Made by a program: the position numbers and the translations under genes. 40,909 nucleotides of DNA from an uncultured Gammaproteobacteria bacterium. Its GTDB lineage: Bacteria; Patescibacteriota; Patescibacteriia; Magasanikbacterales; 2-02-FULL-50-9b. The notes under the pieces are model-generated. The model did no database searches. It had not been told where the DNA came from and was given only the letters and a program-made list of their open reading frames with translations. Location: the NCBI GenBank assembly GCA_964623315.1, contig CAZUSU010000036.1, forward strand, positions 1-40,909, written 5' to 3'. This document shows, in pieces, positions 1 to 40,909 of this stretch (positions are counted from its first letter, which is position 1; the number at the start of each line of letters is the position of its first letter).

Positions 1-1008
1 GAAACGGATCTACAGAATCCTTCTGTTTTGGCTGATCAACAAAAATCATTAATCGCATCGCGTCGGTATGCGGAATTATCGCCGGCGCTTGGAAAAATTC
101 GTCATGTCGCCGTATTACAAACACAACTCAATTCAGCACAGCGCATGGTAGAAACGGAAACGGATCTTGACATGGTCGCGTTGGCACAGACAGAAATAGA
201 AACGATGCGCGCTGAAATTGATAGTGGTGAACGGGAGATCGTCGAGCTCCTCCGCGAACCAGACCCGTTCGCCAACAAAAATGTTATCGTTGAAATCCGC
301 GCCGGCGTGGGCGGCGACGAAGCCGGATTATTTGCGGCAGAACTCTATCGCCTGTACACGATGTATGCGGGCACGCGCGGGTGGAAATCAGACCTCATGT
401 CTATCAGTCGCACCGGTATTGGCGGCGTCAAAGAAGTGGTGTTTGAAATTCAAGGGCGCGGCGTGTATGGCGATTTGCAATTTGAAAGCGGCGTCCATCG
501 TGTCCAACGCGTGCCGGAAACAGAAAAAGCCGGACGCGTGCACACCTCAACGGTAACGGTTGCAATTATGCCGGAGCCAGAAGCGGTGGACATTGTGTTG
601 GAACCGAAAGATTTAAAAATTGAAGCAACCACTTCGCAAGGCGCGGGCGGGCAATCTGTGAACACCACGTACAGTGCCATTCGTATGGTGCACCTCCCGA
701 CCGGCATAGTGGTAACGTGCCAAGACGAACGCTCGCAACAACAAAATAAAGAACGCGCATTGCAAATTATGCGTGCCCGCGTTTTTGAAGCAGAAGTTGC
801 GCGCGCCGCGGCCGAGCGAGCGGCAAAACGCAAATCACAAATCGGCTCCGGCGATCGGTCCGAAAAAATTCGCACCTATAATTTTCCGCAAGACCGTGTG
901 ACAGACCATCGCATTGAAATGTCATGGCACAATTTGCCAAAAATAATGGATGGGGATATTGGCGGAATTATTGAGGCGCTGAAGGAGGCGAATCGGGAGG
1001 ATGCTTGA
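1..1008 (+). CDS. prfA: Peptide chain release factor 1, 5' end cut by window edge
   Basis: Frame 1 is open from base 1 (ETDLQNPSV precedes the TTG at 28), so the start lies upstream of the window. It has the RF1-type PxT tripeptide ([14 protein letters not shown]) and the GGQ motif ([12 protein letters not shown]). TGA stop at 1006-1008. Confidence 0.9.
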
Positions 1009-1144
1009 CGCCCCATTCCAGTTTTGCTAAACTTTCCCCAATCTAATTCAAATCACCCGGCTACAAAAATCCGCCCGTGTCCTGCCCACAGCACTAAACT
1101 GCGGGTCCACGTGCGAGGCCGGCGTCGTTAAAAGGCAAAATCAT

Positions 1145-1918
1145 ATGACCACCATCCCTCAACTTGAGGAGCTCATGAGCGCGGGCGCGCACTTTGGCCA
1201 CCGCGCAACGCGCTGGCATCCAAAAATGAAGCCGTTCATTTTTGGCGAACGTCAGGGCGTGCACGTTATTAATTTGGAGGAAACGCAAACAAAACTTGCC
1301 GAGGCGTTGGAATTTATGAAACAACTCGCCGCACAAGGAAAGACGATTTTGTTTTTGGGCACTAAGCGTCAGGCGCAACAGATTATTTTAGAAGAGGCAA
1401 CGCGGTGCGGCATGCCCTACGTTACTATTGCGTGGATCGGCGGCCTCCTTACTAACTACGATGAAATCGGCAAACTGCTGGATCGTTTTCGCCAAATGCG
1501 CAGTGATCGTGAAACGGGCGTGTGGGAAAAATACACCAAAAAAGAACGCCTGCGGCTGGAAGAGGATTTGCACAAAAAAAATGAAACACTGCTCGGCATG
1601 GTCACGTTAAAAAAAGTTCCGGATGCACTGTTCATCGTTGATATTCGCACAGAAAAAACAGCGGTTAATGAGACGCTCATGCGCGGCGTGCCAACGGTTG
1701 CTTTGGTTGACACCAATGTGAATCCGGATCAGGTGACGTATCCCATTCCTTGTAACGATGACGCATCCAAAGCGATTGGGCTGATGACTCGTCTAGTTGC
1801 CGATGCCATTTTGGAAGGCAAAACAGAACGCGCGGCCGTGATGGCACAAGCCGCAGAAGAAACGGCAAAAAAGCGTGCCGCCACGGCGCCACCTGCACAA
1901 ATTATTTCCGCAGGATAA
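1145..1918 (+). CDS. rpsB: 30S ribosomal protein S2
   Basis: 257-aa ORF with the S2 signature region HFGHRATRWHPKMKPFIFGERQGVHVINLEET. It is followed by tsf, the conserved rpsB-tsf pair. Confidence 0.93.
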   Translation: MTTIPQLEELMSAGAHFGHRATRWHPKMKPFIFGERQGVHVINLEETQTKLAEALEFMKQLAAQGKTILFLGTKRQAQQIILEEATRCGMPYVTIAWIGGLLTNYDEIGKLLDRFRQMRSDRETGVWEKYTKKERLRLEEDLHKKNETLLGMVTLKKVPDALFIVDIRTEKTAVNETLMRGVPTVALVDTNVNPDQVTYPIPCNDDASKAIGLMTRLVADAILEGKTERAAVMAQAAEETAKKRAATAPPAQIISAG

Positions 1919-1934
1919 TTTTTATTTCGTTCTT

Positions 1935-2528
1935 ATGTTAGACACAAAATTGATAACCGAGTTACGTGAAAAAACAGGCGCCGGCGTAGTAGATGTCAAA
2001 GCGGCACTGGAAGAAACCGGTGGCGACATGACCGCGGCCGAAGAACTCCTGCGCAAAAAAGGAATTCTAAAGGCCGGCAAAAAAGCAGACCGCGTGGCCG
2101 GCGAGGGGATTGTGTATTCGTATATTCATGGCGGCGGCAAAGTTGGCGTGCTGTTGGAGTTGCGCTGTGAAACGGATTTTGTGGCGCGCAACGAAGCGTT
2201 CACCACCTTGGCTCACGATATAGCGTTGCATATTGCGGCGATGAATCCGTTATATTTGGAAGCGGGGTCTGTGCCACCCGAGGTGTTAGAAAAGGAATGC
2301 GACATTTATCGCGCCGAAGTGGCGGGTTCCGGCAAACCAGATGATATAATTGCAAAAATAGTTGATGGCAAATTGGCAAAATATTACGGTGACGTCTGTT
2401 TACTTAATCAGCAGTTTGTCAAAGATGAATCACAAACTATTGATGATCTCATAAAAGCGGCCATCGCAAAAATTGGCGAAAATATTCAAGTAAAACGGTT
2501 TGTGCGGTTTCATGTGGGGCAGGAATAA
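1935..2528 (+). CDS. tsf: Elongation factor Ts (short form, 197 aa)
   Basis: The ORF track starts at 1875 inside rpsB. The in-frame ATG at 1935 gives MLDTKLITELREKTGAGVVDVKAALEE, the typical EF-Ts UBA-like N-terminus, followed by the ELRCETDFVARNE core. Confidence 0.9.
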   Translation: MLDTKLITELREKTGAGVVDVKAALEETGGDMTAAEELLRKKGILKAGKKADRVAGEGIVYSYIHGGGKVGVLLELRCETDFVARNEAFTTLAHDIALHIAAMNPLYLEAGSVPPEVLEKECDIYRAEVAGSGKPDDIIAKIVDGKLAKYYGDVCLLNQQFVKDESQTIDDLIKAAIAKIGENIQVKRFVRFHVGQE

Positions 2529-2534
2529 TAAAAT

Positions 2535-2563
2535 AAAAAATCGGCCCCGCAGCCGATTTTTTA
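2535..2563. terminator. Bidirectional intrinsic terminator between tsf and the convergent 118-aa ORF
   Basis: aaaaaaTCGGCcccgcaGCCGAtttttt: a 5-bp GC stem flanked by an A-run on one side and a T-run on the other. Confidence 0.6.
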
Positions 2564-2569
2564 TGTGGC

Positions 2570-2926
2570 CTATACCGTGCGCAGTTCACTCGCTTGTTGC
2601 TGGGTAAGAATATTTTTTGCTTCTAACATTCCGGTCAGTAAAAAGTTGAACGTATCTTGGCGTCCCGATTTTGCACCGAATCCACTGTGGAACGATTTTG
2701 TTTCAGCGCGGAATTCTTTAAGCTCTTGTTTGACCGTTGACATTTCTGTCTTGAGTACACGAACGTCGGTTTTGAGTTCCAACAAATCCTGCTGGATGCA
2801 GGTAAAATATTCTTCGTGTTCAGCGAACTTTTTGTCCATGTGCTCAATAATGTCACCCTTAAGTTTTCGTAACTCGGTGAACACGGTGCGGAGCGTAATG
2901 CGGGTGCGGACCTCCTTGTGTGGCAT
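2570..2926 (-). CDS. Hypothetical small coiled-coil protein (118 aa)
   Basis: It is the only long ORF in the tsf-gap gap. It is K/E/L-rich with heptad-like stretches (DLLELKTDVRVLKTEMSTVKQELKEFRAE). I recognise no family. Confidence 0.45.
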   Translation of the reverse strand: MPHKEVRTRITLRTVFTELRKLKGDIIEHMDKKFAEHEEYFTCIQQDLLELKTDVRVLKTEMSTVKQELKEFRAETKSFHSGFGAKSGRQDTFNFLLTGMLEAKNILTQQQASELRTV

Positions 2927-3012
2927 ATTAACTTGGATTAATGAATATTGAATTGATTATGCCATAGCTAAAAAATTGCGCAAGCGTCAAAAGTGCATAA
3001 CCATGGGCCTTC

Positions 3013-3085
3013 TGTGGATAATAAAAAAGTTATCCACTGGCAGTGCCGTTTTCCACAGGTTATCCCTGTGGAAATCCGGATAAGT
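3013..3085. promoter_or_regulatory. Cluster of DnaA-box-like 9-mers upstream of gap
   Basis: TGTGGATAA at 3013-3021 is the reverse complement of TTATCCACA (9/9). TTATCCACt at 3030-3038 matches 8/9 and TTtTCCACA at 3049-3057 matches 8/9. Weaker copies are TTATCCctg at 3060-3068, tgtggaaat at 3067-3075 and ccggataag at 3076-3084. An AT-rich stretch lies just upstream (2927-3000). Confidence 0.5.
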
Positions 3086-3093
3086 GCTATAAT
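3085..3093 (+). promoter_or_regulatory. Extended -10 element (TGcTATAAT) of the gap promoter
   Basis: TGCTATAAT lies 24 nt upstream of the gap ATG. There is no SD in the short leader. Confidence 0.55.
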
Positions 3094-3116
3094 ATCGGCA
3101 CATTTCTAAAAACAAT

Positions 3117-4109
3117 ATGGCATCACGTGTAGCAATTAATGGGTTCGGTCGCATTGGTCGTCAGGCGTTTAAGGCGGGGTTTGCTAGAAAGGCAATCAAT
3201 TTTGTCGCAATTAATGATTTGGCGAGCGCCGAGCAGTTGGCATATTTATTAGAATACGATTCCGTGTACGGGCGGTGGCCGCATAAAATTGCGGCGCGCG
3301 GCGGCCTGCTCATAGTGGATGGCAAAAAAATTCCGGTACTCGCAGAAAAAGATCCGGCCGCTCTGCCGTGGAAAAAATTATCCGTTGATGTGGTGGTTGA
3401 ATCTACGGGACGATTCACGGATTCAGCAGGATTGCAAAAACATATTACGGCCGGCGCGCGCGCCGTTATTTTATCTGCGCCGGCAAAAGGCGGCAACGTG
3501 CCAACAGTGGTGCGCGGCGTGAATGATCAAAAATTAGGTCGCCTCAAAATAATTAACAACGCCAGTTGCACCACCAACTGTGTGGCGCCGGTAACCGCCG
3601 TGATACACGAAAATTTTGGCGTGGTTAAAGCCGGCATGACCACCATTCATTCATACACCGCAGATCAAGCACTTGTTGATGGCCCGCACAAAGATTTTCG
3701 GCGCGGTCGTAGCGCCGCACTTAATATGGTGCCCACATCAACCGGCGCCGCGCGCGCCGTTACGGAAACAATCACAGAATTGCGCGGCAAGTTTGATGGG
3801 TGCGCCATTCGCGTGCCGACGCCCTGTGGCTCGCTTTCAGACATCACCTTTGTGACGCGCAAAAAAACTTCTGTTGCACAGGTCAACGCCGCACTGCGCG
3901 CGGCCGCAAAACAAAAACGGTGGAAAGGAATTGTCACCTGTTCTGAAGGCGGCCTTGTTTCGCAGGACATCATCGGCAACACGGCAAGCGCCATTGTTGA
4001 TCTTCAATTCACGCAAGTCATTGACGGCGACCTCGTGAAAATTTTAGCGTGGTATGACAATGAATGGGGGTATGCGCATCGGCTCATGGAAATGGTGGAG
4101 CTGATGTGA
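3117..4109 (+). CDS. gap: Type I glyceraldehyde-3-phosphate dehydrogenase
   Basis: NAD-binding INGFGRIGR, catalytic SCTTNC motif, C-terminal WYDNEWGY. Confidence 0.95.
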   Translation: MASRVAINGFGRIGRQAFKAGFARKAINFVAINDLASAEQLAYLLEYDSVYGRWPHKIAARGGLLIVDGKKIPVLAEKDPAALPWKKLSVDVVVESTGRFTDSAGLQKHITAGARAVILSAPAKGGNVPTVVRGVNDQKLGRLKIINNASCTTNCVAPVTAVIHENFGVVKAGMTTIHSYTADQALVDGPHKDFRRGRSAALNMVPTSTGAARAVTETITELRGKFDGCAIRVPTPCGSLSDITFVTRKKTSVAQVNAALRAAAKQKRWKGIVTCSEGGLVSQDIIGNTASAIVDLQFTQVIDGDLVKILAWYDNEWGYAHRLMEMVELM

Positions 4110-4180
4110 TTATGAATTGTTTGAACGCCCCCACAAAGGTAGTTGACTATTTGTCACTTACCTGATACGCTTTGCTACTT

Positions 4181-5443
4181 ATGACCCCACAACCCAATTC
4201 CACCTTTAACGGCCTTGGCATTGCGCCACGCATGTTAGAAGTGCTCACGCGAGCACAATATACTACGCCAACGCCCATTCAGGCGCAATCCATTCCTGTT
4301 TCCATTACGGGCAAGGATATTGTGGGTATTGCGCAAACCGGAACGGGCAAGACACTGGCGTTTGCCGTGCCGCTCGTGCAACGCATTGTGGCGGCCGGTG
4401 GCGGCCGCGCGCTTATTGTGGTGCCGACGCGCGAGTTGGCGTTGCAAGTAGAAGAAACGATTCAGCGCATTGCGCGTCCGTTCAACATGCGTTCTACGGT
4501 GTTGATTGGTGGCATGTCCATGGGCGGGCAAATTCAACAACTTCGTCGCAACCCCAGTATTATTGTGGCAACACCGGGTCGTCTGCTTGATCATCTTCAG
4601 CAAAAAACCGTGCACCTCCATGACGTACATGCGTTGGTTTTGGACGAAGCTGACCGTATGTTTGATATGGGCTTCATGCCGGCGATCACCAAAATTTTGC
4701 AGGCGCTTCCCAAAGAACGGCAGACCATGTTATTTTCCGCCACCATGCCGCCGGAAATTATGCGGCTCGCCGGCGCACATATGAAAATGCCGGTACGGGT
4801 GGAAGTTGCTCTTGCCGGCACGGCCGCAGAGCGCGTGATGCAGGAAATTATTTTTGTCTCAAAAGAACAGAAAGGCGCACTGCTCACCAAAGTATTAGGT
4901 GAAACGCGCGGCACGGTTTTGGTTTTTTCCCGCACCAAACACGGCGCACGAAAAATTACACGTGCCGTTTCTGCCGCCGGCCACGCGGCCGCAGAAATTC
5001 ATTCGGATCGTACTCTTGCACAACGCCGCCGTGCGCTGGACGGATTTAAAAATGGAACGTATCGCGTGTTGGTTGCCACCGACATCGCGGCGCGTGGTAT
5101 TGATGTCAAAGGCATTGAGCTGGTGTTGAATTATGATTTGCCGGACGCCGCCGAAGATTACGTCCATCGCATTGGTCGCACCGGCCGTGCGGGGCACGAA
5201 GGACACGCCATCTCTTTTGCCACACCGGACCAACGCCGCGATATTGTTTCCATTGAACGGCTCATTCGCAAACAAATTCCGGTTAAGCAGGTAGGTGGTA
5301 TGAGCGCGGCGCCATCGGTTGAGCGGGCGCCGCAATCGCAACGTCGGCCATTTGGCCCGCGTCCCCAACGACCGCGCGGACATTTTGGCAGTCCATCGCG
5401 CGCACCATTCCGTGGATCACGCACCAAACGAACTATCATGTAG
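4181..5443 (+). CDS. DEAD-box ATP-dependent RNA helicase with R/P-rich C-terminal tail
   Basis: Q motif (TPTPIQ), motif I AQTGTGKT, DEAD, SAT and HRIGRTGRAG. ATG at 4181 is preferred over the TTG at 4172. A possible TTGACT-N17-TACGCT promoter at 4143-4171 would make the mRNA nearly leaderless. Confidence 0.9.
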   Translation: MTPQPNSTFNGLGIAPRMLEVLTRAQYTTPTPIQAQSIPVSITGKDIVGIAQTGTGKTLAFAVPLVQRIVAAGGGRALIVVPTRELALQVEETIQRIARPFNMRSTVLIGGMSMGGQIQQLRRNPSIIVATPGRLLDHLQQKTVHLHDVHALVLDEADRMFDMGFMPAITKILQALPKERQTMLFSATMPPEIMRLAGAHMKMPVRVEVALAGTAAERVMQEIIFVSKEQKGALLTKVLGETRGTVLVFSRTKHGARKITRAVSAAGHAAAEIHSDRTLAQRRRALDGFKNGTYRVLVATDIAARGIDVKGIELVLNYDLPDAAEDYVHRIGRTGRAGHEGHAISFATPDQRRDIVSIERLIRKQIPVKQVGGMSAAPSVERAPQSQRRPFGPRPQRPRGHFGSPSRAPFRGSRTKRTIM

Positions 5444-5487
5444 TAACTTGCTCATAGGGGAGTAACGGCGTACGATGGTATTATTCT

Positions 5488-6639
5488 ATGCCGCTCCGCA
5501 CACTTTCACGCGCAAAAATTTTATCCGGAACGCGCGTTTTGGTGCGCGTTGATTCTGATGTCGTCGTGTCACACGGCGTCATTGCGCCGGAATCAGCGTA
5601 TCGGCTGGACTGTGCGCTCCCCACACTCAAATTTTTATTACAAAAAAAGGCGCTGGTGACCGTGATGGGTCATCGCGGCCGGCCGAAGGGCAAAAAAGTT
5701 GCCGCACTGTCGCTGGCACCGGTACAAAAATATTTAGAAAAAAAATTAAAAACACGCTTGAAATTTTTGCCCAACGTACGGTTTGACGCGCGAGAAGAAA
5801 AAAATGATCCGGCGTATGCGGCCGAATTGGCCGCCGGCCAGCAACTTTTTGTGAACGAATCATTTGCGACGGCGCATCGCGCGCATGCGTCCACACATGC
5901 CATTACAAAAATGCTCCCCAGCGTGGCCGGATTACAATTTGAAAAAGAAGTGCGCGCTCTGGAGTTAATCCTGAAAGCACCGCGCACGCCACTCGCATTA
6001 ATTATTGGCGGCGCCAAATTGGAAACCAAAATGCCGGTGATTGAAACATTTGCATCGTACGCCGACTACATTTTTATTGTGGGGGCATTGGCGAATGCGT
6101 TTTTTGCCGCACGCGGAGCTCGTATCGGCGACTCGCGCGTTGATGAACCGTCCGTGGCACAAGCGCGCCGCGTGCTGGCAAGCAAAAGATTTGCGCATAA
6201 AATTATTCTCCCCATAGATGTGATGGTCGGCCGCTCACGAGGCGTGTCCAAACAGTTTTGGCAGGTGGCACTGCCGGACGGCGACGGCGACCTTGGCAAA
6301 ATTTGCACCGGCAACCGCGCCATTTTAGATAGCGGACCGGCATCACTTGTGGTGATGTCAGAACTGTTGGTCGCCGCGCGCACCATAATATGGAATGGCC
6401 CGTCCGGCGTTTTTGAACGCGAGCCGTTTCATCTGGGGTCGTACCGAATTGCACGGCTACTTTCTAAACGCGGCCGCGATGGCGCGCACATTGTTGCGGG
6501 TGGCGGTGAAACAGTTACGGCAATCATGCAGGCGCGCGCCATACGTGGCTACGCGCACATTTCAACGGGCGGCGGCGCCCTGTTGGAATTTTTAGGCGGT
6601 AAAAAATTGCCGGCCGTGCAGGCACTATTTTTGAAATAA
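5488..6639 (+). CDS. pgk: Phosphoglycerate kinase
   Basis: 383 aa with NESFATAHRAHAST and a C-terminal STGGGALLEFLGGKKLPAVQAL, both typical of PGK. Confidence 0.92.
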   Translation: MPLRTLSRAKILSGTRVLVRVDSDVVVSHGVIAPESAYRLDCALPTLKFLLQKKALVTVMGHRGRPKGKKVAALSLAPVQKYLEKKLKTRLKFLPNVRFDAREEKNDPAYAAELAAGQQLFVNESFATAHRAHASTHAITKMLPSVAGLQFEKEVRALELILKAPRTPLALIIGGAKLETKMPVIETFASYADYIFIVGALANAFFAARGARIGDSRVDEPSVAQARRVLASKRFAHKIILPIDVMVGRSRGVSKQFWQVALPDGDGDLGKICTGNRAILDSGPASLVVMSELLVAARTIIWNGPSGVFEREPFHLGSYRIARLLSKRGRDGAHIVAGGGETVTAIMQARAIRGYAHISTGGGALLEFLGGKKLPAVQALFLK

Positions 6640-6689
6640 AAGTTATCCACACCTATCCACTTGACAGAATTTAGGTGGTCATATAAACT
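6638..6689 (+). promoter_or_regulatory. Promoter of the large noncoding unit: 13-mer box + TTGACA-N17-TAAACT
   Basis: AAAAGTTATCCAC at 6638-6650 contains a perfect TTATCCACA at 6643-6651, and a second cTATCCACt lies at 6653-6661. The -35 TTGACA is at 6661-6666, followed by a 17-nt spacer and the -10 TAAACT at 6684-6689. The S12 operon promoter at 38840-38868 has the same hexamers and spacing. Confidence 0.6.
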
Positions 6690-6695
6690 ACTCTT

Positions 6696-7791
6696 CACCA
6701 CTTGATAAGTGGTTGCGAAAAAGGAGCTCGTCCAGAGCACCTACGCAAGACCTTGCGACACCCAAAGGGTTCTCCGGTTCTGAACTGGAGGATAACAGGA
6801 GTGAGACGAGGCACTACGGGGGAAGGTTCTAGTGGAAGGTTCCGAAAGGGACTGACCAAACGATTACGATGAGCACTGTAATAATAGGTAACCGGTGCGG
6901 CCGTAATGCTGTGCAGAGGAACTGAATAAAAACAGTGAAGCATCCTTAGACGCAAAAAACTCTCTGATGCAGTCGTTTGTATCAGGTCGTCATCTGTCTT
7001 GTACACGTGGGTGTGCAGGGCTGGTCCTTGAGGCCAAGATGTGCGACGACCTAGCCCGCAAGGGAAGGGTTGAGTCAATGGCTACCGCCGGTAAGATTCG
7101 TGGGAATAAGCGCAAGTAAACTTCCCGAAACGAAAAAGACCAGCTGGAAAAAGGAACTCCCAGTTCCGGCCAGTGAATCCACAAGGGAAAATTGCCAGAC
7201 GCGGCGGTCGTGCAGACCAAAGCAAATCAATCTGGTGACGAGTTCTCAAACGCCTAAATTCGGAGGCGGTGGGGAAGCAAAAGCACGGCTTCGGTCGTGA
7301 AATAGCAACACTCGGGAACAATTCAGCAATGGGTTGTTCACAGCACATTCTCATACATGATACATGAAGAGCGCGTGGTGGAGACATCACATGCACTACA
7401 TGTAGGATGCGCGGGCGATGAGTCCAAGCAATCATGTGGGCGCACTAAGACAGCGCCACGAGAAGACCGAAGTCCAGTCATAAGAACGAGCGGTGTCGCC
7501 CTTACGGGATGACAGTAGAGCCGCTTGTTACGCTAGGTCGCAAGATCGAATGATGTGGTGGTTGGTGTAAAAGCCGCAAGGCAATAAGCCAACAAGCGCA
7601 GGCCTAATCAGAAAGGCCAAAAACGAACGCTGTTGCCGATGACAGTGTGCGTGGCGCGAAAAAATCTACCATCGAATGCCAAGAACTGTTACAGGTTCAT
7701 GGTAAACACCAGTTAAGGTACGTCCATTGTACGTCGTGAACCGCAAGGATCACAACGTACATCAGATGTCCTGACTGGTCGTTTTTTTTTT
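6696..7791 (+). ncRNA. Candidate large (~1.1 kb) structured noncoding RNA, family unknown
   Basis: There is no credible ORF on either strand; the six-frame ORFs are 76-127 aa, overlap each other and are R/P/S-rich. A promoter lies upstream and a T10 run at 7782-7791. Hairpins are dense on the + strand. Examples: 6697-6713; UUCC-GAAA-GGGA 6840-6851; CCC-GCAA-GGG 7055-7064; 6-bp stem with triloop 7153-7167; CACGGC-UUCG-GUCGUG 7284-7299; 7436-7459; GGUC-GCAA-GAUC 7536-7547; GCC-GCAA-GGC 7573-7582. A 32-nt GCAA-capped hairpin spans 7729-7760. A longer-range complement joins 6984-6991 and 7045-7052. The ends are approximate. Confidence 0.5.
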
Positions 7792-7830
7792 ATTTCAAAA
7801 TGCGCTATACTGTTTTTAACATTTTATCGT

Positions 7831-8616
7831 ATGGAACACTGCTCTTCACATTCATGCGCGTCTGCCGGCGGCTCACACGCAAAAAAACCGATTATCGTAT
7901 TGGTCGGTGTTGCGCTGGTAATTTTTTTACTCACACTCATCGCCAGTAACATAAAAAAGTTTCATTATATTGGCCGGCCAGAACCGGTCGCGCGTTCCTT
8001 AACTATTTCTGGCTCCGGTAAAGTAACTGCCACGCCTAATATTGCCGTAACCAATGTTGGCCTTGTGACAGAAAAATCAGATGTTGCCACGGCCCAGCAG
8101 GAAAATTCAGAAAAAATGAACGCGTTGATTGCCGCGCTGAAAGAGCTCAAAATAAAAGACGAAGATATCCGCACCACGCAATATCAAATTTATCCGAAAT
8201 ATTCTTATGAAGAAAAAAAAGGGAGCGCCATAACGGGCTATTCCGTGTCGCAAAGTGTTGAAGTAAAAATTCGCGATCTAAAAAATATTTCAGCAGTGCT
8301 GGCGCGCGCGGGCGAGGCTGGCGCCAATCAAGTGAGTGGTATTACGTTTACCATAGATGAGCCAAAAAATTTGCGTGCGCAGGCGCGAGAGGAAGCGGTC
8401 AAAGACGCCAAAGACAAGGCGGCAAAATTAGCAGAGCAACTGGGAGTAAAATTGGGGCGTGTCATTACGTTTTCCGAATCAGGCGGCGGACAGACACCGG
8501 AGCCGCGGCTTATGTATATGAAGGAAGGGATCGGCGGCGGCGATTCTGCACCCGACATCCAATCCGGATCCCTTGAAATCATCAGTAACGTTGACGTTAC
8601 TTTTGAACTAAAATAA
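7831..8616 (+). CDS. SIMPL/DUF541-family secreted or membrane-anchored protein
   Basis: N-terminal TM segment (IIVLVGVALVIFLLTLIA), then LTISGSGKVTATPNIAVTNVGLV...AQQENSEKMNALIAALKEL...GYSVSQSVEVKIRDL, typical of 26-kDa periplasmic immunogenic protein/SIMPL domains. Confidence 0.75.
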   Translation: MEHCSSHSCASAGGSHAKKPIIVLVGVALVIFLLTLIASNIKKFHYIGRPEPVARSLTISGSGKVTATPNIAVTNVGLVTEKSDVATAQQENSEKMNALIAALKELKIKDEDIRTTQYQIYPKYSYEEKKGSAITGYSVSQSVEVKIRDLKNISAVLARAGEAGANQVSGITFTIDEPKNLRAQAREEAVKDAKDKAAKLAEQLGVKLGRVITFSESGGGQTPEPRLMYMKEGIGGGDSAPDIQSGSLEIISNVDVTFELK

Positions 8617-8618
8617 CT

Positions 8619-9854
8619 ATGCACAAAATCACCGCCCTTGAAGCGCAAGAAATTCTTGATTCGCGCGGTAACCCCACCATACGCGTTTTCATTCAGGTGG
8701 ATGATGCCATTTTAACGAGCGCGGCCGTGCCGAGCGGCGCATCAACCGGTACGCACGAAGCGTGGGAGTTGCGCGATGGCGATAAAAAACGGTTTGGCGG
8801 CAAAGGTGTGTTAAAAGCCGTTCACAACGTGGAAAAAGTTATTGCGCCAAAATTAATGGGGAGGGATGTGTGCGGCCAGCGCGCCATTGATACCATTCTG
8901 CGCACGCTTGACGGAACCAAAAATAAATCAAAACTGGGTGCCAACGCCATTTTGGGCGTGTCCTTGGCATGCGCGCGCGCCGGCGCCATGGCTACCGGTA
9001 TGCCCCTGTGGAAATATTTGCAAAAAACGTATCGCTTAAAAGCGAGTAAAAAATTTCCGTACCCCACCATGAACGTCATTAACGGTGGCGTGCATGCTGA
9101 TTCCGGTTTATCAACGCAAGAGTTCATGATCATTCCGCAGAACAAAAAATTCAGCGAGCGGGTGCGCGTGGGAGCAGAAGTTTTTGCCCAGCTCAAAAAA
9201 ATACTGAAAGATGAAAAATTTTCCGTTGGCGTGGGGGACGAAGGCGGATTTGCGCCGCGTCTGGGATCGTCGGAAAAAGCTCTGCAAGTTTTGATGTCTG
9301 CCATTCAGCAAGCCGGCTACCAGCCGGGCCGTGACGTGAAATTAGGCACGGACGTTGCCGCATCTGAATTTTATGAAAAAGGCGTCTACAACTTTGAGGG
9401 CAAGAAAAAATCCGGCGCGCAGATGATTGAGATGATTGCCGAATGGGTGCAAAAATATCCGCTCGTGTCCGTGGAAGATCCGCTTCACGAAGATGATTGG
9501 GAGCACTGGGAAAAAATTACGGCAAAACTGGGGCGCACCATTACCATTGTTGGCGATGATTTGTTTGTTACCAACGTTGAACGTTTGCGGCAGGGGATTA
9601 AGCGTCACGTGGCTAATGCCATTCTCATAAAAGTCAATCAGATCGGCACATTGTCAGAAACGATTGACACTATTTTGTTGGCGCAGAAAAACAGATATAA
9701 AGTTTCGGTTTCGCACAGGAGTGGTGAAACAGCCGATACGTTTATTGCCGACTTGGCCGTTGCCGTGGGCGCTGAATTTTTGAAGTCCGGATCGCTATCG
9801 CGCAGTGAGCGCGTGGAAAAATATAATCGGGTGATGGAAATTGCAGAAAATTGA
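8619..9854 (+). CDS. eno: Enolase (phosphopyruvate hydratase)
   Basis: N-terminal ILDSRGNPT, then SGETADTFIADLAVA and IKVNQIGTLSET. Starts 2 nt after the SIMPL gene stop. Confidence 0.95.
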   Translation: MHKITALEAQEILDSRGNPTIRVFIQVDDAILTSAAVPSGASTGTHEAWELRDGDKKRFGGKGVLKAVHNVEKVIAPKLMGRDVCGQRAIDTILRTLDGTKNKSKLGANAILGVSLACARAGAMATGMPLWKYLQKTYRLKASKKFPYPTMNVINGGVHADSGLSTQEFMIIPQNKKFSERVRVGAEVFAQLKKILKDEKFSVGVGDEGGFAPRLGSSEKALQVLMSAIQQAGYQPGRDVKLGTDVAASEFYEKGVYNFEGKKKSGAQMIEMIAEWVQKYPLVSVEDPLHEDDWEHWEKITAKLGRTITIVGDDLFVTNVERLRQGIKRHVANAILIKVNQIGTLSETIDTILLAQKNRYKVSVSHRSGETADTFIADLAVAVGAEFLKSGSLSRSERVEKYNRVMEIAEN

Positions 9855-9984
9855 GCGAATCGCGCGCGCGGGCACGATCAAAATTCCCTGCGAGAATTTT
9901 GTCTCGCCTCGTGCTCGCTCTTGTTGGTATGCAACAATCCGTGCCCGCTCGCACTGCGGATGGCCCGCGCGCGCGATTCGCTCA
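9852..9984. repeat. 133-nt element with perfect 22-bp terminal inverted repeats
   Basis: TGAGCGAATCGCGCGCGCGGGC at 9852-9873 is the exact reverse complement of 9963-9984. Internal hairpins are GCGAG/CTCGC at 9890-9907 and TTGTTG-gtatg-CAACAA. A competing 9-bp pairing joins GCGGGCACG at 9867-9875 with CGTGCCCGC at 9940-9948. The left arm starts at the eno stop codon, and no T-run follows. Confidence 0.7.
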
Positions 9985-10002
9985 GTTCTAAAATGAAAAG
10001 TA

Positions 10003-10011
10003 TGTTACAAT
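10003..10011 (+). promoter_or_regulatory. Extended -10 (TGtTACAAT) in front of gpmI, implying a near-leaderless mRNA
   Basis: TGTTACAAT ends 9 nt before the gpmI ATG. There is no SD. Confidence 0.4.
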
Positions 10012-10020
10012 AATCTCGTT

Positions 10021-11577
10021 ATGATAAGCAAACCTGTTGTATTAATCATCAATGACGGTTGGGGAGTTGCGCCAGACAGCGAAGGCAACGCCATCACGCG
10101 CGCTAAGACGCCGAATTTTTTGGATTGGATTCATCGCTATCCGGCAATGACCATAAAAGCGTCCGGCATAGAAGTCGGTTTGTCGTGGGGCGAGATGGGA
10201 AATTCTGAAGTGGGACATTTAAATATCGGCGCCGGTCGCGTGTACTACCAAACGCTTCCACGCATCAGCAAAGAAATCAGCGACAAAAGCTTTTTTAAAA
10301 ACGCCGTACTGCAAAAAATTGCGGCGCACGGAAAAAAGGGCGGGCGCGTGCATTTGTTTGGCATTGTGTCGGCTGGCAATGTGCACGGGTCCGATGAGCA
10401 CCTTGCCGCGCTCATAGATTTTTGTAAAGCAGAAGGGGTCGCAAACGTTTTTTTGCATGCCATTCTGGACGGACGCGATTCAAAATTTGATTCCGGCAAA
10501 ATGTTCATTGAACGCACGATGGCTAAAATGAAGTCCGTGGGTGTGGGAAAAATTGCCACCATGGGCGGTCGCTACTTTGCCATGGATCGCGACAACCGCT
10601 GGGAGCGCGTAGAAAAAATGTATCGCGTCATGACCGAAGCGGTGGGCGAAAAAGCGCCGGATCCGCTTGCCGCCATACAAAAATCGTATGACGCAAAAGT
10701 GTATGATGAAGAATTCGTGCCCGTGGTGTGCGATCCTGATGGCCAGATAAAATCCGGCGATGCCGTGCTGTTTTTTAATTTTCGTCCGGATCGTGCGCGT
10801 GAAATCACCAAAGCATTTGTTGACCCGACATTTGATAAATTTAAGCGCGCCCAAATTGACCCCTTATTATTTGTTACGATGACCGAATACGAAAAAGGTT
10901 TGCCGGTAGAAGCTTGTTATCCGCCGGACGTCATAAAAATGTCGCTCGCGGAAACCATTTCCAAAGCCGGCAAAAAACAATTTCACCTCGCAGAAACGGA
11001 AAAATATGCGCACGTCACTTTTTTTCTGAACGGCACGGTAGAAGAGGCATGGGCGGGCGAGGATCGTAAAATTGTACCGTCGCCTAAAGTGGAAAGTTAT
11101 GCGACAGCGCCGGAAATGTCTGCCGCCGGAGTTGCCGTGGAAGCCGTTAAAGCAATAGAAAGCGATGTATATGATTTTGTCGTCATCAATTTTGCGAACG
11201 CCGACATGGTGGGTCACACCGGCGATTTTGCCGCAACCGTAAAAGGAATTGAAGCGGTGGATAAAGCGATGGGGCAGGTGGTCGCTATCACGGTTGCAAA
11301 AGGCGGCGCTGTTTTTATTACCGCAGACCACGGCAATGGCGAAGAAATTGTGAACGTCCGCACGGGCGATAAAGACAAAGAGCACTCCACCAACCCCATC
11401 CCCTTTTTGTGTATCAGTAAGGCATGGGAAGGGCAAGCCGGTCCGTCCGGTGACATCGTGGGCGATGACTTATCTCTGTTGCCACCCGTTGGCATGCTGG
11501 CGGACGTGGCGCCTACTATTTTAAAAGCACTGGGCGTTGAACAGCCGAAAGAAATGACGGGGAGGGCGCTGATTTGA
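10021..11577 (+). CDS. gpmI: 2,3-bisphosphoglycerate-independent phosphoglycerate mutase
   Basis: 518 aa with LIINDGWG, NSEVGHLNIGAGR, ILDGRDS, NFANADMVGHTG and ITADHGN motifs. Confidence 0.93.
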   Translation: MISKPVVLIINDGWGVAPDSEGNAITRAKTPNFLDWIHRYPAMTIKASGIEVGLSWGEMGNSEVGHLNIGAGRVYYQTLPRISKEISDKSFFKNAVLQKIAAHGKKGGRVHLFGIVSAGNVHGSDEHLAALIDFCKAEGVANVFLHAILDGRDSKFDSGKMFIERTMAKMKSVGVGKIATMGGRYFAMDRDNRWERVEKMYRVMTEAVGEKAPDPLAAIQKSYDAKVYDEEFVPVVCDPDGQIKSGDAVLFFNFRPDRAREITKAFVDPTFDKFKRAQIDPLLFVTMTEYEKGLPVEACYPPDVIKMSLAETISKAGKKQFHLAETEKYAHVTFFLNGTVEEAWAGEDRKIVPSPKVESYATAPEMSAAGVAVEAVKAIESDVYDFVVINFANADMVGHTGDFAATVKGIEAVDKAMGQVVAITVAKGGAVFITADHGNGEEIVNVRTGDKDKEHSTNPIPFLCISKAWEGQAGPSGDIVGDDLSLLPPVGMLADVAPTILKALGVEQPKEMTGRALI

Positions 11578-11634
11578 GCATGACGCGCGCATCGCCATTT
11601 TCTTTTTTGGGAAACGCCGATATACTGGTTCAAT

Positions 11635-12159
11635 ATGTTTGCTGAATCAGTTCATGCGCTTGACGTGAACATCGCCCAAATATTGCACGTTTTTTTTGCG
11701 CGCCATCCGGTGGGCGCCGACGGTGCCATTTTTTTAAATTACGCCGGTGTTGCCGTACTGGTGGCGCTCGTGGCGTGGCACACATACAAAAAACGCAACG
11801 CGCTTCAAGGTGTGTTTTTTTTGTTCATAATTCCCGTCGGATATTTTATTTCTCGTTTAGGGAAATTTTTATGGGAGCGGCCGCGGCCATTCGTACAACT
11901 CGGGTTTGAGCCGTTAATAAACACCAGCGCCGCTTCACTGTCCTTTCCTTCAAGCCACGCTACCGTGGCGTTCGCGCTGGCAGGAGCGCTGTATCATTAT
12001 GACAAAAAATGGGGGCGCTGGGCGTTGGGGTGCGCCGCGATTGTGGCCGCCAGTCGCGTGCTGGTTGGCGTTCATTTTGTGAGTGATGTACTTGCCGGCG
12101 CAGTGCTGGGTGTGGTAACGTCCTTGGTACTGATTAAATTATGGAAGCTCAAAAAATAG
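11635..12159 (+). CDS. PAP2-family (type 2 phosphatidic acid / undecaprenyl-diphosphate) phosphatase
   Basis: It has the three PAP2 motifs: KFLWERPRP, PSSHA and SRVLVGVHFVSDV. The protein is membrane-embedded. Confidence 0.8.
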   Translation: MFAESVHALDVNIAQILHVFFARHPVGADGAIFLNYAGVAVLVALVAWHTYKKRNALQGVFFLFIIPVGYFISRLGKFLWERPRPFVQLGFEPLINTSAASLSFPSSHATVAFALAGALYHYDKKWGRWALGCAAIVAASRVLVGVHFVSDVLAGAVLGVVTSLVLIKLWKLKK

Positions 12160-13205
12160 TGGTGATTATTCGCGCCGGTGGTACGGGAACGCGGCTGTGG
12201 CCATTGTCCACGGCGCAACTACCCAAACAATTTGTACCGGTGTTATCCGAGCGTACGCTTCTGCAGGAAACGTTCCAGCGCGTACGCGATTTTGGTATTG
12301 AGAATATTTTTGTCACGGTAAATGCGCGGCATGCGTCGCTCGTGCGTGAGCAAATTCCCGAACTGCGGGAAACACACGTCATTGCCGAGCCACTCAAACG
12401 CAACACCGGTCCGGCCATTGCGTACGAAACAGCGGCCCTGCGTGCCGCCGGCATTGCGCTTGACACCATCGTTGCATCCATTCCCGCCGACGATTTTGTG
12501 GGAAATGCGTCATCGTTTGGCGCGGCCGTGCGGGCTATTGCACATGAACTTTCGGCGCGTGGCGCAACGGTCGTACTGCCGGTCGTTACGCCAACCAGTA
12601 TAGATTCGGGGTACAGCTACGTGCGTGTGTCGTTCGCTGATGCAGAGCATGCACCGATCGCGGATTGGATTGAAAAGCCGGACGTGCTCGCGTGCCGGCA
12701 GATGGTGGAAAGCGGCGATTGGTTTGCGCACACCGGTATGTATTTTTGGAAATTGAGCACCGCCATCACGGCGTTTGAACAGCTCGCTCCCGAAGTGTGG
12801 CACACCGTGCTCGCGGTACAGGATGCCATGGCGCGGGATGATGCAGAAACGGCGGCCGCGCGCTCAGCCACTCTGCCGATTATTTCTATTGAGTCGCTCA
12901 TCACCAAAAAATATTCGGACAAATTAGCGTGGCGTGCCGACGAATGGCAGTGGTCCGATGTCGGCAAGTGGCCGATCGTTAAACAACTGTTGGCGGGTGA
13001 TGAACGCCGCAACAGTGCCACGCACAAAGACGTACATTTTGTTGATGCGGAAAATAATTTGGTGTACGCCGCGCCCGGCCGCCGCGTGGTGTGTATCGGC
13101 GTCAGCGATCTGGTTATTGTTGAAAATGGCGAACATCTTTTGGTGTGTCGCGCCGATCGTTCGCATGAAATCGGTCCGATCAGCGAACAGCTCGGCAACG
13201 TATGA
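12141..13205 (+). CDS. Sugar-1-phosphate nucleotidyltransferase, mannose-1-phosphate guanylyltransferase-like
   Basis: N-terminal IIRAGGTGTRLWPLS signature. 354 aa. Overlaps the PAP2 gene end by 19 nt. Confidence 0.75.
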   Translation: MEAQKIVVIIRAGGTGTRLWPLSTAQLPKQFVPVLSERTLLQETFQRVRDFGIENIFVTVNARHASLVREQIPELRETHVIAEPLKRNTGPAIAYETAALRAAGIALDTIVASIPADDFVGNASSFGAAVRAIAHELSARGATVVLPVVTPTSIDSGYSYVRVSFADAEHAPIADWIEKPDVLACRQMVESGDWFAHTGMYFWKLSTAITAFEQLAPEVWHTVLAVQDAMARDDAETAAARSATLPIISIESLITKKYSDKLAWRADEWQWSDVGKWPIVKQLLAGDERRNSATHKDVHFVDAENNLVYAAPGRRVVCIGVSDLVIVENGEHLLVCRADRSHEIGPISEQLGNV

Positions 13206-14146
13206 AGCGATGGATCGTGTTTGCTATTTTTGCCGCCATCTTTTTTGCCGGTTGGTTTTTTTTAACGATTCATGCCGGCACCATTCGCATTGATCGTGGT
13301 GATTCCGTTTCTCTGGTCGCACGCAAATTAGTGGATGCAAAAATTATTGCGCATCCGGTCGTGGCGCGTATGGGATTTTTTTTGTATGGGCGAAATAGAG
13401 TCGTGCATCCGGGCGCTGTTGAAATTAAAAAAAAGAGTACGCTCCGTGGAGTGATTTTTGCAGTAACCAACAGTAAGCGTAGCGCTCTGCGCCTGACGTT
13501 TAAAGAGGGACAAGATATTCGCGACTTAGCGGAACTGCTGATGGAAAATAAAATTATTGCGTCACAGGCGGAATTATTTGTTTTAGTTGGTACGCCGGCA
13601 CGCGGCGCGGGTGACGCGCGCGGCAAAGAAGGGTATTTGTTTCCGGACACCTATGAAATAAGTCCGGAGGGGGGCACAGCGCAGTTGGTTGTCGCGATGA
13701 CGGAAAATTTTGAAAAAAAATATACGTCTGCCATGCGCGCGCAAACAGTGGCGGCTGGCTATACGGTACATGAGATGGTCACCATGGCAAGCATTTTAGA
13801 AAAGGAAGTGCGTGGTGCTGACGATCGCCGTTTGGTCGCCGATATTTTGTGGCGTCGTGCGGCGGCGGGGTGGGGACTGCAAGTTGATGCGTCAGTGAAC
13901 TATGTGACGGGTAAGAGCGGGCGATTTACGACATCGGCAGATCGCGCGCTGTCATCGCCGTGGAATACGTATAAATATCGCGGTTTGCCGCCGGGCCCCA
14001 TTGGCAATCCCGGTGTGACAACACTTGAGGCGGCTCTTGACCCCGAACCTAACAAATTTTGGTTTTATCTGACAGCACCAGACGGCACGGTGTATTATGG
14101 CCGTACACTGGAAGAACATAACGCAAATAAAAAATATCTCCGATGA
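13202..14146 (+). CDS. mltG: Endolytic murein transglycosylase MltG (YceG-like)
   Basis: N-terminal TM helix, then EGYLFPDTYE, ASILEKE, NTYKYRGLPPGPIGNPG. Shows 4-nt overlaps with both neighbours. Confidence 0.85.
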   Translation: MKRWIVFAIFAAIFFAGWFFLTIHAGTIRIDRGDSVSLVARKLVDAKIIAHPVVARMGFFLYGRNRVVHPGAVEIKKKSTLRGVIFAVTNSKRSALRLTFKEGQDIRDLAELLMENKIIASQAELFVLVGTPARGAGDARGKEGYLFPDTYEISPEGGTAQLVVAMTENFEKKYTSAMRAQTVAAGYTVHEMVTMASILEKEVRGADDRRLVADILWRRAAAGWGLQVDASVNYVTGKSGRFTTSADRALSSPWNTYKYRGLPPGPIGNPGVTTLEAALDPEPNKFWFYLTAPDGTVYYGRTLEEHNANKKYLR

Positions 14147-15213
14147 AAACGAGCGAGCTGGAATATTCTTTACCACCCGAGCGCATTGCACAGCAGTCCG
14201 TGCGCCCCCGTGACGCATCTAAATTGATGGTAGTGGATCGGGGGAGCGACGGCGTTTCTCATCAGACGTTTCGCGACATCATTGGCTTTTTGCGCCGTGG
14301 CGATCTACTCGTGTTTAACAACACCAAAGTGTTTCGCGCACGTTTGCGCGGGCGGGTGGATAAGCACGACGTTGAAGTGTTGCTCGTGCGTCCGCACGGC
14401 AGTGAATGGCGGTGCCTCGGCAAGCCGAGCAAGCGGTTGCCGGTGGGAGCAGAAATTATTTTTTCGCGTACGACGCACGCGCGCGTTATACACCGTTTTG
14501 AAAATGGACAGTTTAGCGCGCAGTTTTATTTGTGCAGAAAAAAAATCTCGCACGCCGCTCTGATCGCCTTTGCTAACACGCACGGCGAAATTCCCCTGCC
14601 GCCCTATGTAACCGGCGGCCCCACAAAATTGCATGACTACCAAACGGTGTATGCAAAGCGTATTGGTTCTGTTGCGGCGCCGACCGCAGGATTTCATTTC
14701 ACGCGGGCACTGCGCGCGCGGCTTAAAAAAGCCGGCGTATCGTTTGCCGAAGTGACATTGCACGTCGGCATCGGCACGTTTCAACCGATCAAAACAGATC
14801 GTGTTTCAGCACATACGATGCATGCAGAAATGGTCAGTGTATGCGCGGCAGATGCGCGCAAAATCAGCGCGGCAAAACGCGCCGGACGGCGTGTGATTGC
14901 TGTGGGTACCACGACCACGCGCGCGCTTGAAGGCGCGGCTGATGCCATGCTCGCCGGCCAGCCGTGGTACGGCGACGTCAATATTTTTATTCGGCCCCCA
15001 TTCACGTTTCGCGTGGTGGACGCGCTCGTCACTAATTTCCATTTGCCTAAATCAACGCTCATGTTATTGGTCGGCGCATTTTTAGGCACGCGCGCCGGCG
15101 GCGTAAAAAAATTGAAAAATTTGTACGCCATGGCCATTGCAAATAACTATCGGTTTTACAGTTTCGGCGACGCAATGTTTATTTCAGAAGGCAACTTGAC
15201 AAAATCCCAATAA
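14143..15213 (+). CDS. queA: S-adenosylmethionine:tRNA ribosyltransferase-isomerase
   Basis: YSLPPERIAQ, VAAPTAGFHFT, TLHVGIGTFQP, AVGTTTTRALE and FYSFGDAMFI are typical of QueA. Confidence 0.9.
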   Translation: MKTSELEYSLPPERIAQQSVRPRDASKLMVVDRGSDGVSHQTFRDIIGFLRRGDLLVFNNTKVFRARLRGRVDKHDVEVLLVRPHGSEWRCLGKPSKRLPVGAEIIFSRTTHARVIHRFENGQFSAQFYLCRKKISHAALIAFANTHGEIPLPPYVTGGPTKLHDYQTVYAKRIGSVAAPTAGFHFTRALRARLKKAGVSFAEVTLHVGIGTFQPIKTDRVSAHTMHAEMVSVCAADARKISAAKRAGRRVIAVGTTTTRALEGAADAMLAGQPWYGDVNIFIRPPFTFRVVDALVTNFHLPKSTLMLLVGAFLGTRAGGVKKLKNLYAMAIANNYRFYSFGDAMFISEGNLTKSQ

Positions 15214-15288
15214 AATGTTATAGTTTTTCGTCAATTTATAGCCATAATGCGGCCCTACATTGACTGAACCTTATAATCTAAACATTGA

Positions 15289-15347
15289 ATTGTCGAGCAT
15301 CGCGCTTCTCTACTGCCTCCCAGCAGGGAAGTGCAATACTCGACAAT
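15289..15347 (+). promoter_or_regulatory. Three-tier hairpin in the 5' leader of the GC-rich small gene
   Basis: ATTGTCGAG at 15289-15297 pairs with CTCGACAAT at 15339-15347. GCGCTTC at 15302-15308 pairs with GAAGTGC at 15328-15334. CTGC at 15313-15316 pairs with GCAG at 15323-15326. The strong SD GAGGGAGGG follows, 6 nt before the ATG. Confidence 0.4.
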
Positions 15348-15368
15348 AAATTGTTGAGGGAGGGTAAA

Positions 15369-15812
15369 ATGAAAGACCCGAAATCGGTGATCATCGTGGT
15401 TGCCGTCGGTTTGCTTGTAGTGCTTCTATTCATCGTTGTAGTGTGGGCGAGTAGCCCTTCAGATCAAGAAAAGACCGCTTCGTTCAGCAGCTGCACGCAG
15501 AGTTCGGTCGGCGTGTTTGGCTACAACGTGTGGGCCGAACTCAAAATGACCAAGTACGGCGGCTACAGGAAAGGTGTCTTCCTGATTTCGGAGTACCCTG
15601 GCAGTACCGAAACCGTCTGCACCAACTTCTGCCAGCGTGCGGGTGCGTTGCGTGGCTCGGACACGGCGATCTCGCACCTGTCGGCTGATCCGAGCATCAT
15701 GCAGATGGTCGCCGGCGACGCACCGTGTGCTGCGTTCAAGGTGCTCGTGACGAATGGCCGCGCCTCGTTCGTCCGTTTGCCGCTGGACCCAACGGCTGGC
15801 GATATGCCCTGA
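15369..15812 (+). CDS. Hypothetical membrane-anchored, Cys-containing small protein (147 aa), GC-rich
   Basis: The internal ATG at 15369 is preceded by GAGGGAGGG. N-terminal TM anchor (VIIVVAVGLLVVLLFIVVVWA), four Cys in the predicted external part, and no family I recognise. It is visibly GC-richer than its neighbours. Confidence 0.55.
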   Translation: MKDPKSVIIVVAVGLLVVLLFIVVVWASSPSDQEKTASFSSCTQSSVGVFGYNVWAELKMTKYGGYRKGVFLISEYPGSTETVCTNFCQRAGALRGSDTAISHLSADPSIMQMVAGDAPCAAFKVLVTNGRASFVRLPLDPTAGDMP

Positions 15813-15830
15813 CAGGCAACGCCGCATCAT

Positions 15831-15883
15831 CACCCTCTCCTTGAACCACGAATCTCGTGACAAGGGGAGGGTGCTTTTTTATT
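15831..15883. terminator. Bidirectional intrinsic terminator between the small gene and tgt
   Basis: CACCCTCTCCTT ... AAGGGGAGGGTG stem followed by TTTTTTATTT. It overlaps the tgt stop region. Confidence 0.65.
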
Positions 15884-17030
15884 TCGTCGCCCCCCACTCC
15901 TCCTGAATATTTTTAAAATTTCCCGTCGCAATTGCCGCACGCATTTCTTCGCACAACTTTAACATGAAGCGCACGTTGTGAATTGAAGCCAAACGATACG
16001 CAAGCATCTCTTCGCATTTAAACAAATGGTGCACATACGCGCGCGTGTGGTGCGTGCAGGTGAAGCAATCGCACCACGCGTCAATGGGCGCCGCGTTTGT
16101 TGCGTGCTCTGCGTTGCGAATGTTGATTTTTAAATCCGGCGCGGCGCGGCAGTACAGCGTGCCGTTGCGCGCCACACGCGTGGGCGCGACGCAATCAAAC
16201 ATATCAATGCCGCGTGCAACAACGGTAAACAGGTCGCGCGGATTATACCCCACACCCATGGCGTAACGCGGGCGATCGTCGGGGAGCGCGTCGGCAAGCC
16301 AATCAAGAATTTCGGCCGTTGCCGCCATGTTGTATCCAATAGATTCTCCGCCAACGGCAATGCCATCAAACGGCAGTGAAGAAATAAATTGCGCACTTTC
16401 GCGTCGTAGTTCGCGATGGTTCGCCCCTTGAACGATGCCGAACAAAAATTGTGTCCAATCATGCGGGCCCTTTTTTTGCTGTGCATCAATACACCGTCGC
16501 GCCCACGCGTGCGTGGTTTCCATTGCCGCGCGTGCTGAGGCATACGTGGCGCTGTCCGGCGTGCAAATATCAAATGCCATGATGATATCTGCGCCCAATT
16601 TATGCTGAATATCAACGGCAATTTCCGGAGTGAACCGATGTGAAGAACCGTCCAGATGTGACCGGAACGAAACGCCGTCTGCGTCAATTTTGACATGATT
16701 CGCATGGGCGCCATCTTTTTCTTCACGTTGCGCACCGAGCGAAAAAACCTGAAAGCCGCCACTGTCCGTTAAAAGCGGCCGGTCATAATTCATAAAACGA
16801 TGCACGCCTCCGAGTTTTGCAATCGTGTCCTCGCCCGGCCGTAAATGTAAATGATAGGTATTTGCCAAAATAACAGACGCGCCTGTGGCGCGAATATCGT
16901 CGTTGTCCAACGTCTTTACCGTTGCCTGTGTGCCGACCGGCATAAACGTTGGCGTCAAAATATCACCGTGGTCGGTGTGGATAATGCCGGTACGTGCGGC
17001 GCCCTCTTGTGCGATTTTTTTCCAAAACAT
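15879..17030 (-). CDS. tgt: tRNA-guanine transglycosylase (queuine tRNA-ribosyltransferase)
   Basis: TPTFMPVGT, LLTDSGGFQVFSL and the zinc site CDCFTCTHHTRAYVHHL. Confidence 0.93.
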   Translation of the reverse strand: MFWKKIAQEGAARTGIIHTDHGDILTPTFMPVGTQATVKTLDNDDIRATGASVILANTYHLHLRPGEDTIAKLGGVHRFMNYDRPLLTDSGGFQVFSLGAQREEKDGAHANHVKIDADGVSFRSHLDGSSHRFTPEIAVDIQHKLGADIIMAFDICTPDSATYASARAAMETTHAWARRCIDAQQKKGPHDWTQFLFGIVQGANHRELRRESAQFISSLPFDGIAVGGESIGYNMAATAEILDWLADALPDDRPRYAMGVGYNPRDLFTVVARGIDMFDCVAPTRVARNGTLYCRAAPDLKINIRNAEHATNAAPIDAWCDCFTCTHHTRAYVHHLFKCEEMLAYRLASIHNVRFMLKLCEEMRAAIATGNFKNIQEEWGATK

Positions 17031-17087
17031 GCGGCCAGTGTGACGGTTTTTTTACATTCTGTCAATGGCGTGCTAGTGTGTTTACAC

Positions 17088-17840
17088 ATGAAAAATAAAT
17101 TTGTCATCACTGTTATCTTCCTCTTGGCCGCCACTGCCATCGGCGGTGCCTTTTGGGGTGGCAGTCGCGTAGCGGCATGGCGCGTGGCGCGCGTAAAAAC
17201 AGAGCAGGCCGTGCAGGCCCAGCAGGAAGTTGCCGCCGTTGTCGTTGTCGCGACGAGCACTACCGCAGAGTCGTTCAACTTAGACGTGCCGTTTATTCCG
17301 CAAGCGCCGCGCAAAAATTGGGACGCGGACCACGAAGAATATTGCGAGGAGGCATCCTTGCTTACGGTGTACGCGTATAAACACAAAAAATCATGGACGA
17401 TTGACGAACAGGAAACGGAATTGGCGCGTATGCGCGATTGGCAAAAGCAAACGTTCGGCTATTTTGAAAGCGTGACGGTAAATGAAGTCGTACGTATCGC
17501 GCGCGAGTATTTAAAATTTGAACGAGTTCGTGTGATTGAAAATCCAACCTACGAACAGTTGCGCGCAGAACTGTCAGCCGGCCGTCCGGTTATTGTTCCG
17601 GCAAACGGCCGCGCGCTCGGCAATCCGTTTTATAGCGGGCTCGGGCCACCGTATCACATGCTGGTCCTGCGCGGCATCACGCCAAATGGCGATTTTATCA
17701 CCAACGACCCCGGAACCAAGCGCGGGGAAAATTACGTATATAAACGCGCCGTCTTAATGAACGCCATTCACGACTATCGTTATGGGCCGCGGGAAAAAAA
17801 GGTGGCAGACGATACGCCACGCGCTATTATTATAGAATAG
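17088..17840 (+). CDS. Secreted peptidase C39-like (Peptidase_C39_2 / YvpB-like) protein
   Basis: The ORF-track start at 16851 overlaps tgt. ATG at 17088 gives the signal/TM MKNKFVITVIFLLAATAIGG. Then VPFIPQAPRKNWDADHEEYCEEASLL (Cys) and PPYHMLVLRG (His), typical of C39-like domains. Confidence 0.6.
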   Translation: MKNKFVITVIFLLAATAIGGAFWGGSRVAAWRVARVKTEQAVQAQQEVAAVVVVATSTTAESFNLDVPFIPQAPRKNWDADHEEYCEEASLLTVYAYKHKKSWTIDEQETELARMRDWQKQTFGYFESVTVNEVVRIAREYLKFERVRVIENPTYEQLRAELSAGRPVIVPANGRALGNPFYSGLGPPYHMLVLRGITPNGDFITNDPGTKRGENYVYKRAVLMNAIHDYRYGPREKKVADDTPRAIIIE

Positions 17841-17841
17841 C

Positions 17842-19815
17842 ATGGCAATAAATTTTTCTGCAGAATTAAACGAGGAACAATTAAAAGTTGTTACCGAAGG
17901 TTCCGGCGCCTGTTTGGTATTGGCCGGCGCGGGAAGCGGCAAGACACGCACGATAACGTACCGCGTGGCGTATCTGCTAGAACAGGGCGTGCCGCCGCAA
18001 CATATTCTGCTATTAACGTTCACCAACAAAGCGGCACGTGAAATGCTGACGCGCGTCACTGTTTTGCTGGGATCGGCGCCGCAAGGTTTGTGGAGCGGCA
18101 CCTTTCATAACATCGGGTATCGTATGGTGAGTTTATACGGGGAACGATTAGGTTTTAAAGGTCGTCCGACGATTTTGGATTCAGAAGACGCGCGCACATT
18201 GCTGTCCCAAGTAATGAAGGACGAGGGAGTTGATATGAAATCAAAAAAAACGCCATCTGCCAATGTGCTGGCAGAAATTTATTCGTACAGCCGCAACGCA
18301 ATGATTAATGTGGAAGAAGCGCTGGATATAAAAGCGCCGAGATTTTTTTCTGCGGTCGCCGACATTACGCACTGGTTTGTGCAATATGAAAAACGCAAAC
18401 GCGAAAATAATTTTGTGGACTTTGATGACTTGTTATTGTTGTGGCTCAAATTATTAACGGATCATCCGGACATTCACGCGCGACTCGCCGAACAATTTAA
18501 ATATATTTTGGTGGACGAATATCAGGACACGAATCGCGTACAGGCGCGCATTATTGAGCGACTCGCCGCCACCCATCACAATATTCTTGCGGTGGGGGAC
18601 GATGCGCAATCCATTTATTCATTTCGTGCCGCAGACATTGCCAATATTTTAGAATTTGAAAAGCGTTATCCGAACGCGCGCGTGTTTCATCTTTTGACCA
18701 ACTATCGCAGTTCACCGCAAATTGTTGACCTCGCCAATCAGGTGATAAAACAAAATAAATTGCAGTTTCAAAAAGAACTGCATAGTGTGCTGGCCGGTCA
18801 GGACAAACCGCGCGTACTGCGGTGCGACACGCCGGACACACAAGCCGCACGCATCGCCGATGCGCTGGAAAAACACCGGCGCGCCGGTGGCAAGCATGCG
18901 GATAATGCCATTTTGTTCCGCTCATCTTTTCATTCCCAGCCCATTGAATTTGAATTGACACGGCGCGGCATTCCGTATGATTACCGCGGCGGCCAGCGTT
19001 TTTTTGAACGCGCGCATGTGAAAGATGTGCTGTGCTATTTGCGCGCTTGTTTGTCACCGCGAGATTCGGTGGCGTGGCAACGCATTTTGGTTCACCACGA
19101 GGGAATTGGTTTGGAAGGCGCGCGTAAAATTTATGAACAAATTGCCGTCGGCACTGCGGTGGTTCCGGAAAAACGCACCCAGCGCGGCTGGGACACCGTG
19201 GAAAAAACCATGACCGCGTTAAAAACCGGTATCGCGGCGCAATCAAACATCGGTGATCTTGTCCGCGATGTCGTAACGCACGCGTACCGCGCGTACGCAC
19301 GCGCCGAATTTCAAAACGCCGACGACCGTCTTGCCGACATAGAACAGTTGGCAAATTTTACCAGCCGCCAAACGGATTTAAAATCTTTTTTGTCAGAAGC
19401 GGCGCTCCAAGAACAGTATCGCGCGCGCACGGAGACGGATGATCGCGTGGTACTCACCACTATTCATCAGGCAAAAGGTTTGGAATGGGATACGGTGTTT
19501 GTTGTGTCGCTCAACAACGGATCATTTCCCAATGAGCGCGCAACGCTGGAAGAGGGAGGTATAGAAGAAGAGCGCCGTTTATTTTATGTGGCGCTCACGC
19601 GCGCGCGCAAAAAATTGTGTCTCACGTACACGGTGCTCGGCGGCCGCAACAACGAATTAATTGTTTCGCCATCGCCGTTTTTAGATGAAATTGATCAGGC
19701 ACTGCTGTACAACGAACACGACTCGGCCACAGGAGAACCAACGTACGAGCCATTTGATGGCGAACGGCCGCGCGTGCGAGCAAAGTCATTTTTATCTGCG
19801 GTGGAAGATTTATAA
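17842..19815 (+). CDS. pcrA: UvrD/PcrA-family ATP-dependent DNA helicase
   Basis: LNEEQLKVV, Walker A AGAGSGKT, ILVDEYQDTN, VGDDAQSIYSFRAA, TIHQAKGLEW, LFYVALTRARK. Confidence 0.9.
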   Translation: MAINFSAELNEEQLKVVTEGSGACLVLAGAGSGKTRTITYRVAYLLEQGVPPQHILLLTFTNKAAREMLTRVTVLLGSAPQGLWSGTFHNIGYRMVSLYGERLGFKGRPTILDSEDARTLLSQVMKDEGVDMKSKKTPSANVLAEIYSYSRNAMINVEEALDIKAPRFFSAVADITHWFVQYEKRKRENNFVDFDDLLLLWLKLLTDHPDIHARLAEQFKYILVDEYQDTNRVQARIIERLAATHHNILAVGDDAQSIYSFRAADIANILEFEKRYPNARVFHLLTNYRSSPQIVDLANQVIKQNKLQFQKELHSVLAGQDKPRVLRCDTPDTQAARIADALEKHRRAGGKHADNAILFRSSFHSQPIEFELTRRGIPYDYRGGQRFFERAHVKDVLCYLRACLSPRDSVAWQRILVHHEGIGLEGARKIYEQIAVGTAVVPEKRTQRGWDTVEKTMTALKTGIAAQSNIGDLVRDVVTHAYRAYARAEFQNADDRLADIEQLANFTSRQTDLKSFLSEAALQEQYRARTETDDRVVLTTIHQAKGLEWDTVFVVSLNNGSFPNERATLEEGGIEEERRLFYVALTRARKKLCLTYTVLGGRNNELIVSPSPFLDEIDQALLYNEHDSATGEPTYEPFDGERPRVRAKSFLSAVEDL

Positions 19816-20220
19816 TTATTCAGCCGTGACAATAACTTTTCCGGCGAACCGCGGATCCAACCCTTTGTGGTCGTGGAATTTCCACGTGCCGGTTTTGGTG
19901 AATACAAAGCGCCATGTTTCTCCGGGCTTTATCGGTTTATTGGGATTAAATTCCGGATAGTCCGTATGTATTGGATGCGGGGTGCTTGCCGGCCAGTGAT
20001 CTTTTAAATCACTGTTGCGAAATTCAATGCCATCGCCGGAGCGTAACGTTATTTCTTTTGGGGTGACGCCGTTGGGATTAAAGGTAACGGCGGTAAAAAC
20101 CGGCTCGCGCACGCGGGCGGTAGTCGGCGCCAATGGTGTGGTCGCTGACCCACTGCATCCCCAGCCGGTGAGCACAAGCGCCGCGCCAAAAGCGACAGAA
20201 GCAAGTTTGGTGTAATTCAT
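19816..20220 (-). CDS. Cupredoxin-like domain lipoprotein/secreted protein
   Basis: ATG at 20220 gives MNYTKLASVAFGAALVLTGWGC (lipobox-like). Then FNPNGVTPKEITLRSGDGIEFRNSD...GETWRFVFTKTGTWKFHDH, resembling cupredoxin-like domains. Confidence 0.6.
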   Translation of the reverse strand: MNYTKLASVAFGAALVLTGWGCSGSATTPLAPTTARVREPVFTAVTFNPNGVTPKEITLRSGDGIEFRNSDLKDHWPASTPHPIHTDYPEFNPNKPIKPGETWRFVFTKTGTWKFHDHKGLDPRFAGKVIVTAE

Positions 20221-20292
20221 AGTTGAATCAGTATACCACGGCACTTGCCCCTATTTCAAAAACGTGTTATATTGTTCACAATAAAAATATCT

Positions 20293-20775
20293 ATGCGCTT
20301 TGACGGATTACACGAAAAAACGCTCGTACTTATTAAACCAGATGCCATTCAGCGCGGGCTGGTTGGCGAAATTATTCGCCGTTTTGAAATGAAAGGTTTA
20401 AAACTGGTGGGAATGAAAATGATGCGTCTTGAAAATGCCGTATTACGTGAGCACTACGCGCATATTAGCGATAAACCATTTTATCCGGGCGTCGCACGTT
20501 TTATGATGTCATCGCCTGTCATAGCAATGTGTTTGGAGGGGTTGGAAGTCGTGGAGGCGGTGCGCCTTATTACCGGCATTACCAAAGCGCGCAAAGCAGA
20601 AGCCGGCTCCATTCGGGGTGATTTGGCCATGAGCGTGGCGTGCAATGTCATTCATACTTCTGACACGGTGGAAAATGCACAACAAGAAGTGCCGCGTTTT
20701 TTTACGGCAGACGAACTGCATGATTATAGTAAAGGGGAGTATGAACACGTGTACACGGAGGATGAACGGGAGTAA
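20293..20775 (+). CDS. ndk: Nucleoside diphosphate kinase
   Basis: ATG at 20293 gives ...EKTLVLIKPDAIQRGLVGEIIRRFEMKGLKLVGMK. The active-site region is NVIHTSD (His). Confidence 0.9.
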   Translation: MRFDGLHEKTLVLIKPDAIQRGLVGEIIRRFEMKGLKLVGMKMMRLENAVLREHYAHISDKPFYPGVARFMMSSPVIAMCLEGLEVVEAVRLITGITKARKAEAGSIRGDLAMSVACNVIHTSDTVENAQQEVPRFFTADELHDYSKGEYEHVYTEDERE

Positions 20776-20859
20776 TGGTCTGTTCAAAAGTTGACGAATT
20801 TATAATAACGGTGTAATTTTTTATCGTCCTACTATTTAGGGCGTAGGCGAGGAGGAGTA

Positions 20860-22251
20860 ATGTCAGCTGTCCGTAAACAGGGGGGGATGGGTCGGAGTGG
20901 TTTTTTGTCATTTTTGCGTCATCCTGACGCGGCGCAGTGGATTGCTGGGGGTGATGCGCAGGCCGCAAATTTGGATGACGTTGTTCGCATGACTCTGGAA
21001 CGCATGTACGCACAGGCACGGCAAATTCATCGTGTGGGTCAAACGGGCGCTCGCGCGGGGATCGTTCTGCTCATTCGTACGCAACTGACGCGTGATGAAC
21101 AGCGCGCGCTCGGTAATGACGGAGAGCTCTATCTTGAGATGGTGGCGGCTCTTGCAGATTGCCACCACATTCTTGATGAGCTTGCCAAGTACGTGCCGGA
21201 CAATCTGCGTCAGTTGTGGTCTTCGGACGGCATTGCTAAAAATTGGTGCACGCCGGAAGAGGTGTTGGTCGGCATGTTCTTTCCGAATTGGGATGGGGGA
21301 CAGCGCCGTAGTGGTCCGTTGCAGGGCGGGTTGGACGGATTGCGTTCGTGGATCGCTATGCGCGCATGGTTTTTTGCGTGCAACTGGATGGTGCAGAGGC
21401 ATCTGTTGGTAACGGGTGCGCGCAAGATGAGGGCGTTTACGACGGCGCTGGAACACGGTGGTTTTTTTGAGCCCGTTGTAGATTCGCGCATTCAGAATCT
21501 CACGTTTTTTGTGGATCCGAAACGCGGTTTTTTGTGGACGAGTGAAGAAACCGGAGTGAGCGTGACGCTGGCTCTTTCGCATCGCACCATCAAGGTCAAG
21601 GATCGGCTTGTGCGTGTTTGGTACACGGCGCGGGTCAAAGAGCTTGCCGCGTTGTGGGGTCGCGCGCATCGGCGCGGTTCGGTTCATGATCATATTGCCG
21701 CAACGCTGATGTTTGAAAGCCATAAGGACTATGTGGATGCGGTACCGATCATCAACGGCATTCTGCGTCGCAAAAAGCAGATCGTGTCCGTGAAGGTCGT
21801 GGACGAAGGTCGCGTGGGAGGGCGGGTCAATCCGGCAAGCGCCGGATATCGCGGCGTGTTCTGGAGCGGTGTCATCAAGGTGGCCGGTGTGACAGTTGAG
21901 CTTGAATGTGCGCATCTGCCACGGTATCTTGACGGTGTTTGCTCGCTGACGCTGTTTAACCACCGCGCGTATGAGGTGCGCCGGTTGCTGGTTAGTACGG
22001 CTGTAGAGGGATCATCTCTGTGGCAGTTACTTTTTCCGGGGAAGTACTACCATGAGATGGACGCCGCAATGGCCATTCGCATGATTCGTCGCCAGCTCAT
22101 GATCGTTGCGACTGATTTGCAATGGCGCACCGGAAAGAACCTGCCGACGGCCGCATTCAGGGAGGTGGCGAAGCTGTGCGCAGTGCTCGAAGAGCATCCG
22201 GAGGCGATTCTTGAACCTAGCAGGTTCAGCACAGTACTGCACATTCCATAA
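20860..22251 (+). CDS. Hypothetical 463-aa protein, GC-rich. The C-terminal half has a RelA/SpoT-like (RSH nucleotidyltransferase) motif order with non-canonical residues
   Basis: Strong SD (AGGAGGAG) 4 nt before the ATG. Hand-counted sample lines are about 57-63% GC, against about 45% in a gpmI line. Residues 258-375 read ARVKELAALWGRAHRRG / VHDHIAATLMF / GYRGVFWSG / VTVELECAH / NHRAYEVRR. These parallel the RSH synthetase motifs RxKxxxSxxxKxxR / DxxGxR / GYRSxH / EIQIRT / HxxYK, aligned by eye only. Confidence 0.6.
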   Translation: MSAVRKQGGMGRSGFLSFLRHPDAAQWIAGGDAQAANLDDVVRMTLERMYAQARQIHRVGQTGARAGIVLLIRTQLTRDEQRALGNDGELYLEMVAALADCHHILDELAKYVPDNLRQLWSSDGIAKNWCTPEEVLVGMFFPNWDGGQRRSGPLQGGLDGLRSWIAMRAWFFACNWMVQRHLLVTGARKMRAFTTALEHGGFFEPVVDSRIQNLTFFVDPKRGFLWTSEETGVSVTLALSHRTIKVKDRLVRVWYTARVKELAALWGRAHRRGSVHDHIAATLMFESHKDYVDAVPIINGILRRKKQIVSVKVVDEGRVGGRVNPASAGYRGVFWSGVIKVAGVTVELECAHLPRYLDGVCSLTLFNHRAYEVRRLLVSTAVEGSSLWQLLFPGKYYHEMDAAMAIRMIRRQLMIVATDLQWRTGKNLPTAAFREVAKLCAVLEEHPEAILEPSRFSTVLHIP

Positions 22252-22268
22252 TTCCGAACCAAACCAGT

Positions 22269-22314
22269 CCGCGCTACCCCTTGAACCTGAAGGTGGTGGC
22301 GCGGCCGTTTTTTT
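22269..22314 (+). terminator. Intrinsic terminator after the 463-aa ORF
   Basis: CCGCGCTACC at 22269-22278 pairs with GGTGGCGCGG at 22295-22304. It is followed by CCG and T7 at 22308-22314. Confidence 0.6.
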
Positions 22315-22368
22315 GTTACACTGCTCGGGCGAGTGATGCGACGAAGTCGCCGTGAGTCACGGCGCGCG

Positions 22369-22661
22369 TCGGTATTTGAGTCGGACTATAGCGCAGTTGG
22401 TAGCGCGCATGCATGGGGGCTCGTGCGAAGCGAGAAGCCAACAGTTTGGCTTCGAGCCGCGCGAGCGAGCGAGTGATGCGATGTGAATCGCCACGAGCTC
22501 CGGTTTTGAGTTGTCTGTGTGGTCGGGGTATAGCTCAGTTGGCTAGAGCGCTTGCATGGGGTGCAAGAGGTCGTCGGTTCAAGTCCGGTTACCCCGACCA
22601 CATAGACAACGAGAAAATGAGGTCGCGGGTTCAAGTCCCGCTAGTCCGACTCAAATACCGA
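22369..22661 (+). other. Split tRNA-Pro-like gene: 5' half and 3' half separated by ~195 nt and closed by a perfect 21-bp helix
   Basis: The 5' half at 22382-22419 reads CGGACUA UA GCGC AGUUGGUA GCGC G CAUGC AUGGGGG. The 3' half at 22617-22649 reads AUG AGGUC GCGGG UUCAAGU CCCGC UAGUCCG A. The pair C1:G72 and discriminator A73 match the Pro identity set. The acceptor pairing continues into the flanks: 22368-22388 is the exact reverse complement of 22642-22662. Only 3 of 5 anticodon-stem pairs can form across the insertion. Confidence 0.55.
22524..22600 (+). tRNA. tRNA-Pro (anticodon GGG), CCA encoded
   Basis: Hand-folded cloverleaf: CGGGGUA UA GCUC AGUUGGCUA GAGC G CUUGC AU-GGG-GU GCAAG AGGUC GUCGG UUCAAGU CCGGU UACCCCG A CCA. 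It has C1:G72, A73, U33 and G37. The T stem has two G-U pairs. Confidence 0.85.
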
Positions 22662-22667
22662 CAAGAG

Positions 22668-22684
22668 AAGAGGTCGTCGGTTCA
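22668..22684 (+). repeat. 17-nt direct repeat of the tRNA-Pro variable-loop/T-arm segment
   Basis: AAGAGGTCGTCGGTTCA at 22668-22684 is identical to 22565-22581 inside tRNA-Pro. It is followed by AGCCCCCAT at 22688-22696, the reverse complement of ATGGGGGCT at 22413-22421 in the split tRNA anticodon loop. Confidence 0.7.
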
Positions 22685-22731
22685 GCCAGCCCCCATTGAT
22701 TTATTCTCCGTAATGACGTACGCTGGATAAA

Positions 22732-23871
22732 ATGTTTATGCGAATCACGTACGTCTCTAACGCGCGCATGCCCACGGAGCGCGCGCACGGCATACAAATC
22801 ATGCACATGTGTGCGGCGCTCGCCGCCGAGGGGGCGGCCGTCACACTGCTCATGCCACGGCGTCACAATAAAATTCATGACGATGTTTTCGTATATTACG
22901 ATCTGCCGGAGACATTCCGCGTCGTGTATGTGCCGTGCATAGATTTATTGTGGTTGCGTTGGGCGGAATCGTTTTTTTATTTTGTTGAACTGTTTACATT
23001 TTTATTTTTTGCTCGGTGGTATCTGTTGAGACATGATGCTGACGCTATTTTTTCGCGGGAACTTTTTTTATCACTATTTACGCGGCGAGTGGTGTATGAA
23101 GCGCACACCGTACCTCCACAGCCAAGCCGGATTGAACGATGGTTGTTACAGCGCACACAGCTTATCATTGCTATTTCACACGGGTTGGCGAGCGATCTTA
23201 TGGCGCACGGCGTGCCCACAAAAAAAATTACGGTACTGCCGGATGGCGTGTCCATAAAACAATTTGCGCGTCCGCCAGATTTTGATCGCGCCGCGGTACG
23301 GGAGCGGTTATTCGGCGCGCATAAAAATCGCACCGTTATTGTGTACGCCGGCAGTTATTTTTTACATCCGTGGAAAGGCGTTAACACCTTGCTGGACGCC
23401 GCAGAAAAATTGGACGAAAATTTTATTTTTTATCTGGTTGGTGGCTGTCCCGAAGAAATTGAAGAGGGCGGGCAGATTTTACGCGCGCGAAGTATTAAAA
23501 ATGTTGTGCTGGTGCCGCGTATTATTCACACTGCCGTGGCCGAATATGTTCAAGCGGCTGATATGGTTGCCCTGCCGAACAGCGGTGCATTTCAGATATC
23601 CGCTCGGCACACGTCACCATTAAAACTTTTTGAATATATGGCGGCCGGTACGCCAATTATTGCACCTGATTTACCCTCCACACGTGAAATTCTTTCCGAA
23701 CAAACGGCGGTGATGGTGATCCCTGATAATGCCACGGCATGGGCCGACGCGTTTCGGCAGGGTGCATTACATGCGCAAGGACTTTCACCACGAGCAACGT
23801 CAGCGCGTACTGCCGTTGACGCCTACGATTGGCGCGTGCGCGCGGGCACGCTATTAAAGCTCATTGCTTGA
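22732..23871 (+). CDS. Glycosyltransferase family 4 (GT-B fold)
   Basis: N-terminal MRITYVSNARMPTERAHGIQ and C-terminal SPLKLFEYMAAGTPIIAP (E-x7-E-like region). Confidence 0.8.
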   Translation: MFMRITYVSNARMPTERAHGIQIMHMCAALAAEGAAVTLLMPRRHNKIHDDVFVYYDLPETFRVVYVPCIDLLWLRWAESFFYFVELFTFLFFARWYLLRHDADAIFSRELFLSLFTRRVVYEAHTVPPQPSRIERWLLQRTQLIIAISHGLASDLMAHGVPTKKITVLPDGVSIKQFARPPDFDRAAVRERLFGAHKNRTVIVYAGSYFLHPWKGVNTLLDAAEKLDENFIFYLVGGCPEEIEEGGQILRARSIKNVVLVPRIIHTAVAEYVQAADMVALPNSGAFQISARHTSPLKLFEYMAAGTPIIAPDLPSTREILSEQTAVMVIPDNATAWADAFRQGALHAQGLSPRATSARTAVDAYDWRVRAGTLLKLIA

Positions 23872-23909
23872 CGAAAACGTCTTTTTTCTGGTAATCTGCG
23901 CACAGCGCT

Positions 23910-24923
23910 ATGCAACCAACTACCGTTTTTATCACCGGTGTTGCCGGTTTTTTGGGCAGTCATTTGGCTGAACATTTGTTGAAATTGGGCCACAAAGTTA
24001 TTGGGTGCGATAATTTGATTGGGGGCTATCTGGACAACGTGCCAGCCGGTGTTGAATTTTATACGCACGACTGCGGCGACCGCGAAGCAATGGTTAAGAT
24101 AATGCGTAATGCCGAGGTGGTGTATCATTGCGCGTCAACGGCCTACGAAGGGCTCTCCGTTTTTTCACCGCATCTTATTGCTCATAACACGTACGACATC
24201 ACTATTTCTGTTTTGAGCGCCGCCATTACCAACAAAGTAAAACGATTTGTTTTTTGTTCCAGCATGGCACGGTATGGTACGCAGGAGTCACTGCCGTTTA
24301 TGGAAACGATGGTGCCAAATCCGCAAGATCCGTATGGCATTGCCAAGTTGGCCGCCGAAATGACCGTGCGCAATTTATGCGAAACACACGGGCTGGAATA
24401 TGTCATTGCGGTGCCGCACAACATCATTGGCCCGCGTCAAAAATACGACGACCCTTTCCGCAATGTGGCATCCATCATGATCAACTTAATGTTGCAGGGC
24501 CGCCAGCCCATCATTTACGGCGATGGGGAACAGAAGCGTTGCTTTTCTTTTATCAGCGATGTGGTGAATCCGCTCATAAAATTGGGTTTTGAAAATCAGA
24601 TGCATGGGCACGTCATTCATGTGGGGCCGGACGAGGAATTTATTTCCATTAATCAGCTGGCACAGACCATTGCTCGTTTATTAAAAGTTCCTTTGCAACC
24701 GATTTATATGCCGGATAGGCCGCGTGAAGTAAAACTCGCCACGTGCAGTGCGCAAAAAGCGCGCGATATGTTGGGGTATCAAACATCCACCACGCTGGAA
24801 CAGGGATTGCAGGAAATGATTGCGTATATAAAAATGCGCGGCGCAAAACCATTCCGCTATCACATTGATATTGAAATTATCAACGACCTCACGCCAAAGA
24901 CGTGGAAGGATAAACTTTTTTAA
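23910..24923 (+). CDS. NAD-dependent nucleotide-sugar epimerase/dehydratase (extended SDR)
   Basis: Rossmann ITGVAGFLGSHL and catalytic YxxxK (PYGIAKLAAE). 337 aa. Confidence 0.8.
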   Translation: MQPTTVFITGVAGFLGSHLAEHLLKLGHKVIGCDNLIGGYLDNVPAGVEFYTHDCGDREAMVKIMRNAEVVYHCASTAYEGLSVFSPHLIAHNTYDITISVLSAAITNKVKRFVFCSSMARYGTQESLPFMETMVPNPQDPYGIAKLAAEMTVRNLCETHGLEYVIAVPHNIIGPRQKYDDPFRNVASIMINLMLQGRQPIIYGDGEQKRCFSFISDVVNPLIKLGFENQMHGHVIHVGPDEEFISINQLAQTIARLLKVPLQPIYMPDRPREVKLATCSAQKARDMLGYQTSTTLEQGLQEMIAYIKMRGAKPFRYHIDIEIINDLTPKTWKDKLF

Positions 24924-24924
24924 T

Positions 24925-25641
24925 ATGTATCGTAATCGCAAAGTGAGCGTGGTATTTCCGGTATATAATGAAGAGCAGAATATTCGTACCGCTATTGAAG
25001 AATTTTTTCTTAATCCGGCCGTTGACGAAGTAATTGCCGTTGATAATAATTCAAAAGATAAAAGCGCCGAGGAGATCAAACAGACGCGTGCCACGTATGT
25101 GCTTGAAACGCGTCAAGGATATGGCGCCGCACTCCAAGGTGGCATGGCGGCGGCCACGGGGGATTTGATCGTTACCGTTGAGCCGGATGGCACGTTTGTG
25201 GCGAATGATATTGAGAAACTGTTAATTTACAGTGAGGATTTTGATGTCGTTTTTGGCACACGCACCTCGCGCGCGCTGGTGTGGTCTGGCGCTAACATGG
25301 GATTTGCTTTGCGGCTGGGCAACTGGGCGGTGGCAAAATTTTTGGAGTATTTATTTAACGGCCCATCGCTCACCGATGTCGGCTGTACCTATAAATTGAT
25401 GCGTCGTCAGGCGTATGAAAAAATAAAAAATCAACTCACCGTTTTGGGCTCACATTTTTCGCCGGAGTTCATGATTCGTGTGTTGCAAAACGACATACGC
25501 TGTGTGGAGGTACCCGTACACTATCGCGCGCGCATTGGCACATCAAAAATTACCGGTGAATTGCATAAAGCAATTTTGCTCGGCCTCCGTATGATTTGGT
25601 TTATCATCGTTCAGCGATTCACATGGCACAAGAAAAATTAA
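24925..25641 (+). CDS. Glycosyltransferase family 2, polyprenol-phosphate (Dpm1/ArnC-like) type
   Basis: ATG at 24925 gives MYRNRKVSVVFPVYNEEQNI. Then AVDNNSKDKS, QGYGAALQGG, VEPDGTF and a C-terminal hydrophobic tail. Confidence 0.75.
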   Translation: MYRNRKVSVVFPVYNEEQNIRTAIEEFFLNPAVDEVIAVDNNSKDKSAEEIKQTRATYVLETRQGYGAALQGGMAAATGDLIVTVEPDGTFVANDIEKLLIYSEDFDVVFGTRTSRALVWSGANMGFALRLGNWAVAKFLEYLFNGPSLTDVGCTYKLMRRQAYEKIKNQLTVLGSHFSPEFMIRVLQNDIRCVEVPVHYRARIGTSKITGELHKAILLGLRMIWFIIVQRFTWHKKN

Positions 25642-26939
25642 TTTCATGGGGAGCGGTGATTATACAAAAATTAAATGCGTGGTTTAAAATTGACACCGCG
25701 TATTATTTGAAAAGCAGTGCACAACTTTTATCCACGTATGGCGTGGATGTACTGCGGGGCATTGTGTTTAATGTTTTGGTGGTGAGCATGTTGGCGAGTG
25801 AACCGAACGGCACGTATTTGTACGGTGAATATAAATTTGTGTTGGGCTTTTTACCTATTTTAACCTACGTTGCGTTACCGGGCGGCTACTATTCCGTCGT
25901 CACAGCTGTGGCACGTGGCGCCGACGGCGTGTTTCGGCGTATCATGCGTCTGACCTATTCGTGGGCATTGCTGGCATTGCCGCTCTGGGGGTTGTTTGCC
26001 TACTATGCCTATTTTTCTGGAAATGCCGTGAAGCCCTTTTTGATTTTGTTGCCACTCGCACCGTTGTATGCGGCCAGCGGAGTATATGTGGCGTATTATT
26101 ATGGTAAGGAACAGTTTGCGCAGAGTGCGCGCATCACCAACAGCATTACCATTCTCACGGTAACGGCCCAGTTGGGAGCGTTTTATTTTTGGCGTGACAC
26201 CATCACTTTGTTGTTGACGTATGTTATTGTGTATTCTGTTTTGCGCGCCGCCGCTGATGTGCGGTTGTGGCGCTCTATACCACAGAATGCTCCGGTGATG
26301 GATGCCGATATTAGTTTTGCAAAAAAAATGAGTTGGATTCAACTTATTGGTGTATTGCGTTCAAACATTGATCGTATTTTGTTGGGATCGCACAAATTTG
26401 GAGTGGGATATGAAATGCTTGCTCAATATGCCGTGGCCGCCGTGCTTCCCGACCAGTTTAAAGCGTTTGTTGCTATTACCAACCAAGCGACTTTTGCACG
26501 ATTCAGCAAGCGAAGCGAAGATATATACGAAGTGCTCAAGCAAAAAATGGGGAAACTCATATTGGTAGCTCTCGCTGGATTTGCGGCGGTTGCCGTTTTG
26601 ACACCGGTGGTGATCCCGCTTATTTTTTCTCGTCAGTATGCTCCAGCCGTCCCTATTTCATTGGCGCTTCTTGCTACACTAATCATGCCGATCATTTCTG
26701 CCCCGTATCTTAATGCGCTTACTGTTCGTAAGGAAGTAAAGAAAATTTTTTGGGTCAACACCATTTTTTCCGTTACCGAACTGGTGGCGCTGATTATTAT
26801 GATTCCACTGTGGGGGGTGTGGGGAGCGGTGGGCGCCAAAGCAATTTCGCGCACCACGTTTAGCATCCTCCTGTTTTATTTAGGGCGCGTCAGTAAAAAT
26901 CCGTGCAGTCCGCCACACACCACCTCCGTGTCCACATAA
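25623..26939 (+). CDS. Wzx/MOP-like polysaccharide flippase (multi-pass membrane protein)
   Basis: About 440 aa and almost entirely hydrophobic helices, sitting inside a glycan cluster. ATG at 25623 overlaps the GT2 stop. The 3' end overlaps the convergent gene by 64 nt. Confidence 0.6.
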   Translation: MAQEKLISWGAVIIQKLNAWFKIDTAYYLKSSAQLLSTYGVDVLRGIVFNVLVVSMLASEPNGTYLYGEYKFVLGFLPILTYVALPGGYYSVVTAVARGADGVFRRIMRLTYSWALLALPLWGLFAYYAYFSGNAVKPFLILLPLAPLYAASGVYVAYYYGKEQFAQSARITNSITILTVTAQLGAFYFWRDTITLLLTYVIVYSVLRAAADVRLWRSIPQNAPVMDADISFAKKMSWIQLIGVLRSNIDRILLGSHKFGVGYEMLAQYAVAAVLPDQFKAFVAITNQATFARFSKRSEDIYEVLKQKMGKLILVALAGFAAVAVLTPVVIPLIFSRQYAPAVPISLALLATLIMPIISAPYLNALTVRKEVKKIFWVNTIFSVTELVALIIMIPLWGVWGAVGAKAISRTTFSILLFYLGRVSKNPCSPPHTTSVST

Positions 26940-27679
26940 TGTTTTTGCCAAAAACTTTTGAACACTGTTTTGGTTCTGTTATAACCGCAAAAGGCGTGGG
27001 GGATTGAGCGTAATTTCCAGAATAATCGGCGATAGAGGCGATTGCGTAATCCGAGGATCGTTAAGCATGAGGTGGGAATGTACAAAATATTTTCAATGCC
27101 CGCCTGTGCCATGGTATCAAAAATTTTGACCCACTCTTTGTCTAAAAACGATGCGTCAATGCGGTACATCAGGTAGAGTTGTTTTTTGAGATCATCGGCC
27201 GCTCGGGTGGCAGACCAGTCCGAACGGGTAATATCAAACAGAATGATTGAATTGCATTCCAAAAAAACTTTTTTTAGAATAGCGACTGCCGGTGCGGAAT
27301 ATTCCGAACAGGTCAGCGCGAGTTCCGGCTTTATTTTTTTAATTTGATACTCAAGGCCGGCGCCACCCACACCGACTGAAAATAATGAGGTGATGCCGAG
27401 CCGTTCAATCAGCCGCGCGATATCCTGTGCGCGTTGTAGGAGTCCGTGATCTTGACCATCTTTGGTGATCTGTATTTCAGCCGCACGGAGCCATTCATTT
27501 CTATTTTCTGAAATAGAAAAGTGCGGGTGGCTTTCGCGTAACAGATCCCACGACTCTTGAGAATTGAGTTCGCCATTTTTGAGCCGCGTCGTGATAGCAT
27601 CAAACGTATAGTAATTTTTTACCGTCAGATGAATCGGCAGGGAATTTAAATATTTGAGGAATCGGATGAGGGGGGACAT
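26876..27679 (-). CDS. Class I SAM-dependent methyltransferase-like protein
   Basis: Glycine-rich motif I SLFSVGVGGAGLEY, followed by an acidic motif II (LTCSEYS). Otherwise unassigned. Confidence 0.4.
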   Translation of the reverse strand: MSPLIRFLKYLNSLPIHLTVKNYYTFDAITTRLKNGELNSQESWDLLRESHPHFSISENRNEWLRAAEIQITKDGQDHGLLQRAQDIARLIERLGITSLFSVGVGGAGLEYQIKKIKPELALTCSEYSAPAVAILKKVFLECNSIILFDITRSDWSATRAADDLKKQLYLMYRIDASFLDKEWVKIFDTMAQAGIENILYIPTSCLTILGLRNRLYRRLFWKLRSIPHAFCGYNRTKTVFKSFWQKHYVDTEVVCGGLHGFLLTRPK

Positions 27680-28947
27680 GAGAGCAGTTGGTTAAATAGT
27701 TCCATTTTTCCCCGCGCGGTAAAATCAATGTCAATGCGCCGCGCTTGTGTTGCCGCATGCGCACCCATTTCTTTGCGCGTCTCGGGTGTCAATTGGTACA
27801 TTTTCAAAATTGCCGCGGCGAGTGCTTCAACATCATTAATGGGTGCGGAGAATCCATTGATGCCTTCCTTTACTACCTCAAAAAGTTCTTGATTATTGTA
27901 GATGACCACGGGCAACCCCATGGCCATCCCTTCTAAAATTGACATCGTCAATCCGCACGCGCGGGGAGTATTTTCTAAATCGGAAAAGGCATCCAGTGAT
28001 TTTAATACGCGCGCCAAATCAAGTTCCGAAAGGCGCGCAAAGAAAAAAATGTGGTCAGACACCCCTTCCTGTTTTGCCATATCCTTCCATTTGGTTGCGT
28101 CGCCCGAGCCGCCGCAGATAACCGCTCCCACGCGGTGTCCGGCTTTTACCAGTTTGGCGATGGCTTGAATAAGGTGGTCTTGGCCTTTGCGAAACTGGAA
28201 CGCCCCGACGTTGCCGATTAAAAACAGGTCAGTCGGTAATTTGAGTTGCGTGCGCAGAGCTGAAACACTTTCTGAAATGTTAAAATCGCACAGATGATAA
28301 TCACTGCCGTCGTACACATACGCAACTTTTTCCTTTGGCGCATACGTAAGCGGACCGCGACAGCAATAGGGGCCGGGCGCAATAATTAAATCGGCAAGGG
28401 CAAGAAAGTTTTTCCAATAGTGGACGCGTTCCGTGTCGTTTAACTGTTTATTAATCCCCATGGATAGGTCGTGAATTTCTGCGTATGAATCAACAACCAC
28501 CGGTATTTGGTGGCGTTTCGCGACCTTTGCAACCATAAATGTTTTGATGAGCATTGCTTCGGATAAAATGATGTCCGGTCGCCACGCGGTTATAACGCCG
28601 TCCATGTGAACGCCGTATGCGGAATATAATAACGCCTCACGCACGTGGTGGCCGTGTGAAATTTTTAGGTAGGCGGTAATCAGCGAAAAATATAACAAAG
28701 GGTTGCGCAAAAAATATTTTACCAAAAAAATTGTTTTGGTTATTTTATTTGGCCGTACCGCGTAATCAAAAAAATATTCAGCGCCGGCATTCAGGTCATC
28801 GGCATTGGTTGGCCGATACACAAAATTGATGGCGACCTCGTGTCCCATCTTTTTCCACGCACCGGCAACGAGAAGCGACAGTTTGGGGACGCCTCCATAA
28901 GGAGGCGGCATGCACTCTCCGGTGGTGCCGGTTATGAGAATTTTCAT
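27646..28947 (-). CDS. Glycosyltransferase family 4/1 (GT-B fold)
   Basis: N-terminal MKILITGTTGECMPPPYGGVPK and C-terminal PRACGLTMSILEGMAMGLPVV. Confidence 0.75.
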   Translation of the reverse strand: MKILITGTTGECMPPPYGGVPKLSLLVAGAWKKMGHEVAINFVYRPTNADDLNAGAEYFFDYAVRPNKITKTIFLVKYFLRNPLLYFSLITAYLKISHGHHVREALLYSAYGVHMDGVITAWRPDIILSEAMLIKTFMVAKVAKRHQIPVVVDSYAEIHDLSMGINKQLNDTERVHYWKNFLALADLIIAPGPYCCRGPLTYAPKEKVAYVYDGSDYHLCDFNISESVSALRTQLKLPTDLFLIGNVGAFQFRKGQDHLIQAIAKLVKAGHRVGAVICGGSGDATKWKDMAKQEGVSDHIFFFARLSELDLARVLKSLDAFSDLENTPRACGLTMSILEGMAMGLPVVIYNNQELFEVVKEGINGFSAPINDVEALAAAILKMYQLTPETRKEMGAHAATQARRIDIDFTARGKMELFNQLLSCPPSSDSSNI

Positions 28948-30074
28948 ACCGTAGATTTTACGAGACGCACCACGGCAAGAAATTGTTCGGCAGTATACGC
29001 CAGTTCTTCCGGTGAAATATCGTTGCCGCTCGGCAGATACATGCCGTCAGCGCCGAGGCGATTCGCCACCGGACACGATGCCGGATCGGCAATGCCTTGG
29101 GCGATAAAAATTTCTTGCTGATTAAAGGGCACAAAATCCTCCCGCGATTCAATGTCACGTTTTTTTAATTCATCTATGATGCGTTTTCGTTTGCCGGACA
29201 ACGCGCCGTTCAAAACGACGTTATACATCCAGTACACATTAAACGCATACGGTTTTTCAATGGGTGTTTGAATGTCCAGTTCGGCGGCAAAGAGGTTGTT
29301 GTAGTACGCCGCGATTTCGCGTTTGCGCCCAATAATATCCTGCACCCGCGTCATTTGCGCGGCGCCAAGCGCCGCTTGAAGATTGGTCATCTGATATTTG
29401 AATCCGATGGCTTGGTGCATGAACTTATTTTCATTGCCAAACGCCAGATTTTTTATGAGGCGGGCGCGCGCGGCCCACTCGTCGTTATTGGTGGTGAGCA
29501 TTCCGCCTTCGCCCGTGGTAATAATTTTGTTGGAGTAAAAACTAAAACAACCAATGTCGCCGATTGATCCCACGACCTGTCCGTTGTAGCGCGCGCCATG
29601 CGCTTCGGCCGCATCCTCAATGACGTACAAATTATGAGCGCGCGCAATGTGCATGATCGGATCCATATCGCAGGGGTGGCCGTACAAATGCACCACGATG
29701 ATTGCTTTGGTGCGCGGTGTAATTTTAGCTTCTAACAATGCTGGATTTATGTTCAGCGTATCCGGTTCTGAATCTATCGGAATCGGTGTGGCGCCTTCAT
29801 ATAAAACGGCAAAAAAAGTTGCCATGTTGGTGAGCGAGGCGACCAACACCTCATCACCTTTGCCAATGCCGAGCGTGGCGATTGCTAAATGTATAGCAGT
29901 GGTGCCGCTGTTTACCGTTGCCGCATGCTTCACCGTGCAAAATTTTGCAAACTCGGACTCAAATTGAGGAATAAATTGACGCGACAGGCCGGATATTTCT
30001 TTTTGGCGCACCGCGTCGCCCACATATTTTTCTTCAATTTCACCCATGAGTGGGCGGGAAACAGGTACAAACAT
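28944..30074 (-). CDS. DegT/DnrJ/EryC1/StrS-family PLP-dependent sugar aminotransferase
   Basis: GDEVLVASLTNMATF, DAAEAHGA, and FSFYSNKIITTGEGG with the Schiff-base Lys. Confidence 0.88.
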   Translation of the reverse strand: MFVPVSRPLMGEIEEKYVGDAVRQKEISGLSRQFIPQFESEFAKFCTVKHAATVNSGTTAIHLAIATLGIGKGDEVLVASLTNMATFFAVLYEGATPIPIDSEPDTLNINPALLEAKITPRTKAIIVVHLYGHPCDMDPIMHIARAHNLYVIEDAAEAHGARYNGQVVGSIGDIGCFSFYSNKIITTGEGGMLTTNNDEWAARARLIKNLAFGNENKFMHQAIGFKYQMTNLQAALGAAQMTRVQDIIGRKREIAAYYNNLFAAELDIQTPIEKPYAFNVYWMYNVVLNGALSGKRKRIIDELKKRDIESREDFVPFNQQEIFIAQGIADPASCPVANRLGADGMYLPSGNDISPEELAYTAEQFLAVVRLVKSTV

Positions 30075-30076
30075 AG

Positions 30077-30457
30077 TTATTTGATAAGAGGTTTTTCAAG
30101 GCGAAATGTATCGCTTTCGTAAGCACTGCCGCGCCGCGGTCCACAGGTAATGGAAAGCGTCACGGATGGTTTGAGCGCGCGGATAGCGTGTGCCTCGTGC
30201 GCCGGATGAAATAAAATATCACCGGCCTTCAGGCGGTGTGTTTTAATTTTGCCGTTCGGCATTTTTTTTGTTTTGCATTCCACCAATCCGCTGATGATAT
30301 AGTCATACTGTGTCGTTTTTTTGTGATAATGGTTGGCGCGAACGGCCCCCGCAACATAGGTGATCAGGGTGATCGTGTCAATTTTTTCTCCCACCAAGAT
30401 GTCACGAATTTCACCACGCGCATCAATAAAATTTGGACGTTTGTTTATTTTTTTCAT
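30077..30457 (-). CDS. Cupin-fold sugar ketoisomerase/epimerase (FdtA/WxcM-like)
   Basis: 127 aa from the ATG at 30457, which forms an ATGA overlap with the upstream stop. Small beta-barrel with the His pair RANHYHKKT. It sits between a C-methyltransferase and an aminotransferase. Confidence 0.6.
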   Translation of the reverse strand: MKKINKRPNFIDARGEIRDILVGEKIDTITLITYVAGAVRANHYHKKTTQYDYIISGLVECKTKKMPNGKIKTHRLKAGDILFHPAHEAHAIRALKPSVTLSITCGPRRGSAYESDTFRLEKPLIK

Positions 30458-31665
30458 AGAAGATCGCCAGTGTGCGGCACAATAAATGCACAGGGTAAAT
30501 GTTTGAGTTTTTCCGTTAAAAAATCTGCAATGTTCCACGGCAAAATGAGCACGATGTCAACGGAGGCATCCAGTGCGTCATCGTGTTGAATGGGAATGTG
30601 TGACCCCGGCGTAAATTTGCCGACCTTGAGGGGTGATTGGTCCGTGATAAAATCAAGCAGTGACGCGTCAATTTTGCAATAATTGAGCAAGGTGTTTCCT
30701 TTGGTTGCGGCACCCACACCAACGACGCGTTTGCCACTCGCCTTTGCTTCATATAATTGGCGGCACAAATTAAATCGCAGACGCTTAACCCGTTCCATGA
30801 AATCTGCATACGTGGCAGAATCATACAGGCCCGCGGCATGTTCTGCCGCAATGAATTCAGCAACGGCCGGATGTTCAGCGCCGCGTCCCACGTATACGCG
30901 GAGCGACCCACCCATGTATTCCGTGCGTTCAACCCGTACAATAGAAAAATGATGAGTATCAAATAATTTTTTGAGCGCTTGTACGCCAAAATAAGAGATG
31001 TGCTCCAAATAGATTGTGTCAAATTCTGTGTTCTGAACTAAATTGAGCAGATACGGAACTTCAAACACAAAAAAACCGTCGTCAGAGAGGACTTGTGCAA
31101 CGGTTGCGACAAATGATTGTGGCAGAGATGCGTGGTTCAGAACATTTGCACACGTCAAAACTTTTGCCTTGCCACCGGCAATAAATTTTGGTACCGCCGC
31201 GTCGGTAAAAAATTCTGCCACGGTGGGAATGCCTTGTGCGTTTGCCAGTGCCGCAATATTGGGTGCCGGTTCAATTCCTAATATGTTGCATCCCGTTTTT
31301 TGGCGAAATGCCGCCAGCAGGGTGCCGTCATTACTGCCAATATCCATGACCACCTCATTCGCGCTCACAGAAGCAAAATCGGAAATTTCTGCCGCCGCAT
31401 CCGTAAAATGTTTTATGGACACCGTCGAGTTGCCGGTGGTGTAGCTGTAATCAATCTTCTGATAGCGTGTTTCTGCCGGCACCACGTATTCAAGACCGGC
31501 GTAGCCGCAGGCAGAGCACAGCCCCACACACAAGGGGTAGGTTTGTTCAGATTCGTTTAAATATTCGGCAGGTAAAAACGTGTCGGCGATGGGATGAAAA
31601 CCCAAATCAATGATGCGCGTGAGTGTCTGTTTTGCACAGATGCGGCAAAGCGTCAAGTCATTCAT
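30454..31665 (-). CDS. NDP-hexose C-methyltransferase (TylC3/TcaB9-like) with N-terminal Cys4 zinc ribbon
   Basis: Cys4 site: CRIC...CSAC. SAM motif VMDIGSNDGTLL. The C-terminal part is like the C-methyltransferase domain (VVGVGAATKGNTLLNY). Confidence 0.7.
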   Translation of the reverse strand: MNDLTLCRICAKQTLTRIIDLGFHPIADTFLPAEYLNESEQTYPLCVGLCSACGYAGLEYVVPAETRYQKIDYSYTTGNSTVSIKHFTDAAAEISDFASVSANEVVMDIGSNDGTLLAAFRQKTGCNILGIEPAPNIAALANAQGIPTVAEFFTDAAVPKFIAGGKAKVLTCANVLNHASLPQSFVATVAQVLSDDGFFVFEVPYLLNLVQNTEFDTIYLEHISYFGVQALKKLFDTHHFSIVRVERTEYMGGSLRVYVGRGAEHPAVAEFIAAEHAAGLYDSATYADFMERVKRLRFNLCRQLYEAKASGKRVVGVGAATKGNTLLNYCKIDASLLDFITDQSPLKVGKFTPGSHIPIQHDDALDASVDIVLILPWNIADFLTEKLKHLPCAFIVPHTGDLL

Positions 31666-31739
31666 ATGCGAATTCCATAGTAACGGATGGTTGGGTGGTT
31701 TGTCAATGAGAAAGCGTCGTGATATTCTCTCTATGAACT

Positions 31740-32615
31740 ATGGACACCGTGTTAGTGTTTGGATCTGCCGGCATGTTTGGTAAAGAATGTGTGGCACGAC
31801 TTACGGCAACAACGCCGTGGAACGTTGTTGGTATTGATCGTGCACAATGTGACATTACCGATGCGGCTGGGGTTGACGCCGTCATACACGCACATCAGCC
31901 GCGTGCCGTTATTAATGCGGCGGGGCGTATAGAATTAGGGTGGTGCGAAGAACATCCGGACGAAGCCACTGCGGTTAATGTCGCCGGCGTCAAAAATATT
32001 GCCGCGGCAGTGGCCGCGCGTCCGACACCGACCCACCTGTTTCATATGAGCACCTGTTACGTTTTTGGAGATGAAAAAGATTTGTATACGGAAGATGATG
32101 AACCGCATCCGATGCAAGTATATGGAAAGACAAAATTAGACGGTGAGCGCGCGATGATTAAAATGTTACAGCATACGCCACACCCGTATTTTATTTTTCG
32201 TACGTCATGGCTCTATGCGGCAACTAAAACGTGTTGGATTGATGAGGCGGTCCAGCGCGCCACGCGGGGCGAATCGTACGCGCTCATCGCCGACCAATAT
32301 AATACCGTGACCCGTTGTCGCGACTTGACCGATATGGTCGTTGATTTTATACTGCATGCGCCTTTGGGTGGCTCCGGCGTGTATCATACCGCGGCGCATG
32401 CGGCGGAAAAGGTCAGCAAGTTTGACATTGGTAAGTTTTGTTTGCGCACCCTCGGGCTTGCCGAATCGTTCGTACAACCCATGGCGAGCGCACAACTCAT
32501 TGTGCCACGGCCGCGCGCCGCGCATCTCGCATCGGTGCGCGCCACTATTTTACCGGACTGTTTTACTTCTTTAACTACCTATCTGCATGAGCAGTATGGC
32601 GCAAAAAAATTATAA
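31740..32615 (+). CDS. RmlD-like NAD(P)H-dependent 4-ketosugar reductase (dTDP-4-dehydrorhamnose reductase family)
   Basis: VLVFGSAGMFGKE Rossmann motif, YGKTKLDGE (YxxxK), 291 aa. A possible TTGTCA-N17-TATTCT promoter lies in the divergent region 31666-31739. Confidence 0.65.
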   Translation: MDTVLVFGSAGMFGKECVARLTATTPWNVVGIDRAQCDITDAAGVDAVIHAHQPRAVINAAGRIELGWCEEHPDEATAVNVAGVKNIAAAVAARPTPTHLFHMSTCYVFGDEKDLYTEDDEPHPMQVYGKTKLDGERAMIKMLQHTPHPYFIFRTSWLYAATKTCWIDEAVQRATRGESYALIADQYNTVTRCRDLTDMVVDFILHAPLGGSGVYHTAAHAAEKVSKFDIGKFCLRTLGLAESFVQPMASAQLIVPRPRAAHLASVRATILPDCFTSLTTYLHEQYGAKKL

Positions 32616-33810
32616 CAAATTAAAGCAGATTGGTGTGGGCGGCGCTGATATGGGTGCGCGCGAACGTGCCGTGGTAATGGACGTATTAAAAAGTCAGCGT
32701 CTTTCCTATGGCCCCTACTGTAAAAAATTTGAGCATGATTTTTCTGCGCGTCATGGGTGTCGGTTTGGCGTGATGATGAACAGCGGCACCAGTGTGTTGC
32801 ACGCGGCGATTGCCACACTAAAGGAAGTGTATCGATGGAAAGACGGCGACGAGGTGCTGTGTCCGTCGCTCACTTTTGTTGCCACGTCCAACATGGTGAT
32901 CATGAATAATTTGAAGCCGGTGTTTGTGGACATTGATGCGCGCGAATACAACATGGATCCGGCGTTGATTGAGGCAAAAATTACCCCACGGACGCGCGCC
33001 ATTGTGGTGGTGCATCTCTTTGGGCAATCAGCGCGCATGGACGTCATCATGAAAATTGCGCGCGCGCATAAGTTGCGGGTGATTGAGGATTCGTGCGAGA
33101 CGGTGTTTGCCTCATATAATAATCGGTCTGTTGGTTCATGGGGAGACATCAGTTGTTTTTCTACCTATGTGGCGCATGTGTTGATTACTGGCGTCGGCGG
33201 CGTCGGGTGCACCAACAATCCGCGCTACTATGAATTGATGCGGAGTTTTATTAATCACGGGCGAGATGCGTCCTATATCAGCATGGACGACGATAAAAAA
33301 TCAGATCCGCGCGCCGTGGAACGCGTTATTATGAATCGTTTTGTGTTTCGTCGGATTGGCCATAGTTTTCGTGTGTCAGAATTGGAAGGCGCGCTCGGTG
33401 TGGCGCAATTAGAGCGTGCAGAAAAAATTGTGGCGGCGCGGCGTGCTCATGTTGCGCGATTACGTGAATTGCTGAAGCCCTATGAAAAGTGGGTTCAGTT
33501 GCCCACGTGGCCGGTCCAAAGTCAGCCGGTGTATATGGTATTCCCGATGGTACTACAACCGGATTGCGGTTTTACGCGGCGCGATATAATTCTATTTTTA
33601 GAGCAACGGGGCATTGAAACGCGTGAAATGATGCCGCTATTAAATCAGCCGGCTTATAAAAAATTGTTTGGCAACATTGAAAAAAAATATCCGGTGGCAC
33701 AATGGATTAATTCACACGGATTTTATATCGGTTGTCATCCAAAAATTGGTGCGGCGCAACTGCGCGTGGTGGCACAGGCGTTTAAGGAATTTTTTGCCGC
33801 ACAAAAATAA
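32587..33810 (+). CDS. DegT-family enzyme with His in place of the PLP lysine (ColD/E1-like sugar 3-dehydratase candidate)
   Basis: GDEVLCPSLTFVATSN and EDSCET are DegT-like. The segment FSTYVAHVLITGVGG aligns with FSFYSNKIITTGEGG of the two paralogs, placing H where they have K. Confidence 0.7.
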   Translation: MSSMAQKNYNKLKQIGVGGADMGARERAVVMDVLKSQRLSYGPYCKKFEHDFSARHGCRFGVMMNSGTSVLHAAIATLKEVYRWKDGDEVLCPSLTFVATSNMVIMNNLKPVFVDIDAREYNMDPALIEAKITPRTRAIVVVHLFGQSARMDVIMKIARAHKLRVIEDSCETVFASYNNRSVGSWGDISCFSTYVAHVLITGVGGVGCTNNPRYYELMRSFINHGRDASYISMDDDKKSDPRAVERVIMNRFVFRRIGHSFRVSELEGALGVAQLERAEKIVAARRAHVARLRELLKPYEKWVQLPTWPVQSQPVYMVFPMVLQPDCGFTRRDIILFLEQRGIETREMMPLLNQPAYKKLFGNIEKKYPVAQWINSHGFYIGCHPKIGAAQLRVVAQAFKEFFAAQK

Positions 33811-33813
33811 ATT

Positions 33814-34536
33814 ATGATAGAGGCGCTACGCCCCACACTGTCCATTGTTTTGCCGACCTATAAAGAGGCGCCCAATTTGCGCGAACTCGTCCCGCGCATT
33901 GAGGAGGCGTTTGCGCAGGTGATGTTTGAGCTAATTATTGTTGATGATAATTCAAAGGACGGTACCGCAGAACTTGTCGCGCGTCTGCAGGAACAATATC
34001 AGAACATTATTTTGCTCCAGCGGCCAAAACCAACGGGCATTGGGTCCGCCATTCGCGATGGCTATAATAGTGCGCGTGGCGAATTTATATTGTCATCAGA
34101 TGCAGACCAAAGTTTTTCTGTTGCTGATATGATGCGTTTGTATCAAAAAATTCAGGAAGGGTATGACTTGGTATTGGGGTGTCGACACGGTGATGGCGGG
34201 GGATACGAGCGGCGTTCTCCTGCGGTGAAAATAAAATATGTGTTGAGTCGCACGGGTAATTTTGTCATTCGTAATTTAAGCGGATTGGGGGTGCAGGATT
34301 TTTCTGCCAATTTTCGCGTTATTCGGCGCGATGCATGGGAACGCATAGAGACGCGCGAAAACACCAATTCGTTATTATTTGAAATGGTGGCCAAGGCGGT
34401 ACGTGCCGGTTGTCGGGTCACGGAAATACCGGTCATCTTTTCGGAACGTAAATTTGGTCAGTCAAAATTAAACATGTGGAAGGAGGGGCCGAAGTTTTTG
34501 GTTAAGTTTATTAAATATCGGTGGCTGGACCTATGA
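33814..34536 (+). CDS. Glycosyltransferase family 2, polyprenol-phosphate (Dpm1/ArnC/GtrB-like) type
   Basis: LSIVLPTYKEAPNL, IIVDDNSKDGT, SSDADQSF. 240 aa. Confidence 0.8.
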   Translation: MIEALRPTLSIVLPTYKEAPNLRELVPRIEEAFAQVMFELIIVDDNSKDGTAELVARLQEQYQNIILLQRPKPTGIGSAIRDGYNSARGEFILSSDADQSFSVADMMRLYQKIQEGYDLVLGCRHGDGGGYERRSPAVKIKYVLSRTGNFVIRNLSGLGVQDFSANFRVIRRDAWERIETRENTNSLLFEMVAKAVRAGCRVTEIPVIFSERKFGQSKLNMWKEGPKFLVKFIKYRWLDL

Positions 34537-35639
34537 AGGTGTCATTGGCCGAAGTGGTTTTGGGAGAGAAAGAGCGCATCGCCATTCTTGCCGCATTTGA
34601 TGCGCGGCAAATTTCTTCTTATGGAGCGTATGTAGAAAAATTTGAAGAGCGGTGCAGAGCGGTAACGGCGCGCGCGCATGCAGTGAGTTGCACCAACGGC
34701 ACCGTGGCGCTGGAGTTGGCGTTGCGCGCCAGTGGCGTGGGGGTCGGTGATGAAGTGATTTGCCCCACCTTTACTTTTTCCGGTACGGCGGCCGCCATCA
34801 TTCACGTGGGCGCGGTGCCCGTACTCGTGGATGCAGATCCGGACACGTGGTGCCTGTCACCGGACGCAGTTAAACGCGCCGTCACGAGGCAAACGAAAGC
34901 GGTAATTTCCGTTGATGTGTTTGGTGTGCCGTGTGATTATCTCGTGCTGGAAAAATGGTGTCAGGATACAAATTTATTTTTGATTGAAGATGCGGCCGAA
35001 GCGGTGGGCGCAACGCAAGCCGGTCGTGTCTGTGGTTCGTTTGGTACCATTTCCACCCTTTCTTTTTACGAAAATAAAATTATTACCGCCGGAGAAGGAG
35101 GTGTCTGTGTGACCGATGATGCATCGTTAGCCGCGCGCATCACACAATTAAAAAATCACGGCGCGCGCGCCGGCGCGCATGGTGTGTTTGACATCGCTGG
35201 CTATAATTATCGCATGACCAATATACCCGCAGCCATTGCCTGCGCACAATTTGAACAGCATGCGGATTTTGCGGCGCGACGCGGCGCTACGGATGCCCAA
35301 TATCGCGCGGCACTCGGTGGTTGCGCCGGCGTTACGTTTCAAGCAATCCCTCCGAATTCGCAATCATCTCATTGGATGACCGGTATTTTATTTGAGGGTA
35401 ATGTTACGGCGCTTGTTGCGGCGTTAGCCGCTGACGATATAGAGACGCGTCGGTTTTTTCTTCCTATTCATGCCCAGCCCTACGCCGCGACGTGGCCATC
35501 GCGCAACGAGTTTCCTGTTGCAGAACGGCTTTATGCGCGCGGTCTTTGCTTGCCAAACGGTAACACCACTACGCCCGAGCAAGTGGCGTATGTCTGCGAG
35601 CGGTTGATGGCGCATATTGCCACGCTGGCCGTTTCGTGA
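34533..35639 (+). CDS. DegT/DnrJ/EryC1/StrS-family PLP-dependent sugar aminotransferase
   Basis: ATG at 34533 forms an ATGA overlap with the GT2 stop. GDEVICPTFTFSGTA, EDAAEAVGA, and LSFYENKIITAGEGG with the Lys. Confidence 0.88.
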   Translation: MKVSLAEVVLGEKERIAILAAFDARQISSYGAYVEKFEERCRAVTARAHAVSCTNGTVALELALRASGVGVGDEVICPTFTFSGTAAAIIHVGAVPVLVDADPDTWCLSPDAVKRAVTRQTKAVISVDVFGVPCDYLVLEKWCQDTNLFLIEDAAEAVGATQAGRVCGSFGTISTLSFYENKIITAGEGGVCVTDDASLAARITQLKNHGARAGAHGVFDIAGYNYRMTNIPAAIACAQFEQHADFAARRGATDAQYRAALGGCAGVTFQAIPPNSQSSHWMTGILFEGNVTALVAALAADDIETRRFFLPIHAQPYAATWPSRNEFPVAERLYARGLCLPNGNTTTPEQVAYVCERLMAHIATLAVS

Positions 35640-35653
35640 TAGGATTTCTTTAT

Positions 35654-36652
35654 ATGAAAACGGCATTAATTACCGGCATTACCGGCCAAGACGGCGCGTA
35701 TTTGGCAAAATTTTTATTGAGTAAGGGCTATAAAGTGTATGGGACGTATCGGCGCGCCAGCACGCGCAATTTTTGGCGCTTACATTATTTGGGCGTTAAG
35801 GGTCAGATAGAATTGCTCCCCATGGATTTGCTTGACCAGACGTCCATCATTATGGCGCTCAAAAAAGCAGAGCCGGACGAAGTATATAATTTGGCCGCGC
35901 AAAGTTTTGTGGGGGAATCATTTGATGAAGCCATTGCCACGGGAGAAATTTCCGGCCTCGGTGTCGTGCGCATGTTGGATTCCATTCGTATCGTTAATCC
36001 GCGCATTAAATTTTATCAGGCAAGCACAAGCGAAATGTTTGGCAATGTCCCGCCGCCTCAAAACGAAGAAACGGCAATGAAGCCGGATAGCCCCTATGCG
36101 GCTGCAAAATTGTACGGCCATTGGGTCACCAAAAATTATCGTGTCGGCTATAATTTATTTACGTGCACCGGCATCCTGTTTAATCATGAGTCACCCATCC
36201 GCGGCATTGATTTTGTCACCAAAAAAATTAGCGACGGCGTGGCGCGCGTTAAAATGGGGTATATCAACTCCATTCCGCTCGGAAATTTGGAGGCGCGGCG
36301 TGATTGGGGCTTTGCCGGCGATTATGTGGAAGCGATGTGGATGATGATGCAGAACGACGTTCCCGATGATTATGTGGTGGCCACAGGCGAAAGTCACTCG
36401 GTGCGTGATTTTTGTCGCGAGGCGTTTGCCTATGTCGGATTAAATTTTGAAGATCACATTACCGTGGATAAAAAGTTTATGCGTCCGCGTGATGTGATGC
36501 ATTTGGAAGGCGACGCTTCAAAAGCGCGGCGCGAATTAGGATGGCAACCGCGCACCACGTTTCGCGAGTTAGTGCATCTCATGGTGGATGCTGATATTGA
36601 AAAATATAAAAATCAAATGTCGTTCGCTGAGCACTTCATGAAGCATATCTAA
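35654..36652 (+). CDS. gmd: GDP-mannose 4,6-dehydratase
   Basis: MKTALITGITGQDGAYLAKFLLSKGYKVYG, STSEMFG, YAAAKLYGHW, ILFNHESP. Confidence 0.92.
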   Translation: MKTALITGITGQDGAYLAKFLLSKGYKVYGTYRRASTRNFWRLHYLGVKGQIELLPMDLLDQTSIIMALKKAEPDEVYNLAAQSFVGESFDEAIATGEISGLGVVRMLDSIRIVNPRIKFYQASTSEMFGNVPPPQNEETAMKPDSPYAAAKLYGHWVTKNYRVGYNLFTCTGILFNHESPIRGIDFVTKKISDGVARVKMGYINSIPLGNLEARRDWGFAGDYVEAMWMMMQNDVPDDYVVATGESHSVRDFCREAFAYVGLNFEDHITVDKKFMRPRDVMHLEGDASKARRELGWQPRTTFRELVHLMVDADIEKYKNQMSFAEHFMKHI

Positions 36653-37699
36653 ATGCGACTGCTCATCATTACACAAAAAATTGATCGCGATGATACGGTG
36701 CTGGGGTTTATGCATCGTTGGGTTGAAGATTTTGCCGGCGCGTTTAAGCGTGTCAGTGTGTTGTGTTTGCAGAGCGGTCGCGTGGAGTTACCGCCAGAGG
36801 TGCCGGTATATTCTTTAGGTAAAGAGCGACAGCAAAATCGCCTTCGGTATCTCATAAATTTTTATCGCGTGATTATAGGTCAGACAAACACGTACGATGA
36901 AGTGTTTGTGCACATGAATCCGGAATATGTTTTATGGGGTTGGGCGTGGTGGCGCATGACCGGCAAGAAAATTGTGTTGTGGTATAACCATCCGGTGGGG
37001 TCGCTGTCCGCGCGCGTCGCACGCTGTTTGGTGGATCGGGTGGTGTGCACCTCGCCGTTTGCGTACGCCATGCGCTGGCAGGGGACGGAGCGTATGCCCG
37101 TTGGCGTTGATACGAATCAGTTTTCACCGCGCGGGCCGTATAAACGCAATCGCGTGGTGTACGTGGGCCGCCTGTCGCCGGTAAAAAAAATTGAACTGCT
37201 CATTGATGCGGCAAAAATTTTGCAGGATCGGGGGTGTGACGTGGCGATTCAGGTGTATGGTAATCCAACGGACGCAGACACGGCGTATGCCCGCGCCATA
37301 CAAGAACGTGCCGCGCCGCAGGTCGCGGCCGGAATCATTTCGTTTCATGCGGGTGTTTTGCATGATGCGTTGCCGGAAATTTTTTCTGCCGCACACGTTG
37401 TGGTGAATATGACGCCGACCGGCTCCTTTGATAAGACGATAATTGAAGCGATGGCGTGTGAGCGGCTCGTACTGGTGTCAAACCGCGCGCTTGCCGGCGT
37501 CATACCACCGGAATGCCTTTTTGAACAGAATAGTGCGCGTGCATTAGCCGACCAATTACAAATAATCCTCGGCTGGTCTGCCGAGGATAGTGATTGTGCA
37601 GGAAAAAAAATGCGCGCGTACGCCGTGCAGGACGAAAGTCTCTCTGAGCTTACCAAAAAGTTACACGACCTTTTTAGCAAGCTTCGCGAGCGTCTTTGA
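36653..37699 (+). CDS. Glycosyltransferase family 4 (GT-B fold)
   Basis: Starts on the base after the gmd stop. C-terminal SFDKTIIEAMACERLVLVS is the E-x7-E-like region. Confidence 0.7.
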   Translation: MRLLIITQKIDRDDTVLGFMHRWVEDFAGAFKRVSVLCLQSGRVELPPEVPVYSLGKERQQNRLRYLINFYRVIIGQTNTYDEVFVHMNPEYVLWGWAWWRMTGKKIVLWYNHPVGSLSARVARCLVDRVVCTSPFAYAMRWQGTERMPVGVDTNQFSPRGPYKRNRVVYVGRLSPVKKIELLIDAAKILQDRGCDVAIQVYGNPTDADTAYARAIQERAAPQVAAGIISFHAGVLHDALPEIFSAAHVVVNMTPTGSFDKTIIEAMACERLVLVSNRALAGVIPPECLFEQNSARALADQLQIILGWSAEDSDCAGKKMRAYAVQDESLSELTKKLHDLFSKLRERL

Positions 37700-37897
37700 A
37701 CAGCGCGTGCAAACCATCATGCGCGTGCCGAGCAGGGTGCGCGGTTGCAAGTTAATGCCGATCCAGCGTTTTGTTTGGATATTTGAGTGACTGCGCGAAG
37801 CGCCGCGCGTGGGGCCGCGGGAACATAATTTACAGTTTTGTGCCATAGTGGTACGATGAGAATATCACGTGCCTATTAATTTGGCAAGTTTCCTTCT

Positions 37898-38497
37898 ATG
37901 CAGTTGGTGTTGGATATCATCGTCATAATTTTTTCTGCCATTTTGCACGAAGTTGCCCACGGATACGCCGCGTTGTGGCTGGGGGACAAGACGGCTCTTC
38001 ATGCGGGACGCCTCACGCTTGATCCGCGTAAACATTTGGATCCGGTTGGGTCCGTACTTGTGCCCGTTGTTTTATACATTGTGTCAGCCGGAACATTTTT
38101 CTTTGCGGCGGCAAAACCGGTGCCGTTTAATCCGTATAATTTGCGACTGGCCAAATGGGGACCGGCAATCGTTGGCGCGGCCGGACCACTCATGAACCTC
38201 CTGCTCGCGGGGTGCATCGCGGTGCTCGTACGTTTTATTTCATCGGACATGGGCGCGGCGCAATTTTTGGTACGCGTCATGGCAATCAACGTATCGCTCG
38301 CCGTGTTTAATTTAATCCCTATTCCGCCGCTGGATGGATCGCGCGTATTGTTTGCGCTCCTGCCATCGCGGTTTGAAAAATATCAGATCCTGCTGGAGCG
38401 CTGGGGTTTTTTTATTGTTTTAATTTTTGTTTTTTATTGGTCAAGTTTATTGACCGCGCCCATCCTGTGGATTATGAAGTGGTTATTGCCGTATTGA
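37898..38497 (+). CDS. Site-2 protease family (peptidase M50) membrane metalloprotease
   Basis: HEVAHG (HExxH) in the first TM helix, and NLIPIPPLDGSR as the second metal-ligand motif. Confidence 0.8.
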   Translation: MQLVLDIIVIIFSAILHEVAHGYAALWLGDKTALHAGRLTLDPRKHLDPVGSVLVPVVLYIVSAGTFFFAAAKPVPFNPYNLRLAKWGPAIVGAAGPLMNLLLAGCIAVLVRFISSDMGAAQFLVRVMAINVSLAVFNLIPIPPLDGSRVLFALLPSRFEKYQILLERWGFFIVLIFVFYWSSLLTAPILWIMKWLLPY

Positions 38498-38729
38498 GCA
38501 TTTTATTTTTTTTCGCACGCGTCAACTGTTTAATTCGGTGCTCTGTTTTGAGCGCAGCAGATGCGGTTTTAAATTTTTTTGTGTACACCAATTCAACCGG
38601 TCGGCGCGTGCGCGTATATTTTGCGCCACGCTTTGACGAATTATGTTCAGCGAGGCGGCGTGCGATATTGGTGGTAATGCCGGTGTAAAGCGTGCCGTCG
38701 GCGCAGAGGAGAATATATAGATGGTACAT
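38472..38729 (-). CDS. GIY-YIG nuclease superfamily protein (UPF0213-like)
   Basis: ATG at 38729 gives MYHLYILLCADGTLYTGITTNIARRLAEHN. The 3' end overlaps the M50 gene by 26 nt. Confidence 0.8.
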   Translation of the reverse strand: MYHLYILLCADGTLYTGITTNIARRLAEHNSSKRGAKYTRTRRPVELVYTKKFKTASAALKTEHRIKQLTRAKKNKMLNTAITTS

Positions 38730-38839
38730 GGTGTTATTATACTCTCCCACACAGGTTTAAGAGTGACTGCACGGAGGAACGTAATGACCTGCGTCCGTGG
38801 TGCAGGGAACGGTCTCTCTGAAATGTTTGGGAGAGCATC

Positions 38840-38868
38840 TTGACACTATTCGTACAATCCTATAAACT
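38840..38868 (+). promoter_or_regulatory. Promoter of the rpsL-rpsG-fusA operon (TTGACA-N17-TAAACT)
   Basis: TTGACA at 38840-38845, 17-nt spacer, TAAACT at 38863-38868. A leader hairpin CACGGC...GCCGTG lies upstream of rpsL. Confidence 0.6.
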
Positions 38869-38939
38869 TCCTCCATCATTCAAATTAACTCTCATCTGGC
38901 CACGGCTTCATTAATCGCCGTGTCAGAGTAATCAGACGT

Positions 38940-39383
38940 ATGCCAACCATGAACCAGCTCCTGCGAAAGGGGCGCACGTCGGTGAAGAAGAAGAGCAAGT
39001 CCCCTGCCATGCAGTGGACATTTGACTCGCTTCATCGCCGTCGTCACGAAATCAAAAACGGTGCGCCATTTAAACGCGGCGTGTGCACCAAGGTTTCCAC
39101 CATGACGCCAAAAAAACCAAACTCCGCTATCCGTAAGGTGGCGCGCGTGCGACTTTCTAACGGCATGGAAGTAACCGCCTATATTCCCGGTGTCGGACAC
39201 AATTTGCAGGAACACTCCATCGTGATGCTTCGCGGCGGCCGTGTAAAGGATTTGCCGGGCGTTCGCTATCACATTGTGCGCGGCGTTTTTGATGCGCAAG
39301 GCGTGGTGGGTCGCCGTCGCTCGCGTTCGCTGTATGGGATGAAGCGGCCAAAGGCAGGCGCGGCCGCACCAACCAAGAAATAA
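38940..39383 (+). CDS. rpsL: 30S ribosomal protein S12
   Basis: [59 protein letters not shown]. Confidence 0.95.
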
Positions 39384-39384
39384 T

Positions 39385-39852
39385 ATGCGTGGAAAAAATA
39401 CCAAAAAGCGCGACGCACAGCCGGACATGAAATATCGTAATCCGGTGCTCGGAAAGTTTATTAACTGTCTCATGTGGAACGGCAAAAAAACCGTTGCGCA
39501 GGGGATTGTATATGGCGCGTTTGAAATTATCAAAGCAAAAGAAAATAAAGATCCGTTGGAAGTGTTTGAATTGGCGATGAACAACGTCGGTCCCAGTGTG
39601 GAAGTTAAAACCAAGCGCGTGGGCGGTTCCAACTATCAGGTGCCCATTCCGGTGCGTCCGGAGCGCAAAAACGCGCTGGCGATCCGGTGGATTGTGGGTG
39701 CCGCACGTTCCAAAAAAGGACGCTCCATGACAGAAAAATTAGCGGAAGAATTTATTTTGGCGGCTAAGGGCGAAGGGGACGCGATGAAAAAGCGCGGTGA
39801 CGTCCACAAAATGGCAGAATCAAATCGTGCGTTTGCGCATTTTGCTTACTAA
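39385..39852 (+). CDS. rpsG: 30S ribosomal protein S7
   Basis: 155 aa with DMKYRNPVLGKFINCLMWNGKKTVAQ and VEVKTKRVGGSNYQVP. Confidence 0.95.
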   Translation: MRGKNTKKRDAQPDMKYRNPVLGKFINCLMWNGKKTVAQGIVYGAFEIIKAKENKDPLEVFELAMNNVGPSVEVKTKRVGGSNYQVPIPVRPERKNALAIRWIVGAARSKKGRSMTEKLAEEFILAAKGEGDAMKKRGDVHKMAESNRAFAHFAY

Positions 39853-39858
39853 AAATCT

Positions 39859-40909
39859 ATGCCCCGAGATTATTCTCTGTTACATACCCGCAACTTTGGT
39901 ATTATCGCGCACATAGATGCCGGCAAGACCACGGTGTCCGAACGTATTCTGTTTTATACCGGCAAGAAACATAAAATTGGCGAAGTGCACGAAGGTGAAG
40001 CGACCATGGATTGGATGGAACAGGAGCGCGAACGCGGTATTACCATTACGGCGGCCGCCACGACCTGTTTTTGGAAAGACACACGCATGAATCTGATTGA
40101 CACACCGGGTCACATTGATTTTACCGTGGAAGTAAAACGCAGTTTGCGCGTGTTGGACGGCGCCGCCGTTATTTTTGACGGCGTTGCCGGTGTGGAACCG
40201 CAATCAGAAACCAACTGGCGTTATGCAGACGAACTCAACGTGCCGCGTTTGTGTTTCATTAACAAATTGGATCGGACCGGCGCCGACTTTTTTAAGGACG
40301 TGCAATCCATCCATGATCGTCTTACCAAAAACGCCACTCCCGTGCAGTTACCGATCGGTCAAGAAAGCGGTTTCCGCGGCATCATTGATCTGCTCAACAT
40401 GAAAGCAGAAGTATATTACGACGAAATGGGGCAAGATTTTCGTCACGAAGAAATTCCGGCAGAGATGTTGGACAAAGCAAAAGAATATCGCGCCGCGTTG
40501 GTAGAAAAAATCGTTGAAAATGATGAGTCCGCCATGAATCGCTATTTGGCCGGAGAAGAAGTGCCGGTTGTTGAACTCAAAAAAATAATTCGTCGGGCAA
40601 CAATTGCCGGTGTGTTTATTCCGATTTTGTGCGGCAGTGCGTTAAAAAATAAAGGCGTGCAGTTTTTGCTTGACGCCATTGTTGATTATCTCCCGTCGCC
40701 ACTGGACATTCCGCCGGTGCGTTGTACGGATCCGGATGATGATACAAAAGTAATTTTTCGCCACGCCGATGATTCAGAACCGTTTACGGCTTTAGCATTT
40801 AAAGTTGCCACCGATCCGTTTGTCGGAAAATTAACTTTTTTTCGTGTCTATTCCGGAACATTGAAAGCCGGTTCGTATGCGTTGAATTCTTCCACCGCCG
40901 AAAAAGAAC
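39859..40909 (+). CDS. fusA: Elongation factor G, 3' end cut by window edge
   Basis: My translation from ATG 39859 gives [25 protein letters not shown] (G1), then DTPGHIDF (G3) and NKLDR (G4). The frame stays open to the end of the window. It is absent from the ORF track because it has no stop. Confidence 0.92.

Follow-up and report, generated by a model that had tools for sequence, protein, structure and literature searches.

A putative gene for a ~1.1-kb structured non-coding RNA in the glycolytic gene cluster of a Magasanikbacteria-like CPR bacterium

The window analysed here is a stretch of 40,909 nt (contig CAZUSU010000036.1) from an uncultured, Magasanikbacteria-like CPR bacterium with a small genome. 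It contains a glycolytic gene cluster in which pgk (5488–6639; Pfam PGK, 5.6e-92) is followed, as the next credible gene, by a SIMPL/DUF541 gene (7831–8616; 2.3e-58). The interval between the two (6640–7830) is without coding signal. The element that occupies it has gap, a DEAD-box helicase gene, pgk, SIMPL, eno and gpmI as its neighbours and lies on the same strand as the genes of the cluster. No transposase, reverse transcriptase (RT) or integrase was found nearby, no partner protein gene was found linked to the element, and the sole tRNA of the window sits 15 kb away. A preliminary description, made from the sequence alone, had placed the pgk stop at 6639 and the next credible start at 7831, had seen no plausible gene between them and had proposed a large structured RNA. 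The gene-free interval was confirmed, and all sequence-level statements of that description were reproduced, position for position. These included a promoter with the hexamers and spacing of the rpsL promoter, a T10 run (7782–7791), a purine-rich + strand, a set of listed hairpins and overlapping, non-gene-like ORFs of 76–127 aa on both strands.

The element is framed by transcription signals of its own. A sigma-70-type promoter, TTGACA-N17-TAAACT (6661–6689, + strand), matches the consensus at 10 of 12 positions and has a spacing of 17 nt. The only second copy of this pattern in the window, for which the chance expectation is 0.02 copies, lies at 38840–38868, 72 nt upstream of rpsL (Pfam S12), with identical hexamers. 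At the other end, an intrinsic terminator (7704–7791, + strand) consists of a ~30-bp interrupted hairpin with a GCAA cap (7704–7781; MFE −38.7 kcal/mol, z = −6.2) followed by U10 (7782–7791). The predicted transcript spans 6697–7791 on the + strand (~1,095 nt) and begins with ACCACUU, its start being deduced from the −10 box and its 3′ end from the U-run. The SIMPL start codon follows the U-run after only ~40 nt. Within this spacer, outside the RNA, lies the −10 box of a SIMPL-eno-gpmI promoter, GCTATACT (7803–7812, + strand).

Upstream of the promoter, 10 nt from the −35 hexamer, we found a motif resembling the DnaA-box consensus, GTTATCCACA (6642–6651, + strand), which includes a perfect match to that consensus, TTATCCACA, at 6643–6651. 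A weaker second copy, CTATCCACT, stands beside it (6653–6661). The motif is also clustered upstream of gap, both in the window (3013–3075) and in three related loci (L043, L048 and L051). From the sequence alone, we infer that it may act as an operator.

Colinear homologues of the element occupy the same pgk/SIMPL junction in two relatives, L043 (~7185–8395) and L051 (~2954–4066), whose pgk genes are 67–69% identical to that of the window. The colinear islands emerged from blastn and MAFFT comparisons. The three available copies, of which those in L043 and L051 are closer to each other, have in common the promoter, the terminator architecture, the conserved islands and the lack of a reading frame. 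The promoter of L043 (7149–7177) has identical hexamers and spacing, and that of L051 (2919–2947) has the same spacing with TACACT as its −10 hexamer. The DnaA-box-like motif recurs at the equivalent place as GTTATCCCCA in L043 and GTTATCCACA in L051. Both terminators show the same architecture, with a UUCG cap, a differing stem sequence and a U7 run; in the terminator stem (helix 38), eight pairs are changed on both sides. A promoter and an intrinsic terminator of its own, both conserved in homologues, satisfy what we required of an independent non-coding RNA gene, in the absence of transcript data.

At least six other relatives have the same gene order with pgk abutting SIMPL and no element, from which it follows that the element is dispensable for the lineage at large. 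In relatives without the element, TGCTATACT or TGCTATAAT (TGCTATAMT type) lies directly 3′ of the pgk stop; the window and L043 keep this SIMPL −10 box downstream of the element's terminator. Two further relatives carry other inserts at the junction, a 747-nt gap in L044 and a 286-aa ORF in L048, both unrelated to the element. Wider searches did not extend the family. A SIMPL-based search and further look-ups returned only relatives without the element, a pgk search of species-representative genome contigs only distant pgk genes (≤39% identity), and a search for short contigs with a C-terminal pgk fragment only distant fragments. In metagenomes, the pattern AAGACAG-N5-8-GAGANGACCGAAGTC gave no match and AAGGGTTNNNNGGTNCTGAACTGG gave 11, all judged to be chance because nhmmer with the three-sequence profile found nothing. 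Viral-contig scans yielded only chance matches, and phage and plasmid records showed no similarity to the element. A segment of L042 (9848–9985) that scored 13.9–18.8 bits with a model of the 5′ domain was rejected, as it lies inside an ORF and noise elsewhere in that locus scored similarly. On the three copies known, the family is restricted to one small clade.

Conservation of the islands exceeds the neutral expectation. Four-fold degenerate sites of pgk are 42–45% identical between these genomes, and so nearly saturated, while the islands reach 57–88% identity and the variable linkers 29–40%. Island identity above the neutral level argues for selection on the element. About 60% of its length could not be reliably aligned, and the full secondary structure is not established.

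Nothing in this conservation points to a protein. The internal ORFs (127, 117, 76 and 76 aa) overlap, lie on both strands and lack Pfam matches. Their codon log-odds range from −0.19 to −0.63 bits per codon, against +0.33 to +0.48 for the real genes of the window; the log-odds are negative in all six frames of the element, and its period-3 power is 1.1 compared with 7–20 in real genes. A comparison with 1.84 billion representative proteins found no relative for the 127-aa ORF. The L043 and L051 homologues contain no intact ORF and show no frame-consistent similarity to the window element. Instead, similarity among the three copies falls in several frames and on both strands simultaneously, as expected for conservation at the nucleotide level only. 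The element therefore lacks the marks of a protein-coding gene or pseudogene (conserved frame, codon bias, 3-periodicity and protein homologues). We rejected a decayed gene on the missing protein-level trace, the lack of a shared frame and the negative codon log-odds, and an alternative-code gene on the lack of any long + strand ORF in the element under the alternative genetic codes tried.

Folding statistics favour the + strand. The MFE is −411.6 kcal/mol for the + strand versus −343.1 kcal/mol for the − strand. In 250-nt windows across 6525–7899, + strand z-scores range from −1.6 to −4.8; those of the − strand are mostly near 0, with a few windows reaching −1.7 to −3.8. The flanking pgk and SIMPL-eno regions are likewise mostly near 0, with an exception at the start of pgk (−2.7 to −2.9 over its first ~300 nt). 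MFE z-scores of the L043 and L051 copies are also negative. The window element (A 29.6%, G 28.0%, U 20.0%) contains five GNRA- or UNCG-capped hairpins with stems of at least 4 bp, compared with 1.25 ± 1.13 in dinucleotide shuffles, of which 4 in 500 reach five. Counts of such stable-tetraloop hairpins, observed versus shuffled, are 5 vs 1.25, 5 vs 1.34 and 7 vs 0.99 in the three copies, with no excess on the − strand, in pgk or in eno. No tandem or interspersed repeats were found in the element, and TIGR-type guide arrays and other repeats were rejected on that ground.

A comparison of the three copies indicates that part of this structure is conserved. The RNAalifold consensus energy is −144.8 kcal/mol, against −84.5 ± 7.6 kcal/mol in 60 column-shuffled alignments (z about −8), and a home-made structure-profile alignment improved it to −165.6 kcal/mol while leaving the variable regions unresolved. 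Pairs that are canonical in all three sequences number 122 (95 ± 8 in column-shuffled alignments; z about 3.4), and 42 of these are compensatory (29 ± 5; z about 2.7), a modest excess over a fair null. In sliding alignment windows, the 5′ domain, the middle and the 3′ end stand out with z-scores of −3.6 to −6.4, and the 5′ domain signal is specific to the + strand. About ten helices are conserved among the copies, several with compensatory changes. Compensatory substitutions thus support conserved structure beyond the null, weakly by R-scape standards: with only three sequences, two of them closer to each other, nearly every compensatory change amounts to one event separating the window from L043 and L051.

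What we call the best-conserved part is a 5′ domain of ~115 nt (6697–6811, + strand), in which the window is 57% identical to L043 and L051, and these are 85% identical to each other. It comprises four + strand helices: the hairpins P1 (6697–6713) and P2 (6714–6747), and P3 (6753–6758/6806–6811), which encloses the P4 hairpin (6769–6793; 10–11 bp, loop UCUGA). Across the 38 pairs of the domain, 89.5% of cells are paired, versus 33–43% with slid partners, and six pairs are changed on both sides, versus 0–2 with slid partners. On the + strand the alignment-shuffle z-scores are −3.6 and −5.5; the − strand gives +0.4 and +0.7. A model of the domain (R1) picks up the three copies, on which it was trained, with 131–173 bits and gives no credible match anywhere else. 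As a separate observation, the 5′ domain of L043 and L051 contains a possible tetraloop-receptor-like internal loop.

Further conserved helices follow on the + strand. H5 (6963–6986; UCUGAUGCAG / UUUGUAUCAGG) is a hairpin of 10 pairs, 100% paired in all three sequences; one pair is compensatory (U-A vs C-G), and three changes are one-sided. A branched sub-domain (6984–7052) is closed by 6984–6991/7045–7052; these arms, proposed in the preliminary description as an 8-bp longer-range complement, are exact 8-bp complements in the window. By eye, in a structure-aware alignment, the equivalent arms pair in L043 (UCACU/AGUGA) and L051 (UCGC/GCGA). The H6 hairpin (7152–7168; GGAACU-CCC-AGUUCC) has seven pairs with 90% of cells paired, an invariant GGAAC/GUUCC core and one compensatory pair at the loop end. 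H7 (7192–7238; helices 20–22) pairs 7192–7199 with 7231–7238 around the small hairpin GGUC-GUGCA-GACC; its eight pairs are 96% paired, with one compensatory pair and two one-sided changes. The H10 hairpin (7436–7443/7453–7459) carries an invariant AAGACA in its loop and is directly followed by a conserved block, GAGA(A/U)GACCGAAGUC (7460–7475), in which 15 of 16 positions are invariant. With pairwise identities of 72–88%, H10 and this block (7436–7475) form what we call the most conserved island. The H10 stem appears by eye to covary (GGGCGC/GCGCC in the window, GGUGC/GCACC in L043), without formal counts because MAFFT mis-aligned its 5′ arm. The block 7460–7475 resembles the sarcin-ricin loop; we judge this coincidental, as the 5′ AGUA strand is missing.

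The element matches no known RNA family. Rfam 15 comprises 4,227 covariance models, including OLE, GOLLD, ROOL, HEARO, RNase P, tmRNA, group I and II introns, SRP, 6S, rRNA and riboswitches. At the gathering score it gave no match in the window region, L043 or L051. At E≤10, it gave three chance-level matches in the window (a miRNA, an S. pyogenes sRNA and a human lncRNA; 16–18 bits vs thresholds of 65–66) and none in L043 or L051. Neither Intron_gpII nor group-II-D1D4 matched at E≤10, and ARAGORN found no tRNA or tmRNA gene in 6500–7900. The preliminary description had seen no RNase P, tmRNA, group II intron, SRP or rRNA signature, and this held. We found no large CPR non-coding RNA of this kind in the literature searched.

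Several known systems nevertheless share traits with the element. OLE (RF01071; ~610 nt, extremophilic Firmicutes) is likewise a large stand-alone structured RNA with a conserved core and variable stems; its abundance is presumed, and its biochemical role has yet to be clarified. Our element differs in having no match to the OLE model at E≤10, in being almost twice as long and in its CPR host. OLE partners are oapA-type membrane-protein genes, whereas pgk and SIMPL flank the element, so that the expected setting of OLE (oapA and other ole-associated genes in anaerobic or extremophilic Firmicutes) is absent. GOLLD (~800 nt) and ROOL (~580 nt) assemble into homo-oligomers made of RNA alone (PMC12286853). 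Like the element, they are giant, ornate and accessory non-coding RNAs of unknown function, patchily distributed and rich in GNRA-capped helices. Both often occur with prophages or tRNA genes; our element has no phage similarity, its nearest tRNA is distant, and neither family matches it in Rfam. RNase P RNA, tmRNA and group I/II introns share its size class, A-rich and U-poor composition, GNRA loops and possibly a tetraloop-receptor-like internal loop, but do not match it at E≤10. Moreover, the element is intergenic, with no exons to splice, no RT/maturase ORF and a 5′ end predicted as ACCACUU, not GUGYG. Structured 5′ leaders and riboswitch-attenuators have in common with it a promoter, a structured RNA and an intrinsic terminator upstream of same-strand metabolic genes. 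The element exceeds known leaders 5- to 10-fold in length, no known aptamer matches it, and its downstream genes keep an independent ancestral promoter.

Taken together, we lean towards reading the element as a self-contained gene for a ~1,095-nt, highly structured non-coding RNA of an undescribed family that acts in trans, a view held with moderate confidence, its function being inferred and expression data lacking. The large structured RNA of the preliminary description is therefore supported, and every test proposed there as a possible refutation that could be run here favoured it. Rfam gave no match of substance, pointing to an RNA outside known families; colinear islands in related genomes are conserved above the neutral level; the homologues have no intact ORF or frame-consistent similarity, and the element shows no coding signal. 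The consensus energy and the compensatory changes in named helices support a conserved structure, although three sequences do not permit statistics of R-scape grade.

According to this reading, the gene would have been gained once, inserted between pgk and the SIMPL promoter in the ancestor of a single small Magasanikbacteria-like clade. The predicted transcription start lies ~7 nt past a strong housekeeping-type promoter with rpsL-type hexamers, and the 5′ end would fold at once into the terminal hairpin P1; the long hairpin and U-tract would form both 3′ end and terminator. The conserved core consists of the four-helix 5′ domain, H5, H6, H7 and H10, and the largely invariant AAGACA and GAGAWGACCGAAGUC, set among stems that evolve fast and vary in length yet fold stably in each genome. 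By analogy alone, with OLE-, GOLLD- or ROOL-type RNAs, the RNA may serve in trans as a folded scaffold or as part of an RNP; OLE, as an RNP scaffold, offers the best analogy for its working. The invariant loops may make contact with a partner or take part in tertiary or quaternary interactions. Expression may be tied to the glycolytic cluster through the operator-like TTATCCAC motif, common to the gap promoter.

Among rival explanations, the element could act in cis, either controlling SIMPL-eno-gpmI as a giant leader, insulator or processing module (for instance by conditional terminator read-through) or stabilising the pgk message. Its same-strand position inside the glycolytic cluster, the TTATCCAC motif it shares with the gap promoter and the proximity of the U-run to the SIMPL start codon speak for this. 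Against it, the terminator is strong and conserved (~30-bp stem, then U7–U10), SIMPL has its own ancestral −10 box, also present in relatives lacking the element, the downstream genes are identically arranged without it in at least six relatives, and no known riboswitch or leader family matches. We consider a cis-acting role unlikely. The fallback of the preliminary description, a long 5′ leader of SIMPL-eno, is disfavoured because of the conserved terminator and SIMPL's own −10 box.

Also improbable, in our judgement, is a selfish or relic insertion, whether mobile-element cargo or a decaying acquired gene, with stable folding incidental or self-serving. The patchy distribution in one clade only, a junction that accepts other insertions and a 13-nt perfect inverted repeat bracketing the unit in the window (6629–6641/7788–7800) would fit this. 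However, no matching inverted repeat was seen in the L043 flanks (by eye; L051 was not included), mobile-element genes and similarity to phages, plasmids or viral contigs are absent from the searches above, Rfam shows no group I or group II intron signal, and there is no protein-level trace. In addition, the promoter, terminator and islands have been kept by purifying selection across lineages with saturated synonymous sites, a constraint not expected of a decaying relic.

That the element encodes one or more small proteins, as a dual-function or mis-annotated coding region, is very unlikely: short + strand ORFs of 50–76 aa do occur, but neither L043 nor L051 conserves any of them, inspection of the alignment by eye showed no SD-plus-start pair at matching positions of the three copies, and codon log-odds and period-3 power are those of non-coding DNA. 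A DNA-level element, such as a DnaA-binding or replication/segregation site, is likewise very unlikely: the perfect DnaA-box consensus, its conservation in homologues and the box cluster upstream of gap would fit it, but only one or two boxes occur, all upstream of the promoter and none inside the element; a replication origin was rejected for lack of a GC-skew switch or an AT-rich unwinding region (GC 0.49–0.55), and the strand asymmetry of folding, the G·U-dependent helices of the 5′ domain, the promoter and the terminator point to an RNA product.

A bolder version goes beyond the trans-acting RNA gene favoured here, and we regard it as tentative, the balance tipping slightly against it. The element would found a new class of giant (>1 kb), ornate bacterial RNAs, longer than OLE, ROOL and GOLLD and confined to an ultra-small CPR clade. 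Such an RNA would be co-regulated with glycolysis via the DnaA-box-like operator and would work as a folded, possibly multimeric, machine or scaffold, not by base-pairing.

Non-ribosomal bacterial RNAs above 500 nt are very few, and those found so far (RNase P, tmRNA, OLE, GOLLD and ROOL) have each proved to be a ribozyme, the core of an RNP or an RNA-only assembly without precedent. CPR genomes are strongly reduced, at about 1 Mb. A 1.1-kb non-coding gene with a promoter of ribosomal-protein grade is a large investment in such a genome, which implies a real function. If the reading as a structured RNA gene is correct, the few giant structured RNA families on record would gain a new one and come to include the CPR, and structural biologists would have a fresh target; the TTATCCAC motif held in common with the gap promoter would offer a testable link between a large non-coding RNA and central carbon metabolism.

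The stretch between pgk (5488–6639) and the SIMPL/DUF541 gene (7831–8616) spans 1,191 nt without a gene. Its neighbours, all on the plus strand, are gap (3117–4109), a DEAD-box helicase gene (4172–5443), eno (8619–9854) and gpmI (10021–11577). TTGACA-N17-TAAACT (6661–6689) lies at the upstream end of the element, and a T10 run (7782–7791) follows a hairpin of ~30 bp (7704–7781; MFE −38.7 kcal/mol, z = −6.2). The preliminary description had reported an ORF-free unit running from a promoter to a T-run, which we confirm. The promoter likeness to rpsL proposed there also held, as the only other copy of the pattern in the 41-kb window is located 72 nt upstream of rpsL.

Six-frame translation of the stretch yielded only overlapping ORFs of ≤127 aa on both strands, none with a Pfam match. 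Using the window's own genes as the reference, codon log-odds were −0.19 to −0.63 bits per codon for these ORFs, compared with +0.33 to +0.48 for real genes. The stretch showed no 3-base periodicity (power 1.1 vs 7–20), alternative stop-codon sets opened no long plus-strand frame, and a search of 1.84 billion representative proteins gave no relative for the longest ORF.

The lineage of the window is not represented in the species-representative genome set. A pgk protein search returned ~22 relatives at 54–69% identity, one of them labelled Candidatus Magasanikbacteria, and we compared the contigs of eight pgk relatives and two further relatives reached through SIMPL. The order gap-pgk-SIMPL-eno-gpmI is conserved among them, while the pgk|SIMPL junction is variable. 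Two relatives carry stretches after pgk that are colinear with the gap in the window: 1,270 gene-free nt in locus L043 and at least 1,300 nt in locus L051, where the contig ends. SIMPL follows pgk by 27–49 nt in L046/L047, L050, L052, L053, L190–L193 and L194. The L044 junction (7219–7596 and 7700–7840) holds an unrelated 125-aa ORFan, followed by palindromes including a long, near-perfect one. The L048 junction (7267–8127, equivalent to L049 2379–3239) holds an unrelated, very acidic 286-aa ORFan with an N-terminal hydrophobic segment and no Pfam or PADLOC match. These other lineage-specific inserts mark the junction as an insertion hot spot. The three element-bearing genomes group as a single clade in a neighbour-joining tree of pgk; because other relatives lack the element or carry unrelated inserts, it is an insertion specific to that clade, at a junction that takes other insertions too. 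A second SIMPL protein (P0267) in the 90% cluster of the L043 SIMPL is encoded on a 1,886-nt Logan contig. The 3′ portion of a fourth copy may lie on this contig, a possibility inferred from SIMPL clustering alone.

The pgk proteins of the three genomes are 67–77% identical, and 4-fold degenerate pgk sites only 42–45%, which is near saturation. Above this background stand the promoter (65–68%), the 5′ domain (57% in either comparison with the window; 85% for L043 vs L051), the H5 island (57–86%), H6 (64–76%) and the island AAGACAG-N6-7-GAGAWGACCGAAGUC (72–88%). The linkers are at or below neutral (29–40% in comparisons with the window, up to 59% for L043 vs L051), with numerous indels that are not multiples of three. 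Six-frame comparison of the copies gave short matches spread simultaneously over several frames and both strands, and conservation therefore acts at the nucleotide level, not the protein level. The relatives share colinear islands and no reading frame. The conserved block CGAGAAGACCGAAGU (7460–7475) agrees at 14/16 positions with the 3′ half of the 23S sarcin–ricin loop sequence; we judge the likeness coincidental, since the 5′ AGUA strand for the bulged-G motif is missing.

All hairpins listed in the preliminary description exist. GNRA- or UNCG-capped hairpins with stems of ≥4 bp number 5 on the plus strand against 1.25 expected, a count reached in 4 of 500 shuffles, and are not enriched on the minus strand, in pgk or in eno; stable tetraloop hairpins are likewise in excess in L043 (5 vs 1.34) and L051 (7 vs 0.99). 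The plus strand folds 68 kcal/mol better than the minus strand. In 250-nt windows, dinucleotide-shuffle z-scores were −1.6 to −4.8 across 6525–7899 on the plus strand only, and plus-strand scores were also negative through the L043 and L051 copies. Flanking coding sequence scored mostly near zero, except the first ~300 nt of pgk (−2.7 to −2.9).

RNAalifold was run on sliding 150-column windows of the three-way alignment, and energies fell far below column-shuffled controls in three places: the 5′ domain (z −3.6 and −5.5 on the plus strand; +0.4 and +0.7 on the minus strand), the middle (columns ~400–650; −2.4 to −6.4) and the 3′ end (−6.4). The whole-transcript consensus energy was −144.8 kcal/mol, compared with −84.5 ± 7.6 for shuffled alignments. 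Pairs canonical in all three sequences numbered 122 (95 ± 8 shuffled), 42 of them compensatory (29 ± 5 shuffled), the latter count reflecting the low power that three sequences afford. Against slid partners, the RNAalifold structure had 85.6% paired vs 34–38%, and 75 vs 10–15 compensatory pairs; this control looks stronger but is partly circular because the structure came from the same alignment. A fixed four-helix model of the 5′ domain gave 89.5% of cells paired vs 33–43% for slid partners, with compensatory pairs at 6/38 vs 0–2. These results support the structured-RNA interpretation.

We regard as established, all on the plus strand, P1 (6697–6713), P2 (6714–6747), P3 (6753–6758/6806–6811), P4 (6769–6793), H5 (6963–6986), a closing helix (6984–6991/7045–7052), H6 (7152–7168), H7 (7192–7199/7231–7238), H10 (7436–7459; invariant AAGACA in the loop) and the terminator hairpin. 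Around P4 in the 5′ domain, L043 (~7243–7290) and L051 (~3012–3058) read CCUAAG 5′ of the hairpin and UACGG 3′ of it, resembling a near-canonical GAAA-tetraloop receptor of 11 nt; the corresponding sequences of the window are CCCAAAG and UAACAGG. This could hint at tertiary contacts, as far as can be inferred from sequence alone.

TTGACA-N17-TA(A/C)ACT is present in all three copies. In each, the 3′ end is a long interrupted hairpin with a stable tetraloop cap (GCAA in the window, UUCG in L043 and L051), followed by U7–U10. The stems diverge in sequence but keep the same architecture, with eight pairs of helix 38 changed on both sides. The ancestral SIMPL −10 box is retained downstream of the element. 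At the sequence level, the element is non-coding, selectively constrained and strand-specifically structured, with a strong promoter at one end and an intrinsic terminator at the other, both conserved.

Each of the three copies has the motif GTTATCCAC(A), identical to the DnaA-box consensus, 10 nt upstream of its −35 hexamer, and the motif occurs once or twice just upstream of the RNA promoter. In the window, L043, L048 and L051, TTATCCAC(A) motifs also cluster upstream of gap, partly as palindromes (TGTGGATAA-N8-TTATCCAC; TTTCCACAGG-N5-CCTGTGGAAA). Sites are at 3013–3075 and 6642–6661 in the window, 4933–4957 and 7130 in L043, 4886–4911 in L048, and 643 and 2900 in L051. Neither the rpsL promoter nor L046, L050, L052 or L190 has the motif; L048 is the exception among relatives, having the motif without the element. 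It is possibly a shared operator for DnaA or another regulator, an inference from sequence alone. In L043 (7125–7152) the RNA promoter overlaps the pgk 3′ end: the called ORF reads through the TTATCCCCA motif and stops at a TGA within the −35 hexamer (cacTTGAca).

Two further features concern the window. A 13-nt perfect inverted repeat, TTTTGAAATAAAA / TTTTATTTCAAAA (6629–6641 and 7788–7800), frames the element exactly, with the pgk stop on one side and the T-run end on the other; it is probably chance in AT-rich sequence, since no counterpart was seen by eye in L043. The DEAD-box RNA helicase gene, 1.2 kb upstream of the element, separates gap from pgk in the window only; gap adjoins pgk in L043 and L051, and the helicase is therefore no conserved partner of the RNA.

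Rfam 15 gave nothing at the gathering score in the window, L043, L044, L048 or L051, and at E≤10 the window had only three chance-level matches, L043 and L051 none. Within the reach of its covariance models, this excludes OLE, GOLLD, ROOL, HEARO, RNase P, tmRNA, group I and II introns, SRP, 6S, rRNA fragments and known riboswitches, and leaves the structured-RNA proposal unrefuted. ARAGORN found nothing in the element region, and the element is free of tandem and dispersed repeats. Phage and plasmid collections yielded no blastn match, viral-contig pattern scans gave chance matches only, and metagenome scans with element motifs revealed no true member. A 5′-domain covariance model run over 327 kb of fetched loci recovered only the three copies; a 14–19-bit match in L042 lies within an ORF and is noise. 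The full-text literature searched describes no large ncRNA in CPR/Patescibacteria. Known giant RNAs are summarised in PMC12286853; the element resembles OLE, GOLLD and ROOL in general kind, but belongs to no known family.

A selfish or relic insertion would fit the patchy distribution and the hot-spot location, but is unlikely because purifying selection has been sustained and no mobile-element signature was seen. A cis-acting leader or attenuator for SIMPL-eno, the alternative raised in the preliminary description as a long 5′ leader, is also improbable, being opposed by the terminator and by the independent ancestral SIMPL promoter. Small-protein coding is very unlikely in view of the multi-frame, both-strand similarity, the negative codon log-odds and the absent 3-periodicity. 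Also very unlikely is a DNA-level DnaA site, as the boxes are confined to the region upstream of the promoter, with no origin signature present.

We consider it likely that the element is a very large, structured bacterial ncRNA of a new family; our confidence is limited because there are only three homologues, expression data are lacking and the structure is incomplete. As such an RNA, the unit would be transcribed as a discrete, abundant molecule of ~1.1 kb, with terminal hairpins predicted to protect both ends, and the conserved core with its invariant loops may mediate its tertiary folding or the binding of a partner. The analogy with OLE, GOLLD and ROOL suggests that the RNA may work in trans as a scaffold or RNP, and it would be co-regulated with glycolysis through the motif it has in common with the gap upstream region.

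Follow-up and report, generated by a model that had tools for sequence, protein, structure and literature searches.

The gene considered here is unannotated. It lies on the forward strand of a 40,909-nucleotide stretch of DNA (the window) from an uncultured CPR bacterium of the Magasanikbacteria, which has a small genome, and encodes a 463-amino-acid protein (P0001; positions 20860..22251, stop codon included). An AGGAGG Shine-Dalgarno sequence (20850..20855, forward strand) is found 4 nt upstream of its ATG start codon, and GGAGG-type motifs precede the start codon in two related loci as well (L001 and L002). In the spacer that separates the gene from ndk, a promoter-like element composed of TTGACG and TAATTT with 17 nt between them (20791..20819, forward strand) was recognized from its sequence, and L001 and L002 have similar TTGAC[GA]-18-TAA[TG]GT elements in the corresponding spacer. 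Downstream, folding predicts an intrinsic terminator (22269..22314, forward strand) that consists of a 14-bp G+C-rich hairpin (22269-22304) followed by seven T residues. The hairpin has a folding energy of -27 kcal/mol (z = -4.06), with 0 of 200 shuffled sequences being as stable. A preliminary description of this DNA had called the gene a stand-alone unit. The AGGAGG motif and the strong terminator are consistent with that view, but the promoter-like element scores under the threshold of a consensus scan, and thus a transcription unit of its own is only plausible for this gene.

The reading frame is a genuine gene. It has full-length homologs and is under purifying selection (dN/dS ~0.17-0.20), and five of six population variants within it are synonymous. 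Its evolution is fast, with 56% protein identity where ndk shows 91%. The gene sequence was found in DNA runs only. An in-frame TAG is present in the copy of related locus L002. A 351-aa antisense reading frame (20908-21963) was rejected as a real gene, as it is not kept open in orthologs.

The GC content of the gene is 0.562 (GC3 0.612), compared to means of 0.507 and 0.528 for the 39 ORFs of the window. This exceeds the values for ndk (0.458-0.479), as had been described earlier, but the gene is a modest outlier (z ~1.8, rank 2 of 39 among the window ORFs) rather than a marked one. Raised GC was seen in all eight orthologs compared. This excess, being common to all orthologs, is therefore a family trait and no sign of foreign origin; together with the vertical synteny described below, it led us to reject a foreign origin based on GC content.

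Homologs of the protein form ~25 clusters, none of them named and all of them from Patescibacteria, mostly Magasanikbacteria; the three genome matches were all Magasanikbacteria MAGs. An exhaustive search yielded 11 representative clusters, with 12 further ones in a short subfamily of ~400 aa in which the C-terminal bundle is truncated. The term orphan, used in the preliminary description, thus fits in that no relative is named, but not in view of these homolog clusters. Overall identity across the family is 17-56%.

Searches with the window protein as a single sequence found no match in Pfam, NCBIfam, PADLOC, PHROGs or the PDB sequences. For the Pfam RelA_SpoT model (PF04607), none of 23 family members reached the gathering threshold, the window protein had no match at E <= 10, and the best match came from one of the 23 members at E = 0.015. 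A family HMM built from 13 sequences returned only helical-bundle noise from the PDB, while for a 23-sequence HMM the sole match below E = 0.1 was the "GTP pyrophosphokinase" 8acu (E = 0.008). We aligned the family profile (hhalign) with a reference alignment of RelA/SpoT homologue (RSH) synthetases comprising E. coli RelA and SpoT, four other long RSHs and four plasmid small alarmone synthetases (SAS). The match spans 111 columns of the synthetase domain, with a probability of 94.2% (P = 1.1e-7) for a 14-sequence profile and 95.1% (P = 3.2e-8) for a 23-sequence profile. When residues 181-400 were aligned to the RSH linker plus SYNTH domain, the match covered 165 columns (P = 3.3e-7). Thirty column-shuffled and two reversed controls scored at most 16.2, versus 61.5 for the genuine profile, with P >= 0.24. 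The profile searches suggested in the preliminary description thus gave no member at the PF04607 threshold, but a significant profile-profile match with clean controls.

An AlphaFold2 model of the protein, built from 14 sequences, had a pLDDT of 85.6 and a pTM of 0.85 (an input of 3 sequences gave a pLDDT of 49). Ten RSH chains lead the Foldseek search of this model against the PDB, with SpoT (7qpr), 7qps, RelSeq (1vj7 and 24io) and RelA (5kpv) among them, and RelP is also found among the leading structural matches. The best PDB match had a probability of up to 0.90 and E = 1.2e-3. In BFVD, the top matches were phage "RelA/SpoT family protein" entries (probabilities 1.00 and 0.98), and a Tas1-annotated phage protein was among the weaker ones. 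RSH proteins therefore rank first in both libraries. The Foldseek support is marginal (E ~1e-3, TM-scores 0.2-0.36), because the shared core makes up only about one third of the protein. According to the model, the core is predicted to have the SYNTH alpha/beta fold. By profile comparison and predicted structure alike, it is homologous to that of RSH proteins and shares their fold.

Second-tier Foldseek matches were Pol-beta nucleotidyltransferases (poly(A) polymerases, Pol mu/TdT, CutA, PolX and CCA-adding-type enzymes). These matches, together with an acceptor site that has diverged from that of RSHs, would fit a Pol-beta-superfamily nucleotidyltransferase that moves NMP, not pyrophosphate, for example by adenylylation or uridylylation of a protein, a small molecule or the 3' end of an RNA. 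However, all other nucleotidyltransferases rank below RSH proteins in the two structure libraries, and it is RSH specifically that the profile matches. Classical Pol-beta nucleotidyltransferases carry the signature G[GS]...[DE]h[DE]h. This signature is absent from the family, which has the RSH-specific R-x-K...K helix, the H-x-x-Y helix and a single Asp on a strand. We thus consider nucleotidyl transfer of this kind quite unlikely.

Based on the model and the alignments, the protein would be made up of three regions: an N-terminal helical domain that is novel, an RSH linker helix with a synthetase-type alpha/beta core, and a C-terminal helical bundle. All of the following segments are on the forward strand. 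The N-terminal domain (residues 1-185; 20860..21414) is modelled as all-helical, with a pLDDT of mostly 85-94, and has invariant residues G124 (in F[TS]SDG), P142, R162 and A166. It has no Pfam or PDB-sequence match, and its profile-level comparison to HD domains gave P = 0.26 (hhalign). Foldseek aligned the whole, uncropped model with SpoT and RelSeq over 340-474 columns, at a TM-score of ~0.19. The linker helix (residues 186-209; 21415..21486) contains the invariant pattern T-x-x-L-E198-x-x-x-F202 and matches, by hhalign, the "K-x-E-L-E-D-x-x-F" helix that lies between the HD and SYNTH domains of RSHs. A family-specific beta-hairpin insert with an invariant R242 follows in the model and the alignment (residues 210-247; 21487..21600), standing where RSHs have a helical segment. 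Next is the RSH synthetase-like catalytic core (residues 248-377; 21601..21990), delineated by hhalign, Foldseek and the HMM search of the PDB. The remainder (residues 378-463; 21991..22248), defined from the model and the alignment, comprises an F392-P393 motif and the C-terminal helical bundle. In hhalign, the C-terminal helices had no match to an alignment of the RSH N-terminal half (HD + SYNTH). No TGS, ZFD or ACT domain is present: the protein stops at residue 463 after the helical bundle, where Pfam is blank.

Within the core, R258-x-K260 aligns with the RxK of RSHs, forming the ATP-phosphate-binding motif with R268. K260 is present in 23 of 23 members and R258 in 22. Ten residues on, a basic position is occupied by R268 in the window copy and by "RK" in most members, and the Ser of the motif is Ala in the window copy and Ser in most members. 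D277 aligns with the Asp of DxxGxR and E347 with the Glu of EIQIRT. Both are invariant (23/23), and they constitute a putative metal/catalytic pair; the equivalent Asp of FaRel2, D90, is essential (bioRxiv 10.1101/2021.04.30.441581). H368 and Y371 align with HxxYK, with Y371 being invariant and H368 conserved. The invariant N324 aligns with the Asn of KPNGY and is the sole acceptor-site residue kept. The invariants of the C-terminal half (K260, D277, N324, E347 and Y371) are thus the residues that align to RSH invariants. Not conserved are the acceptor-stacking Tyr and the His of G-[YF]-x-S-x-H, the Gly and Arg of DxxGxR (with "DxxA" in place of DxxG) and the Arg-Thr of EIQIRT. The RSH motif order recognized in the preliminary description is confirmed by the profile-profile alignment, and the family alignment agrees that some canonical residues, including the His of GYRSxH and the Arg-Thr of EIQIRT, are altered. 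Its placement of the "GY" motif differs from ours in one detail: the family does not conserve Y330, and the alignment pairs N324 with the Asn of KPNGY.

Could the resemblance to RSH proteins be due to chance or composition, in a protein with an unrelated new fold? Single-sequence and HMM-to-sequence searches were indeed silent or marginal. Yet the shuffle and reversal controls were clean, searches of two independent structure libraries, the PDB and BFVD, converge with the HMM-to-PDB search on RSH, and the residues invariant in the family fall on catalytic residues of RSH proteins. A chance resemblance is thus largely refuted by the present results, and we regard it as extremely improbable. The four independent lines of evidence, from hhalign, Foldseek, the HMM search of the PDB and the invariant residues, agree in supporting shared ancestry of residues ~190-375 with the RSH synthetase domain. 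They bear out the RSH/small-alarmone-synthetase nucleotidyltransferase domain that had been proposed by eye for residues ~258-375.

The loss of canonical residues in three RSH motifs, the fast evolution of the protein and a low-depth variant in a related strain, in which R268 (the third basic residue) is changed to His, would all be compatible with a pseudoenzyme, that is, an inactive RSH-fold protein that serves as a nucleotide-binding sensor, regulator or scaffold. Pseudoenzymes usually lose metal- and phosphate-binding residues first. In this family, however, it is precisely these residues, the Asp and Glu for the metal and the Lys/Arg for the phosphates, that do not vary at 17-56% identity. 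Such invariance of catalytic residues is the pattern expected of retained catalysis and is untypical of pseudoenzymes, making an inactive protein unlikely in our estimation.

The genomic position of the gene is conserved. It follows ndk in a queA-tgt-C39-uvrD-ndk backbone, and does so in homologs down to ~20% identity. This position is kept in L001, L002, L006, L007/8, L015/16, L017 and L019-21, whereas in L004, after a local inversion, the gene still adjoins ndk and has IMPDH upstream. The gene is thus stable and vertically inherited, with its position fixed after ndk across Magasanikbacteria. Both ndk and, in one clade, IMPDH are purine-nucleotide neighbours.

Downstream of the gene in the window is a tRNA-Pro locus which is split, in line with its earlier description as aberrant. 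This adjacency had been taken as suggestive of a toxic small alarmone synthetase (toxSAS), though possibly coincidental, yet it is seen only in the window and its two closest relatives, with no tRNA beside the gene at any other family locus. The position beside the tRNA gene thus looks coincidental. We rejected a functional tRNA linkage on these grounds; the tRNA-Pro locus is probably unrelated to the function of the gene. Neither the window nor 12 related loci carry an antitoxin-like, small or conserved partner ORF beside the long-form gene, in agreement with the earlier observation that none was evident. A 105-aa ORF lies beside the gene in L007/8 only. Among the short-form loci, a 206-aa membrane-anchored neighbour is found in two of three, and its presence in just these two related loci is too little to make it a conserved antitoxin of the short subfamily. 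Neither defence nor mobile context was found, with no PADLOC or PHROG match and a fixed backbone position. The neighbourhood therefore provides no conserved tRNA linkage and no defence island.

These findings bear directly on whether the protein is a toxSAS which, like FaRel2 or CapRel, pyrophosphorylates tRNA 3' CCA ends and belongs to a toxin-antitoxin or anti-phage system, with a functional link to the tRNA-Pro locus. The known toxSASs (FaRel, FaRel2, PhRel, CapRel) and the secreted effector Tas1 have the RSH synthetase core in common with the present protein, and they have moved away from guanine nucleotides as acceptors, using adenine nucleotides or the CCA end of tRNA (PMC7229694; bioRxiv 10.1101/2021.04.30.441581). 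The window copy is also basic (pI 9.6, core net charge +12) and, as in its two closest relatives, is followed by the tRNA-Pro locus. The charge is not conserved, however, with pI ranging from 5.5 to 10 across the family. The conserved bicistronic arrangement that is the hallmark of toxSASs, whose modules are defined as conserved operons of two or three genes with an antitoxin gene alongside (PMC7229694), is missing from the long-form loci. Unlike toxSASs, the protein is multi-domain, and its gene is inherited vertically at a fixed locus over deep divergence. Furthermore, the acceptor-stacking Tyr, which FaRel2 keeps and which is essential there (bioRxiv 10.1101/2021.04.30.441581), is not conserved here. 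We therefore consider a tRNA-directed toxin very unlikely; its behaviour is that of a housekeeping or regulatory gene specific to the lineage, and not that of a toxin in a toxin-antitoxin or defence module.

Of the known systems, the SAS enzymes RelP and RelQ (PDB 6ewz, 6ex0, 6fgx) and plasmid "GTP pyrophosphokinase family" proteins have the same core with the same order of elements: strand, helix (R-x-K...S...K), strand (Asp), helix, strands, strand (Glu-x-Gln) and helix (H-x-x-Y). The phosphate- and metal-binding residues are shared as well. At ~460 aa the present protein is larger than SASs (~200-290 aa), adding the 185-aa helical N-terminal domain, the beta-hairpin insert with R242 and the C-terminal bundle; it differs further in being missed by PF04607 and in the canonical residues that it lacks. 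Long RSHs give the best structural matches, through their catalytic N-terminal half (RelSeq 1vj7, SpoT 7qpr, RelA 5kpv). Here the match reaches upstream into the "ELEDxxF" helix linking HD and SYNTH (E198/F202 in the present protein), and the layout is similar, with a helical domain followed by a synthetase domain. Unlike long RSHs, the present protein has no TGS, ZFD or ACT domain and no evident ribosome-sensing module.

Our combined findings make it reasonably probable that the gene encodes a very divergent member of the RSH superfamily, a lineage-specific pyrophosphokinase with altered acceptor recognition and not a toxSAS. The RSH ATP-phosphate binders (R-x-K and the basic residue ten positions on) are kept, as are the metal-binding Asp and the Glu. 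Although several canonical RSH residues are missing, we infer both catalysis and pyrophosphokinase chemistry: the protein would be an active Mg2+-dependent enzyme that moves the beta-gamma pyrophosphate from ATP onto a 3'-OH-type acceptor. As the Tyr and His for the guanine acceptor are not conserved, the acceptor would be recognized differently, perhaps with the aid of the conserved N-terminal domain and of R242, the invariant residue in the family-specific beta insert. This acceptor may not be GDP/GTP but another nucleotide, or a nucleotide bound in another manner.

A more specific possibility, which we put forward tentatively, is that the family is a new RSH branch, the own alarmone-type enzyme of Magasanikbacteria and related CPR, with an acceptor pocket remodelled partly from the helical domain, a non-canonical pyrophosphorylated product and a function tied to the ndk and IMPDH neighbours. 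The product might then be the 3'-diphosphate of an adenine or other nucleotide, or a pyrophosphorylated non-nucleotide acceptor. The linkage to ndk and IMPDH may, however, mean only that a single lineage has kept its gene order.

Bacterial growth is centrally regulated by RSH enzymes, a superfamily whose members RelA and SpoT produce stress-signal nucleotides and whose censuses depend on family HMMs. One such census lists 30 SAS, 11 SAH and 13 long-RSH subfamilies (PMC7229694). Our search of the literature on RSH or ppGpp in CPR found nothing informative. That the Pfam and NCBIfam models used here overlook the present family shows that CPR/Patescibacteria have divergent RSH-type enzymes, which can escape sequence models. 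A false lead is also removed, as neither the tRNA locus nor the raised GC marks the gene as a mobile toxin. CPR bacteria have reduced genomes and a growth-control physiology that is largely unknown. If the protein is active, its changed acceptor site and novel accessory domain would widen the known RSH chemistry past (p)ppGpp, (pp)pApp and tRNA pyrophosphorylation, and nucleotide signalling in these bacteria would become accessible to experiment.

Relatives of the 463-aa protein are few: a word-indexed search covering 5.8 billion proteins returned two at ~55% identity, an exhaustive phmmer search of 1.84 billion cluster representatives returned 11, and a profile of the short subfamily (members of ~400 aa with a truncated C-terminal bundle, as opposed to the 440-481 aa long form) returned nine more. 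No relative found by these searches has a name indicating function, and none has a precomputed Pfam domain; where a record is named, it is a 'Candidatus Magasanikbacteria' MAG or 'Patescibacteria group bacterium'. With about 25 clusters among 5.8 billion proteins the family is rare, and its general reach is limited accordingly.

The preliminary description proposed, by eye, motifs of RelA/SpoT homologues (RSH), to be checked by profile comparison. Sequence-to-profile searches (Pfam, NCBIfam) and PDB sequences gave no match for the window protein, leaving PF04607 (RelA_SpoT) silent; 13 members scanned individually gave no match either, and one member grazes Pfam RelA_SpoT at E = 0.015. Alignment of family profiles demonstrated homology. 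In alignments of 13 to 23 sequences the conserved core reads R-x-K-x3-S-x2-[RK]-K ... D-x2-A ... N-x2-S ... G ... E-[LV]-[EQD] ... N-H-x2-Y, and distant members, reading 'GRVK..FRK', 'EVQIF' and 'ENHHLYRLKQ', come close to the RSH synthetase motifs. Using hhalign against a reference of genuine RSH synthetase domains (RelA and SpoT from E. coli, four further long RSHs, from Listeria, Azospirillum, Streptomyces and Rickettsia, and four small alarmone synthetases encoded on plasmids and named 'GTP pyrophosphokinase family'), the family matched over 111 columns with 94.2% probability (P = 1.1e-7), and with 95.1% (P = 3.2e-8) when 23 family sequences were used. The controls (30 column-shuffled and two reversed) scored ≤16.2 versus 61.5, with P ≥ 0.24. 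A longer reference, built from the complete N-terminal half of each of eight long RSHs, was matched over 165 columns (P = 3.3e-7), pairing the invariant T-x-x-L-E198-x-x-x-F202 with the RSH 'K-x-E-L-E-D-x-x-F' linker helix. The 23-sequence HMM had a single PDB match under E = 0.1, the 'GTP pyrophosphokinase' 8acu (E = 0.008).

The predicted structure agrees. AlphaFold2 with 14 sequences reached a pLDDT of 85.6 and a pTM of 0.85 (pLDDT 49 with three sequences), and places an all-helical domain (residues about 14-199) and a beta-hairpin segment (211-246) before the core, with a C-terminal helical bundle after it. The modeled core (strand 249-259, helix 262-272, strand 279-285, helix 288-301, strand 308-314, strands 333-341 and 344-352, helices 353-377) has the topology of an RSH synthetase. 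In Foldseek, a check suggested by the preliminary description, RSH proteins led the rankings: ten RSH chains headed the PDB list (best E = 1.2e-3, probability 0.90), among them SpoT (7qpr, 7qps), RelSeq (1vj7, 24io) and ribosome-bound RelA (5kpv), followed by Pol-beta-type nucleotidyltransferases and RelP, and the best BFVD hits were two phage proteins, a 'RelA/SpoT family protein' from Sinorhizobium phage phiN3 (probability 1.00) and a 'RelA/SpoT' from an uncultured phage (0.98). The shared core makes up only about a third of the protein, which keeps E-values marginal and TM-scores low; nothing unrelated competes. Chance resemblance to RSH, with which the silent or marginal single-sequence and HMM-to-sequence searches might be squared, is extremely improbable beside the clean hhalign controls.

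Across 23 sequences of 17-56% identity, residues G124, P142, R162, A166, E198, F202, R242, K260, D277, N324, E347, Y371 and P393 are invariant, and R258 is present in 22. In the hhalign alignments the RSH R-x-K corresponds to R258/K260, the Asp of DxxGxR to D277, the Asn of KPNGY to N324, the Glu of EIQIRT to E347 and the Tyr of HxxYK to Y371. Catalytic and ATP-binding residues are thus conserved: in RSHs the R-x-K...K residues bind ATP phosphates. In FaRel2, D90, the Asp equivalent to D277, coordinates Mg2+ and is essential, as is the acceptor-stacking Tyr, Y128 (bioRxiv 10.1101/2021.04.30.441581). Neither this Tyr nor the GYxSxH His is conserved across the 23 family sequences, and the same goes for the Gly/Arg of DxxGxR and the Arg-Thr of EIQIRT; the preliminary description had noted the altered His and QIRT residues. 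The proposed pairing of GYRGVF with GYxSxH is unsupported, since Y330 varies within the family. With canonical donor and metal residues conserved and acceptor residues not, the donor and catalytic metal sites look intact and the acceptor site appears rebuilt. We judge it highly likely that the core is homologous to that of RSHs and has kept its active site. A nucleotidyltransferase with different chemistry, compatible with the lost acceptor residues and the Pol-beta-type structures in the Foldseek ranking, is improbable given that RSH proteins outrank all other nucleotidyltransferases in both structure libraries and that the profile match is specific to RSH.

The N-terminal region still matches nothing recognized: residues 1-185 gave no match in Pfam or PDB sequences and no signal against HD domains in hhalign (P = 0.26), and Foldseek alignments to SpoT and RelSeq span 340-474 columns but with a TM of about 0.19; this domain might have arisen from a degenerate HD domain. 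Several invariant residues (an F[TS]SDG motif, P142, R162 and A166) indicate that it is functionally constrained, and part of the acceptor pocket may be formed by it.

The gene is under purifying selection, with a dN/dS of 0.17-0.20 versus the two closest orthologs, and the ORF is intact in two metagenome runs that contain the sequence (only DNA runs do), five of six variants being synonymous. The exception, R268H (window 21662), occurs in a low-depth variant contig of run X2 and alters the third of the basic residues in the putative motif for ATP binding. One close relative (L002) has an in-frame TAG (3742-3744) at the position of window K395 (Q in the other, L001), past which 65 further codons remain open and conserved, reaching the normal C-terminus; a recent nonsense mutation, read-through and an assembly error are all possible explanations. 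A pseudoenzyme or sensor, as the missing acceptor residues might suggest, is unlikely beside the invariant catalytic residues. Judging by sequence identity, the gene evolves much faster than its neighbors (56% identical where ndk is 91%; 27-34% where uvrD is 60-65%), which explains why annotation pipelines miss it.

Long-form genes occupy one backbone: queA, tgt, a C39-like peptidase gene, uvrD, a cupredoxin-like ORF on the opposite strand, ndk, the family gene and a glycan cluster. This position is kept in the window, L001, L002 and the related loci L006, L007/8, L015/16, L017 and L019-21, at identities as low as about 20-28%. The L004/L010/L013 clade has the gene flipped with respect to ndk but still adjoining it, with IMPDH directly upstream. 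The short form sits elsewhere. The long-form gene is vertically inherited at a housekeeping locus. The cupredoxin-like ORF (142 aa, window 19816-20244, reverse strand, divergent from ndk; Pfam Cupredoxin_1 E = 1.8e-5, just under threshold) is syntenic in most long-form loci, the L004 clade excepted, and fast-evolving (37-64% identity). At two of the three short-form loci described here (L018, 2043-2663; L022, 2253-2876), a conserved protein of 206/207 aa, predicted to begin with a transmembrane helix and lacking any Pfam match, is encoded 3' of the family gene and is 63% identical between them, versus 46% for the family gene; the third, L009, has a MiaB-like radical-SAM gene instead.

As previously noted for the window, long-form loci have no antitoxin-like partner, and PADLOC and PHROG gave no signal. 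The only small adjacent ORF at a long-form locus type (105 aa, no Pfam match) lies between ndk and the family gene in L007 (2282-2599) and L008 (2280-2597). The Magasanikbacteria contig L004, carrying homolog P0004, has AbiEii/Pol-beta nucleotidyltransferase and PhdYeFM-type toxin-antitoxin genes (1-3274 and 6740-7214) around its rpsL-rpsG-fusA operon, unrelated to the family gene. The tRNA-Pro adjacency once thought suggestive lost its weight: a tRNA lies 3' of the gene at three loci alone, the window and the two most closely related (where the contigs end within the tRNA 5' half), and adjoins it at no other family locus. In the window, a split tRNA-Pro(GGG)-like gene (22384-22655; halves at about 22386-22422 and 22620-22652) encloses an intact tRNA-Pro(GGG) (22524-22600). 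Contigs of L001, L002 and run X1 all terminate within the outer 5' half. In other X1 and X2 contigs (88% likeness), 22418 is linked to 22617-22619 across 3-5 letters, the arrangement to be expected of uninterrupted tRNA-Pro genes in related organisms. A toxic small alarmone synthetase (toxSAS), which would share the RSH core, is very improbable, as the gene falls outside the genomic criteria defining toxSASs (PMC7229694).

The ORF (20860-22251, forward strand) was described as a stand-alone, markedly GC-rich unit. Its AGGAGG Shine-Dalgarno sequence (4 nt 5' of the ATG) and intrinsic terminator (14-bp hairpin at 22269-22304, 3' of the stop, plus U7) were both recovered, the hairpin folding at -27 kcal/mol (z = -4.06; 0 of 200 shuffles equally well). 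A promoter-like TTGACG-17-TAATTT lies in the 85-nt spacer 3' of ndk, with similar elements in the same intergenic region of L001 and L002, but scores under the promoter scan threshold, so an own promoter is no more than plausible. GC (0.562) and GC3 (0.612) exceed ndk and the window-ORF means (0.507, 0.528), yet GC is a modest outlier only (z ~1.8, rank 2 of 39 ORFs), and the excess of both over local ndk and the average of the locus is seen again in each of the eight orthologs examined, making it a family property rather than a sign of recent transfer. An antisense ORF of 351 aa within the gene was rejected as a shadow of the GC-rich coding strand, not being open in orthologs. The ORF at 15285-15812 tops the 39 window ORFs in GC (0.564) and GC3 (0.688); it and the family gene are two fast-evolving, GC-rich, lineage-specific genes within one conserved backbone.

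Because the protein fails the PF04607 curated-HMM test and lacks the acceptor-site residues, we do not file it as an ordinary RelA_SpoT member; the family is a new, divergent variant inside the RSH superfamily, working most like a small alarmone synthetase core set in a new architecture. On balance we favor, with some reserve, the full reading that this RSH-type core is an active, non-canonical pyrophosphokinase. It would be Mg2+-dependent, use ATP as donor and recognize its acceptor in a non-canonical way. Adjacency to ndk that persists through inversion, and IMPDH upstream in one clade, hint at a nucleotide-related function, and the enzyme may thus serve lineage-specific nucleotide signaling or metabolism.

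Follow-up and report, generated by a model that had tools for sequence, protein, structure and literature searches.

A tRNA-Pro gene cut by an insert that holds a second, intact tRNA-Pro gene in a Patescibacteria (CPR) bacterium

In the 40,909-nt (40.9-kb) stretch of DNA that was analyzed (hereafter, the window), which comes from a CPR (Patescibacteria) bacterium, a tRNA-Pro gene is cut by a 197-base insert holding a second, intact tRNA-Pro gene (Table 1). The insert (22420-22616) lies between the two halves of the outer gene (22382-22419 and 22617-22649), and the outer (O) and inner (I) units follow the order 5'O - 5'I - 3'I - 3'O - 3'I''. An earlier note on this DNA had described the two halves, the inner CCA-bearing tRNA-Pro(GGG) and a perfect 21-bp helix, and all of these elements are present where the note had placed them. 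Its figure of about 195 nt for the interruption needs only a small adjustment to the measured 197 nt. Additional to that description are an inner 21-bp helix, a repeated leader before both 5' halves, a third 3' fragment (22668-22684) and a hairpin at the break.

Table 1. Features of the tRNA-Pro locus (positions in the window).
Position	Strand	Feature	Evidence
22295..22315	+	Terminator-like hairpin and T-run; ends the upstream 463-aa gene and forms the left limit of the tRNA locus	
22320..22367	+	Leader L1 of the outer unit: 13-mer GCGAGTGATGCGA (22329-22341) and small hairpin GCGAC-GAA-GTCGC (22338-22350)	
22368..22381	+	Outer acceptor helix, 14-bp extension, 5' strand GTCGGTATTTGAGT	Inverted-repeat search
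22382..22419	+	Outer (ancestral, O-type) tRNA-Pro(GGG), positions 1-37/38: acceptor 5' strand, D-arm, anticodon-stem 5' strand, loop ATGGGG(G)	
22420..22465	+	Spacer hairpin S, first part of the insert	Fold and inverted repeat
22466..22509	+	Leader L2 of the inner unit: 13-mer GCGAGTGATGCGA (22469-22481) and hairpin GCGAT-GTGA-ATCGC (22478-22491)	
22510..22523	+	Inner acceptor helix, 14-bp extension, 5' strand GTTGTCTGTGTGGT; its partner is A73-CCA plus 10 trailer bases	
22524..22600	+	Inner (I-type) intact tRNA-Pro(GGG), CCA encoded; presumed working gene	ARAGORN, Rfam RF00005, covariation
22597..22610	+	Inner helix extension, 3' strand ACCACATAGACAAC; overlaps A73-CCA	Inverted-repeat search
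22611..22616	+	Linker GAGAAA, end of the insert	Sequence
22617..22649	+	Outer tRNA-Pro, positions 41-73: last 3 nt of the anticodon stem, variable loop, T-arm, acceptor 3' strand, A73; CCA not encoded	
22649..22662	+	Outer helix extension, 3' strand ACTCAAATACCGAC	Inverted-repeat search
22668..22697	+	Third, decayed 3'-half fragment	Direct repeat of the inner 3' half

The outer 5' half (22382-22418/19) reads CGGACTA TA GCGC AGTTGGTA GCGC G CATGC ATGGGG(G), and the outer 3' half reads ATG AGGTC GCGGG TTCAAGT CCCGC TAGTCCG A. When the two halves are joined and the 3 missing bases are supplied, 69/73 positions are identical to the uninterrupted tRNA-Pro(GGG) of L004, the closest reference genome, and ARAGORN calls the restored gene tRNA-Pro(GGG). 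Outer positions 5-37 are identical (33/33) to those of the tRNA-Pro(GGG) genes of both L004 and a second relative, L112, and A4 is the sole base that separates the outer 5' half from the O-type tRNA of these two genomes. All retained stem pairs are standard, including a lineage-specific compensated change from G4:C69 to A4:T69, and the halves show zero decay outside the break, with no substitutions at conserved tRNA positions. At the break, about 3 nt of the anticodon stem are gone in comparison with the relatives, the TGC of positions 38-40 being missing or replaced. The outer gene consequently departs in two ways from an uninterrupted cloverleaf whose anticodon stem has 5 bp and whose loop has 7 nt, through the 197-nt interruption and through the missing positions 38-40. 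The outer halves matched no Rfam family, and ARAGORN in intron mode reported the inner tRNA only. Because the 3' strand of its anticodon stem is incomplete, the outer gene could not yield a decoding tRNA, and it most likely represents a dead pseudogene in two pieces that arose through local rearrangement. It has what a tRNA pseudogene derived from a disrupted redundant duplicate should have, namely homology to a functional tRNA, the absence of an essential part and an intact neighbor that shares its anticodon, which here begins 105 nt downstream of the break.

The inner gene is identified as tRNA-Pro(GGG) by ARAGORN, ends in A73-CCA and scores 61.3 bits against Rfam RF00005 (threshold, 29), compared with 66.3 and 65.2 bits for the O-type genes of L004 and L112, respectively. 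Wherever the inner gene departs from the O-type genes in a stem, the change is compensated or gives a wobble (82/82 stem cells are standard pairs), and seven pairs have changed on both sides, a number reached in 0/500 shuffles. Judged by its sequence, the inner gene is a diverged paralogue of the outer gene. Given that every stem difference is compensated, we take it as the working copy, and presumably as the only working tRNA-Pro(GGG) at the locus. The last 18 nt of the inner type recur without a difference (18/18) in another relative, L084, at a site that matches the tRNA 3' end of a further relative, L085, which marks the inner type as long established at the locus. IMG/VR contains no exact match to the inner 3' half, and a search of phage genomes gave generic tRNA-Pro matches only.

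Both gene units carry an extension of the acceptor stem. The arms of the outer helix (22368-22388 and 22642-22662) are 21 nt long, 100% complementary and 253 nt apart, and they combine the 7 acceptor-stem pairs with 14 extra perfect pairs in exact register (chance, ~4^-14; self-BLAST against the 40.9-kb window, E = 3.6e-6). The arms of the inner helix (22510-22530 and 22590-22610) are also 21 nt long and are 95% complementary, with one G:T, and both helices are present in the minimum-free-energy fold. The two 14-bp extensions differ at 8/14 positions while pairing is kept in both, which suggests selection or repeated palindrome correction and not mere recency. In other tRNAs the acceptor stem is extended by 0-2 bp only (53 tRNAs, 165 related loci), and the helix extension is absent from the O-type tRNAs of L004 and L112 and from L003/L085. 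The origin of an extension that is found in both units of one lineage and has no counterpart in the relatives' O-type genes is not explained by disruption of a duplicate.

RNase III acts on substrates of about two helical turns of double-stranded RNA. The flanks of both units form helices in the range expected of an RNase III stem around a stable RNA (at least ~20 bp), one of perfect 21 bp and one of 21 bp with one G:U; conservation of such a stem, also expected, is not seen in L004, L112 or L003/L085. The 21-bp helices are probably precursor-processing stems. Bacterial RNase P is inhibited when the leader pairs with the 3' RCCA (PMC9433436). The earlier note had regarded a perfect helix as unexpected for a dead pseudogene. 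The helix itself is real, but the objection loses force because the intact inner gene bears a helix of the same kind and the outer helix may predate a recent disruption.

The sequences around the two genes repeat each other as well. The same 13-mer stands upstream of each 5' half (at 22329 and 22469), the two leaders are alike over 13/13 positions plus flanks, and the L1 and L2 hairpins are one compensated pair apart. Three copies of the 3' half follow one another head to tail at intervals of 52 and 51 nt, and the 5' units recur at ~140 nt. In the third 3' copy, 22668-22684 is identical to inner tRNA positions 41-57 (17/17) and diverges from the T-loop onward; all three 3' fragments start at tRNA position 41, and the outer 5' half stops at 37/38. 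Tandem Repeats Finder returned nothing for the locus because the copies are too diverged, and self-BLAST revealed no second copy of any insert part elsewhere in the 40.9-kb window. The hairpin at the break (22419-22466) has a folding energy of −32.6 kcal/mol (z = −4.57), and the predicted fold of the whole 295-nt region has two concentric 21-bp helices and retains the outer D- and T-arms (−165.7 kcal/mol, z = −11.6). A promoter scan of the locus identified no sigma-70-type promoter for the outer or the inner unit. By eye, the sequences TTGCCT-17-TAAACT and TTGCGA-16-TAGACT lie upstream of the tRNA in two relatives (L002 and L003, respectively), with no equivalent in the window leaders. Exact look-up of the 8 local ORFs found none of them in the sequence collection, and a six-frame concatenated query gave no match at E <= 1.

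The ancestral state of the locus can be read from relatives. In L004, whose NDK is 82% identical to that of the window, the gene order is uvrD, a cupredoxin-like gene, ndk, tRNA-Pro(GGG) and a glycosyltransferase gene, and the tRNA gene is uninterrupted; L112 has an ordinary, uninterrupted tRNA-Pro(GGG) of the same O-type. NDK-anchored scans of GTDB and JGI found a syntenic tRNA-Pro in L004 only and another O-type gene in L112 only. L002 and L003, which were retrieved as protein database homologues of the 463-aa protein and are the only two known relatives with its gene, have an O-type 5' half directly downstream of that gene; both are short Logan contigs that end inside the tRNA. The 463-aa gene had no relatives in the GTDB genome scan or the JGI metagenome scan. 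Downstream contigs reached through the glycosyltransferase gene start inside or just past the tRNA 3' end, and L085 retains the O-type 3' half. These comparisons indicate that the outer gene is the ancestral, syntenic resident of this chromosomal position. Comparison of orthologous loci, which the earlier note had proposed, thus yielded a single uninterrupted gene at the same position in L004 and a gene of the same type in L112, while the stem turned out not to be conserved in relatives.

The locus lies where a conserved block meets a sugar gene cluster that varies; at this border an additional nitroreductase-methyltransferase gene occurs in relatives, and the glycosyltransferase of L004 is a different one. 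It is the I-type copy that is broken in L084, its fragment beginning in the T-loop at position 56, and this reciprocal decay (I-type broken in L084, O-type broken in the window) matches the expectation for redundant duplicates. Two candidates were dropped: P0006 as a downstream-partner locus, which is not syntenic, and homology of the L084 start to the spacer hairpin, for which 245/1000 shuffles aligned as well (not significant). Exact look-ups of window proteins yielded one independent assembly, from a near-identical strain (Logan run ERR3478687), in which contig L001 is identical to the window over 214 nt (22202-22415) and ends at 22415, and contig L166 begins at 22734.

We regard it as moderately probable that this is a rearranged, duplicated tRNA-Pro(GGG) locus in which the redundant outer duplicate was disrupted locally, the inner paralogue is the working gene and the helices serve as precursor stems. 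A disrupted duplicate was one of the readings raised in the earlier note, and it is the best supported of them, given an uninterrupted and syntenic orthologue in L004, the loss of ~3 nt of the stem and an intact paralogue inside. We propose that a two-gene locus would have undergone a local duplicative rearrangement through replication slippage or template switching, followed by deletions, leaving the outer gene interrupted between positions 37 and 41 by a 197-nt block made up of the spacer hairpin, the leader, the inner gene with its flanks and the linker. The head-to-tail 3' units, together with the ~140-nt repeat of the 5' units, point to a local duplicative rearrangement and not to a mobile element. 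The outer helix may be perfect because it was part of a gene that was intact until recently, and the 14-bp leader-trailer extensions would form double-stranded precursor stems that need an RNase III-type cut or unwinding to give RNase P access. When the disruption took place and in what sequence the events followed are guesses, and expression of the outer and inner genes is something we infer.

Several observations weigh against disruption of a duplicate. To pass from a tandem O-I order to the nested order takes at least one duplication and two deletions, all ending at tRNA position 37-41. Such shared end points are not parsimonious and hint at a site-specific process. In addition, the undecayed outer halves, the compensated A4:T69 and the perfect 21-bp helix could also be the product of selection on pairing. 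The divergence of the two still-paired extensions, their absence from the relatives' O-type genes and the lack of a sigma-70-type promoter for either unit also count against it, and neither a relative nor an independent assembly provides sequence across the junctions.

In an alternative that we consider unlikely, a small tRNA-bearing unit (hairpin, leader and tRNA flanked by 14-bp inverted repeats) would have entered the resident gene within its anticodon arm, or it would be that the fragments are scars of integrase-type recombination at the anticodon loop and T-loop. tRNA-targeting integrases reportedly favor crossover at anticodon loops and T-loops. The common start of the three 3' fragments and the end of the outer 5' half fall in the anticodon region, and in the T-loop the window's third fragment is broken after position 57 and the I-type fragment of L084 starts at position 56; the position of the locus at the edge of the sugar cluster would also fit. 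An archaeal analogue exists in a tRNA 5' fragment upstream of an intact copy that was left by a recombinase-bearing element (PMC3293823). Against insertion, the 40.9-kb window contains no integrase, transposase or other mobile-element genes, all of its genes belonging to housekeeping functions or the sugar cluster. No target-site duplication accompanies the insert, whose terminal inverted repeat is only 5 nt, and no part of it recurs in the window. Of the marks of a MITE or other small non-autonomous transposon (terminal inverted repeats, a target-site duplication and multiple genomic copies), the 40.9-kb window shows 21-bp inverted repeats that include the acceptor stems, no target-site duplication and no further copy. 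The IMG/VR and phage-genome searches offer no phage source, and the likeness of the inner leader to the outer leader argues for a local rather than a foreign origin. Integrase att-site models were rejected as a primary account. Under them, hybrid tRNAs or island DNA flanked by repeats would be expected, and neither is present; the direct repeats of the 3' part are arranged head to tail and enclose no island.

Selection on pairing is central to a second alternative, which we consider quite unlikely. Here the 295-nt region would be one structured transcript from which the inner tRNA is freed by RNase P and 3' processing, and the outer pieces, held together by the 21-bp helix, would serve as a scaffold for processing or stability or as a two-piece tRNA-like RNA without an anticodon arm. 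The concentric fold with its strongly negative z score, the absence of substitutions at conserved tRNA positions of the outer halves plus the compensated acceptor pair, the pairing of both extensions despite 8/14 differences and the lack of comparable leader-trailer extensions in the 53 other tRNAs of related bacteria are all in keeping with such a precursor. However, the L004 and L112 genes are plain, with no extension, and L003/L085 have none either; the outer anticodon arm is unable to form, so the paired halves, as a split tRNA lacking that arm, could not decode. Moreover, no bacterial enzyme that joins or uses such halves is known, Rfam families, including tRNA-like and Y-RNA-like ones, gave no match, and a recent disruption of an already helix-bearing gene accounts equally for all observations. 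We give a slightly smaller chance to the more specific possibility of a maintained RNA design, in which two helix-closed tRNA-Pro units share one concentric precursor and the outer halves are selected as a two-piece, anticodon-less tRNA-like scaffold for release or stability of the inner tRNA, or have a tRNA-like role of their own. If true, such a design would give bacteria an equivalent of split or disrupted tRNA genes that does without the splicing machinery of archaea.

It is also improbable that the nested order is absent from the cell and reflects a chimeric join in the metagenome assembly. The window is a single metagenomic contig, and the ERR3478687 Logan assembly halts at both edges of the locus (22415 and 22734), leaving the junctions without independent confirmation. 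Yet the sequence shared by the two tRNA units is at most 21 nt and mostly at most 17 nt, which is too short for de Bruijn mis-joins at usual k, and a mis-join could not produce 14 extra, perfectly complementary flank bases. The L001 sequence confirms the outer 5' half together with its leader and 5' helix strand, and it ends exactly 30 nt past A4, where a break is expected at k = 31 if the tRNA-Pro of another species was in the sample.

A true intron in the anticodon arm, self-splicing or enzyme-removed, that happens to hold a tRNA is extremely unlikely, and the intron-like insertion considered in the earlier note gains no support: group I and group II intron models gave no match even at E <= 10 and no other Rfam family matched either, a brute-force scan of both geometries found no bulge-helix-bulge (BHB) motif at the junctions and the outer gene went unreported in ARAGORN intron mode. 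Archaeal-type splicing would call for a splicing endonuclease (EndA) and an RNA ligase; the annotated genes of the 40.9-kb window, which covers part of the genome, include neither. Group I introns occur in tRNA anticodon loops, as in tRNA-Leu(UAA) of cyanobacteria and tRNA-Ile of Azoarcus. The site in the anticodon loop or stem and the 197-nt size are similar to those of bacterial tRNA group I introns (bioRxiv 10.1101/2020.01.27.920355), and ARAGORN recognizes a 74-nt tRNA-Pro(GGG) when 22421|22617 are joined artificially. Even this best join leaves a stem of CATGC/CTATG with 4/5 pairs and a C31:C39 mismatch, no join restores the ancestral GCATG strand, and, with ~40% of the insert taken up by a complete tRNA with its own helix, only ~105 nt remain 5' of this tRNA and 16 nt 3' of it, too little for a ribozyme core.

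If disruption of a redundant duplicate is the right reading, the locus offers a snapshot of bacterial tRNA gene fragmentation, in which a redundant copy was split at the anticodon arm while its paralogue took over. It would then provide a bacterial comparison for models of the origin of archaeal split and intron-bearing tRNAs and a warning case for the annotation of CPR tRNAs. Of more interest is that both units extend the acceptor stem by 14 bp, a feature that the 53 other related-locus tRNAs lack and that should, by published biochemistry, block RNase P until the helix is cut or opened. Were the same helix design found on other tRNAs of this genome, it would point to an RNase III-dependent route of tRNA maturation in a reduced CPR genome. 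Were the nested order found with covariation in relatives, it would be the first bacterial split-like tRNA arrangement; the earlier note knew of no bacterial precedent for a tRNA nested in a tRNA, and our literature searches found none.

Several known systems share part of this organization. Like the bacterial group I introns of tRNA genes, the insert occupies the anticodon-loop region and measures ~200 nt; unlike them, it has no detected catalytic core, consists of a hairpin, a leader and a complete tRNA, and is flanked by exons that rebuild no canonical anticodon arm. The permuted tRNA genes of Cyanidioschyzon merolae (PMC3978253) also have halves that are rearranged with respect to the mature molecule and a heavily structured precursor, but in the window the 5' half (22382) precedes the 3' half (22617), so that the order is not permuted, and there is no hint of circularization. 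As in the split and intron-bearing tRNAs of archaea (Nanoarchaeum split, Caldivirga tri-split and BHB introns), the halves are flanked by complementary sequences able to form a long helix, and the break lies 3' of the anticodon loop. Unlike the archaeal cases, the window is bacterial and has no BHB, its flanks extend the acceptor end and not the break side, and 3 anticodon-stem nt are missing; the archaeal split halves lie at separate loci, whereas those of the window are 197 nt apart on one strand. Leader-trailer helices of rRNA precursors, which are RNase III processing stems (PMC10250234), resemble the window helices in being long, near-perfect and formed from the flanks of a stable RNA. 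In contrast to those stems, the window helix encloses a single tRNA, directly continues its acceptor stem and is absent in related genomes, and its cleavage is only predicted. Fragments and pseudo-tRNAs that duplication or recombination has left at tRNA loci, such as the tRNA-Thr 5' fragment upstream of an intact tRNA-Thr in Caldiarchaeum subterraneum (PMC3293823), are likewise partial copies beside an intact gene with the same anticodon, with a break at a loop position and a variable region next to the locus. The window differs from them in having no recombinase or mobile element, in the mere 197 nt between the halves, and in that both halves are kept, nested and with perfect 21-bp pairing.

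The nested tRNA locus is real and odd. The elements and coordinates that an earlier note had assigned to the inner tRNA, the two outer halves and the 21-bp helix were borne out by ARAGORN, Rfam, a repeat finder and the sequence, with the interruption of the outer gene measuring 197 nt rather than the "about 195 nt" of that note. The inner tRNA-Pro(GGG) is the sole ARAGORN call in the entire window and scores 61.3 bits in Rfam (threshold 29); the outer halves, when joined with three missing bases put back, are also called as tRNA-Pro(GGG). Related leaders precede the two 5′ halves (an identical 13-mer lies at 22329 and 22469), and the small leader hairpins of the two units are one compensated pair apart. 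Three 3′ units, those of the inner gene (3′I), the outer gene (3′O) and a third fragment (3′I″), lie head to tail at spacings of 52 and 51 nt; the initial 17 nt of the third fragment correspond to inner tRNA positions 41-57, and the fragment is decayed beyond. Together with the strong hairpin that opens the insert (−32.6 kcal/mol, z = −4.6), these units give the locus order leader, 5′O, hairpin, leader, 5′I, 3′I, 3′O, 3′I″.

Features of the nested tRNA-Pro locus (window coordinates)
Feature	Position	Content	Basis
Outer 5′ half	22382-22419	acceptor 5′ strand, D-arm, anticodon-stem 5′ strand, loop	sequence
Outer 3′ half	22617-22649	anticodon-stem final 3 bases, variable loop, perfect T-arm, acceptor 3′ strand, A73	sequence
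Inner tRNA	22524-22600	intact tRNA-Pro(GGG)	ARAGORN
Outer inverted repeat	22368-22388 with 22642-22662	21 nt, perfect	repeat finder
Inner inverted repeat	22510-22530 with 22590-22610	21 nt, one G:T	
Insert hairpin	22420-22465	opens the insert	

The outer inverted repeat (self-BLAST E-value 3.6e-6) continues the acceptor stem by 14 perfect flank pairs in register, which cannot be chance because the probability is about 4^-14. The inner repeat likewise comprises 7 acceptor and 14 flank pairs, its 5′ flank pairing with A73-CCA and ten trailer bases, and the region's predicted RNA fold (−165.7 kcal/mol, z = −11.6) consists of two concentric 21-bp helices. Among 54 ARAGORN tRNAs from 165 related loci plus the window, pairing past the acceptor stem spans 0-2 bp in all but the window's inner tRNA, where it spans 14 bp. 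Thus, the 14-bp extension is peculiar to the window's lineage, in which both units bear it. Aligned in register, the extensions disagree at 8 of 14 positions (at about a third with gaps), and both are still paired; for these two sequences, selection on pairing, independent creation by template switching at the acceptor-stem palindrome and chance similarity are all possible. Leader pairing with the 3′ RCCA is described as inhibiting bacterial RNase P in the abstract of PMC9433436, and rRNA precursors are presented to RNase III as two turns of leader-trailer double-stranded RNA (PMC10250234). On these grounds, we infer that the 21-bp helices are putative processing stems.

The outer gene is broken. 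The ancestral sequence reads GCATGGGG-TGC-ATGAGG and the window reads GCATGGGG-G[CTCG...GAGAAA]-ATGAGG; because the window lacks the ancestral TGC, the 3′ strand of the outer anticodon stem is incomplete. Rfam in permissive mode returned neither an intron family nor a second tRNA, ARAGORN with introns allowed (a check proposed in the earlier note) found the inner gene only, and a scan for bulge-helix-bulge (BHB) motifs in both geometries found none at the junctions. The best artificial join, of 22421 to 22617, restores 4 of 5 anticodon-stem pairs and leaves a C31:C39 mismatch (ARAGORN), and the outer anticodon region is unpaired in the predicted fold. Therefore, no known route would let the outer gene give rise to a normal decoding tRNA. 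Away from the break it shows zero decay: every retained stem pairs, and one compensated pair, A4:T69, is unseen in relatives.

The inner gene is presumably the working tRNA-Pro(GGG) gene, judging by its sequence. It differs from genes of the outer (O) type at 11 positions, and every stem difference is compensated or wobble; the loops, anticodon loop and variable loop are identical save one D-loop and one T-loop base. In a four-sequence alignment, standard pairs fill all 82 stem cells, and seven pairs are changed on both sides, a count that none of 500 shuffles reached. Its Rfam score is also near those of plain O-type genes (66.3 and 65.2).

The window is otherwise an ordinary chromosomal stretch, with genes for peptide release factor, ribosomal protein S2, EF-Ts, glycolytic enzymes, QueA, Tgt, UvrD and NDK, and no integrase or transposase was found among its genes. 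The longest ORF of a C39-like peptidase (16851-17840, +) overlaps the start of tgt (15879-17030, −) by ~180 nt, and its true start is probably an internal Met preceding a hydrophobic segment (MKNKFVITVIFLL...). In NDK-anchored searches, the organism groups with CPR/Patescibacteria of the Peregrinibacteria/Peribacteria type. Downstream of NDK lie an orphan 463-aa gene (20860-22251, +), the tRNA locus and a sugar/glycosyltransferase cluster. For the 463-aa ORF, Pfam gave no match, and a search of 5.8 billion proteins gave only two homologues, at 55-56% identity, both in Logan assemblies (L002 and L003). An antisense ORF of 351 aa (20908-21963) that overlaps it is probably spurious. The L003 homologue carries an in-frame TAG (3742-3744) at a window Lys codon (FPS*YY versus FPGKYY), and protein similarity persists for at least about 25 codons past it (tblastx); the TAG could reflect a nonsense mutation, a sequencing error or a pseudogene.

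The nearest reference genome (L004, labelled Candidatus Magasanikbacteria RIFCSPHIGHO2_02_FULL_50_9b; NDK 82% identical) shares the window's gene order uvrD, cupredoxin-like gene, ndk. It lacks the 463-aa gene, and an uninterrupted tRNA-Pro(GGG) directly follows ndk by 30 nt, succeeded by a glycosyltransferase gene. This tRNA is identical to the joined outer halves at 69 of 73 positions and has neither an encoded CCA nor leader-trailer pairing; a metagenomic contig (L112) carries a tRNA-Pro of the same type, likewise plain. In L002 and L003, an O-type 5′ half lies 3′ of the 463-aa gene homologue, and both contigs end within that half. By eye, sigma-70-like promoters precede it (TTGCCT-17 nt-TAAACT, L002 2680-2731; TTGCGA-16 nt-TAGACT, L003 4025-4075); a search of the corresponding window leaders, which have diverged, found none. 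Contigs L084 and L085, from the same two samples as L002 and L003, carry the orthologous glycosyltransferase. L085 opens on an O-type 3′ half, its acceptor strand matching that of L003; at the start of L084, a GC-rich hairpin precedes the final 18 nt of an inner-type tRNA (18/18 identical), broken in the T-loop. In L084 1-66, the hairpin CGGCCGA-cgatgg-TTCGGCCG is directly joined to CAAGTCCGGTTACCCCGA, which is the window's inner tRNA 3′ end without the T-stem 5′ strand, a broken inner-type tRNA-Pro. Together, the L002, L003, L084 and L085 contigs cover only the two edges of the locus. The O-type tRNA-Pro(GGG) lacks an encoded CCA in all four lineages (L004 3638-3710, L112 8549-8621, L085 1-28, window 22617-22652); CCA is encoded in 45 of the 54 tRNAs of related loci and in the window's inner tRNA. 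The gene order and tRNA types of the relatives show that the outer gene is the ancestral resident of the locus. The inner type, too, is of long standing there in at least one relative (L084), in which it is the damaged copy.

The tRNA-Pro locus marks where a conserved housekeeping block gives way to a variable sugar/glycosyltransferase cluster (window 22650-22740; L084 58-1299; L085 10-1269; L004 3711-4778). In the two nearest relatives, tRNA and glycosyltransferase are separated by a convergent nitroreductase-methyltransferase fusion gene, for which tblastn found no match in the window, and the L004 border glycosyltransferase differs, its window homologue lying at 36653-37699.

Of the readings proposed in the earlier note, we lean toward a disrupted duplicate; an intron-like insertion is not supported, with no intron family, BHB motif or proper join found. 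No single simple event suffices to convert tandem outer and inner genes into the nested order. A tandem duplication of the stretch comprising 3′O and the insert, followed by two deletions, would produce it, as would serial template switching within one replication pass. Because all rearrangement end points fall at tRNA positions 37-41, and because the third fragment and the L084 fragment alike break in the T-loop, site-specific or cassette insertion at the tRNA is kept as the main rival. However, the window holds no recombinase genes and no further insert copies, the insert lacks a target-site duplication, and the inner leader appears local. An assembly artefact is unlikely, although the window is a single metagenomic contig and the ERR3478687 Logan contigs, which represent a near-identical strain (identity 99.5% and 99.7%), break off at 22415 and resume at 22734, so that neither spans the junctions. 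Repeats within the locus (≤21 nt) are too short for mis-joins, and a mis-join would not give rise to complementary flanks. Moreover, one of these contigs (L001) ends exactly 30 nt past A4, the sole base at which this 5′ half differs from the O-type tRNA in L004 and L112, which fits the k = 31 break expected with another species' tRNA-Pro in the sample. It is improbable that the arrangement is maintained as a nested precursor or as a split-like tRNA scaffold.

The nested arrangement is seen in one lineage only, where the outer gene is broken, and literature searches turned up no example in bacteria of one tRNA gene nested in another, in agreement with the earlier note. By the defining features tested, the locus does not qualify as a group I intron-bearing tRNA, a BHB-intron or split tRNA, a permuted tRNA or an integrase att site. 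Its behaviour is, instead, that of a fragmented tRNA gene next to an intact paralogue, and tRNA fragments are known at recombination-prone tRNA loci (e.g., PMC3293823); what is new relative to such cases is the nesting, along with the paired 21-bp helices.
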